A stretch of 63,857 nt of DNA, filler included, from Atractiella rhizophila (Eukaryota): NCBI GenBank assembly GCA_021432655.1. It is 6 parts of 6 records of this genome, joined end to end, with 100 filler letters (N's around TTAATTAATTAA, not from the genome) between each part and the next. Parts side by side here need not be neighbours in the genome. Positions count along the whole stretch, not along the records: positions 1 to 23,265 come from MU271571.1; 5 more parts are not named here. One strand, 5' to 3'. The translations under genes and the position numbers were made by a program. Of the stretch, positions 1 through 63,857 are shown piece by piece. The notes under the pieces were generated by a model that had not been told where the DNA came from, searched no databases, and was given only the letters and a program-made list of their open reading frames with translations. The stretch's first letter is position 1; each line of letters begins with the position of its first letter.

Positions 1-1022
1 TGGCACTCATTAGCTCGATTTCCAATTCTCTGCCAATGCCGAAAAGGATAAATATTGGGCTGAGATTGAGGCCAGGGAGGAGGCTGAGAAAGGTCAGTTT
101 CCTTTTCCACAAGCACTAACATGCTGACTCGCGGACCCAGGGCCGCCAAATCTTCTCACAAAGATCTGGAGAACGCTTGCTTGAAGCTGTGGGAGATGTT
201 GCCCTTTGTCATGGATGTCTAGTCTGTGTTTGGGACCTGAATGTACGCTGCCTATGATTAAGTTAATGAATGTCCTGTTTACATGGCCGTTCCGGATTGA
301 AATCACCTTTTGCTGGGGGTCTACAGGCTACAATCCTCCTGGTTTTATTTTATCTGGCCGTAGGTCGGAACCGGAGAAAGTAGATGTAAGTTTGGGTCAC
401 TTTGAGGTCAACGCTGTCGACCAATCGTTTTACGTTATTTCGACGCGCCGTCGTTCAGGAACTCAACTCACGAGTAGATAACAGATTTCCTTACAAAGAA
501 AATGAGCAAGTATGCACTCCTCTCTGTGTAGTCTCGGTCGCACTCCCAGTCGGACGTCCTAGGACAACTTGTCTGGAATGCCCGACTCGACTATATAATT
601 ACTATAGCATAACATCACTTTTAGGCTCAGCTTGTGCACCCATGGAAGGCCTGTTCGTTCAGCGCGGCATATTCTTTCGCAGCACGATAGCCTGGCCGTC
701 ATACGCTATCTATCCGGGACATTCATAAGGATTAGATGCGGTATATAGCCCGACGCAAATCACCTACAGCCTTTCCTGCTCCCTGCTTCAAAATTGAAGA
801 TTTGAAGTAAACATCCATCACTGTTAGGCAGGATGAGGTTGGCTTGGAGCGCATCCCTTTTGTTGCTGGGTCAGAGTGCAGCTTTATCCAAAGATGGTGC
901 GACGTCCTTTTCCTATCTTCCTTCCTCAATCGAAGCTGACTAGGAACTTCTCAATTAATGCGGTAAAAGACATCCTCAGTGTTTTTTCATCAAATGCTGA
1001 AGTCGACCTCGTTGGAGTCGAA
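1..1022 (+). repeat. Indel-rich near-duplicate of 4361-5426 (probable redundant low-accuracy read/consensus)
   Basis: Both copies start TGGCACTCATTAGCTCGATTTCC and end GTTGGAGTCGAA. The ends are near-identical, but the middle (~300-800) has many small indels. Confidence 0.95.
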
Positions 1023-1047
1023 NNNNNNNNNNNNNNNNNNNNNNNNN
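1023..1047. other. 25-N assembly gap
   Basis: Exactly 25 Ns, unlike the 100-nt linker gaps elsewhere in the window. Confidence 0.95.
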
Positions 1048-4000
1048 CGAGAGTCATTGACTTACTCCTTCTAGTGTTTTGGCATGGAGCCTTTCTAGCT
1101 GCTGGAAACAGAACATCATTTCGAATATTGGTCACATCTTTTACCCGTACTAATGATGCAAGGTAGCAATCCTAACTCTTACTCTTTACTAGTTCTGAAT
1201 GGTTAAGGGTTTATCCACCACTACTTTCAAAACACTAACTTTCCGTACTTCCACAGTTTAGGAGCTCATTACTCCTCCTCCTCCTATTTCTTATTCCTCT
1301 ACATTCTTGGTCAGTGCGGATTACCTCGGAACATTCCGTTCCTTAACGCTAGCTACGGAACGTTAAATGTCGATTGTCACCCCGCAAAGCTAAATCATCG
1401 CCAAGAGAGAACATGACTGCGTCTGAATGCGAAAATGCTTAGCTTCTACGTACTTTGACTAACGTCGGGTGTAGTTGGGAGGCTTGCTTCATTGGTAACT
1501 TCTCTTCATCGGCTTCTGGACTCAACGTATACATTCAGTTCTTATTTTATCACTCTTGACTTATTTATGGAGCGAAGGTAAGCAGCTCTGCAACTCTATC
1601 CGCTCTCGTGTCTTGTTCGACCGTCGTTGCTGCCTTCGTTCACCGTGTGGAGAGAATAGCCAGAACCTCTTCTTAGATCCTCGGAACGGCAGGTGCGAGT
1701 CTCTCATCTCCCAAGCCCAGCGTTATATATCTAGACTTAACCGGCGTCTTTCGCACGTCTAGTGACGTTTTTGGCACTCATATACTCGTTCTCATTACCT
1801 CCCGGTATGAGTCTTGTTGCAACTACTTCACGCTCTGGCTAGCTTCTGGCTGTTCACACTTGCGCTGTCACTTTCCTCTGCGACGTCGAGGCCATCTAAC
1901 GAATCAACGCGGCTACTCGATCCATTCTGACGGTAGTCAGAGTTTTATAGTTCGCTGTGACCATTAATGAGTGGAGTCATCTCAATATTCCCTGTTCGTA
2001 AGGCTACTCGTTCGACGGCGGACGTGAATCAAATCGTAACGGCAGCGTGTACTTTCTCACTTTAAGCGAACGGTTACATCTTATAGTGTTATGCGGTCTT
2101 TCAGGAGAACTACCGTCTGCTGTACCAGAAAGCTCCTAAAGCCGAGAGGGGTTATGTTTGTGGGTCGTCAAGTCTAGGTTACATCCGCTTTTCCCGTCAG
2201 CTTTTACTTGAGGTCTTAGGGTCCTTTGCTGGCTCCCGAGGTCCAACGGATCTTTCGATAAGTCGTGAGTACGGGGTTCTTTATTTACTCAGAATGAATA
2301 TTAACACCTTACCCCGTGGGAGCTAAACGACAAGTCCTCAAGAGTTGAGTCTTAGGGAACCTTTTAGTTTTGTTGACGAATGGGTCAAAGATTTAGGTTC
2401 CGCCAGTACTACCCCCAAAGGAGGGTTTAGTTGCTGTTACCGACAATATTCTTACTGCTGTTACGGTTGTTGAAAACTTTCGCTCTTGGTCTTAAGCTCT
2501 TAAGGCTTCATAAACTGAGGGGTTTCTAACTACTCGTGCTACTACTGCTACTTCTACCTCTAGGTTCGCCGTTGCCCTTGTCGTAGGCAGGTGGTAGACT
2601 GCTGGTCCCTCCGTCGACATTCCAACAACCCGCACTGCTATTCCATAAACTAATCCATCAAGGTGACTTACTGGCTAATCTTACGTTGTCAAATGTTTAT
2701 GCTACGCGTGGGGTTCACGTTTTCTTTTCCGACCTAGATGGTTCGCGTATCGCATTGGCCACTTCGACAGCAAAGGGACAGTCATGGCCGTATTACACGT
2801 TGTTGCCTACGCATGGGTAGAACCTGCCCTTATCGTGTTGTTTAAAGACGGTTTGAGCTGTCTTGACTCTTCGTCTGCGGAGGGTAGGTTTGTATGCTCT
2901 ACTTTTGCCTCCGTCCTGGCCGTGCGCTGACAGTTCGAGGAAATCCGACATACTAAAGCTCCATACTAGCCATGTATGCTATCGAGGAGGTCAAGGACTC
3001 CATGTCGCAGTCAAGCTCAAATGGCCCTCCGACACCCCCTTCTCACGTATGGCTACTCGTCTGGTCATGGCTAACGGGGTGGATCGCGTTAGTAGACATT
3101 TTACCAGTCGTGAGCGGGGTGGTTAGAGGTACAACTTCATGGACCTAGACGGAACGGCAGTCCCGTGCTACCGACGTTGCTTGTCAGTCGCGGTGATTAT
3201 GAACTGGTTCCACGCTGAATGTCGACTACTGGGAGACCGCGAAGTCTGTGGACATAGTGGACTCGGAAACGTAGCATCAGCATTCTGAGGAGTAGGAAGA
3301 AAAGTAGTTGTATCCTCAGGGATAACCCACTTGAAAAGGGTCGAAGCTACACGCTGTAGGAAATTCGAAATTCAACGAGTGTCTGTGTTGTGATCGCGCT
3401 TCCGTTTTTCCTCTTCCCTCCTTCTGTCGTCGAGTTCGCTCCTGTTCCGAAAACTTCCGACCAAGTCATAGCCTTGCGGTTCGAAACCTCCGTACGCTGA
3501 ACTACGTTTCAAGAAAGCTAGGACAAGTTAGAAAATAGTGGAACGCCACGCGCTATAGGCTCGATCGACCGCACTACCCGCCTTGGCGTCGTGACTGACT
3601 ATTCAACGGTATTGAAGGTCAGCTCGTGCTCTCCCTTGTCAGCCCTTGTGACCGTCTCTACAGTAGGTGTTGTTCGTCGTCCTTTCTACGTATTCTGCCT
3701 CCATCTTCCACGGTTTTGTCCACGTGTACAGACCACCTTGAACTGATACTTCTATAAGTCGCTGCGATTTAAACCAGAGGCTGCCGGTTCTCCTACCCCA
3801 TTTGCCATTCGGAAGAAGGTGGAACCATACTGCTCTACCGTAAGCGTTCACCTTCACCTGTTGTGTTGTAGCACTTTTGGTGACTCACTCATTCATTATC
3901 GTCTTGTACTTACTCGGACACACCAGGTATCTCCATATCTTCACTGTAATCCAAAGGCGTCCACAGGGAGCCTTTCACATCGAATGACTAGGGAAGCCCG

Positions 4001-4360
4001 TACCTTCTGCTATGAAAGGCGTTCTATTAGTCAGTTATGGAAGGGCGACAACTGCCATCCGTCATGAGTGTGAGGTCCATGTGGATGTTGAAGTTTGGGG
4101 TAGTAGGAACGGTAGAACCGTTTCGGAAGCGAAAGCTAAACTACGACTTTTCCTATCCAACCTTTCAAGCGAGGGAGAGCTACGTGGAAACGAAAACTGT
4201 TCACACTTCCGTCGCGGCTACGGTAGTTCGCCCTACACCACGTCGGGAACTACGCAACCCTCCAGTTGGTACACTGATGCTTTTCATCCTTTGAGCGCTA
4301 TCGGGAGCTGATCCTACATGCTTCCTAGCTCACTACGAACTTCTCGTTCTCTAAGACGGC
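1048..4360. other. Mirror-image segment (reversed, not complemented)
   Basis: No plausible protein in any of the six normal frames. Reading the + strand backwards without complementing gives clean exons and GT...AG introns. Confidence 0.95.
1087..3358. CDS. DIP5: Fungal amino acid permease (APC/YAT family, DIP5-like), exons 1-15, readable only in mirror orientation from 3358 down to 1087
   Basis: Backward reading: ATG at 3358, MSHIEAGKSSPNRD...HRALTARQIQ|MIALGGAIGTGLLIGTGGAISRAGP...VDPAFSFALG|WNYLIKYLIVTPNNL...GVKYFGILEFWFS...DLGGNPHHDRLGFRNW...GESRNPRKT...ASPFTVA...AANSDLYIATRTLY...LPYKAP...KTKVVDLSE|. The family is clear from the motifs; the DIP5 subfamily call is by motif resemblance. Confidence 0.9.
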
Positions 4361-4373
4361 TGGCACTCATTAG

Positions 4374-4544
4374 CTCGATTTCCAATTCTCTGCCAATGCC
4401 GAAAAGGATAAATATTGGGCTGAGATTGAGGCCAGGGAGGAGGCTGAGAAAGGTCGGTTTCCTTCTCCTCATGCACTAACATGCTGACCCTCGGACCCAG
4501 GGCCACCAAATCTTCTCACGAAGATCTGGAGAACCCTTGCTTGA
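4374..4544 (+). CDS. Last two exons (4374-4452, 4501-4544) of the DIP5-like permease, in normal orientation
   Basis: TAG acceptor at 4371-4373, then LDFQFSANAEKDKYWAEIEAREEAEK|GPPNLLTKIWRTLA*, a typical permease C-terminus. It is in phase with the mirror exon ending KVVDLSE. Confidence 0.85.
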
Positions 4545-5230
4545 GGCTGTAGGAGATGTTGCCCTTTGTCATGGATGTCTAGTCTGTGTTTAGGACCTGA
4601 ATGTACGCCGCCTATGGTTAAGTTAATGAATATCCTGTTTACATGGCCGTTCCGCATTGAAGTCACCTTTTGCTGGGGGTCTACACTCAGGCTACCATCG
4701 TCCTGGTTTATGTCTTCTCTGACGTAGCTCATCACTGGGCTGTTGGTCGGAACCGGAGAAGCGAAGCACTGTAAGTTTGAGGATTTTGGACTCAGGCACA
4801 AGTTCGACGCTGTCGACCAATACGTTACTTCTACTCTGAGAAGGACGCCATCGTACAGGAACTCATGATGAGTAGGATAACAGATTCCTTACAGACGAAA
4901 GTGCAAGGATGCACTCCTCACTGTCGTCTCGGTCACACTCTCAGTCGGACTTCCACTAGGACAAGTTCTCTGGAATGCCCGACTCGACTATAATAATTAC
5001 CATAGCATAACATCACTTTAGGCTTAGCTTGTGCACTCATGGAAGGCCTGTTCGTTCAGCGCGGCATATTCTTTCGCAGCACGATAGCCTGGCCGTCATA
5101 CGCTGTCTATCCGGGACATTCATGAGGATTAGTCGCGGTATATAGCCTAGCCCGACACAAATCAATCACCAGTCTTTCCTGCTCCCTACTTCAAGATTGA
5201 AGACTTGAATTAAACATCCATCACTTTTAG

Positions 5231-6683
5231 GAAGGATGAGGTTGGCTTGGAGCGCATCCCTGTTGTTGCTGGGTCAGAGTGCAGCTTTATCCAAAGATGG
5301 TGCGACGCCCTTTTCCTATCTTCCTTCCTCAAATCGAAGCTGACTAGGAACTTCTCAACTAATGCGGTAAAAGACATCCTCAGTGTTTTTTCATCAAATG
5401 CTGAAGTCGACCTCGTTGGAGTCGAAGCAAAAATACACGAATTCGTTGGCTACACACTCGTCGTCGTCGCGAACGACAGTCATGCTTTGGTGTCTCTCAC
5501 TCCTTCAGATTATTTACCACTAGAGGCGGTGAGCACTCAATGTTGGGTTCTCCAATGCATTGTGGCTGAACGAGAATCATTAGGTCGGCTACCTCGTTTT
5601 CGGCTCTGGTACCTCTATCGCAGATGGAGAGCTCGTTGCTGCCTCGCCTTCCTCAGGAACCTCGTCCTTTTGGGATATATCTTCAGTGCGATTGGACGCT
5701 TCGAGCTCGACCCTACAAGCACTAACATCACATTCGCTTACACCACTTCCCTCTCTCTCCACCGAGACCACAGCGACCTTTCTCCGTCCCCTTAGTCCTC
5801 TCTCTTCGTCTACTTCCCTTTCAGACTCCCTCTCACTCTCCCATGAGCAATCTATCTTTTGGGCCGTTTCTTTGACTCCTCTTCCACTCATCGTCACCTC
5901 GGCTTTCTACTCCGGGACTTTTAAGCTTGACCTCTCGACGCCATATACCCAGGAGAAGCGGGTAGGTATAAATGTTGGATGGAACCGGCTGAATCGTTTT
6001 ATCGCTGTACACGCCACTCTCATGGCTTCAGCCTTCCTCATTATCTCCCCTCTCGCAATCTTCATAGCTCGATACCGCCGATCCCGTACATCCTGGTTCC
6101 CGACTCACGCAACCATCCAAATTATCACTCTCACTTTCGTAATAACAGCATTCACCGTCATTCGGGTTGGCGCAGGAAGCAAGCATCTATGGTATGGACC
6201 ACACGAGGTTCGTCTCTCCACAAATGGATTTTGAACCTGAATGCTCACCATGTGGCTCAGCGATTGGGGCTCTTCCTCTTCTCACTGGTTCTCCTCCAAG
6301 CAATCCTAGGTTCCATTTCATACAGATTTCTCTCACCCAACACCCGACGGGTCTTCATCCCCAATTGGGTCCATCTCCTTCTGGGCATTACCATCCAAGT
6401 TCTTGCTACCGCTCAAATTCCGCTAGGTTTCAAGCAATGGGAGGACCTGGGTTTGGACGGGAAGCATGTTCCAGTGGCTGTCAAAGTTGTGGTTGGATTG
6501 GTTGTGGCTGGAGAATGGATTGCCTATGCCGTTGGTGTTGTGTGGTGGGATTGGAAGAGCTTCATTGGCTGGCCAAAGAGGGATAGCGCGCTTTTTGAGA
6601 TGCACCAAGCAGAAGGGTACACTACTTATGAGGAGGTAAAGAATCAGAGGAATCCAGCAGCGGAGCAGAAGGGTACGAGCTGA
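5231..6683 (+). CDS. DOMON/CBD9-like plus cytochrome b561-like membrane protein (multi-exon, 5' end uncertain)
   Basis: DOMON-like VGYLVFGSGTSIADGELV...SIFWAVS, followed by TM helices carrying His residues (AVHATLM, WFPTHATIQ, GPHE|RLGL, NWVHLLLG). Confidence 0.7.
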
Positions 6684-7252
6684 CAACCCAACGAAGTATT
6701 GTTCAACCCCCAATTCGCTTTTCATGTTAATTGCGTCAGTCATCCTACGTCTACAACTTTGATCACCTTGCATTTTCACCCTGTTTATTCTTACTATCAT
6801 CGTTCTTTGCCCAGTTTGCTGGCTGTGGAACTGGTCCCGTTCGGGGCACAATGAATGGAACTGTGTATCCTTCATATGGAACTATTTTGTGCGCACTAAT
6901 GATATATATGCGGAGGATTTGTAAACGTTGCCGGAGGACAATCATATTGAAGAGAGAGTAATCAAAAAGTAGAAACAACAGAAAGGAAAGAGCACTTTGT
7001 CACACCAGTATCCTTCCAGCCTGCTATTTGTTGCCTGCAAAGTGCTCGATAGAGAACAATCGTGACTGATCGCCTTCTCAAAGTCACTTATAAGGGACAA
7101 GGAAGAGAGTTGATATCAAGTGGGATCAGCTGAAGCGAACTGTGTGTTCTCTTGTCCGTCCAGCGCTGAAACATGGGAGTGGAGCCTGGTAATTCTGGTC
7201 AGATGCTTCGAGTTGATGAAAGAGCCTTGAAAGCCGACGTCGTACACAGAAA

Positions 7253-8124
7253 TCATTGAAAATGGGCATAGTGCCCAGGAACCTTCATTCTACACTTTTC
7301 GCAATCGACTCTGAATCCCATTGTCATAAGTGGCCTCTTCTTCTTCGTGTTTGTGCCAATGACGCCACCAGTTGCAGGGTGGGTTGGGTCTGAAACCTCG
7401 CTAAGATGTCCTTGCTGCGCTTGTTGAAGGTGCAGACGGTTAAGTTGGGAGGTGGGTACTCCAGACTGCGTGGAAGAAAACGAATCTGTGCTCTCTTGTC
7501 GATGGTGGAGTTGGAGCAGATGTGGGAATGGAGATGGAAGCAGAGGTATATCGGGATCCCTTTTTGGGGAGGTAGAGGGAGATACCTACAAGCACATGTT
7601 TATTGTTAGATCCTAGCCATAACAAGATGCACCAAAGAAGGCTTACTTCCATGTTCACGTCTTCGTCTTTCAACGAAGGCGGACCAGGTATTACTGTCGA
7701 AGCACTAGCCTGAGGGGACATAGTAGACATGTTCCAGTCCCCTTCCTCCATGCCTTCTTGCCGCAGCTGCTCCGGTTGAAACTGAAAGAGTGCTGGAGGT
7801 TCATCCGCGAATTCAGGTTCTGCATCCGATTCAAAAGGTGTATTGTCATACGAAGAGCTCGAACCTTTATGGAGTGAGGTTGAAGACCACTGTGGGGATT
7901 GGGGAAGCGCACCTCCTGAAGAACAGGGGTAGCGGGAGGTTATCATCGGGCTGCCAGTGAAGAGCTGGCTGCTGTGTGCTTTGGGAGAGGCGTCAGGTGG
8001 TCCCTGGAATGGTCTTTTCTAGAGTCAAACGGACGCGTGAAGTTCTGAAGGTCACAAAGGAATGAAGAAGTACCATAAACCTGTCAGTGTCGTCATCATC
8101 GTGGTCGCGTCCCCTTTTGCTCAT
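7253..8124 (-). CDS. Fungal hypothetical protein with C-terminal CxxC...HxxH motif
   Basis: MSKRGRDHDDDD start, Ser/Pro/acidic middle, and C-terminus MGFRVDCEKCRMKVPGHYAHFQ*. Intron signals are present. Confidence 0.6.
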
Positions 8125-8974
8125 ATTTTGACCAAGCGGCACTGGAGTGTGATCGTCTCGTGGTGGAACAAGTTGAACAAGGACAGTGTAGGATGAGTCA
8201 AACTTCGTCCTGACATGAACCAGGAACATCACGATAATCCTCACGGGTCGCACCATTGAAAGGATTGGTGCATCAGCATTGGTATTGCCATGATTATCAG
8301 TTTCAACGCTTATGATACGAGGCCAGCCATTAATTGCATAATCATTACCCACGTGGAATCCTTCGAGTTCATCCAGTTTCAATGTGCTTTGTGCCCACTA
8401 TAACTCCTGATAACACTCTAGGCCTTCATAGACATGGTCGACGTCTGAATTGCGAAGTCGATGAGAAATGGTTTGCCACCAGGGTCAAACACCAAGTTTC
8501 GCTCAGAAGTCGCTGTGCAACGAGTTGTGAATGTGCTTGACAATATCATATATATTGCCTGTCCAAGCAACCAGATTGAGATTGATAAAGGATGGCTCAA
8601 GAAAGAAAGAAAGCACCTACCTGAGACCATAGTCGCTCAATCTGTTCATCACCTGCCATGTTCTGGCCCTCGATCTGCTGAAATACCAGCAGCCCATTGA
8701 CATTTTTCACTCCTTCAAAAGCCCCAAAAACCACGGGGAGGAAATCTGTCGTAAACAGACATAACATGGATTTGGGTGACGAAACAGAAAGACGAACGCC
8801 AAAAGTTTCGATAAATTGCGACCCAGATTGCGACCTCCATCCACAGTTCCTGAACTTCAGTCACATGACTCAATCCCGATAATACAACTCCTAACACCAG
8901 AAGTCAAAGAGCGGCCTCCATCGACGTCTAAGCCACCGAACAAATAACAAAGAAATCATAACTATCGTGTAATC

Positions 8975-10774
8975 ATGGAAGTCGAAGAATTTTATGAACT
9001 TCCCATTTCCTGGAAAGGCACCAAGGTTCCTAGTTTCTTCCCCCTTGATGATCACACGTCGAACAATCTAACATCCATCCCGGCCCGTTTTATATAGTTC
9101 ACCGCTTCTGTGTGCTCGACGGATACAGTGGGAGATCTAAAGGCCATCATATTCTCCCTGACGAACGTATGTACTCTGGTACCTAAAGAAGGCAACTTAC
9201 GCGGTGGGCTAAGGTCCCAATCGAGCGTCAAAAGATTCTAGGTCTCGTACGTTTCTCCTACTGGAAACCATCCTTTTGAAGAAGACGTACCAGGTGAAAG
9301 GTGCTCTACCTTCAGACGAAGTCGCGCTTTCTTCCTCACTAGAAGCGTTCCGCAACTCTTCGAAGACTCTCACTCTCATCGGTACACCAGAAGGGCAAGA
9401 ACTCCGAAAGATTCAAGACGAAGCACCTGACGTATGTCTACATTCCAGCCTTTTCCCCAAGATGTGAAATTAATTGTGGTGGCAGGTCTCAAATGATCTC
9501 GATGTCGATTACAAAGGTCCGGATGGGAATCTAACTACGAGGACAGTGGAACAAAACGAGAGAAGGAATAAGAGAAAATTACACGAGGCGGTGGAGAAGC
9601 TGAGTATCAACATCATGGTCCTACCCACATCCATGAGGAGTAAGATTACTCACAACCCTTACAGGCAGAACCGAGACCTGGCAAGAAATTGCTGGTGTTG
9701 GACCTCGATTACACGATCATGGATGTGAAAGTACGTTCAGCTTCCTGCTCTGCAGGTGTTGGCTGATGAAAAGACAGATGTGGAATGACCCATCGGCCGT
9801 CGCCTTGGGTATGCATTCTTCTTCTCCCAAGTTGCTGACGACGCAGGTCAGCTATAATTCATTGATATTCATTCTAGATTTCGCAAGGCCATACTTGAAA
9901 GAGTTCCTTGAATATGTGTATCCTTACTACGGTCTGCCTTCCTCTCTTTTACTGTATAATGATTCATTAGTTTCAAGAATAGACATCGTCATTTGGAGTC
10001 AAACTTCTTGGCGGTATCTGGAAGGTAAACTGGTGGAGCTAGGAATGATTGGAGGCGGCGAGATGAAGTGCCATATTTGCTTTGGTCCGTTCTTCTCCCT
10101 CACACGCGCCGATTGATGACACTGAAAGCAGTGCTCGATCGGACTGTTCGCTCGTTTGATACTGGCCCATAGCTTATACTGATTTCCAGAGAACAGCCGA
10201 TGTTTTCTGTGTATTCGACGCGTCACAACAAGCCTTTCAAGCACGAGGTGAAAGCTTTAGACATCATTTGGAAGAAGTTTCCCGAACAGTTCGCCTCCTC
10301 TCCCCTCACCATTCCGGTCACAGTATGTTGACGCGTCGTCTAAGCTTCTCCCCTGATCGGACGATACATGTTGATGATCTCGGTTCGTAATTTCCCCCTA
10401 CTGATGCTGTATTGGTCCACAAAGCTCACACGCGTGGAGCAGGTCGTAATTTTGGTACATATTTTTTCTTGCCTCCACCGTGAAAACATTGCCTGACTTT
10501 CGCTCGGAAGCAATGAACCCAAAACAAGGCCTGAAAATATCTGCTTTCAAGAATGCGAGGCAGAATGTGGACGATCGAGAGCTGCTCTACCTCGCCAAGT
10601 TCGTCATTCTCCTGGTTTAACCGTGAACTGTTGGATAGATTGGTTGTCGAACATAGGTACCTGCTACTCATTTCTGGGAACGAGTCATTCAATGGCCTTG
10701 ATCATAATTTATGGAGGGTGCAGCAAGGTGCGCCTTTATTCCTTGAAGCAATTGTGTACTCATTTGTTTTTTGA
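8975..10774 (+). CDS. UBLCP1: Ubiquitin-like domain-containing CTD phosphatase (HAD/NIF family); 3' end approximate
   Basis: N-terminal UBL (ISWKGTK...TVGDLKAIIFSLTN|VPIERQKILGL), then PRPGKKLLVLDLDYT, ARPYLKEFL, IVIWSQTSWRYLEGKLVELG and HEVKALDIIW. Many small exons. Confidence 0.85.
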
Positions 10775-11243
10775 AAGGTATGCTACCCGAAGGGATCGAA
10801 GATCCAGTTCTGAAGCATGCTCGCTAAATTTTTTTCCAATATTCTAGTTCAATTTCTCTGAGTTGGCGCAAGATCGTAAGTAAACAATAGTGCACTAAAC
10901 AAATCCATTCCACAACGCACCGACCAGATTCTATACGTATTTGTTACATAGATTTCTTGTTAGATATCAGTTAGCAAGTTTGCATTCAATCCATCCATCC
11001 ATGCGATCACATTCCTTTCCTGTCCCTTTTCCGTTTTGAAACCAAACCGACAACAAGCAACGCAAACTCAGAGCTAACGCAACAGAAGGAATAAACAGAA
11101 GCATGACCTCAGGAAACCACACATGTACGGGGATAAATCTCGCACAAACCGGTTGAAGCAAGAATTTGAAAGATAAGAAAGCGTGATGATCGTTAAGGTC
11201 GTTCCATTCCGCACGGCTAGGGGACTTCGTCTCATCGACTCGT

Positions 11244-13590
11244 TCACTGCACAACCACAGCAGTCCCTACTATCTTGTACCCTCCAGCTCGAGGATCAGG
11301 GATGGTGTTAACCTGCGTGACAGCATTTGCGCCCAAATTCCTAATTCCTCACATCAGTGTCTACAGTCATTGGAGATCGGATGAAAACGCACCTCGCATT
11401 CATCATAAGCGCTTGCATCGCCTGCTGCATCTCCAAATCCCCATCCATCAAATCTCCAATCGCCACTTCGTCAGGATGAACCATTGCACTTGTGCCTTCT
11501 ACCCTTGCGATGGTCTGCACAATAGATCTGCCGTCATCCGGATGATCCCCTTCGTACATGGCGAATTCTCCCTCCTCCTCACCATAGTAATCAAAGTCGT
11601 CCGCGGCTTGCTCATAGGGAGAAGCTCCATGCCAAGCTGCGCCTTGACGGCTGGAAGGTCTCGCCATCCCAGCCCGACTCCCAGGTCGCGGGATTGCACC
11701 ATGGTCGACTCCGGGGAAAAGGGAGGCTCCTTGTTGAAGGTCGAAGGGGGGAGAGTGATCGTCGTCAAATGCATCCATATCTGCTCCAAACTGAGGATTG
11801 CGACCATTGGCCATTGGCATGCCTCCTGGCATCATGTTGACACCACCCCGGGACAGGGACCCCATATCCATGCTGACAGCTCGAGGTGAATGCCCCAGTC
11901 CAGTGACTCGAGGAGAAACGCCGAGCTGAGATGCTCTGTGGGCAGTCAATCCGACATGCGGTTCGAGCATCGGGTCGGCCACGAAGTCATGGAGAACAGT
12001 TCCGCCAGGTGTCCTCAATGGAGCAGAGAAACTGCCTCCCGGAGTCCTAGGTCTTTGAACACCGATTGGGTCGACGAACGCGTGGGACATGCTTCCACCA
12101 GGGGTTCGAAGAAGTCGATCCTGCTCCCTTTCCCTCTTCTCAAGTTCGGAAAGCCTCTGCTCCATCCTCCTTTCGCGATCCTCCATATCCCTATCCTTTC
12201 TCCTCTCCAACTCTGCAGTCTGCCTCGCCAACTCTCTCTCCTTCACGGCCAGCATCTCCCTCTCCCTCTCGTTCATGTTGTTACTCATTCTCATCCTCTC
12301 CAACTCAGCCCTCAACTGTTGGACAGCCATATCCGTCGCTCCACTGGTGCTCACTCGGGGTGTCCTAGCTCCCACAGGAACTTGCACAGTGCGAATGTTG
12401 GTGGCAGAGCGCATGGGCCTTAGACCAGGGGAAGCGTGTACAGTGGTCATCCGTGGAGAGGGTGCCATCGGTACCATCCTAGGGGAATGAGATACAGGCA
12501 TCATCCTAGGAGAATGGGATACAGGCACCATTCTGGGACTGGGAGCCAAACCGACAGGACGAGGAGCGGCAGCACCGAAAGAGCGAGCGCGGGGACGAGT
12601 CATGACGCCGGGAGCGAGCATTCCCCCGGTTGCGACTACACCTCCTACGCCATGTTGCATTCTCGTAGGAGTGACAGGTCGCATAATTCCAGCTCCCATT
12701 CCGGTTCCTGGCATAGGAAGCCCTGGCATACGAGGAGAAACGCCAACGCCGCCAACGTGTCCTACATGTCCGATGGAGTTAGCCCGCGCGCGTACACCGG
12801 GAAGGGCCAGCGTAGACCCTAAAGCGGCTCCGTGTTGTCGGGTAGCATGCTCGAGATCCTATACGCAGTTAGTTCAGCTACTCTTGTCTCCTTGGAAAAC
12901 GTAGAGACGAACCCTGATGGCCATGCGATGCCTGGTAAGCTCTTGATTCTCTGCGGCAGTCAGTGCTCTGTTCCTTTCCATCACCCTATCTCGGCCCGTC
13001 AACTTTCCCTTTTTGGGAATCTCAAAATGAAAGCTCACGTCAAGGCCTCAATCCTCAATTGTGCCTCTCTCATCGCAGCCCTCCTCCTCTCCTCTTCCCT
13101 CACTCTCCTTAGCCTCATCTCCTCAGCCTCTCTCCTCCTCCTATCAATCTCGCCTGCTCTTTGGACATCGTTCAGCCGCTCTAGTTCTCGCCTCCTTTCC
13201 AACAGTGCGTGATTTTCCCGATCCAGCATCGCCGCCTGCCTGGACATTCTCTCCGTTGCGACGGCGGCATGATTCAGCTCTTTAGATCGCATCTCGAGCT
13301 TCCGGATCTCGTCCAACTAATCCATCACACCCATCGCGGTTCTTGAACACCGAAGTGTCATTAAACAGAGAGAAAAAAAGACGTACAGTATCCATCTTCT
13401 TCCTGATGTCCTTTCGTTTCCTCCTCTCCTCATCTTCCAAGATCCTCCTCTGCCTCTCGAGCAGCTGCTCCTCTTGGTTCTTAGGGCGCCTTCAAATCCT
13501 CGTTAACTCTCAACCTTTTCAGAAATTGGTCCGGAAAACTTACCAAGTATGGGCGCTGGTGATGGAGCCTGACGACTTTAGGAGAGGCAT
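11244..13590 (-). CDS. Hypothetical low-complexity protein (Arg/Glu coiled-coil segments, Gly/Met/Pro-rich with SP/TP repeats)
   Basis: 462-aa ORF at 11341-12729 plus upstream R/E-rich exons with GT-AG borders. Start and stop are inferred. Confidence 0.65.
12424..12548 (-). repeat. Degenerate ~27-nt coding tandem repeat (PSPRMVPVS/HSPRMMPVS/HSPRMVPMA/PSPRM)
   Basis: 9-aa periodicity is visible in the translation and in the DNA. Confidence 0.7.
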
Positions 13591-13925
13591 TTCTGATCTG
13601 TATTCGTGAAGGGAAAGGTTCTGTTAAGGAATCGATATTTATATAAGAACTGGGAATAAAAAAGTAGACTTCTGCAAATTTAAAATAATCGAGGGAATGC
13701 CCTGCAGGTCGAGAAGGGCAAGGAAACTGGTCGTTTATGCTTGCTTCCAGCGTTACAGAGATTAGACAAATAAGAACAATCACAATAAAGTTAGCTTCAG
13801 CGGCTGGCCGGACGCCCCAAACTTCCCGGCTACGTCATGGTGTAACACAACCAGAACCAGAACAAACGACCACCTTTGCACCCTTATATTTTCCACGTAC
13901 ACTCCTATAAATCACCACAAGCACC

Positions 13926-14821
13926 ATGGTACGCTGTTATCTATGGTCGATAGTTCTGGCTGACTGTAGAATCAGCCTGCCGTCGAAAGAGGTCACCCCA
14001 TCTTGTTCGCCACTTTGGCGCTCGTAAACAACTTTTCTTCTCCAAAAAAATTCATACTTCGCTCATCGCACTTCGATGTGTAGTTCTCGTTCATCGAGCT
14101 CATCATAACGGCTGTTCTTGTCGCCCACAACAATAGATGGTCTGACTCCTTGGCTTCTCGGGAGGCGTACCTCCTTTTCGTCTGTTCGTATTTCACGTTC
14201 CCGCAGCCTCTGTCCCGCACTGAGTCCCTTCTCTGTGGGTGTTAGCCATCTGGACCTTCATCTTTAGCATCGGCTACATAGTTGGATTCCTCAGAGCGCC
14301 AGCCTCCTTCCTCATGAACATCGCTTCCCATGCTGGTTTCTTGGCTCTTACATTCATCTTTTGGTACGTCCATTTCCGTGAGCGGACGCGCCATTGTTAT
14401 TGTTTTGTTGATTTGTTGGCCACGCAACAGGTTGGCCGGGGCTGCTGCAGTCACGGATACGTACGTTCCTTCCTCCTTTGTTTTCCATCCCGAGCTCATC
14501 CCGGCTCCCTTGAGAACAGGCTTGACGGCGGTCTGAACTGCTCCAATTGGGATTTCAGCTATTGTGGCACGCTGAACGCGTCCGAGGTCCGCTACCCTCT
14601 TCCTCCTCCATTTCCAACTGATCCTTGTTGGGGACAGGCCTTTGCTTGGATAAATACTATCATCACCTTCTTCGGACTCATCCTCGTCATCCTCTTGGGA
14701 GTAAGGAGTTCCAAAAACGGAACCGGATGGGTACGTCTCCTTCTCTTCCTCCATCCCATCGAAATTGAAGGATGAGGACTGATTCGCATTGGTGGGGGAT
14801 AAGGGATCAAGCTTGGCGTAA
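13926..14821 (+). CDS. MARVEL-domain four-TM membrane protein
   Basis: ATG|intron|PAVERGHPILFATLAL...FSFIELIITAVLV...LLFVC...IWTFIFS...LALTFIFW|LAGAAAVT...LNCS...CGTLNASE|AFAWI, a typical fungal MARVEL pattern. Confidence 0.7.
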
Positions 14822-15079
14822 GTAGTTAGAAACGAAATGCGAAACGAAGTGTCGTCGTGAAATCATAGCTCGTCTGTTTGAATCTTTCACCTTTCTCTAA
14901 CTGAATGCACTGAATTCGTTTTTGTTCTTTTCTTTCTGTCCCCGACTGAGAAACCAAAGATACCTTTTATAATGCCTTCTTGTGAGATACGTTCTTCTAA
15001 ACCTGTTGACTGTATCTGTGTCGAAGAGTAATGAATTCATCCGTCTGTCATATTTCTTTTGCGCCAAACAACGTACAAA

Positions 15080-16630
15080 CTACAGATATTCGAATCCGTT
15101 TATAAGACAACGGCCCAAGCTGATTAGACATACGGAAAAATGTAAATACCCATAAATCTGGACAGCAAATGAGCTTTCACAAGGAAATTTGACGGTCAAA
15201 CACCAGCCACTCCAAGAACAATCACATTCTAGAAGCGTTTTCATTGGAGTACAGTTTGAACTCAATCGTTGAAAGAATCCGTACAACGATGCCCAAATCT
15301 TTCAGAAGGTCGAAGTAATCATGCCCTTTGCCATTATTTTGCCGAGCAACTGAATGCATGCATTAGGTCCCAGCTGGAATGTTCGAAGCGGACTGCATCC
15401 ACCTCCCTTTCTGCCCATCCACAAAGTTCGAAGAATGAACAGCCAGTACAGTCCATGATCCTACTTCGCAGTTGGTTGAGACCAAAAGCACGATCAAAAA
15501 TGTTGGTGCGCGCCGTGAAAGGTCTATCCATGTCGAGAATGCTGTGACTCCTTCCTTAACTGACGGGCAGCATTTGGGTCCACAGTCTGCTCAAGGATCA
15601 GAGTGGTCGCGGAAACATGAAAGTTTGAAGCGCCACATCTAGTTGTGAATCGGCTACCGAGCTGTTCCTGGTGAAATATTCGACAAGCTCGGGAGGTTTG
15701 AGCTGTGGAACGGTCGGTGCCATCCTTGTGGGAGGGGGCAGATGTTGGAAGTGAAAATCGTGGTGGATAACGCGTGTTTTCAAAGAGGTGGCGCATCGCA
15801 GAAAGAGTTCGAATCTGGTAAGGTGGTATTTGCCTTTCAGGTTGTGAAGTTCCATGTCCAAAAATATAAAGTCCAGATTATCTAGATTTGATTGGAAGTT
15901 GGATTCGGTTTCTTTTTCTTGAGGCAATTCAAAAGGTTTGTCAAACTAAGGTCGACTCCAGGATCAGCAAAAGAAATGTTAAAAGCATCCTCCTAATCGC
16001 AATGATGATTGTAGACAAACATTTTCTAAAATCGAGCTTCTTGATTTGTTTATGGATGTATCGAAACGGTTTTAGATCGGTTTGCGTGATAGAGGATTGG
16101 AGTAAAAGAAAGGCTTTCGATTATTGAACAGCCTTGGCCGATGTCAATGAGCTCAGTTACGAGTGGGCTGAAACTGGTTGGAGCATGTAGTAACTGGACT
16201 TCTATCAGCGCGCACACGTCGATACACGCTGACCTGAAAACAGGAAGATCCTCTTTGAAACGTGTCCAAATGATGCAGAAGTCTTCGTACCCGAAAATTG
16301 TGTCTTGAACGTCGTATGCAGCCCAGAAACGGACTCGAGTGGCAGTCGTTGTATTTAATCTCGGAGTGCAATCGAAGAGAATTGCCTGCTGCAATCTGCT
16401 CTCGGCTAAGCTTATGAGTGGGCAAGCTGAAATGCGAAACACCGTCTCCATTCGGTTCGTGTTCTCCTTCGTCGACATTTACTTCTTTGCTCGTAAAAAG
16501 TTGGGGTTGAAAGTGTTGTGATATGACAATTGATCTAAATGCTGTGGGACCGCGACCTTCCGAATCGACTTTGAGACATGAATGAAATTCTCCAAGTGGA
16601 GCATCGAGATATTGGATAGCAGAGGGCAAA
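15080..16630 (-). pseudogene. Possible decayed or unrecognised coding sequence
   Basis: A chain of 65-158 aa ORFs on the minus strand in shifting frames, with no recognisable motif. Confidence 0.2.
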
Positions 16631-17251
16631 GCTCTGCAGGCTAAGAGATAAACGGAAAGTAGTGCCTAAGTGGAAGAGTCAACTTAACCATTCACGAAGT
16701 TGAATTGAAGACGCGCTGCGCATCACATTCCATCATGACGGTCAATTTGAGTTATGAACCTAGAGGAGAGGCCGGGGCTGCATTCGTTCTTAGCAAAATA
16801 AGTTCGCTGTGTAAAATCCGCCGCTCAAAAGAAAGAAGGGGTATGATCCCTGATGATCCGTGTCACTGTTTTTTGAAGGATCTAGTTTAGCAACGAAGCT
16901 CCTAATAGTTGCGCAAAATATTGGAGAGTAGCAGAGAAACAATTTCCTTTCGACCTCTCGGGTTGTTGGAATTTGGCAGATTTAGGTGATGTGGCTCGGA
17001 TCAGGTTGAACGTTTCATATTGACTTCAAGTTGTGGAAATAATCCATTGTTTGTGAAGGTTCACGGGATTGGATAGTCAATCACTGTCCTTGCGTTCTGG
17101 TGCAGTGAGGCAAAGAAATGGACGAGAATGGACGCATGAATCAATCGTACAGGTAGTGGGCTGATGGGATAATACTTGCTTGCAACAAATGTTAAGACAA
17201 GGAGATAAATATACACGACAGACGACAGAGCACGAACACGTCTGGAAATCG

Positions 17252-17836
17252 CTATTCATCATCCATTTCCTCATCATCGTCCTTTTTCTTCCCCTTCTTC
17301 CTCCCACCTCCAGCCCCCCGCTTCTTCTTCCCACCGTCCTCTTCCTCTTGTTGAGGTACCGTGTCAGGAATATCGGCGACGAGCTCGCGCAGAAAGTCAA
17401 AGTGCTCTACGTGGTTAATAGTTGCTTTCCTGCACCAATTGCAATAATGTCCAATCACATTAATCAGGGAACAAAAGAGAAAGATTGACGTACAAGTGCG
17501 ACGGCATGATTCGCTTAGACTTATTATTCGAAGCTTCAGTCACGCATTGCCGTACAAGATCGGCCAGAAAAAGCTCGAGCGCTTTAGCTTCTTCCACAAA
17601 CTCAGGCCATCTCCCCAGTAGAAAATATAAGCGAGATACTTACAGACTCCAACAGGTGTACCACCAGCGACTTTTCCCACCTCTTCATCCATCTGCATTA
17701 TCTTCTTGATCCTGGACAACGGAAAGGCGGTCTGGCGCACTTTCTTCTTTGCTGCTGACGTTGAAGGTTCTTTCCTGCGCCATTTTTACGCAATAAGCCT
17801 AGATGAAGCACTTTGAGTAGATAGAACGTACGGCAT
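17252..17836 (-). CDS. BUR6: NC2 alpha / DRAP1-like histone-fold transcription cofactor
   Basis: ATG CC|intron|...KKKVRQTAFPLSRIKKIMQMDEEVGKVAGGTPV...KALELFLADL...KATINHVEHFDFLRELV. Confidence 0.85.
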
Positions 17837-17978
17837 TTTGGTCGATTTATCGTTTCAGCGGAAGCGACGGTCGGTAAAGCGGAACCAATCTTGTTCTCTT
17901 CAATCGGGAGAAAAAAAGTCGAAACGACGATTCGATCAATTTGAGCAAAGGCAAAGCTCTGCTTTGTCTGATTTCTTC

Positions 17979-20900
17979 ATGGCGTCGATACAAAATAACC
18001 TGGATTCGGTTGCGTCCTCAGCTGCTCCGTCGACAGTTCCCAGTCCTTCCATATCCCGCTCTCCATCCCTCCTACGAAACAGAAATGACAATAGAGATGG
18101 ACTGAGACTCCCAGTGTCTTGTCCCCCGATGGATGTGATAGAAGATAGTAGCAAGAAGGCAAGGAAAATGGTATTAGAGATGCAGGATGGAAGCGCGTTT
18201 GATGGTTTTAGCTTTGGTGCTGAGAGGAGTGTCGCTGGAGAATGTGTATTTCAGACTGGTAAGCTGCTTTTTTGAATACTGGTTCATATGGCTGTTGGTG
18301 AATGAAAACACATTCGGTGAGCAGCTGGATTACTTCAGGAAGGAAGAGCTGCGTTTTGGTTGATTCGAGAGTTGTTAGACATTTCTGTGAACCGACCTCA
18401 TGCTTGGCTTGAAGAAGGCCAGCTACGTTAGACTATGCTTTCAAAACGAACTAAATTTTAAGCTGTCTGTATCGAAGTCGAGAACTGACTATCATCCACC
18501 GTAGGCATGGTCGGATACCCAGAATCGCTCACGGACCCATCTTACAGTGGGCAAATTCTAGTACTCACGTACCCGCTCGTCGGTTCCTACGGGGTCCCTC
18601 CTCAAACAGAAATAGACCTGTCGATTCCTCTCCACTTCGAGAGTGTCAAGATCCATGTTGCCGCTCTTGTAATCGCGACGTACTCCGGCTCAGAAGGCTA
18701 CTACAGCCATCATCTAGCAAATTCGAGTCTAGGGAAATGGCTGGAGCGAGAGGGAGTGCCAGCTGTTTGGGGGGTTGACACTAGGGAGATCGTGAAGCGG
18801 ATAAGGGAGAAGGGTGTCATGCTGGGGCGGGTCATGCTAGAGAAGGCCGAATTAGCCCCAATCCCTGCTGATGAGAGGGGGAGGGCAGCAGTGAATGGAG
18901 TAAAAGGAATCGTTAGGAAATTCAGTCTCGGTTCAAAGGGGTGGAGGAACAATTATCTGGAGGTTCCGTTTGAGGACCCCAATGTCCTCAATCTCGTTAA
19001 ACATGTCTCTGTCGATGCTCCCAAACTTTACACTCCCTCGATGTCGAGCAGAGAAGATGTCACTCCAAAACTAATCAATGGACGACCCCTGAGGATTCTC
19101 GCTATTGACGTGGGAATGAAGTACAACCAGATTCGCTGTTTCCTTCGCCGCGGTGTCGAGCTGAAGGTCGTTCCATGGGATTATGACTTCGTCCGAAAGG
19201 AAGACGAAGATTTTGATGGAATCTTCGTATCAAATGGTCCTGGAGACCCAGAGACCCTCGCTGATTCGACAGTTGCAAGGATTAGGGAGGCGATGTACCC
19301 TCCTCCTGGATCAACTTTCAAAAAACGACCCATGTTCGGAATCTGCCTTGGGCACCAGCTCTTTGGTCTCGCAAGTGGCGCGAAGACCTCGAAGCTTGGG
19401 TATGGAAATCGAGGAATGAACATTCCCTGCACCTCAATGCTATCTGGCCGATGCTACATTACTTCTCAGAACCACGGATATGCGGTTGACGTTTCCACGG
19501 TTGATGGTGAAAAAGGTTGGAGCGAGCTTTTCGTCAATGCTAACGATGGAAGCAACGAAGGGATCATATGTGACGAGGATCCATATTTCTCCGTTCAGTT
19601 CCATCCCGAAGCTACTCCGGGGCCTCAGGACACGGCCTTCCTTTTTGACGTCTTCATCGAGGCTTGCCAGAAATGGGCAGAAGGTGAAAAAGTGAAGATC
19701 AGAGAATTGATGCCCGGAGGAACGTTGGAGGAGAATGAAAAGAAGCATCCGCGAGTGCATGTCAAGAAGGTGTTAGTTCTAGGATCTGGAGGATTGAGCA
19801 TCGGACAAGCAGGAGAATTTGACTATTCTGGAAGTCAGGCTATCAAAGCTCTGAAAGAAGAAGGAATATACACCATCCTCGTCAACCCAAACATCGCGAC
19901 CATTCAGACCTCGAAAGGTCTTGCCGATAAAGTCTACTTCCTCCCAGTAGCTCCAGACTTCGTTAGGAAGATTATTCAGCATGAACGGCCAGATGGAATA
20001 TACGTCACCTTCGGAGGACAGACGGCACTTAACGTTGGTATCAAGATGAAGGACGAGTTTGCTGCCCTTGGTGTTCAAGTCCTCGGCACACCGATTTCGA
20101 CCATTATCACCACCGAGGATCGACAGCTGTTTGCAGATGCCATGGCTGAGATTGGGGAGAAATGCGCAAAATCTTTTTCTGCTACTTCTGTAGAAGAATG
20201 CCTTGAAGCCGCTGAGAAGATTGGCTATCCGGTTATCGCAAGAGCTGCTTTTGCTCTCGGTGGGCTTGGGAGTGGCTTCGCCAATTCTAAGGAAGAGCTG
20301 GATGCTCTGTGCAAAAAAGCTTTTGCGACCAGTCCTCAGGTTTTGGTGGAGAAAAGCATGAAAGGGTGGAAGGAGATTGAATACGAAGTAGTGAGGGATT
20401 GTAGAGATAACTGTATCACGGTGTGTAACATGGAGGTAAGCGTTTGCTTGCTCTTATGGATGCCTATTGATGGTATATGTTTAAATAGAACTTTGATCCT
20501 CTTGGCATTCATACGGGAGATTCCATCGTGGTAGCCCCTTCACAAACGCTATCCGACGCAGATTATCAGATGCTTCGAAATACCGCGGTCAACGTCATTC
20601 GCCATCTTGGAGTGGTCGGAGAGTGCAATATTCAGTACGCTCTCAATCCTGATTCTAAGGAGTACTGCATCATCGAAGTCAACGCTCGTTTGTCCCGATC
20701 CTCTGCCCTCGCCTCGAAGGCAACAGGATATCCTCTGGCTTTCATAGCTGCCAAATTGGGGCTTGGAATACCGCTCAACGATATCAAGAATACTGTCACG
20801 AAACTCACGTCTGCTTGTTTTGAGCCTAGTTTGGACTACATCGTCGTCAAAATCCCCAGGTGGGATTTGAAGAAGTTCAATCGAGTCAGCACACTTCTTA

Positions 20901-23265
20901 GCAGTAGTATGAAGAGTGTGGGGGAGGTGATGGCGATTGGGAGGACGTTTGAAGAGACGATGCAGAAGGCAATTAGGTCGATCGACTTTGCTTATGCTGG
21001 GTTTGGGAAGAATGACGATATTGAAGATATCGAAACAGAACTCGAAAACCCGTCTGACAAGCGACTTTTCGCCATTGCCAACGCTCTACATGCTGGGAGA
21101 TCTGTGGACGATATTTGGTCCATCACCAAGATTGACAAATGGTTCTTACGAAAGCTGGAGAATATTGTCAGAATGGAAAAGGTGCTTTCGTATGTGCCCG
21201 AACTCTTCTGCTCTTACAAATGCTTATGAATCATCAGAACGTATCACATGTCCAACATCTCGAAAGAACTGGTCCGACAGGCGAAACAGATGGGCTTTGC
21301 TGATCGCCAAATTTCTAAATGCACTGGTTCGAACGAAATGGCTGTTCGGCGCTTCCGTCAAGAGGCTAGCATCTATCCCTTCGTCAAACAAATCGATACA
21401 GTGGCAGCTGAGTTTCCAGCGTTCACCAACTATCTCTATATGACCTATAACGCTTCCGAAAACGACGTGGAGTTTGATGACCAAGGCGTGATGGTGTTGG
21501 GTTCTGGTGTTTACCGGATCGGATCTTCTGTCGAATTCGATTGGTGTGCTGTTCGATGCATTCGCACGCTGAGAGCCAAAGGGACGAAGACTATCATGGT
21601 CAACTACAACCCTGAGACTGTCAGCACAGACTACGACGAAGCGGATCGACTCTATTTCGAGAACATTAACCTTGAAACTGTTATGGACATTTACGAGCTG
21701 GAGCATTCTAGCGGTGTTGTCCTTTCCATGGGCGGTCAAACTCCAAATAATATTGCCCTTCCTCTGCATCGTCAGAATGTCAGAATCCTGGGTACCTCTC
21801 CGGAACTGATCGATACTGCTGAGAACCGCTACAAGTTCTCACGAATGCTGGATAAGATCGGGGTGGACCAACCTCTCTGGAAGGAGCTATCTACTATCGA
21901 AGAAGCGCACAAGTTTTGCTCCACTGTCGATTTCCCTGTGCTTGTCAGACCGTCTTATGTTCTCTCTGGTGCCGCCATGAATGTTGTATATTCAGCAGAC
22001 GATCTTTCTGCATACCTTTCGCAAGCTGCTGAGGTATCGCGGGAGCATCCGGTTGTCATTTCGAAGTACATCCAGGAGGCGAAGGAAATTGAGATGGATG
22101 CCGTGGCGAGGAATGGAGAGGTGATCATGCACTACATTTCTGAGCACGTCGAGAACGCTGGTGTCCACTCTGGTGACGCTACACTCATCCATCCTCCTCA
22201 GGACTTAGATCCAGAAACCGTCCGAAGGATTGAATTGGCCACGAAAAAAATAGGGAACGCTCTTAACGTCACTGGCCCTTTCAACATACAGTTCATTGCC
22301 AAGAACAACGAGATCAAGGTCATTGAATGCAACGTTCGAGCCTCGAGGTCTTTTCCTTTCGTCTCGAAGGTCACTGGCATCGATGCCATCGAAATAGCAA
22401 CCAAAGTTATGCTTGGGATGCCCGTGGAGCCTTATCCTCAGCCCCTCATGCCTTCTGACTACGTCGGCATCAAAGTACCTCAGTTCAGCTTCAGTCGTCT
22501 CTCGGGGGCTGATCCCGTGCTTGGGGTCGAAATGGCATCAACTGGGGAAGTGGCATGCTTTGGCAAGGATCGATACGAAGCTTACCTCAAAGCCTTACTC
22601 TCCACAGGCATTTCACTTCCCAAGAAGAACGTTCTCTTTTCTATAGGGTCTTACAAAGAGAAACTAGAGATGCTGCCTTCCGTTCAGAAACTTCATCGTG
22701 CAGGTTTCAATCTCTTTGCTACCGCTGGGACAGCAGACTTCATCCAAGAGCACGGTATTCCGGTCAAATATCTGGAGGTCCTTCCCGAGTCCGAACACTC
22801 CCCGGATCAGAAGTCAGAGTACTCGCTAACGAAACATCTCGCAAATAATCTCATAGATCTCTTCATTAACCTGCCATCGAAGAACCACTTCCGACGACCG
22901 GCTAGTTACATGAGCAAAGGATATCGTTCTCGCCGAATGGCTGTCGATTTTGCGGTCCCTCTCATCACCAATGTCAAGTGCGCCAAACTGTTCGTAGAAG
23001 CCATCATCAGGAAGCCGACATTTGAACTCACCAACAATGACTTTAAGACGTCCTTTGATACAATACTTCTCCCTGGCTTTGTTGGAACACAGATTTTCGT
23101 GGCGAGTCTTACGTCTGGGTCCTCCACGGACGTTGCACGCGCGACACGCGCCGCTATTCACGGCGGCTTTACTTGCGTTCAACTATCGGCTTGGGATGCC
23201 AGCAGCGGTTCGGTTTCAGATCCTTCCTCTTTCGAGATTGCGCAGTCAAACGCGACTGGTCTCGC
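17979..23265 (+). CDS. URA2: Multifunctional pyrimidine synthesis protein (glutaminase + CPSase + start of DHOase-like domain), 3' end lost in gap
   Basis: [42 protein letters not shown], fused to [17 protein letters not shown], a second ATP-grasp, an MGS domain and LPGF...AAIHGGFT. Confidence 0.95.
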
Positions 23266-23365
23266 NNNNNNNNNNNNNNNNNNNNNNNNNNNNNNNNNNN
23301 NNNNNNNNNTTAATTAATTAANNNNNNNNNNNNNNNNNNNNNNNNNNNNNNNNNNNNNNNNNNNN
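23266..23365. other. Artificial contig spacer 44N-TTAATTAATTAA-44N
   Basis: Palindromic 12-mer with stops in all six frames at 23310-23321, inside Ns. Confidence 0.95.
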
Positions 23366-23884
23366 TCTCTGAGTTTCGGTGGTAATGATGGACGATACGG
23401 GAGATTGTCACTCTTTCTTTATTTCTTCGATTCGGACTTGTGTTTCTGGTCTCTTGGTTTCATGTTCCAAGTTCTGTATGGAATGCGCGCATACATGGAA
23501 GAGCATTTCTCGGTTCGTTCCTCTCTAGTTACTTTCGGTTAATGTTGGCTGACTGGTATGATGAAGGATTATTTTGTGTTCGTTATTCTTCGTTGTGTTC
23601 ATATCGTTATACACTATCCAGACCAGACAAGACCAGACAAGACACAAAACCAATCAGAATCCAAATTAATCAAACCAATCCTTCCGAAGACCATTCCTGA
23701 GAACCTGCAGCGGTCGATAGTACACGACAAACACGAACATTTTATGTTATCCCTAATTCCCTGATCCCAAGCCCGAACATTCCGAACCAGCAGGAGAGAT
23801 TCAGGCAGTACGCCCAGCACTGAATGGGAAAACTGTTACGGAACTGTCAGCTTCAGGACTCGGAAAGAGAAGAGAGGCTGACTT

Positions 23885-24409
23885 TTAGACCCTGGAACCC
23901 TCTCCCTCTTGCATCTCCTTCCACTCATGATACAGCTTCCTCTCCTCCTCCTCCTCTTCCCTCGCTTTCTTCCACAGGCTTACGACACCGACCAAACTCT
24001 GTCGTCTCCTCTGCTCATAATCTCCCAACAACCACCTCATCGCTCTCTCCTTTCCTAATTCGCTCGCAGCCCTCTCCAACTCCTCTTTTGTGTCTCCCCC
24101 TACGTTCAGATCGCGCACAAGGGATTGAAGCTCCACATCGTCCCTCTCCGCCTCCACGCACAGATTTCGCAGGAACTGTAACTCTCGATGCGCGCCATCC
24201 AACCTCAGAGCGAGGTCCCACACCTCCTCCCAATCCTCTCTCTCCTCCGAATTCGCCAGCCTCAAATACTTCTCGAGGAGATAGAAAGCTCTATCGAATA
24301 GCGTGTCGTCCTCCTCTCCCTCGCTCTCTTCGGCTTCAAATGGAAGCTCTGGAGGTAACTCGGACGGCATCGTCTCGAGTGTGAAGTTGACGAAACGCAC
24401 CAGACGCTC
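23885..24409 (-). CDS. Partial acidic helical ORF next to the large gap (unknown; possibly repeat-derived)
   Basis: About 175 uninterrupted Glu/Leu/Arg-rich codons running out of the N gap, with no introns. Confidence 0.35.
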   Translation of the reverse strand, partial: ERLVRFVNFTLETMPSELPPELPFEAEESEGEEDDTLFDRAFYLLEKYLRLANSEEREDWEEVWDLALRLDGAHRELQFLRNLCVEAERDDVELQSLVRDLNVGGDTKEELERAASELGKERAMRWLLGDYEQRRRQSLVGVVSLWKKAREEEEEERKLYHEWKEMQEGEGSRV

Positions 24410-25039
24410 NNNNNNNNNNNNNNNNNNNNNNNNNNNNNNNNNNNNNNNNNNNNNNNNNNNNNNNNNNNNNNNNNNNNNNNNNNNNNNNNNNNNNNNNNNN
24501 NNNNNNNNNNNNNNNNNNNNNNNNNNNNNNNNNNNNNNNNNNNNNNNNNNNNNNNNNNNNNNNNNNNNNNNNNNNNNNNNNNNNNNNNNNNNNNNNNNNN
24601 NNNNNNNNNNNNNNNNNNNNNNNNNNNNNNNNNNNNNNNNNNNNNNNNNNNNNNNNNNNNNNNNNNNNNNNNNNNNNNNNNNNNNNNNNNNNNNNNNNNN
24701 NNNNNNNNNNNNNNNNNNNNNNNNNNNNNNNNNNNNNNNNNNNNNNNNNNNNNNNNNNNNNNNNNNNNNNNNNNNNNNNNNNNNNNNNNNNNNNNNNNNN
24801 NNNNNNNNNNNNNNNNNNNNNNNNNNNNNNNNNNNNNNNNNNNNNNNNNNNNNNNNNNNNNNNNNNNNNNNNNNNNNNNNNNNNNNNNNNNNNNNNNNNN
24901 NNNNNNNNNNNNNNNNNNNNNNNNNNNNNNNNNNNNNNNNNNNNNNNNNNNNNNNNNNNNNNNNNNNNNNNNNNNNNNNNNNNNNNNNNNNNNNNNNNNN
25001 NNNNNNNNNNNNNNNNNNNNNNNNNNNNNNNNNNNNNNN
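24410..25039. other. 630-N scaffold gap
   Basis: Run of Ns. Confidence 0.95.
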
Positions 25040-25408
25040 CTTTCCCAAGTTCCGCTCCCAGTTTAGCAACCAGCAGGTTGGTTTTTTTGAGAGTTGGACA
25101 GATTCAGGTGCTGATTTTGGTGACAAGGCGGCCGCTGGGGGTCGTTTGACAGGCACAAAGGGAGATTGAGTTGAGTTCTTTCCAATTCCTTTCAATTACC
25201 GCGCATTTTTGCGGCTTAGGGACGGTCCATTTCCAGCTGTCCAGGGAGTTATCAGCTGCCTGAAATGCAATATCGATCAATACTGATTGGGTCCAAGAAC
25301 CGTCTAACTTACGCCAAAATCCTATTCCTCAGAAGCGAAGGCGTCGCGACGCGTTGTTGTGAAGCACGTGATTTTACACTGTGTTCCGTTCCCTGTTCCC
25401 AAACGACC

Positions 25409-26813
25409 ATGGCATTTGGGATAGATTCACGCCTCGTCCTGCTTGGTCTCCTATTCGGAGCTCTCTCCTTTGTCCTGCCATCTCTATTTACCCTACGAAC
25501 CACAAAACAGGACGCCACTTGGTTGGCTGCCAAACGGTGCGTTCCTCGTCTTGTTCCAGAATGACAGAAATGGTGTGCTGACACCGTGTGGCTTTGAAAG
25601 TCTCCAGGACAGAATCCCCATTGTAGAAAACCATGATCCCCTCTCAGCCATAAGCGGCGACTCGCTCGTATCCATCAAACCACCGCGAGTGCGGAAGAAC
25701 GAGGAGGAGTCCATATTTGGGAAGGATGCGGTGGTGTTGACAAGTCCGAAAAAGGAAGCACAGAAGAAGGAGCATCGGATGCCGTTATATTTTATAACCT
25801 CTTGTGAGCATTTCATTCCGTTTTCTGGTTCTGGGGAAAGCAAGTGACAAGTGGATGGAAGCGGAAGTGCCGTCGAGCGAGATTAAAGCTGCTTGGAAGA
25901 AGATTGGGGATGAGATTGCTAGCTTGAATGGGCTGAACGGGATCATTGCGCTCCATTTAGCAGAGTGCGTGTGATTCTGCAACGATTTCGTTCTCGGCTC
26001 ATGTAGAGATGTAGTACCAACCCTGGTCAAGAAGTTGTTCAAGTTGCGATGGACTCTGCAGCGACGTACGTCATCACCTTTCCTCGACCCCAGAGATGTA
26101 ACGTTAGTTTGCAGGGGAGGCAACTACGAAACTGTTCTCGGCTCCAACACTTTGCAATCCGAAGACGTTTACTACACGCTCCAAAAGTGCAACATCCCAA
26201 GCACAACCATCAAAAGTGATTCATCAGCTTTCTCTTCCGTTTAAACCACGTCTGACAAATGTCGTTGAAGGCACTCGTGCATCCAGTTCCAAGTCAATAG
26301 AGGATATTCTGTCGTATGACAAAAAGCATCCACATCTTCCAACAGTCCATGCCTTTATCTCGCCTCACACCAACCCTAAATCGCTCCTCCGGATGGGGGA
26401 ATGTCTTTCACAATACAGGTTCGTCCTTCGTTCCTCACCCTGCTCTCAAGGCTGAAGACTTCTCCTAACCAACAATAGGTCACAAGGTATTGTCCTCATC
26501 GGGACAAGCGGGAACTCTCCCTCCCTGCAGACTCCGCCAGCTCAAGACCTTACAAACCTCATCACCCACTTCACGAACAATGCCCGCTCGACTCTCGCAC
26601 TTTCTCTCGACTGGAGCCAGTCCCCTTCTCTCCCTCTCCTCGTTCTCATCGGTGCAGCAAAAGAGGAAGAGGGCGAGCTCCTCTTTCCCTCCAGAACGAA
26701 GGCAAGGGGCGCGGCAGTCGATTATCGTTTTGGTCATGAGTTGGGGGACTCTGACCAACACCTTGGCCTTTAAGATTCCTCTCAGGTTTTGCATTACGTC
26801 AGTAGGGGAATAA
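25409..26813 (+). CDS. Hypothetical protein with N-terminal signal/TM segment
   Basis: MAFGIDSRLVLLGLLFGALSFVLPSLF, followed by exons with GT-AG borders. No family recognised. Confidence 0.5.
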
Positions 26814-26920
26814 CTGGTTAGGTAATAGGAAGCAATTCGAAATTCGAAGTTGAAAAAACCTGTGCATTGCGTTTGTTATTGAGTACAAATTGACAACTTT
26901 CTCCTTGAGCCTCACGAACT

Positions 26921-29698
26921 TCACTCCAGTTTGATGTCCATTATATTCTGTAGAAACAATCGTATTAGTCTCATGGCATCAGCAATCAAAGAGGAACCAC
27001 ATGCCTTTCCGCTTTTGATCTGGACACGAGGCGAAGACATTAGCGATCGTGTTATTATGGAGGAATATACAAACCTCGCTTGCTTTCGGCATCTTCCTCA
27101 ACTTGAACAACTCGCTCGCTCGAGATACCTAGAGAAGATTTTACCTGATACCCCCTCATAAAGCTGCAAACGCACCATTGGATCCCTTCCAACCGTGCAG
27201 AGAGCAACAACTTCGTCTCCTTTCGTATACCAAGCAGCGAATTTCATGTCATCCTTGCCGAAAAAGAATGCAATCAACTTGTCATCCTTTCTGTGTGAGG
27301 TAGCGAAAGGGGGACTAACAAGCGATCCGTCGATAAAGAGTCCATCGAACTTCTTCGCGAGACTGGATCCGTTGGCATACCTGACTTGCTGCCCTTGAGC
27401 TGACCAGAAGACCGGAACTTTGTCGAATCGTTGTCCCGCGCTGGGATTGGCGATGTTGAAGGCTGCACAGCGTCCCATGTTCGAGGCGACATTCCAGTGC
27501 TGTTGCATCATCCAGTTCAAGCTCAAAGCGTTAATGCAGCGGAAGAACACACCTCAATGCGATTCAACTCGCCGGAGACTGGATCAGGATATGTCGCGAT
27601 GTCACCTTTCCGTTTGCATCAGCCATCGCCCTCGAAACCCCTAGAGAAGTGGAAGGAAGGAAGGAGAGCGACATACCAATCGCATATACATTCTGCACGC
27701 CCACCAATTCCAGCTTCTCATTGACTTCAACACTCCCGTCCTGCTGAAACTTGATTCCGTCGCCTCCACTTGTCCTAGAAGCCTTCAACACTTCAGTTGC
27801 CGGCGCTACTCCGACACCTAATACGACAATGTCTGCCTCGATCTTTTCACCTGACTTTAGGACGACAGCTCCCACTTTAGTTGCGTCGTTCGGTTCTATA
27901 GTGCCACTCAGTGGGTACAGCTCATAGAAAAGGAGTGAAGGACAAACTAGCTTCGAACCTATCCACGCCGGCTTCCATAAAGAATTTCGTTCCTTTGCTT
28001 TCATGCACCTACAAAAAAACCATCAGCTTCTGTCTGGACTGAGTCCAAAACACCAAAATAGTGTACCTTTCTCAACGCGTTACCGACCTCAACTCCCAAA
28101 ATCTATGCAGAGATTATTTCGTTCCTCATCATTGAGGTGTAATAAAGGTGACAAACCCGTTCAAATGGCGCTTTCTCCATGCCAATGACCTTTACAGTTG
28201 CTTTCTGCGCCGTAGCGACTGCAAGCTCCATACCAATGAAGGAGCTCCCCTGCACGCCATCAATCAAGGATCAGGGCTCCAACTAAACAAGGGAAGCGAG
28301 GCGAGATTGAGGATATCTTACGACGATGACCAAGTTAGGCTTCGGCCCCTTCTCGTCCGCTGGCAATCCCTTCGTGATAGCAACAGCGTCGTCGATGTCG
28401 CGCAAGACGTGAATGTTAGAGAGAGAAGCTCCCGGAAGAGGAAGGGTCTATTTCACCATACAACAAGTTCAAAAGGGCGGCAGAATCGAAGGACATGCGT
28501 ACCCTCGGTGTACCTCCAGTTGCGACGATGAGCTTATCATATGGGACCTCCTCTCCTCCCACTTTTACCACCTGCGACTTAAAGTCGATGGCATCTGCTT
28601 TCTGCACAAGCCATTATTATATTTTCTTGGGACCTTGAACCGACAACTAGAACAAACCTTTCCAAGCTTGAGCGTAACCCCTAACTCGCCTTCCAGAAAA
28701 TCGTTCTTCCTCAGCATAATCTTTGCCGGATCGGTAATTAGAGCTTTCGAAATCTTCGTCCTGTCAATAGAGGGCCACTCCTTCTGTCCAATAATGGTAA
28801 TCTTGCCCTCGTATCCCGCCTCTCTCAATCCTTCAATCGCGTGACCTCCTCCTGCACCAGCACCGATGATGACTACTCCGTGACCTCCTTTGCTCAAAGA
28901 GCGAAGCTTTGGTTGTCGAATCCTCGATTTCACCACGTTGGGGTCCGCGTGGACGTAAACATCGTCTCCGGACACCTCCACCTGTAGGAGGGTAAGCGAG
29001 ATGGGCAGGACGCTAAGAGGGAGGCACCACGAACGCGGAAGGAGTGCAGGTTTCCGACACCTGGCGCATCTTCGATGTCACCAGAACAGACATTGAATTT
29101 CGCGCCGTGCCATGGACAGACTACATATCGGATCGTCAGTCCACCGAGCTGGCACAGAAGAGAGGTGGGCGCACCTAGTGTTCCGGAGCAAGCGAGAACG
29201 CCTTTTACGAGGGGAGCGCCAAAGTGAGTGCACTTTTACCCTTCGATGTTAGGACGGGTCTCGAGGTTGGGAGGGTAAAATGAAGGAAGGCATGCACCTT
29301 AGCGGTCGTCGCATAGTAACTTCCCTTTATCTTCGAGAGGAGGATAGGATTTTCTTCATCGCCATTGAACGGAATCGATTTCCTTTACATAGAACACAAT
29401 CAGGGCTCTGATAATTTACGCAAGAAGACCTTGTGCAGCAAGAGTTCGTGAAGTGGGATCTGAAGGAGATGACCTACATCTCCCCATCTTGGAGATCAGA
29501 GACCTTCCCTACGTGTTGGCGTTGTGACATTCTTCCTGGGGCAGAGACACAAAGAGTTCGAGCTTTGAAACGAAAGCTGTAACTAAGGTTGTTGGGTGGG
29601 AGCCTCTGGAACTGGCGACGACTTTGAGGAAGGATTGATGCTTGGGATGTGGGTGATTTGGAAAGGACAGTTCGGACGAGGTGCCTGAAGATGAGCAT
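26921..29698 (-). CDS. AIF-like Rieske [2Fe-2S] + FAD/NAD pyridine nucleotide-disulfide oxidoreductase
   Basis: CTHFGAPLVKG...CPWHGAKFN...GDIEDAP (Rieske), then VVIIGAGAGG, LIVATGG, GSSFIGME, NVYAIG, EHWNVA and VPVFWSAQG. Confidence 0.9.
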
Positions 29699-29941
29699 AA
29701 ACTCTTGGTGATGCGTTGCTGAAAGCAGAGAATTGCCGTTAGAGTGACAGATCAGAAAGAGCTTGCCTTTTGAGAGGTTAGCGAGACGTCCAATGACGTC
29801 GAAGCGATTGCACCAACTGAGATAAAGTACAGAGATGATTGGATGCCGATATTTTGGGATTACTCTCAAGAGCAGCTCTGCTTGCTTACAGCTTCAGACT
29901 CAAGTGCGCTAGACGGTAGACGACTTCGAAGAAAAAGAAAG

Positions 29942-30292
29942 ATGGACTATTATACTGGCAAAGGAGAAGTGATTGCTCAGCAGCAATATGGCACCACTCG
30001 CATGCCATCGGATTTCGTGACCTATAATACTCCCGGAGAACTGCTGATACGGTAAGACACTTTTGTGAGGTCGGCGTGCATTACCAACGGGGACAGCTTT
30101 CCAAATGGGACTGTTCACTATTTCGAGCAGTTTGGATGGACAATAGAATGGTGCAATGCAACGAAGTCGGTAAACTTAAACAGTTCCTTTTTCTCTCCCC
30201 TTTATCGATCAGCAGGCACGGAAACGAGAAGACCGTTTCCTCCTTGTCCACTGGGGAGGTACGTGACGTTCTTACTCTTGCTGAGCGTCTGA
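29942..30292 (+). CDS. Putative small spliced ORF (101 aa), overlapping the PHB1 3' end antisense
   Basis: Exon 29942-30051, GTAAGA...ACAG intron 30052-30096, and in-frame exon 30097-30292. Confidence 0.3.
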
Positions 30293-31529
30293 GCAATCTC
30301 TTTCGCAGCATCAATCCGTCGCAGTTGTACAAGACCTTCGCCGGCCTATCCCCAACAGTCATTGGTATTCAACCTTTAAGAGAAGAGAGGGAAAAGAAGG
30401 GCGAGAGGGAGAGAGGGAGAGATTGCGGGTGCAAGATCCGGAAACGTACTCGGTCAAGGGCTTTCGAGATGATGGTCGCTGCCTCGGCTTCACCTTCAGC
30501 TTTGATGACGGATGCTTGTCGCTCTTGTTCCGCCTACGTCCCACCACAATCGACACGTTAGCAAACGGTTTGAGAGAGGGACGAAATGCAAGAATGCGTC
30601 GACACGTACCCGCTCAACAACAAACTTGGCGCGTTCCGCCTCTGTGCAAGAATGAATGTTGAGTTTGTGGAATCTACGGCAACTGGAGTGGCGCACCTTG
30701 CTGGGCGACCTGCTTCGCTTCTACGGCTTGTGTGAACTCCGTCCCGAAAGTCATGTGAGTCTTCCCCACCACCATCACCTCAGCCAATTCATCTTCCAAA
30801 ACAAATGGAAGTGCGCACAATTGAAACATCATCCAGCACAATCCCAAACTCTCCTGCCCTTTTCAACAAGTCCTCTCTGATCCTGCTGCTCACAACCTCG
30901 CGGAGTGTAATAAGCTCGCTGGCATCAAACTGGGCAACAGTAGCCTTCAACACCTCGTTTCCAATCGAGGGAAGCACACGCTCGTCGTAATCCAATCCCA
31001 AATTACGGTAGATGGAGGCCAACTGAGAGACGTTTGGTCGACTCATGACACGGAGTGTGAGGGAAACCATCTGTAAATCCTTCGAACCGGTGGTCGTGGA
31101 GATGTTCCGCGGCTTGATGCGCACATCATACAGGATGGCACGCTGTACGAAAAATGGTTTGGTGAAGCTTCTTGTGGAAAAGGGAAGGACGGACTTGGAG
31201 CCAGGGGATGAGGAAGTGCGTTCCTTCGCTCACAGGCTACCCTCACAACCTTGGGTCAATGCCTATGTCGAACAGCAGAGCGTACCTTATCCTTCACTCC
31301 CTGAAACCTGTCAAACAGTACCGCCCTATCCCGCCAGCCCAAGTCAGCCTTCATTCCTCCCTTAGTAATACGAAAAGTCAACGAACCGGTGTCCACCAGG
31401 TACATCGTAAATTGCAGAGCTGAGGGCCGCAAAGCCCACCGCCGTGGGAACTTTTCACCAAAACCGCCTTAGAGCAACAACGGAATAGGAGAGGAACGCA
31501 CCCATTAACCGTCCTGCCCAGTGTGCCAT
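30202..31529 (-). CDS. PHB1: Prohibitin 1 (SPFH family)
   Basis: IYDVPGG...[84 protein letters not shown]. Confidence 0.93.
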
Positions 31530-31887
31530 CTTTCTTTCAGAAGTTTTTGGTCGTCAGCGCGTTAGGAAGTCTGCCGCAAATGCGGTCACGTGTCATGGTT
31601 TTTTCTCCACTTGCGCTTTACAACTCATCAGCTCCTTATCTTAACACTACTTTTCCTGGTTTCAGAATGTTTTGCTGGAGGAGATACCTAATAAGAATAA
31701 AGCCAGATAGGCTTTTTTGCACTCCAACTAATGGCAAGAGCATACATGCGAACCTAACCCAACATTGGTACAAAGACGGAGGGCGACATTGCCTTTTGTT
31801 TTGGGGAAGAAGAAGAGTAATCAGAAAGACCCGCAGAACAGACCTCCAGAGAACGATGAAGATGAGAAAGTACCCGAGAAACAAAAA

Positions 31888-34756
31888 TCACTTTTTCCGG
31901 AGGTTGGGATGGATGATGAATTCATTGAGACTGTTACAGCCCATCGTCAGCACACGGAAGAGAAAAGGAAATAAAAACTGACGCTTTGCCGGCAGCTACC
32001 ATGGGAAACACATGTTCGATTCTGACGGTTCGTGCTTCAAAGAGGATCGGTTTGTTGTTATCATACTCCATGAACTCTTTCATCTTGGCAGGCAGGTCTG
32101 CTTTCGATTCACAGCGGATGGCATGAACGCCCATGGCTTTTGCGAGAGCTGATTACATTGTCCCGTCAAACGAACGTCAAGGACAAAGTAGACAGAAAAC
32201 GCACAAACGAAGTCAGGGTTCTTCATCGTGGTATGCGAATACCGATTCTCGTAAAAGAGGTCTTGCCATTGAACGACCATGCCCTATATCTCCCTTAGCT
32301 CTGTCCGCAGGCGAAACGGTTCAGGGAAAACGAACCTGGAACTCGTTATTGATGACAAGGACCTTGATACCAATGTTATACTGTGCAGCGGTGGCGAGTT
32401 CCATCGCTGTCATCGAGAAAGATGCGTCTCCATCGATATCTACAACGACCTTGTTCGGCGCAGCCACCTTGGCTCCGATGCAGGCTGGAAGCCCATAGCC
32501 CATCGTCTTTAACCAAAGTCAGCCACATTCTAGAAATGGGTATACAAAGGACGCACTCCGAGTCCACCGCTGGTGATCATAGTCCTTGGATGTCTCCAAC
32601 GATAATGCTGAGCGGCCCACATCTGATGTTGTCCCACACCAGTAGCGATCAAGCAATTCTCCTTCCCATACTCTTCGCACCAAGCATCGAGTTCCTCGAT
32701 GACCTCTTGAGGCTTCATGAACTCTCCTTGCTCTGGCTTCGAAGGCTCATAATACCAAGGGAAATCTTTCTTCCATTGCGCGATCTTGTTGAACCACTCT
32801 TCTCGAGCTGGAGGAGTGTTCGATAGCACGCGGAGAAGATAGCCGAGGTTATGAGAGAGGTCTCCCTCAATGGGAACCGTGGCATTCACCACCTTATTGA
32901 TGTTTTTCGGTTGAATTTCAAAGTGGATGATACCACCTCTTCGCTCCAGCGCAGCAGCGCGAGCAGCAGGTGCGAATTCTACCCGCACAATGATTAGGTC
33001 AGTCTGGAGAAGATGATCTGGGAAGAGAGAGGAGAACACACTATCAAGTGTTCCGGTGACCCTGTCATCGAATCTTGCTCCCAGACAAATGATCAAATCA
33101 GCTTCTTGCATCGCCATATTGGCGTATCCACTTCCATGCATTCCGAGCATATGAAGAGATTTCTTCTCATCGAGTTCATCGAATCCTCCCAATCCATGCA
33201 GACTGGTCGTCACAGGCGCATTCAATTTATCGCTGAGTTCCTTAAGGAGCGCCGGTCCACCAGGTGACCACATGATGCCATGACCAGCATAGATGACTGG
33301 ACGTTTAGCAACGGCACAGAGCGCCGCGGCTCGAGTGATGAGTTGTGGATCGGGCGGCGGGAAGGAGGAGGAGGAAGGGGAGAGAGGATTCGAGCGACCG
33401 AACGGGTTCGACGGGAGCGAGTCGTTGATCATTTCTGGCGCTGTGAACCTCGAAGGGATGGGAACTTTGAGGGTTCCGGCTGTGACGTCTTTGGGGAGGT
33501 CAACGAGGACAGGTCCCGGTCTTCCAGAGGTTGCGATGTGAAAAGCTTCGTTGATTCTCCGTGGAAGCTCAGCGATGTCTTTCACCATGACGTTCCACTT
33601 GGTGCATGCTCTCGAGATTCCCACCACGTCTGCCTCCTGGAACGCATCGCTCCCAATGCTGCTCGTCGCAACCTGTCCACAGAAAACAACGAGCGGCGTG
33701 CCATCCGACAACGCGTCCTGCATCGCCGTGACCACATTCGTCGCTCCAGGTCCAGAAGTGACGAGCACAACTCCAGGCTTTCCACTTGCTCTAGCGTATC
33801 CCTCAGCCATATGACCGGCTCCCTGTTCATGACGCGGGAGGACAAAGTCAAAGTGTTTCGAGTTGTAGATCGCATCGAAAACCGGGAGGATGGCTCCACC
33901 AGGGTAGCCGAAGATCTGCTTGACGTCGTGTCTACGCATCATCTCGTGGAAGATCTGGCCACCCGATAGCCCGACGAAGGAATGATCCAGAGGTTCGGCG
34001 CGTTGGTAGGCACCATGAAGAGGCAGCTCAAGCTCTGACGAAGGAGTAGTCGGGGTCGGTCCTGGTGGAACAGTTGAAGGGAACTTCTGGAAGTTGGGAG
34101 ATGGAATAGGGCGCCTGGTATCAAAGATTAGTTAAGGCCGTAAAATTGAAATGTATGAGTGGAATCCTCGACATCGATCAAACAAGCTGAACATCATGCA
34201 AAGCAAATAATGTCCTGTTTCCAAATACGCTGAGTCTACTCTCTTGCAAAATTGGAGCTCATAGGCTGCGGATCACTCATTGCGGTGCTGTCAAACCCAA
34301 ATCTAAAGGAAGAGCAGCGTAACATCTCAATAAATACTCTTTGAACTTGTCTAGAAAGCAGCTACGCAGCATTCGTGCGGTTACATAGCTCACAGGTGAG
34401 AACGCAGAATGTTTGAGCGATTTAAATTAGAGAGCGGTTCCCTCTAAATCATGGCATATAGGGTTGAAAAAAGTGGAGTTATCCTGCAGCCTTTCCTCAT
34501 GCATACAGGCCCATCACATCAGAAGAAAGGAAAGTAGCATGACCCAAGTCTCAACTTTGTGCAGTCAAAACAAAACGTACTCTACTTCGACCGCATCCTT
34601 CCTGCCAGTACCACTGAGCTGGCGCCCACTAAGGCCGCTGGCGACCTTGAGAGGTCTCGAACTGGAGCTAGAGCCAGTGATAACGCCACCGTTCCTCTTC
34701 GCTGGGATGGAAGACGAGAGTCTGCGAATCGCGCCTGCTGAAGCCTTGAACGACAT
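31888..34756 (-). CDS. ILV2: Acetolactate synthase (AHAS) catalytic subunit, mitochondrial
   Basis: FGYPGGAILP, PRHEQGAGHMAEGYAR, VTSGPGATN, GVGQHQMW, SGGLG|TMGYGLP and TPP motif GDASFSMT...INN. Arg/Ser-rich presequence. Confidence 0.95.
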
Positions 34757-35070
34757 TTTGGGATGGAGCAGCTGGGGATGAGGCCGGGGAGGAGGTGGAG
34801 CCGTAGAAATAGAAAAGGTGGAAAATTTATGAGGCAGAAAGACTCAGAAAAACGATCGATGTTGGTCCTTGTTTGAGTCCTAAACGCCGGTCGCGTGAAA
34901 TCCACCAATTCAATCCTTATCGCAAGCGGCGATTGCCTCTTTTGGATTTCTATGATACAGCTTTTCCGCCCACGTCCGTCCGCCTGCCCACTGCGACAAA
35001 TTGGAACAAACCAACTACAAGTTCCACCGACTATTTCCTCTGATCTTATATCCTTATATCCCAAAAGAGT

Positions 35071-37890
35071 ATGCAAGCAGCCAAGTTCCTCAACAGCTCC
35101 GTATACGACGTCTCTTCCTTGACCCACGATGCCATTTCAGAGCAGCGCGAGTTGGAGTCGCTAGAACTAGAGCGACGACAGACGATGGAGCTCGAGCGCG
35201 AGCGAGCAGAGGCGAAGAGAGTGCGAGGGATAAGGAGGGACGAATATGCGGATGCTGAGGTGGAGGATTAGAAAAGAAACTAGACATCGGAGGAGAGGGA
35301 GTGTGGGGAGCAGGAGGAGGATTTGGAGGGAGAACATGAAGACTCTGGCTTTTATTGGTGGATGGTACGTTTCTGTTTGCTCAAGGTAGGATACACCTAT
35401 TTCTTGCTCCGTTTGTCTTGAAGGTGGAGCGGTTACGTCTTTACCGTTTGTCGTGGTAACCGTGACCTTTCATTGCGCAGAACGGTTACACTTTTTCCGT
35501 TCTTGGTCTCTGTTCAGTTGTGAACGAGTGAAATGTGGTATGCAAGCTGTTACGCACAAACTCCGCTTTGCCCGGGGTAATGTGAAATGCAGACGCAAAG
35601 CGAAAGTGCTGAATTTGTGCCAGAACTCGCATTATGTGCTCCGAGCATGATGTTGGATGCTAGTTTACGATTCAAACATGCTTGACGCATATAGACGAGC
35701 AGTTCAAATTGAAAGCCTTGGTTGTGTACATTTTTCCAGAGCAACTTTCGCCATGCCATGCTCAACCTTTGATTTTGTATCTTCCACCAGTACTGCTTCA
35801 ATTTGCTCTTTCTATTGCCTGTGATAGCGCCGTCGTCTACCATGCTGGAGAATTCGGGGCTAGGTACTGGGATTCTTACCGCGGCGCGTTAAATAAAATT
35901 GCAGAGTTTGAGTCGACGACGACATCTATCTGTTACTTGTGTGCGGATTCTGCAATGTCTCCTACGTTGATCTGTGAAGAAGTTTAGCAAGCCGTGCTAT
36001 TCAGTGCCATAAGAGATGTGATTTTTGGTCAGCAAACCCAGTTGATTGCATTTGGGTTTCCTGGCAGAAGTCGAGCACCCCTGCTCCTAGTCGTGTTCCC
36101 CCAACTTTGTCCAAAGCGTTATCCTGTTACTTATCACGTTTTGTAATGCGTTCTGACATCCTTTTGCACAGGTACCTCTTCTCGACATTAATCAGCGTCT
36201 ACAGTGAGCTACGTCATGTTAACAACACCGTTGACTAATGAAAGGTGCCAGATAAGTGGATGTTTTCAGCAGATCACTACAACTTTGGATATCCACTTTT
36301 CGTCACATCTTTACATATGTTAATTCAGTTCATCCTCTGCTCTATCACCCTTTCTATCTTCTCCTCTCTCCGCCCATCCACCCGTCCATCCCGCTATGAT
36401 TATTTGTAAGCTTTAACTATCCCTTAGGCGTTGCTCACTGCCGATTCAGCACGAAGGCTGCTCCTTGTGGATTGGCAACAGGTCTGGATGTCGGCCTGAG
36501 TAATTTCAGCATGAAGACCATCACTCTGAGCTTCTACAGTTCGTTTTCACTTTACCGCAGTATACAAGCATGGGATAACGCGGATGGGAAGCTATGTGCA
36601 AATCATCCGTCCTCGCTTTCGTCCTGCTCTTTGCTTTCATATTCCGACTTGAAAAGCCATCGTGGCGGCTCACCGGCATCATCGCAATCATCACAGTCGG
36701 AGTCGTCCTCATGGTCAGCCGAGAGACACAATTCGACTTCGGGGGCATGGCAGCGGTATTAACAGGTCGGTTACTTTCCCGGCAACCACAGAAAAACAGT
36801 CCTAACCTTAACTCGATTCATCTAGCATCCGCGCTCGGTGGACTGCGTTGGAGCTTGACCCAAATCCTGCTTGATAAAGAATCAATGGGAATGAACAACC
36901 CTTTTGCTACGCTATTCTTTCTGGCACCTATCATGGGCACCGTTCTAGCCGTTATATCGATGTTCACCGAAGGTCCTTCCAGCTCGTCTCTGTGAAAAGC
37001 CAAAGTTGATGGATTAATAGGTTGGTTCACAATTTTCGCAAATGAAGATGCATTTGGGACACTTTGGAAGACAATTCAAACCTTCGCACTTATCACAGTT
37101 CCGGGATGTCTGGCGTTCTGCATGAACGTCAGCGAATTCGGACTGATCCAGCGCACAAGCGTTGTAACTCTGTACATAACATTTCCCCCCCGTTTTCAGG
37201 AATTGACGCAGGTACAGTTCTGTTTGCGGCATCTTCAAAGAAGTTGGCACTATCGTCGTTGCCACGATCGTTTTTGGGGATCAACTCACGCCGATCAATA
37301 TAAGTGGTTTAGCCGTGACTCTTTTTGGTCCGTTCTGCTCTTGTTTCGTATCTGCATTCTGACATCAGATGTAGGAATCGGCCTCTGTAATCATTCCACT
37401 TCTCTAGTCTTTCTAAGTTCTAACGAGAGAGTAGACAACTACTTCAAATATATGAAACTTTACCGTGACCGTAAAGGGGACCACATTCAACTACGGCCCA
37501 ATGCAGATGAAGAAGCTGGCTTCTTGTCTACAGGCCCAAATCGTGGTGCATACGAGCAAGTGAACACAAGCGTCATTTTCGATGTTGGTTGTCGTCCTGC
37601 TATTCACGCAAGGTCACTGATCTTTTGGATAGAGCGAAAACGGTACGAGACTTTCGATGGACGATCATTATAACGCATCGTCTTCGTCACTCGCTGGGCC
37701 ACATCACGTCCTTGAGTCGGGTTCGGAATCAGATTCGGAAGAAGAGCTGGATTCCACAACACATCTTCATCGCCTTCGACGACCGTCAGAGGCGTCAGAT
37801 CGCGACCTGAGGGAGAAGTTGAGGAAGGACCCTCGGTTGCTAGAACTGGAGGATCAAGAGCGGGACTTTGAGCGCAGTTTGCAGCGGTGA
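35071..37890 (+). CDS. Triose-phosphate transporter (TPT/DMT) family nucleotide-sugar transporter-like protein; start uncertain (35071, 35246 or 35336)
   Basis: GW|YLFSTLISVYN|KWMFS, YPLFVTSLHM, ATGLDVGLSN, MCKSSVLAFVLLFAFIFRLE, GLRWSLTQILL, MNVSEFGLIQRTSVVTL. Confidence 0.85.
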
Positions 37891-38231
37891 TACTCACTCT
37901 AGCTCACTGATGTATAGATCAGTGCATTGGAAGGCTTTAATGGACTGGAGGCAACCTAGTCATTTCCTCGAAACTTGGTGACATCTTGCCGTCGGGTTGC
38001 CAGAATCGTTGTTAAACAACTTCCAACAGTCTACCTGGGCACAACGCTTTAGTTATTCTTTGTTTTCCAATCAGTCAAAGCCTCAACTTTTTTGGCTTTA
38101 TCCCTCTTCTTCCATCAGTCCCCGCATTTGTATGAGCCGTTGTGGGGTTCAGTTTTAGCCGCCACCAGTGGTGATAAGACGCCAGATAAACCCTGGTATC
38201 TGGGTGGTGGGCAAGTTCCATCGATACTTTC

Positions 38232-40171
38232 ATGGTACTGTGGCAGAATATGCTTGTGTCAAACGGTCACAGTTTCTCTTCGCTTCCAACTCTGGTTGGC
38301 GCCCTATTGTTCCTTTGTATCCTCAGTCGTTGGCTGTTTATCAATCGCAACTACCGTCGCAAGTTGCCTCCCGGGCCATCCCCCAACCTCTATGGCGTCT
38401 TTCAAGTCCCTGCAGGCGTCAAGGCTTGGTTGTATTGGCAGAACTCTCCGTACGCGAAGAACGGCATCATAACTATTCATCAAGGCGCGTTTGCTCCTCC
38501 CAATTTCCTTATAACCAGTCCGGATATCGCGCTCGATATTCTGGAAAAGCGAAATGCCACATCTGCTGATCGACCTACGAACGCAGTCGCCAATGTATTA
38601 ACGGGACAGATGGGACTCCTTTTCGCGAGGTATGGCCCTCAATTCAGGAGGTACAGGAAATTTGTGCATCATGCTCTGATGCCTCAGGCTGCTGAAAGTT
38701 ATGGACCCATGTCCGAGAGGGCGGCAAGGAACGTCTTGCGAGACATGCTTCAGTATCAGAAAGGGAACAAAAGTGTTGTGGTGGAATTTGAACAGTTCAG
38801 AAGGACTTTTCATGCTTATGCTGCCTCAGTTATTCAGACAGCCGTGTTTGCAAAAAGGCAGAGGACGACCATGGACGACAAAAATCTGAGGATGGCGCTC
38901 CAATGGAACCTGAGCTTGGTTGGTGCACTAACACCTGGTGTTTGGAAATGTGCTGTAAATCTTCGCCAAGCGCTTATATGTGTTGACAATCGGCACAGTA
39001 TTTTCCCTGGCTGAGATTTCTCCCTGGATACTTCGCCCAGCCGAAACAAGCACATGAGCGACAGCTGCAAGACTATCGTCTCTCGATGAAAAAGACAAGA
39101 GAGGACGTTGTCCGTGTTCCGTTTGAGCCCAGAAACCACAAGCTGACAGTGCGTAGAATGAAGGATGTGTCGAGCCTAGCGTAATTCGTTGGGCTACTGA
39201 GCGCCAGAAAGGTACATTGCTTGATTTAACGCTAGCATGAAGACTGACAGTAAATGTAGAATATAACATTTCGGATGATGAGCTTGCCTGGCTATCAGGA
39301 TCTCTTTTCCACGCAGGAAGCGACTCTACGGCAGTTACAATCAATCAGTATTTATTTCCTTTGTCCACTGGCCAAGCTATTGATGGAATTCTCTTCTCAG
39401 TGCCCTTCTCACCGCGGTGACTTACGCCGATGCTCAGAGAACTGCACAAGAAGAAATCGACCATGTGGTCGGAAGACAGAGGAGTGCGACCGTTGGTCTA
39501 CTTAGCTGCAGCATGCTGATGAGATTGGCTGCAGCTCCTAGTTTTGAAGACATGCCCAATCTTCCTTACACGCAAGCCTTCGTCAAAGAAGTGATACGTT
39601 TCCGTGGCGCAACGCCTGGAGGTGAGTTTCACTTCTAAATTCTGGCGGACCACAGACAACCGGATTCAGGTTTTCCACATCGAATGATGCAGGATGAGAA
39701 GCTGCCGAATGGTTGGGTAATACCAAAAGACTCCCTCGTCTTTGCCCAAAGCTGGTCACTTCATCGAAGCACTGAGCTATACGGCAAAGATGTCGAGACT
39801 TTTCGTCCTTCACGCTGGCTGGACTCGGATGGCCAACTCCGAACTGACATGAGGCACTTTGCTTTTGGTCACGGCAGACGGTACGATCTCACTCCACTCG
39901 TCGCTGCTACTGCGAAGTGATATTTCCCCTCTCGCATAGGATTTGCCCAGGGATGTACCTGGCAGAACGATCAATTTTCATAAACCTAACCCACCTGCTC
40001 TGGGCATTCGAGATTCTACCAACGAAAGAGGAATCGCCGGAGGTCCGCATGGACCCTGCAACAAGATATACGAGCGTTGGAATCTCTTCACCTCTTCCTT
40101 ACGACGTCAAATTGGTGCCTCGGCGAGGGAATCTGGAAAAGTTGCTAGGAGAGGAGGAACTCATGTTTTAG
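38232..40171 (+). CDS. Cytochrome P450 (microsomal)
   Basis: N-terminal TM plus LPPGP, I-helix AGSDST, EVIR (ExxR), FRPSRW and heme motif FAFGHGRR|ICPG. Confidence 0.92.
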
Positions 40172-40774
40172 GTAGCGTTATGTGCCACGGTGTTAGCATC
40201 CTGGTAGTGCAGATGTACAGTCACCGTTCTCGGCTCTGCAGACTCTGAAGATGGTTGATGGGAATAAATGTGATAAAATTTCATGCAATGGAGGGAAAGC
40301 GTTAGAGAGTGCCACGAATTCAGTCCACATTGAAATACGAAAATTTGAGGTGATTCTCAGACAGTTGAATGGGTATCAAAACTTGAGGCTTGCGTTGTCA
40401 GAGCAGAGCAGAACACCAACCAACCAACCAAAGAAAAAAGAAAAAATAGCCAAAGTAAACCGAACAACCTCTGGAAGAGAAGATAAGTGGCAACACCGAT
40501 AATGGTAGCGTTTTGAACCAGTGTTTGAGTCGCAAAGAAATAATACTACAACAGGAAGAAGAAAATCCAAATGAAGGACTCATACAACTTCTGGCCCGAC
40601 AGTCGTAGTTATTTTGGTGAGAAAAAAGGAGGAAAAGGAAGGGAATCTTAAAAGAAGAGGAGATCTAACTGGTACTAAAAAGATGATATCGAACCGCGTG
40701 AACGAATCCAATCCGAGACAGCCAATCCACGATCCAGACCTATCCACATTCTTTTGTACTTTCGACAACAACTA

Positions 40775-43544
40775 TCAACAAAGCACCGTTCCCGCGATAG
40801 TTCCCCGCGCGAACGAGTCCACCTTCCACTCTGCGATTCCCCATTCTCCTCCTCCACAATAGAGGTAATCGCCGTCCGGATCCCAACAGATCCCATTCAG
40901 ATCTGTCGGATGAGATGGCGGACAATTGATGTTATCGGTCAGCGAGAAAGGCGGGGGCCGTTCTGGGAGTGGCGAGCAATAAGATAGAGAAGGGCCGTAT
41001 TTCGATACGGAGGTGAATTCGAGTTTGGGGTGATTGAAAGAGTACATCGGGGGGAGGGAGGGGTTTTGGAAAAGTACTGAGAAGGGGGTCATGGGGTGGA
41101 TGAGTCGAGGATGGGAGGGGGTGAGCGACTGCGCCTGGTTCTCGAAGATCTCCAGATCGTACGCTTGGGTATAAACCGCCTGAGTGAGGTACTCTCGGAA
41201 AGCGATGTTCGCTTCTTGTGCTGAGAGGTTGTAGGGACGAGTGATGTCCCTCTCTTGCTGCTCTTGCCTCGGTATAGCGAGAGGTCCAGCGACGACGTTG
41301 GGCGAGTAAAGATCAGGTGGAGGGAAAGGATTGTGTCCAGGCTGGACAGGAGCGGGCAGATCCTCTTCCCACGAGAAGACCGGATTGGTCCAGCGTTCGG
41401 GTACGAGAGTGGGGGAGCTGTTGCTCGAGTTGGAGGAGAGGCGAAGGTAATTCCTTTGAGACGACGACATCGGTCCGTTCGTTGGGACGGCGTGGGGACC
41501 ACGGGAAGAGGAGCGAGAAACAGGCGGCCGTTCACGATTGGCAGTCGGGGGAGAGAGCAGGCCATTGCTGTGGCTCTGGTGCCGTCGCAACGGCCTCTCG
41601 AACCGTCGCGAGCTCGAACGTGCCTGAGGAGCAGGTTCAGCGGTCCAGGGATACGGCACGGGGACCTCCACTATCCAGCATCCAAGGACACGATCAGAAT
41701 CATCCAACGTCCATCGCTCGGTAAGAAGGAGAAAGACTTACGTCGTTGCCCATACTCGAAATTTCTCGCGTCGACGACGTGAATGAAGTTCCGGTGCTCC
41801 GAAAACGCAAGCATCATCTTCTCACTGCTCGGACCGAATTTCACAACCCTTGCAGCCCCGGCCGCTCCACGTTGGGACGTGTTGAGGATGGCGAGGGACT
41901 TTGTTGAACGGACATCCCAAACAGTGATGAATCCAGCTGAAAAGGTTGATTGATCAGCGGAGGGTTCTTGGAAAATGTACATGCAGGGTGACTCGCCTTG
42001 TGATGCGACAGCGTAATACATGCTGTCTGGAGACCATGATGTTGAGAAACTCGACGTCTTGGTGTGAGCTTTCGCATCGATTGAATGTCAATAGTTTAAA
42101 CGGGAGTAAGGAGGAAACATACTTTGGTGTGTGCTAACGGCTTCATAATCCCCGTTATGCGCAACGTTGTAAAGGAAAACGTCAACAGAGTCGCCCGCCT
42201 AACACACCATCGTTCCTTAGCACACATGCAGACTGAATGGGAGAAAAAAATAGGGCATACCGCAACCATCCTTCTTCCATCGGGAGAGACTGACGCTACA
42301 GAGCAGAGCAAAGCATGAGCTTATTTTGTCTTAGCTCGCGACCAACGGTCGAGAGGGCTCACCATGGTTGACGGGCTTCTCGAAACCTCCAATCACATTC
42401 GTCTGCCTCAATCTCCACTGCAGTCCATCATTGTCGTCCCACGTGATGATGTCCTCATCCTCCGCTTCCACTTCCCCCTCGCTGGATTCGTCGGACTTGG
42501 ACGGTGACGGTGCAGCGAACTGAGGAGGACCGTCCGGAGCCCTCGCATCGAAAATGATGATGCTGTCGCCGTTATTCGAGAGCAACAGACGATGGGTTTG
42601 TCTCGAGAGGGGCGATGGACCGATGTGCAATGAACTGTAACGACGCAGTCAGCACGGATAGGTTTAGTCATCAAGGGTAGAATTGAAAGGAATGAAAAGA
42701 ACGCACTTATTGATGCAGTCAATCCCCCGGTTCATCTCCATGAGCCATCCCTTCTTCACTCCGCTCTCGCTCTCCCAATCGTCCCCTTCCTCGTCCTCAT
42801 CCCAACATCTGATCTGCTCCGTCCCCCGTGAGTAGCCGGACCCATCGCCAATGAAGCCGGCAGCTCGCTCTTTGCCTTTCCGTCGTGAGGACGCCTGTGC
42901 TGGAGGAGCATACATCAGCGCGATCTCGCTCTTCTGCCCGCAGGCGCCGAGGAGTTGAGGGTAGGTGAGCGAGGCGGAGGAGTGGACGACGGTGGAGGCT
43001 TCGAAGTTGAGGGTCGCGAGCGCCGTCTGTTGCAGCACAGCATGACATGAGATCATTGAGCGTTGGTTTTGGCTGGGAAAGGAGACGTACACGAGTGTTG
43101 TTGTGCAGATCGAAGGACGAAATGTAGTTGTTGCATGCCGTATTGATCAGTCCAGCCCGCGAAGGACAGACAATGAGGTCTTTCAATTGCCTGCACCGGA
43201 CCAAGTGCTCCATCAATCTCCTGCTCCCCATCCGACTAGGAGACAAAGAGAAAGCTCACGGATGTCTGGGAATGCTCCGCACGTAGAGGAAGAGCTTGGG
43301 CAGCGGTTCCACAAGCTCGTTCTCGACCACAGGGAAGCTGACAGCGTTCCCATCCTCCCTCTTCGCCCTATTCCGACCACCCACCACTCACGCTCAGCCA
43401 ACAATCCCAACAAACAAGGGAAAGAAAAATGAGGAAATCGCACTCGATTCGACACCTGTTTACCCCGATGTGCTGATAAGCGACCATTTCGTTGGATAAT
43501 GCTGGATAGGGATACACGTACTCAAGAGCAGAGCTGTGCGGCAT
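40775..43544 (-). CDS. WD40-like beta-propeller protein, DUF2415-like
   Basis: Q-LKDLI, LLLSNNGDSI, SVSPDGRRMVAV, AVASQ|GFITVWDVRS, GAARVVKF...LAFSEHRNFIHVVDARNF, GICWDPDGDYLYCGG...IAEW. Confidence 0.7.
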
Positions 43545-44478
43545 GTGTGCCAGTTGGTGCTGACGAATCGCAGTGCTCGTAGCAGTGGCGAAAGAAGAGG
43601 GAGAGGTCGTCGAAGGAGCTATGAATGAGAGAGCACGCGCCAAAGTGTGCTCCGAACTTAGCTCCGAGTGCACTATCTTCATGTGGAGCAGAGAGACGGC
43701 CGACGTACTCTCCGTGCGCACGTACTGTGCCTATCTTTTATCCCGCTTTATCCTGAATTATAGACCCCCAAATTCACTGTCACACTCGCAAACCCACAAG
43801 ATCCGTCCATTTCCTCACCCTTTCTCCTCCGGCCGACCTCTGCGAAAGCGCTCAGACGAGGAACAACGGGCAGGCACAACGTCAATCGCTGCGATGGTCG
43901 GCACTCACAACTGCAAATCAAATATTAGCCGTGCATGTCGGAACCGTACTTAAGCGGTTGCTCTCTCTTTTTGCTTTTGCTGGAGAGGCCGGGTGAGCTA
44001 AGGTGGACTCCGAAGGCGAGGGGGTTCCTGGAGCTGTGTTGACTGTCTTGGTGTTGTGGAACCGGAAACTTTTACGATTTTCGGAACAGGTGTGTTGTTG
44101 CTCTCAGGGAGGCTCGGATGTCAAAATGGCATACGTGGGCGATTGTGTGAGCTGGATTCACCCTTTCTACCAGACGTCCAGGATAATCATTCAGGTCAAT
44201 TCAATATTCAGTTTCGTAGACCGAAAAGGGCTATTGAAGGATCTGAGGTGTCGCCTTGTGAGTAAACATGTCAACAACTGAAAAGTTGTTCTTGTGTCGC
44301 CGAACTTGAGGCAAAGGCAGGCTCACCAAAACAGACGCTCAATGTCCACATGTTTAACAACATTCACAGCAAAGAAAGTCGCACACCTGACAGAGCATGA
44401 CAGAGAAGAGAAGAGATAACTATTATTCATACTCCTAAAGTAATTCTACAAGAACCCAGCATTTTGAACTGTACCGCA

Positions 44479-45965
44479 TCAACGTTTATAAGCTACCGCA
44501 TCTTCCTCCTTCGCCACCTCCCTCCCCAGCTCTTCCAAAATCTCCTTCGCCCCATTCTTCAACAACCAAACCGCCATCCGTCTCCCCACCTCCCTCGCCT
44601 CCTCCTCGCTCTCAATCTCCTCCTCCAACTCCCCCATCGCCACCTTCACTCCATCCAAGCTCGTCACCACCGCCTTGATCCTCAACCTGCTCCTCCTCTC
44701 CTCTCCCGGCACCACCACCTCCAACCCCAGCTCATCGTACCCCATCCGCTCCTCCACCGGCGTCAGCTTGGTCGAAACCCCCACCGGGACCGAACACCCG
44801 CCCTCGAGCACACGCAACATCTCGCGTTCGGCGAGACAACACCAAGCGGACTGCCAGTGGTTCAATCGGCGCACCATGTCCCTTATCCTCCCCGTCCTCT
44901 CGTCCCACCCCTCCGGCTTCTCCCTCTCGTTCCCGAACTGATCCAGTGGGCTCGTACCGGGTATGCGCACTTCGATCCCTAAGGCGCCTTGACCTACGGA
45001 GTGGTAGAGCGTTGGAGGAGAGAGGTACGCTGTTATTCGTGTGGAGAGGTCGAGACGGAGCAGTCCGGCTGCGGCTAGAACCAACGCGGTGAATTGGGAA
45101 TTGGGAGCGTCGAGTTTGGAGAGACGAGTTTGGATGTTTCCTCTCTACAATTGAAAAGACAACAAATCAACATCCAATGTCCCTAGTTGCAAGAGAGGAT
45201 AAGCAAAAGACTTACCACACTGGAAAACTTGAGCTTTGGATATCTGGCCCTCAACTGAGCCACGCGCCGCACGGAACTTGTACCCACCACGCTTCCCTCT
45301 GGAAGCTCATCCAAGCTCCTATACCCCAATCCCTTCTTCACAACCAGCACATCTCGTGGATCCACCCTATCAGTGATCGCTGCAATCTCACATCCAGGAG
45401 GGAGAGTAGTCGGCACATCCTTCAGACAATGAACGACGAGGTCAACTTGTCCCTGACACAGGGCCGCCTCCAACTCCTTCGTCCACAACGCCTTCTCTCC
45501 ACTTCCACCAAACAAGTACAACGGCATGACCTGATTCTGATCCCCCGCCGTCTTCATGCTCACCACCGTAAACGTCGGCTTCAAATCCAACCCAAACTCG
45601 TCCTCCGCTCCTCCCCCAATCGTGGGAAAGTCATCGGGGAACAAATTGCGCAACGACGTCTGTATGATCTTTGTCTGGACCAACGCGAGCTTGGACGAGC
45701 GCGAACCGAGGATGAAAGCGTGCGGCTGACGGTGTGCGTTCACGAGCGTCGAGAAGTCGGCTGGAGGAGAAGAGGCGAGCGCTAGCAGGTGTTTTTTCGC
45801 GAACGAGATCTTGGAGGGCGAGGTTGGACAGTAATCTAGGTCGAGCGACGTGCGCGGGGAGGTGGCTTTGGGCTTGATGGAGATTCCATTTGGATGCCCA
45901 TTCGTGTGTGGATTTCCGTTGGCTTGCGAGTAGGACGGCTGGGAGGAGGAGGCGATGGTAGACAT
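44479..45965 (-). CDS. HEM3: Porphobilinogen deaminase (hydroxymethylbilane synthase)
   Basis: [73 protein letters not shown]. Confidence 0.95.
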
Positions 45966-46273
45966 TTTGTGGAAGGTCAGGTTGGCAGTGGTAAAGCAGC
46001 GATTTCGATTGGTCGATTTTTATCAAAGTCGGTCAGCGAACTTTATTATGTAGGCTATCGATTTCCCGAGATTTCGATTCGCTGATTGGACAGTTACCGT
46101 CGAAAGGTATCGAGCCAGTAATGTTGCACGTAAGCATCATACAGATTGTATTCCCACATGCACATGTCTATCTCTACAAAACTCAAGCATGTATCTGAAC
46201 CAACTCCTATCTGACACCGAAGAATCTACAATCTGAGCACTGAATTTATGACACGGAAGCTCTTAACGGAATC

Positions 46274-47270
46274 TCAAAAATCACCATCTCCCTCCTCCCA
46301 AGCTGTACGATCTCTCGTAGCGCCTTGTCGTCCTCCTTTTCCCTTACTCTTAGAATTATGTAACCCCTAAGCCATCGCGTTACAATCACCATCTCCATGA
46401 AAAGATAGATCAAGGCGCACCTTGTAGTACTCGCGCATCTCCACCTTACTCGGAGTCATTGTACCCTCATTCTCAGCCTCCCACCTATCTTCCCTCTCTT
46501 CTCTAGGCGTTCTATACCCCTCGCTCCTGGCTCGCTCATATGCCGCATCATCTGCCAATGCTGGGCCATTGTACGAATCTGAGCGTTTGATCGACTTATA
46601 CCTAGCGAACCAGTCTTCTTTCGACTCCCTGCGTGTCCAAGTCGGTGTGGAGGTGACAGGAGGGGGAGAGAGAAGACGGTGCTTTGGAAGAGACGGAACC
46701 AGCAGTAGTCTACGCCACCATCAAAATATCGTTAGCAGTCCGATCTTCATCCAAAGCGAAAGGAACAGATGACGCACTCAATGTGGCACTGCGCCGCCAG
46801 CGGCGAGAGACGAGGCGAAGCTTCTTGAGGGTTGGGACGTCATCGACGAGGAGGAAGATGCGACTTTTGACTTCTTCTGGGAATCTGACCAGTGGATCCC
46901 TGCTCGTCTCAGACGCTTTCTTCTTCCGCCCCTTCTTTGTAGGGCTAGATGGCCTGCTACCTATCGCATAAAAAAGAGCGAAGAACCCATTAGCTATTCA
47001 ATCCTTCGCCCGGTTCCAAAAACAGATAATGACCGTGAAAGGGAGAATCGTACCATTACCAGGTGTGCCCGGCACACTCCTCAACGCCACAAGCTCTTCC
47101 TCCCTCTCAAGATCCTCGATCCTCTTCTTCCGTTTCTCCTGCTCGACTTCAGGATTAAGATATAACGACGAGAAATCTGGCAAGTTGATGGGTCGTTTGC
47201 CTTTCGTGGGCGTCGGAGGGGAGGAGGAGGATTTGGCGACACGGGAAAGCGTGTTTTTGTAGAGCGACAT
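46274..47270 (-). CDS. Fungal hypothetical protein (basic/charged, multi-exon)
   Basis: MSLYKNTLSR... through ...EMREYYK|SKGKGGRQGATRDRTAWEEGDGDF*, with GT-AG junctions. Confidence 0.55.
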
Positions 47271-48002
47271 GTTTATGCGGTATCGATGGCTTGATGACTA
47301 GATTCTGCAGTGGAATCGTCGTTTTTTACGAGCAGAGCAATCAATTATGACGTTGTTATCCTGCTTTCTGGGTTGCACGTTCCCACCCACAACCCTACTT
47401 TGCTCCCTAAATTCGTGTTATCTGTTGGCGTGCCCCTTGTTTGAGACGAGATGCTGGCCCAACGTTCGCCTTCCTTCGTTGCTCACTTGCTCGCGGCATG
47501 TGCATCTGAGCAATTCACATCTGATTGATGAGATATTATCTAACGGCGCTTGAACGCGAAACGGGATGCAGAGCATCATTTTCCATGCATGGATGCAGAG
47601 ATGATCAATGATAGTAGCGATTTCTGCACTGGCATCCTCGTTGCCAGTGTATGCGCCTATGCACTCACAACACTGACTTCAACATCATTATTGTTGGGCG
47701 TCCTGATGAGATAACTTTTTGCCGCAGATCTAACGGATGAGATGGTACATGCTGTGTATGTTTCGTTGTTTTGACTCTATAGAGTCATGCAGTCTGTTAG
47801 CAACTTATCTGCTATTATTCCCTAGGTTTCCTCGTTCTCGTTCAAAGCCGGGGCTTCCGCTTTTCCAAACAAATTGACACAAGGTGATTCGCTTCTCGGT
47901 GGGCCTGACTCGCTTGTTGACTCGTCTCTACTCATAAAAACTGATTCTCGTCTTGCAGTTCTCATTCTCATCTAAAAGCTCTCCAGTTGCCGTTCAGTAT
48001 TA

Positions 48003-48885
48003 ATGGGCAAGGCGTTCAAAACCACCAACCGGATCCGTGAACAGCGGCTGAAAGCCAAGGTACGTCTTCCTTCTTCCTTCTATCCCAGAGTCTCCTAAGT
48101 GATTGATTCTACAGGAAGATCATAAAGCACACGAAGCATTGCGAGCACGAAACTATCAGCCTCTTCCGGATCTGAACGCGCCACACCCTCTCTCCCGACT
48201 CATCGCTCCTTCCCGCATCGACAAGGCTTTGGAAGCGCATACACGTTCTCTCCTCCTCGCTCCATCCTTCACATCGCACTTTAAACTGTGTTATCAGACT
48301 AGAGGTCCGCGCAGAGGATCCAGTGTACTTCCTCGTAAGCCCTTGGGATTAGATAGGAGGTGGCACCGTTATTACTCCCAAGACAGAGGAGGGGATAAGA
48401 TTCGAGTGCTTAGAGGTACCGCAAATGTTGAAACTGCGGACGAAGAGAAACAGCAGCAGGCACTAGACGAGAGGATCTACAGGCATGAAGGTCGGCCAGA
48501 TTGCGATTGTATTTGGGGAGGATGCGGCGATGACCCCGAAGGAGAAGTCTGGGAGGAGCTGGAAGCGAAGGAGAAGGAAGACGTGTGGAGCGTACCTGTG
48601 AAATTCAAACGTGAGCTCCACCCTGCTCATCGACACAAAATTGATCTGACCTCTCTTGTAAACCACAAAGTGGCACGCCGAATGGCTAGGCCGGTTGATG
48701 CGTCTTCGTCGTCACGCTTTGACGATGAGGAGTGGGAGGATCTTCCGTCCGACTTTGGGGATGGAGAAGACTGGGACCTTATTCTGGAAGTGGTAGAAGG
48801 AAGAGAGAAGAAAACCTACGCAGATGTTGTTGGACACTGTCAGGACGAAGGGAGACGGATCGGGTTCACTGTTGCCGCAGTTTGA
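48003..48885 (+). CDS. Hypothetical protein (2 exons)
   Basis: MGKAFKTTNRIREQRLKAK|GTACGT...CAG|EDHKAHEAL..., followed by a ~257-codon second exon. Confidence 0.65.
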
Positions 48886-49284
48886 ACAGTGATTATGTGT
48901 TTTCCATCTGCTGATGTTCATGCTACGTTTTCGGGTTTCTTCTGATAGTTAATGTTACAAAATGTACATTGGATTCAAACTTGAACAGTAATTGTCTTAT
49001 ATCTGGTTTATGGTAATGGTAAATGTAATTAGAAATGAGATAAGTCCACTCGAACGAAAACGAACACTTCAACGAAAAATTCAACTTAGATATGAGTAGT
49101 ATGAGTATTAGATTTATTGATAACTGAACCACTAGAATAGAATGTGGAAACAAGAAGAATAGTAAGACAAGAATCGAATAATGAAACGCAACTACTGTGA
49201 TTATCAACTGCAAACAGAACTCCGTGTTTCATGAAATGCTTTGCCTCGAATGCAAGACCAAGAAAAATGCGGATTGAGGAGCAA

Positions 49285-49885
49285 TTACTTGCTCACGGAC
49301 GACTCTCTCACAATCTCGCTCCATGTCTTCTTCTTCTCCACTTCCTTCTCTGACTCGAACTCCTCCAGAAGATCCCACCCATCCTCTTCCTCCTGAACCA
49401 TTCCCTTCAGATTGACACTGACAACCTTCGGCACGTTCTCGCTCTCGTTCAGGTTGTCCGCGAGAGCGATGACGCGTTTATTGGGAGGAGCGACGAGTTC
49501 GAAGCCTCCTAGAGTCCGTTCCCTCTCTGCACCAAGTAAACGCAGGTCAGCGGACATCACGAGGAGCAGGAAGACAGAAGAAGGAAAGAAAGGCAGACAT
49601 ACTGTCCCTCACCACCCTGATTCGCACTCCGCCTAACACTGTCGTCCTTCTCCCACCCTTCTCCGCACCTTCCTCCACGCTGGCCGTAATACCCTCTGCG
49701 ACGTCTCCTTCTTCTTCAGAATCAACAGACAAGTCCACTCCCCTCCCCTTCCTCGCTCCATGGCCTCGAAGAGCGCCGTTCCGACCAGATTTAACCTTGG
49801 AGGGATTTCCAAGCAGTTGTTTCTTCGAAGGGAGGCGTGTAGTTAGACCTTGGTTCGTTGGAGCTGCCGGCGCTTTACTGGACAT
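49285..49885 (-). CDS. Hypothetical protein (2 exons; start uncertain)
   Basis: MSSKAPAAPTN... exon, GTATGT...GCAG intron, then an exon ending KKKTWSEIVRESSVSK*. Confidence 0.55.
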
Positions 49886-50062
49886 GGCTCCTAGCAATGA
49901 GGACTCTTTGGAGAACGTTGGGAGAATTGGAGGGTGGTTGACGTCGTTCTTGGGAAGCGGAGAGGATGACGCGACTTGATAACGATGATAAGGAAAGGGG
50001 GCAAAAACGCGGTGACGTTCTCAAGTCGTAAACCCCAGCACCGGAACTGTCAACGTCTTGAG

Positions 50063-51672
50063 CACGTTGCAGGAGGAGAATACGCTGAGAGACGGAAGGG
50101 AAGAGAAGGCTGATGAAGAGAAGGCAAGAAGATATGATGGATGTTAACAACGAGAACGAAAGAAGAGGAGTCAGTTGACTCGCAGTGGTCATGTGCAAGT
50201 CGCGAATCACGTGATGGATCCACGACATTCTCGCCTTTATTTTGTTTTAATTTCTTAAACGTTCTCAGTAGACACAATGTTGATTACATCCGTGGTATAG
50301 TGTAACTGCTGTGAGACACGAGAACATGTGTTTGCTCTTCCTAAAGCTTTTGGAGCTGGAATGATACAACGACGCTGAATATTGCAGATCAGTCAGATTT
50401 GAGGCTCCTAATCGGATTATTGGGAGTTGGTTAATTCCAAGAAGTGACCAATCGAAGCATTGTCGAATTCAGAATTGGCGACGGGTTATGCTCATAGAAA
50501 GGTTGGGCAGGCGCGATAGTGACATTTCACTCTCCTTAACTCGCGTTAGACATTGAGTTCGGTAACAAAATTGCTGCTGAACGAAATAAACAATGGACGC
50601 ATACCCTTGGAGCAATCGGCTGGCCTATTCCTCGCTAGTATTAATCAGCTGAAAGCAATTGGCGCCAAAGCTTACCATCTCGTCCAAAGACTGGCGTGAT
50701 GTACGGATTTGAACGGCCGACTGAACTGACCCGAAAGACTCACAGATAAGACTCGTAGATTGGATTGCCCTTGAACCATTGGACTAAAACGTTAACGTCG
50801 CAAAGTTTAGCGTGTTTGCTAAGCATGAGGCTATGTTCTGCAATAATTCATGAGGCATCCCAGTAACGAATCAGTAATGAATCAGAATTAGAAGAATAGC
50901 AGCATTGCAGTACTTCTACTTGGTCGCTTGTGCATTTCTCAGGTTCTCTTCTTGCTACAGCCGGTACTGCTTTGCCGACCCTGCAGCACGACTTCACGGG
51001 GACAGTGCTAGAGAACGTGGCGTTGCAGAAAGGAACTGTGGCAACAGGTGGCAGATCTCCAGCTCCGGATGGCAGATGAAGTTGCATCCGTTTCCCTCCG
51101 CCCTGCAGCACTCTGGCTGATTTTGGCAGCTATCGCAATATCTCGCATCTTGCTCGCTCGCTCGCAACTGAAAACAAAGCTGCTACGGTAACCTTCGGTA
51201 GACTGAAGACAGCCGTTCTCAGAGATGCTCAGACTTCTGAGTGCCAGCAATTAGGATCACTACTTCAATGTCAGTCAACTCTAGCGACGATTCGGTTGTC
51301 AAAATTCTTCTTGGCAAGATGTGTACAATCCCGTCGCCCGAGTCAAAGAACGAGAGACCTATTTTCATGAATTGGGAGTAAACTCTTGGAGAAGAAGCAC
51401 ATGTTGAACGTTGGGGTGGCAGGGCAGGGGAGAGAACGTGCCTCTTCACTTAGACCCCAACAGTCAGTGAGACGATACGCAAGGCTCACTTCATCTGGAT
51501 TATTGAGCTTACAGCGACAGTTTATGGCCTTGCCCATTCATTTCAAGGATGTCTGACGCATCGTTGTCTGATGCATTTCTAGGTGAACCAGCACCAGAGG
51601 TTAAACCGAATCGTGCCAAGTAATCGGAACAAGCATTCCATCATTGATGGTAGTTGATGAAGGCGGCACGTT
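50063..51672. promoter_or_regulatory. Candidate Pho4-type E-boxes upstream of the phosphate transporter
   Basis: CACGTG at 50208-50213; CACGTT/AACGTG at 50063, 51014, 51435 and 51667. Confidence 0.3.
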
Positions 51673-51841
51673 CGACTCTCTTCCTCGCTATACTGACAAT
51701 TCTCTAAATTTAGCGCACCATTAGCCCTCCATAAAAGCTAGTGCCTTTCGATGAAATGAATCCACCTCTCAGCCCTCCCAGGTTCTCTCCTTTTCACTCC
51801 CTAATACCACCAACTCCCACTCCAAATACCGAGTAGTCGAG

Positions 51842-54062
51842 ATGGTTTTCAAGGTCGAAGACGCTTATGAGGATGTCCAACCTGGACAATTGGTGCAGTA
51901 CGAGGAGAAAGATAGAAACTCGCCCTCTTGGAGGGTGACTTGGAATGAAGCCAAGGTGAGCATTCGCCTTGATTGCCGTGCTTTTATACTGATGGGGTTT
52001 TGGGCTTGGCAATAGCTCCTCCTCATTGCTTCGACAGGCACGTTCCCTACCAGAACCCCCTTTCCCTCCTTGCCAAGAGGCCCAGCGGCTGAATTTCAAA
52101 ACAGGTTTCTTTATCGATGCTTACGATCTGTTCTCCATCAATCTGTGGGTTGTACCTTCAAAGATGTTGATGCACACTAAACTTCACTGGATAAAGTGTC
52201 ATTCCCATCCTCAATTACAGATACAACCACAAGCTCTCCGGTACTATCCCTAACATTGTTCTCGACGGAGGAGGTGCGTCCCTGTGTTTAGCAAGTCCTT
52301 CAATTCTGATTCACGACATGTAGTGCTTAAGGCTGCTGCAAATGTTTGTCCTTTTTCCTCCCGCTTGAGGAAACTTTCCCTAAACCGGCACCTAGTTGGG
52401 ATGTGTCCCCGGACAAATCGGTTTTGGTCTTCTGGGAGATGTTTTCGGGCGTAAATTTGTCTACGGGAAGGAACTTATCATCCTCATGATCGGTACCATT
52501 TTGGTGGTGGCAACACCTAACTTCAGCTCCGCCACCTCTGTCTTCACCTGGATCACGATATGGCGTGTTGTGATGGGTATTGGAATTGGAGGAGATTATC
52601 CGATGTCTGCTGCCGTCGTTTCTGACCGTGCCAACCTTCGCAGGAGAGGTGTCATGCTTAGGTGCGCTTCACTTCTTGATCCCTATGCTAAGAACCATCT
52701 AATCGAAAGAAACGCCTAGTTTCATCTTCTCCATGCAGGGGTGGGGTAACTTTGCCGCTGGAATTGTTTCTATTGTCGTTCTCGCCATTTTCAAGCCCGC
52801 GATTCAGGGTCGAGGAGAATATGGCCAATTCAATGCCGTGTGGAGGATCATCGTCGGTCTTGTCCTTGTGCCATGTCTCGGTACGCTCTACCAGAGGTTG
52901 ACGCTTGCGGAATCCGCCAAGTGGAAGAACGCTCAGGTGGGTAAAGCGTTCGCGGAGAGGGATAGCGGACTGATGTCAAACTCAGGCTCTCAGGGAGGAT
53001 CCTTCTTTGTTGAAGAGGCGGGAGGAAGAAAAAATTATCGCTCCTAAGACCAACGATACTGAGACTGGACTCGGAACTAAAGGTGCTGTCGCTGCGAAGA
53101 GCGAGGCATGGAAGGAGTTCGTACGCCTTCCATTTCCTCTCTTTCGATCTGACGACTCAAATGTATACGCGATAGATTGTCTACTTCTCGGAATGGAGGC
53201 ACTTGAAGACACTCATTGGAACAACCGCTACTTGGTTTCTCGTTGACATTACCTTTTATGGTATCAACCTCAAGTTCGTTTCTTATCTGCAATACGGGAT
53301 TCCCACTGAATTTGTCCCCTGTAGTCAATCCATTGTCATCACCGCTATCGGTCTCAACAAGTCCAAGGAGCCATGGCAATTCCTGTACGATAACACCAAG
53401 GCTAACTTGATCGTACGTCTCCTTGTATCACTTCGTTCGCTCTAACAAGAGTGCGACAGATCACCGCAGCTGGTTTCCTCCCTGGATACTACGCCACGAT
53501 GTTGCTCATCGAGAAGCTCGGAAGGAAGAACATCCAGTTTTTCGGTTTCCTCCTTGAGGCGCTTTTCCTCGGAATCGTCGCTGGAGACTTCCACGCCCTC
53601 AAATCCAAGCCTGCCGCCTTCGTCGTCTGCTTCGCATTCCTCCAATTCTTCTTCAACTTCGGTATGATCTACTTGCTCATTGTTATCCGCTAGTTCTGAC
53701 AATCGGAAACAGGTGCTAATGCCACCACCTTCATCATTCCTGCCGAAGTTTACCCTACCCGTGTCCGTGGTTTCGCACACGGATTGAGCGCTGGATGTGG
53801 TAAGCTCGGAGCGGTCCTTTCGTCTTTGGGATTCGCGACCTGGGCCGCTAAGATCGGAACTGACAAGGTTCTTTGGGTAAGTTTATTATTCCTCAACCTC
53901 TCGGCCCAAGGGCTGATCATGCATAGATCTTCTTCGGAATCTCCATCCTCGGTGCCATTGCCACTTTGATCCTCCCTGAGACTACTGGCAGGGATGCAGA
54001 CATGATTGATCTTCAAGAGAGGCAGGAAGCTGCTGGATACCTTAACTACGGACCCGCTGCTG
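51842..54062 (+). CDS. PHO84: MFS phosphate:H+ symporter (PHO84-like); last codons run into gap
   Basis: [99 protein letters not shown]. Confidence 0.9.
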
Positions 54063-54162
54063 NNNNNNNNNNNNNNNNNNNNNNNNNNNNNNNNNNNNNN
54101 NNNNNNTTAATTAATTAANNNNNNNNNNNNNNNNNNNNNNNNNNNNNNNNNNNNNNNNNNNN
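54063..54162. other. Artificial contig spacer 44N-TTAATTAATTAA-44N
   Basis: 12-mer at 54107-54118 within Ns. Confidence 0.95.
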
Positions 54163-55758
54163 TCACCGTCGCTTCCGACGAAGAGGTCAAGCGGAGCGAC
54201 ATCTGCCATCGGATCACGACGCAAGGTCAATCAACTCACTCACACCCAGAATAAAAATAAAGGAGAGGAGGAGGAGGCATACCGTAGACCTGTCCGCTGA
54301 ACTCGAATCCAAACTTCATCGTCGCCAAATCCGCACAAGTAACGACCAGAACATACGCCCCGGACCCAATGCCAGCAGACTGAATCTGAGCTCCGATTCC
54401 ATCTGCATAAGCCTGGATGACGGAAGGGGGTAGGGAGATGATGGATGATCCGGAGTCGATGAGAGCCTTGTGAGCTGTTCCAGAGATCGTTTTTCCCTTA
54501 TATGTGAGACCGGCACAGTCTACCGCCCAATAATAGTCGCTCGTGACGGTGGCGAAGTTGAATGAGCCGGTGTAGTGTTGGCTATTCCTGCATCCGATAC
54601 AGAGCTCTCCACCGGTCGGGTCGGTGTCATCGCTCGTTGCGTTCTCGTCCACATTCAAGATCCGGTTCTGGAGGGTATAGTCCCGCTCGAGGAAGATACC
54701 GTAGTAGTTGTTGTCCAAGGTACCGCCGTTACCTGCGATCAGGTTCTCCATGAAGGTCGTCTGTTGGTTGTTCGCTAGACGGGTGAATCCTAGACCGATC
54801 AGACCGTCTTCGATTTGGGCCTCCAGACGCGTGGTCGTGAAGGAGGCGATGGAGAAACCGCTGGAGGGGATGGAGAAGCCGCCGATGGAGAGGGTATCTT
54901 GGGCGACGAAACCGGACGTTGTATCGCCTTCACGATATCAAACATTACATGATAGTCGAAAGAGATGGAGAAGAATAAGAAACACACCATCGCCATAAGT
55001 TACAGACCTGGAGGAAGAGGTAAGCAAAATAACAAGGAAGACGAAGTGAAGAGAACAAACCAAGGAACTGTTGATCCTCGATAGGTCGAAGAAGCAGACG
55101 TTTGGAATCGAGGGTGGGCGGTTGTCTATGCCCAGCCGCTTGATCCCTCCTCCAAGTCCACAGGACGGAGAAAATACGCACGTTGGCATCCGGTCCATCT
55201 GTTCAGTACAAATTATCAGGATGAGCGGTCAACGTCTCCTTCGAGAATACGAGGGATGGCACTCACAGACCCACAGATCTGCAGATCCAGCTGCATGGCA
55301 GGCTCTAGTCAGCGGAATCGAAGAAGCAGGATGGGACGGAGCGCATACTGTCGAACTGCCAGCCAGTTCAGCTCTGGACTTCGGATTTCGAAAGAGAGAA
55401 TAGTAGAGACAAACCTGAAGAAGGAAGCTCTGCCCAGGAGTTCCTAGCTCTATGGTGCCGAGGTAGATTCCATCGAGCGGCGCACCTGTTGCGTGCAGCG
55501 TGATATTCAGCATGTGTTGCCGTTGCGAAGCAGGATAGCAAATTCAAGGGCATTTTCAATGATTTGGTGGAACCTTTGGCACTCACCGTTAGAGAAGGCC
55601 TCGTTTCCGTCAGCCCTCTTCCAGAGACTTTTGCCCTCTTCCCTCGCCCTGATCCTGTTCTGATTCTCTTCCGAGTTCTTGACCCTGCGCGTCAACGAGA
55701 CGGTGTTGAGCGCTGACACTGCGTTGGACGCTGCAAGTACATATAGTATATTGTTCAT
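54163..55758 (-). CDS. Secreted pepsin-like aspartic protease (family A1), 3' end lost in gap
   Basis: Signal peptide, KR propeptide site, YLGTIELGTPGQ, FD|TGSADLW (split by an intron), TYGDG, DGLIGLGF, GGELCIG, ALIDSGSS. Confidence 0.9.
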
Positions 55759-56129
55759 GACAGGATGGTGGTTGTTGTGAAAAGGAAGGAAAGGAGCGAA
55801 GGAACGTGGCGGAGGGACTTGGTTTTTGTGCTCGAGTGAGGAGGCTTGGCGAAATTCGATACCGCAGACCCACATCTTGCCTCTTCAAGAAGTAGCCGAC
55901 CTGCCGTGTCGGCATTTCAAATGTGAAATGGCAATTTCCCGCGGTTCTACCGGATATGCCATGACACATGCACTAACATCAAAACATCAACAACCGATCT
56001 CCAAACTTCTTCGGGCCTCCAATCGACCACAGCTCCACCTTCTTTCGCGTCGGAAGCTCACATCAGCGCGCATCAGCATAGGGGCTCATAAGCTCCCCTT
56101 CTGTCCCTCACAAAGTAAAAGGTCGACAA

Positions 56130-58063
56130 ATGACCACTTCCACGCTGACGGCCACCGCATCTCCAGCTTCTTCAAGCCTGTCGCTCCGTCCCAGGCACAA
56201 CTCCATACTCTCCTGGCACTATTCCCAGCTCGACTATGGTGTACACCTCCCTCCTTCGATAGGAGGGACAGCGGACGAGCTGTTTGTACTCAGAGTATAC
56301 ATCGATCTCCCGGATGCGGGATTTGAAGAGGCGAAGGTAGTGATATGGACGTTGGACGATTTGGAGCACAAGGACCTCGTTTGTCTTCTTCTTCTTTTAC
56401 CTATTGCTTCGAATGAGAGCACTAAGACGCAATTGGTGTAGGCAATCGAACAAGTCCACGGCTGGCCTGCGGACTTTGAGTCCTCATCAAAATATAATCC
56501 TTCTCCCACGTCGACATCGACAACGCCATCTTCTAGCACATCCACACTCAATCCGCATAGTCTCCTCGCCATCCATCTCACGATATACTTCCCTCCCGCG
56601 AAAGTCTACGACTCCGACTCCGTCCCTGAAGAGGTGTACATCTCCCATCGTCCGCCGACACCAGGACGACATCGTCAGCTTTACTCTGACATTCACACTC
56701 TTTCTGGCGAAAACAATGGAAGCAAGGTGATCACTGTAGGATATTTCAAGAGGTTGAATTGGCCGTCGTCGAAGCGGAAAGAACGAGGGGTAGCCTCTTC
56801 TTCCGCTCTTACGACCCACACCATCCGATTAGAACGTTTACGTCCCTCTCTCCCTCTCTCCTCCTACTTCTCCCCCTCCCCCCTCTCATCCCACCGAAAA
56901 CGTCCCTATTCCCTTCTTCCATCCTCCTCCCAATTCCACCACTCCACATCAGTCTTCGCCGACAAATGCACACGCGAACTAAACTACGACGTCCTCACCC
57001 TCATCCTCACCCACCTACTCGGTCCAGCAGAATACCCCCACCTAATCTTCGTCGGCCACCGCTCCTCCCTCCTCTCCTGTTCTCGGGTCTCCAAACTCTG
57101 GCGATCCGCCTCCCTCTCCCTCCTCTTCTCCACCCAATTCGGTCGACGGAGCGACACCTCCCGTCTCCCATCCGGCGTCGGCCTGTACAAGCTTTTGAAA
57201 AGGGATCGCTCCGGATTGGGAGTAGGCGGAGGTGCTGAGTCAGGGTTGGGAATGGGTTTTGGAGTGAGACTGAGCGCTTTCAGCATGTTTAAGACGAGGG
57301 ATTTGCCGAGTTTGGCGCTGTCGATGTGGAGGAGGGAGGAGGAGAATGCGAGGGGGGAGAAGGCGTTGGATAAGATCCTTTGTGGGATTTTGAGGGAGGC
57401 AAAGGACGGTTTGAGGTATTGGCATTCTTGTGCGCCGTCGGAGGGCGGATGGAAAACGTTTAGGAGGAGGATGATCGATTGTAAAGGGTTGGTTTCGGTG
57501 TGCATTGAGAGGAGGGGAAGCGGGAAGAATATGGTCTTGCCTGAGGCGGCGGAGGTGGTGGAGTTGGTGGAAGGGTTGGGGGAGTGCAGACACTTTGCAT
57601 GGACGGCTGGATTCTCGTCTTCATCTTCGTCGTCCTTTGAGGAGATGAATGATGTTGAGAAGGTGGGAGAAAGGAAAGCAGGGAAGCTAGAACAACTCAT
57701 CCTTCTACATCAAAATTTCCCTTGCATACCCCTCCCTCTCGATCTCCGAACACAAACCCAGCTAACCGACCTTCGACTGTCCTGGTTCTCCCTCCCTCTC
57801 CTTTCCCTCTCCCACTTACACAACCTCCTCTTCCTCCAACTACACGACTGTCTCCTCCTCCCTCCTCCTCCAACCTCCGTAGGATCATCCAGGATCCCTA
57901 CAGGCAGTTCGGAACCTCAAAAAGTGGCACACCTCCTCCGTTCCCTCCCAAACTTGACCTCCCTCTCCCTCCGTGGCCCAACCGCAGACTCCTCCCTACT
58001 CCTCTACCCCCACCCATCCCTCCAAAAAGTACAACTAGAATGGTCAGACTCGGTCCATCCAAA
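56130..58063 (+). CDS. Hypothetical protein with F-box-like segment and Leu-rich repeats, 3' end lost in gap
   Basis: Exon 1 splices in frame to the long ORF. It contains ELNYDVLTLILTHL...LLSCSRVSKLWR (F-box-like) and LxxLxL repeats (LPNLTSLSL, SLQKVQL). Confidence 0.6.
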
Positions 58064-58163
58064 NNNNNNNNNNNNNNNNNNNNNNNNNNNNNNNNNNNNN
58101 NNNNNNNTTAATTAATTAANNNNNNNNNNNNNNNNNNNNNNNNNNNNNNNNNNNNNNNNNNNN
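58064..58163. other. Artificial contig spacer 44N-TTAATTAATTAA-44N
   Basis: 12-mer at 58108-58119. Confidence 0.95.
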
Positions 58164-59865
58164 CATTTTGACGCACCACCAGTGGTTCCGTCAGGTCAGG
58201 AGGGACTCCCCGCTTCTTCGTATATATTCGATTGAGTGCTTCACCCCGTCCCATCATCATTGGCTTCCTTCCGCTTCAGAAGGCGAAGGCAGACGAACCT
58301 AGGTACTCCCATATCCTGTGAGGCTGTCAGCAGATAAACACCAATGAACAAAGACACGCACCGTTCGGTAAGGCCGTCTAGGTTTAGGTCCATCTCGCAA
58401 GAGATGACGATGGAGTTCGGCATGCGAGCATATTTATCCACCATTTCAAGCGAAATGGAGTCTATCTGTAATACCCTATATAAATACAATAACAAAGAAG
58501 GATCAGAGCTTTTCGTACCTTGTTATAGCAATACAGACACCGGATATATTTCCGGTTCCCCAACAACACATCCACAAAATCATCGACCGTCACCTACATC
58601 ACCAATTTCGAGGTCACACTCCCATGCATTAGTTGGAGCAATGAGATCGCACATCCTGCCGTATCATAACATCGCAGTTGTGCATCTTGTAACCCTGCAG
58701 GATCTGCCTTATCATCCTCTCATTTAGATGCGTCAACGGCACGGTGTTATTGATCGTGATTCCTCCCGCTGCCTTCACATCCCAATCATCCGTGGCGACA
58801 TCAATTTTATCCGTTTGTGTTTATGCGAGAAGGAGAGGACGGACTTTCTGTTTGAATACAACTGAGACATTCGTCAACTTTGGAATGGAACGAAGGTAGT
58901 AGCGAAACGGAAGGAGTACTCACTGTCTGGTTTCGCTGCGTTTAGGCGTATCCCCACTTCTTCAAGTTCGAACTCAAGTTTCTTTCGTTGCTCATCGCCT
59001 CTTCATGACAAATGACAAGGATGCCATACCAAATTTCGAGTCAGCCAACTTGATATTTGAAGGAGGTGAGGGATGGGGAGGTGGTGGAAAGCTTGCGTAC
59101 TTCGTAACGTCCAGCATCATCAATATCAGATCCGCTGTTTTCGCGACTGCCACAACCTGCCGTCCACGACCACGTCCGGAGGCTGCTCCCTCTATGATTC
59201 CGGGGAGATCGAGGACTGTGGTGGAGCCCATTGGCTGAGTAATAAAGGTAGCAGGGAGGGAAGAGAACTGACGTTGTACACGCGCGCCAGAAATCTCCAT
59301 TACACCTGCGATTAATAAATGAAATGTCCACGTCAGAAAGTTAAGGGAGAGATGTGGAACGGAAGGAAACATGCCTGGTATTGCGGTTAGAGTGGTGTAT
59401 TCGTACGCTGCGACAGTGGAGGTAGTCTTGGTCATTTTCGACAACAATGTGGATTTTCCAACAGACGGAAATCCCTATCTCAGCATGGGTTCTCGTCAAT
59501 AATTTACACGAGAGATAAATGAAGAAGACGACGCACAATGAGTGCGACTCGCGCATCACCGGATTTCATCACATCAAATCCCTAGCATCAATCCATCACG
59601 AATCGGTACTAGTGGACATCTCTTAATCCATATGAAGACACACCTCCCCCGGCTTCGAGCTTTTGTTCGATGGCTCTAACAACTGCATGCGATATTTTGC
59701 TAGTTTAGCCTTCAGCAGACCCAGATGGTACTCAGTCGCTTTGTTCTTTTGGGTGCGTGCCATTTCATCTGTTATGCCACACGTAGTGAGTATCAACCTA
59801 AGATCAGAGCCATGATGAAGGAGGAGAGGACCTTCGATAGCTTTTATTTTTTCGAGGATGCCCAT
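58164..59865 (-). CDS. RBG2: Developmentally regulated GTP-binding protein 2 (OBG/DRG family), 3' end lost in gap
   Basis: [91 protein letters not shown]. Confidence 0.92.
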
Positions 59866-59877
59866 CTGCTATAATGT

Positions 59878-59977
59878 NNNNNNNNNNNNNNNNNNNNNNN
59901 NNNNNNNNNNNNNNNNNNNNNTTAATTAATTAANNNNNNNNNNNNNNNNNNNNNNNNNNNNNNNNNNNNNNNNNNNN
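59878..59977. other. Artificial contig spacer 44N-TTAATTAATTAA-44N
   Basis: 12-mer at 59922-59933. Confidence 0.95.
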
Positions 59978-60456
59978 GTTCGAGTTTTGACTTGCGATCA
60001 TCAGAACCTGTGCGTGGTTACCGGCGACGGAAGGATCTTTGCCGTTTCCTTTGTCGGGAGCCGACACCTTGACGATTAACCAGCCCATCAGTATCTCAGT
60101 AACGGATTCGTTTCGTATTTCGTGCGCATACTTGTCTCAGCAGTCACTTTCGCTCGTTCTCCCATCAAAAAAGATCATAACTGGATCGTACCGGTCATTT
60201 GCATACCATCCGTCTCAATTTACCTATCCTTCCGTGACTTATGGACCAAAAGCATTCTTTAATGTGTTCTCTAGATCTCTTTTCTCTGTATGGATTAGTG
60301 CAAAGTACTTTCTTGATCATTCGCTTTATCGTAGAGATCTCAATAGAATTGTGCCAAAAACGAAGGACTAAGATGATACAGAACTTCATCATGTGTTAGA
60401 GTGCTACAGATTGCAGGGATGCACCCAAGCCCAAACAAATGTCCGCGGAATCATGC

Positions 60457-62464
<2,008 letters not shown>

Positions 62465-62492
62465 GATTAAAGATTGCTGTAAAGAGGAGGAT

Positions 62493-62592
62493 NNNNNNNN
62501 NNNNNNNNNNNNNNNNNNNNNNNNNNNNNNNNNNNNTTAATTAATTAANNNNNNNNNNNNNNNNNNNNNNNNNNNNNNNNNNNNNNNNNNNN
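62493..62592. other. Artificial contig spacer 44N-TTAATTAATTAA-44N
   Basis: 12-mer at 62537-62548. Confidence 0.95.
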
Positions 62593-63841
62593 CTTGTTGT
62601 TCGCGCACAGACTGTATGAATCCGCCAGAGATTGTTGGTGCCTTAGAGCTACGAGCGCTTTGGTATTCGCTCTCTTCATCAACATGAGAAAGAACATCCT
62701 TCATCTCTTCTTCGGTCAATGGAATAGCGTCTTCCACATCTATGTCCAATGGCTCCTCCACATCGAGAAATTCAGGCGTATCGTCCATCCGGAGCGGCTC
62801 CTCAGCATCTACGAATTCTCCTGTGCCCTCCATTTGCTCAACTTCCGCAATCTGATCACCGCTATCGTCTTCCACATCCTCTCCTCTCTCCTCTAGCGAT
62901 GGTTCTTCAGTGACAACGCCCAACACCTCTTCGATTGAAACAGTCCTGTTCACTTTGATGGGAGGAGAACCAGGAGGGGTAGTCGTCGAAAGGAGTTTCT
63001 GGGTGAAGGCACGTGATGGCGAGGCAGGGCGACTGTTGGAAGGTGTTGACCCGAACCGATCGAACGAAGGAATGATTGGAGACCCAGGACGACTGCCGAA
63101 AGGGTTGCTGAAGATGACATCTCTCTTCTCCGCTTCAAAAGCCTTAACTAGATCCTTAACTGAGGAGCTGCGACCAGGAGGAGCAGGACGGGCCATTGGA
63201 GGAGGAACATTTACAGCGATATTCGTGTGCATCTCCATAACTTCTGTCACCACCTTTTCCACCAGCCGGGGAGATTTCACCATTTCTTCTGCTTCGATCG
63301 CCATATCAGGATCGATGTCTCCATCCGCATCCAAGTCTTCCTCCATAGCTTCCGCCTGAGAAATATCGTCCTCCAGGTTGACTTGCTTCTCCTCGAAAAA
63401 CTGTTGTGCTATTGTCTCAGATTTTATCTCAGTCTCCACCTTCTTCTCTTCCACAGCCTCATTCTCTATCATTTCCACTTCCTTAATCGCCGGCTTTTCC
63501 GTGTCCTTCGGTTTCTTGACTAAGTGGAGAATCTGGCTCGCCTGACTGCTGTTGGAAGAGGGCAACTGAGAGGGTCTCGCATTTCCCTTCAAAGCCAGAA
63601 TGGTGTCCAAGAGACCTGCGTATTTGACGGACTCCCTTTTTCCACCCTCTCCCTTCAAAGCTTTCGCCCCAACCCCAAGCCCGAGACCAGCTCTCAAATC
63701 ACTGACCGAAGACTTTCTCTTCAGCTCACGTACTGGTTGTGCCTGAGAAGGAGGTTGGGAAGACGCGTCGTAGTAAACTGTTGACTGAGTAGGAATGGGT
63801 TGAGAATTCGAAATCGGAATAGATTGTTGGGATGAGGGCAC
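62593..63841 (-). CDS. Partial large acidic Ser/Pro-rich, probably disordered protein (ends not seen)
   Basis: More than 400 uninterrupted codons running into the spacer. It may extend beyond the window. Confidence 0.7.
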
Positions 63842-63857
63842 TATTGGCGAAGGCTGA

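Follow-up and report, generated by a model that had tools for sequence, protein, structure and literature searches.

Organization of the scaffold start

The window analysed here, the whole stretch of 63,857 nt from Atractiella rhizophila, opens with a sequence that recurs further right (1-1022, plus strand; copy A1), a residual scaffold gap of 25 N (1023-1047, unstranded) and a block of 3310 nt written back to front without complementing (1048-4357, no strand assigned), directly adjoined at its left edge by the gap. The counterpart of A1 (4361-5426, plus strand; copy A2) follows and, in the alignments and contigs, runs on unbroken into the remaining scaffold. When its letters are read in reverse, the block carries the first fifteen exons of an amino acid permease gene, and the last two exons lie to its right in normal orientation.

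A1 is a diverged, colinear second copy, aligning to 4361-5426 with 86.7% identity over 1080 columns in blastn and with a mean column identity of 92% in a MAFFT alignment. Permease exon 16 recurs in it at 14-92, intron 16 at 93-140 and exon 17, stop codon included, at 141-184, all on the plus strand; exon 17 differs between A1 and A2 at three sites, all of them third codon positions and all synonymous. The letter polarity of A1 is normal (5-mer score +80, see below), and its variants at 4592, 4609 and 4617 are present as a minor contig in two public runs, X1 and X2. Assemblies of heterozygous or dikaryotic genomes can keep uncollapsed haplotypes, which appear as false duplications. A1 and A2 resemble such cases in being colinear and about 87-92% identical, in the presence of both forms in the same DNA runs, and in depths that sum to approximately the flank depth, contig depth being a weak guide. 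Window 1-1022 is read here as probably the other haplotype, wrongly placed at the scaffold start before the gap; the competing reading is a true tandem duplicate.

The window also contains five artificial linkers of the form N44-TTAATTAATTAA-N44, one of which sits inside a CAD-like gene. Six-frame stop linkers with a TTAATTAATTAA core are described in bioRxiv 10.1101/2023.02.08.527609 as a means of concatenating contigs; the linkers of the window share the core of the one quoted there and differ from it in length and flanks. The gap beside the back-to-front block is a plain N25, unlike these linkers. The introns are about 50 nt long with fungal-looking signals, and the open reading frames include a eukaryote-type fused GATase-CPSase and a cytochrome b561; these features suggest a fungal source.

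The block is coherent only in reversed letter order

The sequence-only reading had proposed that this DNA yields nothing but junk in six frames as written and encodes a permease when read backwards without complementing, and homology searches bore out both points. As tblastn queries we used 12 E. coli K-12 ORFs from loci located with Pfam PF00324 (374-526 bits). Against the window as written they produced 45 matches at E<=10, none better than E 0.24, and no cluster of permease matches in the block on either strand. Against the letter-reversed window the same 12 queries produced 73 matches, headed by the LysP ORF at E 8.6e-24, and the 22 best all fell within window positions 3171 down to 1429. 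As written, none of the six frames of the block makes sense; with its letters in reverse order it is coherent. No normal-orientation copy of it was found elsewhere in the window (blastn, E 1e-5).

The far end of the reversed stretch (3359-4357, no strand assigned), approximately 1 kb, forms the mirror-written 5' flank of the permease. Neither a convincing ORF nor permease similarity was found there by ORF inspection and tblastn, and the flank is presumably the promoter or intergenic region of the gene.

The reversal is also visible in statistics that are indifferent to strand. Summed over 1048-4360, a 5-mer polarity score (strand-symmetric and cross-validated) comes to -247; elsewhere in the window, blocks of 3313 nt score +307 +/- 47, with a minimum of +217. 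The TA/AT ratio is 1.41 inside the block versus 0.68 and 0.60 outside, and (CA+TG)/(AC+GT) is 0.79 inside versus 1.27 and 1.22 outside. The dinucleotide and 5-mer ratios of the block are reciprocal to those of the rest of the window, as a letter reversal predicts. The 5' flank follows the same pattern, its score being negative throughout except in one 300-nt window (3801-4100, +9.1).

Beyond the block, 3.7% of the 591 background windows of 300 nt score below 0, and in a scan that is blind to mirrored blocks much shorter than 300 nt, no other 300-nt window fell below -16.9. The neighbours of the other 11 N runs, taken at 300 or 600 nt, include none that is clearly mirrored: the 600-nt sums are all positive, and the sole negative 300-nt sums, -4.4 and -1.6, belong to the left-hand neighbours of the runs at 58064 and 58120.

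The restored permease gene

Joining the mirror-read block 1048-4357 to the sequence from 4358 onward restores a gene of 17 exons and 16 introns, modelled manually and by dynamic programming. Its CDS of 1686 nt encodes 561 residues without an internal stop, from an ATG at 3358 (mirror-read) to a TGA at 4542-4544. The introns measure 46-58 nt, 15 of them GT-AG and one GC-AG (the GC-donor intron, 2072-2021), and the phases are consistent at every junction. With a start codon, a stop codon, consistent phases and a stop-free frame, the gene is apparently intact. The start codon, the 15 exons within the block, the consistent phases and the stop-free frame had all been read from the sequence beforehand and were reproduced. 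The gene had also been taken to be complete inside a block ending at 4360, which proved wrong on both counts: exons 16 and 17 lie outside it in normal orientation, and the contig loose ends described below place the right border at 4357/4358.

In mirror reading, exons 1 to 5 occupy 3358-3222, 3172-3142, 3094-3052, 2995-2979 and 2928-2816, exons 6 to 10 occupy 2765-2711, 2664-2383, 2328-2297, 2248-2073 and 2020-1974, and exons 11 to 15 occupy 1918-1810, 1763-1570, 1518-1430, 1371-1202 and 1154-1087. Exon 7 had served as the earlier worked example, read across 2341-2580; the exon is real, but it ends at 2383 with its donor at 2382-2377, not at 2341. On the plus strand to the right of the block, frame continuity and contigs of runs X3 and X4 define exon 16 (4374-4452, 79 nt), which is followed by intron 16 (4453-4500, 48 nt, GT..AG) and exon 17 (4501-4544) with the stop codon.

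Intron 15 bridges the two parts. It starts with a GT donor after the end of exon 15 at 1087, runs in mirror reading from 1086 to 1048, and resumes at 4358-4373 on the plus strand, the last 16 nt of the intron, which are placed by the gene model and the contig loose ends. Reading 1048-4357 in mirror and then 4358 onward is the only arrangement that closes this intron (55 nt, GT..AG). Splicing of intron 16 is backed by an X3 contig that links 4452 to 4501, the joint at 4450->4499 skipping 48 nt and giving GT..AG with the cut shifted by +2; the other 15 introns are predicted. An 86-letter X4 contig spans 4372-4453 over exon 16. These X3 and X4 contigs are transcript-like. Root metatranscriptomes share small proportions of words with the window and carry no evidential weight.

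Two earlier versions of the gene model were replaced after inspection. One, with strict donor and branch filters, halted at 266 residues; the other, from scored dynamic programming, had 13 exons, read through two introns and ended in an incorrect exon.

The restored protein aligns with the LysP ORF at 35% identity and E 4e-97 (composition-adjusted blastp), so that the permease homology anticipated for the reversed sequence is present. The alignment covers query residues 36-524 and subject residues 6-483 of 489, is colinear across all exon junctions, and leaves residues 1-35 and 525-561 of the restored protein unaligned. Eight further E. coli PF00324 members match it at E 1e-44 to 6e-67, which makes nine including LysP. 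Placed by these E. coli members, the predicted product is an ordinary amino acid permease of the AA_permease/APC type and, by analogy with its relatives, presumably a proton-coupled amino acid importer.

Contigs at the right junction

The order of the DNA at 4357/4358 was examined in contigs of the public runs X1-X4, rather than in raw reads. Contigs of X1 and X2 whose fit to the window begins at 4357/4358 and extends to the right have loose left ends of up to 178-179 letters. Their 30-letter consensus is the mirror reading of 1078-1049 in 28 of 30 letters, and their 21-letter consensus is the mirror reading of 1069-1049 in 20 of 21. The loose end of a second allele matches the mirror reading of 1077-1048 with 5 mismatches in 30. 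Neither 30-mer has a match at <=7 substitutions in the as-written plus strand, the minus strand or the complement-only reading; nor does the 21-mer at <=4 substitutions in the as-written strands or the complement-only reading, where its best matches are scattered and have 5-6 mismatches.

Since the loose ends are mirror letters, in the real DNA the reversed block runs straight into the sequence from 4358 on, and the true neighbour of base 1048 is base 4358. An as-written match spanning the right junction had been proposed as a test of the artefact, and the contigs at 4357/4358 go against the as-written sequence. Both alleles seen in X1 and X2 run leftwards from the junction in un-mirrored order, and their allele-specific contig depths, 106 and 233, sum to about the shared-flank depth of 314, which weakly suggests that no third form exists. 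Given that the loose ends are one to two letters off in 21-30, the runs may derive from a different isolate, or errors may have entered the extension.

Across 1048-9000, depth in X1-X4 is 0 in the 12 bins covering 1048-4239 and cover begins with bin 4240-4505, an absence of cover that alone proves nothing. X1 and X2 contain a fraction of 0.50 of the sampled words; everything but the block would be 0.58.

Origin of the reversed block

We take block 1048-4357 to be a data-handling artefact, with a probability of about 0.97: the real DNA to the left of 4358 is the same string reversed and uncomplemented. The contigs demonstrate the real order at 4357/4358, and the sequence restored in that order is a coherent gene. 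The borders of the block point the same way. The first base of the scaffold, window position 1, aligns with 4361, which is 3 nt away from the right border of the block; with the N25 gap on one side and the homologue of the scaffold start on the other, both borders fall at assembly landmarks. The proposal of a software reversal that hides a real gene is thus supported by the borders, the contig loose ends and the restored gene, and the block is best described as a software error, not biology.

The type of program responsible and the stage of the reversal are our inference. Most likely, a contig beginning near 4358 was extended leftwards into the scaffold gap. The added bases would have been kept in the outward order of the extension and inserted without being reversed, and the residual gap of 25 N would have remained at the far side of the extension.

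The reversal could instead have arisen after assembly, when the record was edited, its format converted or the window prepared, with no part played by a gap filler or extender. The record has clearly been post-processed, as its five artificial six-frame-stop linkers attest, but one border of the block lies at a residual gap and the other at a contig start that is homologous to the beginning of the scaffold, so that an extension step fits better than a random later edit. We consider a post-assembly origin unlikely, although by no means negligible.

A different kind of error, in which the block was complemented in place and not reversed, would make this a minus-strand gene, with 4357 truly adjoining 4358. 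Homology alone cannot separate this from a reversal, since the complement-only reading is the reverse complement of the reverse-only reading. The contig loose ends at 4357/4358 do so: they fit the reverse-only reading of 1078-1049, while in the complement-only reading the 30-mers find nothing within 7 substitutions and the best site of the 21-mer, with 5 mismatches, is at 254-274, outside the block. In addition, complementation in place would deprive the permease of its last two exons, which actually follow 1048 when it is joined to 4358. On the loose ends and the continuity of the gene into exons 16-17, we rejected this model as very improbable.

Still harder to credit is that the DNA of the isolate truly holds the block as written. 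Such a polarity-flipped copy of the gene would replace or accompany the normal one and would require a templated process without precedent, never described. Nothing speaks positively for it; the one or two mismatches in 21-30 letters between the runs and the mirrored block leave some room, as the runs may be those of another isolate. But both alleles in X1 and X2 continue leftwards un-mirrored from 4357/4358, the summed allele depths hint weakly against a third form, and the supposed copy is bounded by a gap on one side and a contig start on the other. A silent mirror version, moreover, would not preserve 561 codons and 16 pairs of splice sites, and it is established that no polymerase or recombinase known to us yields a reversed, non-complemented copy.

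That hydrophobic sequence produced the permease resemblance by chance or through low complexity has practically no probability and was rejected: membrane proteins are compositionally biased, but composition-adjusted blastp gives E 4e-97 and 35% identity over 489 residues, the as-written control with the same queries reaches only E 0.24, and canonical splice sites are present at all 16 introns.

Consequences for annotation

The finding is biologically unimportant, the hidden gene being an ordinary amino acid permease; its value lies in assembly quality control and re-annotation. In this record, a real and apparently intact gene is invisible to six-frame searches and gene callers, and annotation will wrongly present its last two exons as a fragment. 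Other extensions elsewhere in the assembly may have been reversed by this pipeline too. TA/AT, CA+TG versus AC+GT, and 5-mer polarity flag reversed blocks without a reference and could be used to scan whole assemblies. Given that the scaffold opens with a probable haplotype duplicate and contains artificial linkers, the gene content and order of the record should be used with care.

Comparison with known permeases, rearrangements and record errors

The product of the restored gene gives a near full-length, colinear match to E. coli LysP, a member of the AA_permease family (PF00324, APC superfamily). As compared to the bacterial permeases, it has extensions of about 40 residues at both the N- and the C-terminus, and its gene has 16 short introns. 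Extended cytosolic N- and C-termini are typical of the fungal YAT permeases, and this family (Gap1, Can1, Lyp1 type) is expected to be its closest group.

The literature matches listed in our search held no description of such a reversed block or assembler error in a genome assembly, and the closest comparisons are with two familiar phenomena. Like a biological inversion, the block runs against the order of the sequence on either side of it. An inversion, however, is a reverse complement and can be detected in six frames, whereas the block as written has no permease similarity on either strand (best tblastn E 0.24); because of this absence, we rejected a biological inversion. The second comparison is with errors of record orientation, since sequence records are sometimes deposited reverse-complemented or merely reversed. 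Such records are likewise unrecognised by a six-frame search and perfect once turned round, but here only an internal piece of a scaffold is affected, 3.3 kb long and next to a gap, and one of its edges splits a gene within an intron.

A permease gene written back to front

A 25-N gap (1023-1047) immediately precedes the block at 1048-4357, whose open frames, as written, are all short, whichever of the six frames is read. We searched the window with tblastn, both as written and with its letter order reversed, using as queries 12 E. coli K-12 ORFs from PF00324 (AA_permease)-located loci in NC_000913.3. On both strands as written, the 45 matches at E<=10 were dispersed over the window, with a best E of 0.24. 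The reversed window yielded 73 matches, the best 22 of which all fell within 3171-1429 in colinear, descending order, and the top one was to the LysP ORF, an E. coli amino acid permease (E 8.6e-24). Given these opposite outcomes, the mirror reading, right to left and not complemented, is real and far beyond chance. The sequence-only reading had found nothing sensible in the six frames and a permease in the reversed string, and both observations hold. A biological inversion is ruled out by the same search, since it would show on the minus strand, and a physical 'mirror gene' is rejected.

Reversal exchanges each word for its reversed word, and real genomes are symmetric under reverse complementation only. 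Under a strand-symmetric 5-mer model trained on the rest of the window and cross-validated in 6-kb chunks, 1048-4360 had a polarity score of -247, as compared to +307 +/- 47 (minimum +217) for 3313-nt blocks elsewhere in the window; the left flank 1-1022 was normal (+80). The dinucleotide ratios of the block are close to the exact reciprocals of those outside it (TA/AT, 1.41 versus 0.68 and 0.60; (CA+TG)/(AC+GT), 0.79 versus 1.27 and 1.22). At 300-nt resolution, no further mirrored stretch was detected in the rest of the window, including the surroundings of the other 11 N runs.

Structure of the restored gene

The exons were rebuilt by inspection, reading right to left from the ATG at 3358. 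Fifteen of them lie mirror-read in the block: 3358-3222, 3172-3142, 3094-3052, 2995-2979, 2928-2816, 2765-2711, 2664-2383, 2328-2297, 2248-2073, 2020-1974, 1918-1810, 1763-1570, 1518-1430, 1371-1202 and 1154-1087. Exon 15 ends at a GT donor, and because its intron runs into the left edge of the block at 1048, the gene is incomplete inside the block. Joining 1048 to 4358 closes this intron (55 nt, GT..AG), and exons 16 (4374-4452) and 17 (4501-4544, ending in TGA) then follow in normal orientation. Restored, the coding sequence of 17 exons is 1686 nt long (561 codons) and free of internal stops, and its 16 introns measure 46-58 nt, 15 being GT-AG and one GC-AG. This GC-AG intron (2072-2021) and a 17-nt micro-exon (2995-2979) are predicted from frame and LysP similarity only. 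A complete 15-exon gene had been proposed for the block; the start codon and the 15 mirror-read exons stand, while the last two exons lie outside, and the exon end offered as an example is corrected to 2383.

The restored product aligns with residues 6-483 of the 489 in the LysP ORF (35% identity, E 4e-97), unbroken at the exon junctions, and shows similarity to eight further PF00324 members of E. coli (E 1e-44 to 6e-67). Judged by comparison with E. coli members, the hidden gene encodes an ordinary AA_permease-type transporter, presumably a member of the fungal YAT family. The label 'fungal' is based on the introns of about 50 nt and the eukaryote-type neighbours (a fused GATase-CPSase and a cytochrome b561).

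DNA order at the right border

A search of public sequencing runs, seen as contigs and possibly from another isolate, retrieved two runs, X1 and X2, that look like DNA from a single organism (word share 0.50 each), a third, X3, with the behaviour of spliced RNA, and further runs with weaker sharing. Contigs of X1-X4 were compared with 1048-9000. In X1 and X2, contigs whose fit starts at 4357 or 4358 and extends rightwards have as many as 178-179 extra letters on the left, matching nothing in the stretch as written. In consensus, these loose ends match 1078-1049 (2 mismatches in 30) and 1069-1049 (1 in 21) when mirror-read, and the loose end of a second allele matches 1077-1048 in the same way (5 in 30). 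In the real DNA, therefore, the reversed block leads directly into 4358 and what follows, and sequence spanning the right junction, which had been suggested as a check, continues as the mirror reading, not as written. The alternative that the block was complemented in place is excluded: the two 30-mers had no match with up to 7 substitutions on the plus or minus strand as written or in the complement-only reading, and the 21-mer had only dispersed best matches there (5-6 mismatches). That 4357 also seems to fit is a chance identity of one base, both it and base 1048 being C; the block accordingly ends at 4357, instead of 4360 as earlier placed.

An X3 contig joint from 4450 to 4499 (GT..AG, cut +2) corresponds to intron 16, and an 86-letter X4 contig covers exon 16; the end of the gene that escaped reversal is therefore transcribed, and its splicing agrees with the model. 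One X3 contig also jumps backward, from 4647 to 4372 with a single additional letter at the joint, which may be an assembly quirk of that run's contigs. GT..AG and CT..AC joints of X3 continue through 5298-8620, indicating that the neighbouring genes, which lie on both strands, are spliced too.

A probable second haplotype and a proposed origin of the block

Positions 1-1022 are a colinear, diverged copy of 4361-5426 (86.7% by blastn; 92% mean column identity by MAFFT). The copy includes a separate version of exons 16 and 17, and in exon 17 it differs at three sites, all of them third codon positions. Its variants at 4592, 4609 and 4617 occur in a minor contig of X1 and X2 (depth 106 and 70.7; major form, 233 and 158.5), and in X1 the two depths add up to about that of the shared flank (314). 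These data hint weakly that 1-1022 is not a tandem copy but this locus in its other haplotype, and the pair is probably an uncollapsed second haplotype, falsely duplicated at the scaffold start. The minor contig has 233 other letters in place of the middle part (~4685-4956).

The counterpart of base 1 is 4361, only 3 nt from the block border, which would explain the borders: two contigs may have begun at one homologous point, one being placed ahead of a gap and the other growing 3.3 kb into it, its added letters running in outward order. The N25 gap at the left edge and the mirror-read loose ends support the sequence-only reading that software, at a gap, reversed the block in error without complementing it, and its observation is right in substance. 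No description of mirror-written blocks in assemblies was found among the best-ranked literature matches listed. The block is of low interest as biology; its practical value lies in correcting and re-annotating the record and in scanning the assembly for more such blocks.

Other features of the window

Two ORFs in normal orientation lie at 5931-6680 (+, eukaryotic cytochrome b561 domain) and 32533-34131 (-, thiamine-pyrophosphate enzyme domains, acetolactate-synthase-like). On the plus strand, long ORFs at 18489-20531 and 21230-23263 (region 18489-23317), with GATase, CPSase small-chain and CPSase large-chain domains, represent one fused gene of eukaryote type (CAD/URA2-like). The latter ORF runs straight into a linker at 23266, placing a contig join inside this gene. 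A gap of 630 N at 24410-25039 adds a third type to the N25 gap and the linkers.

Five identical joins, 44 N + TTAATTAATTAA + 44 N, at 23266-23365, 54063-54162, 58064-58163, 59878-59977 and 62493-62592, are artificial and reflect other custom handling of the record. The 'scaffold' is thus partly a pasted pseudomolecule, and the order across the joins may be arbitrary. The joins are of the type of the six-frame-stop linkers for concatenating contigs described in bioRxiv 10.1101/2023.02.08.527609.
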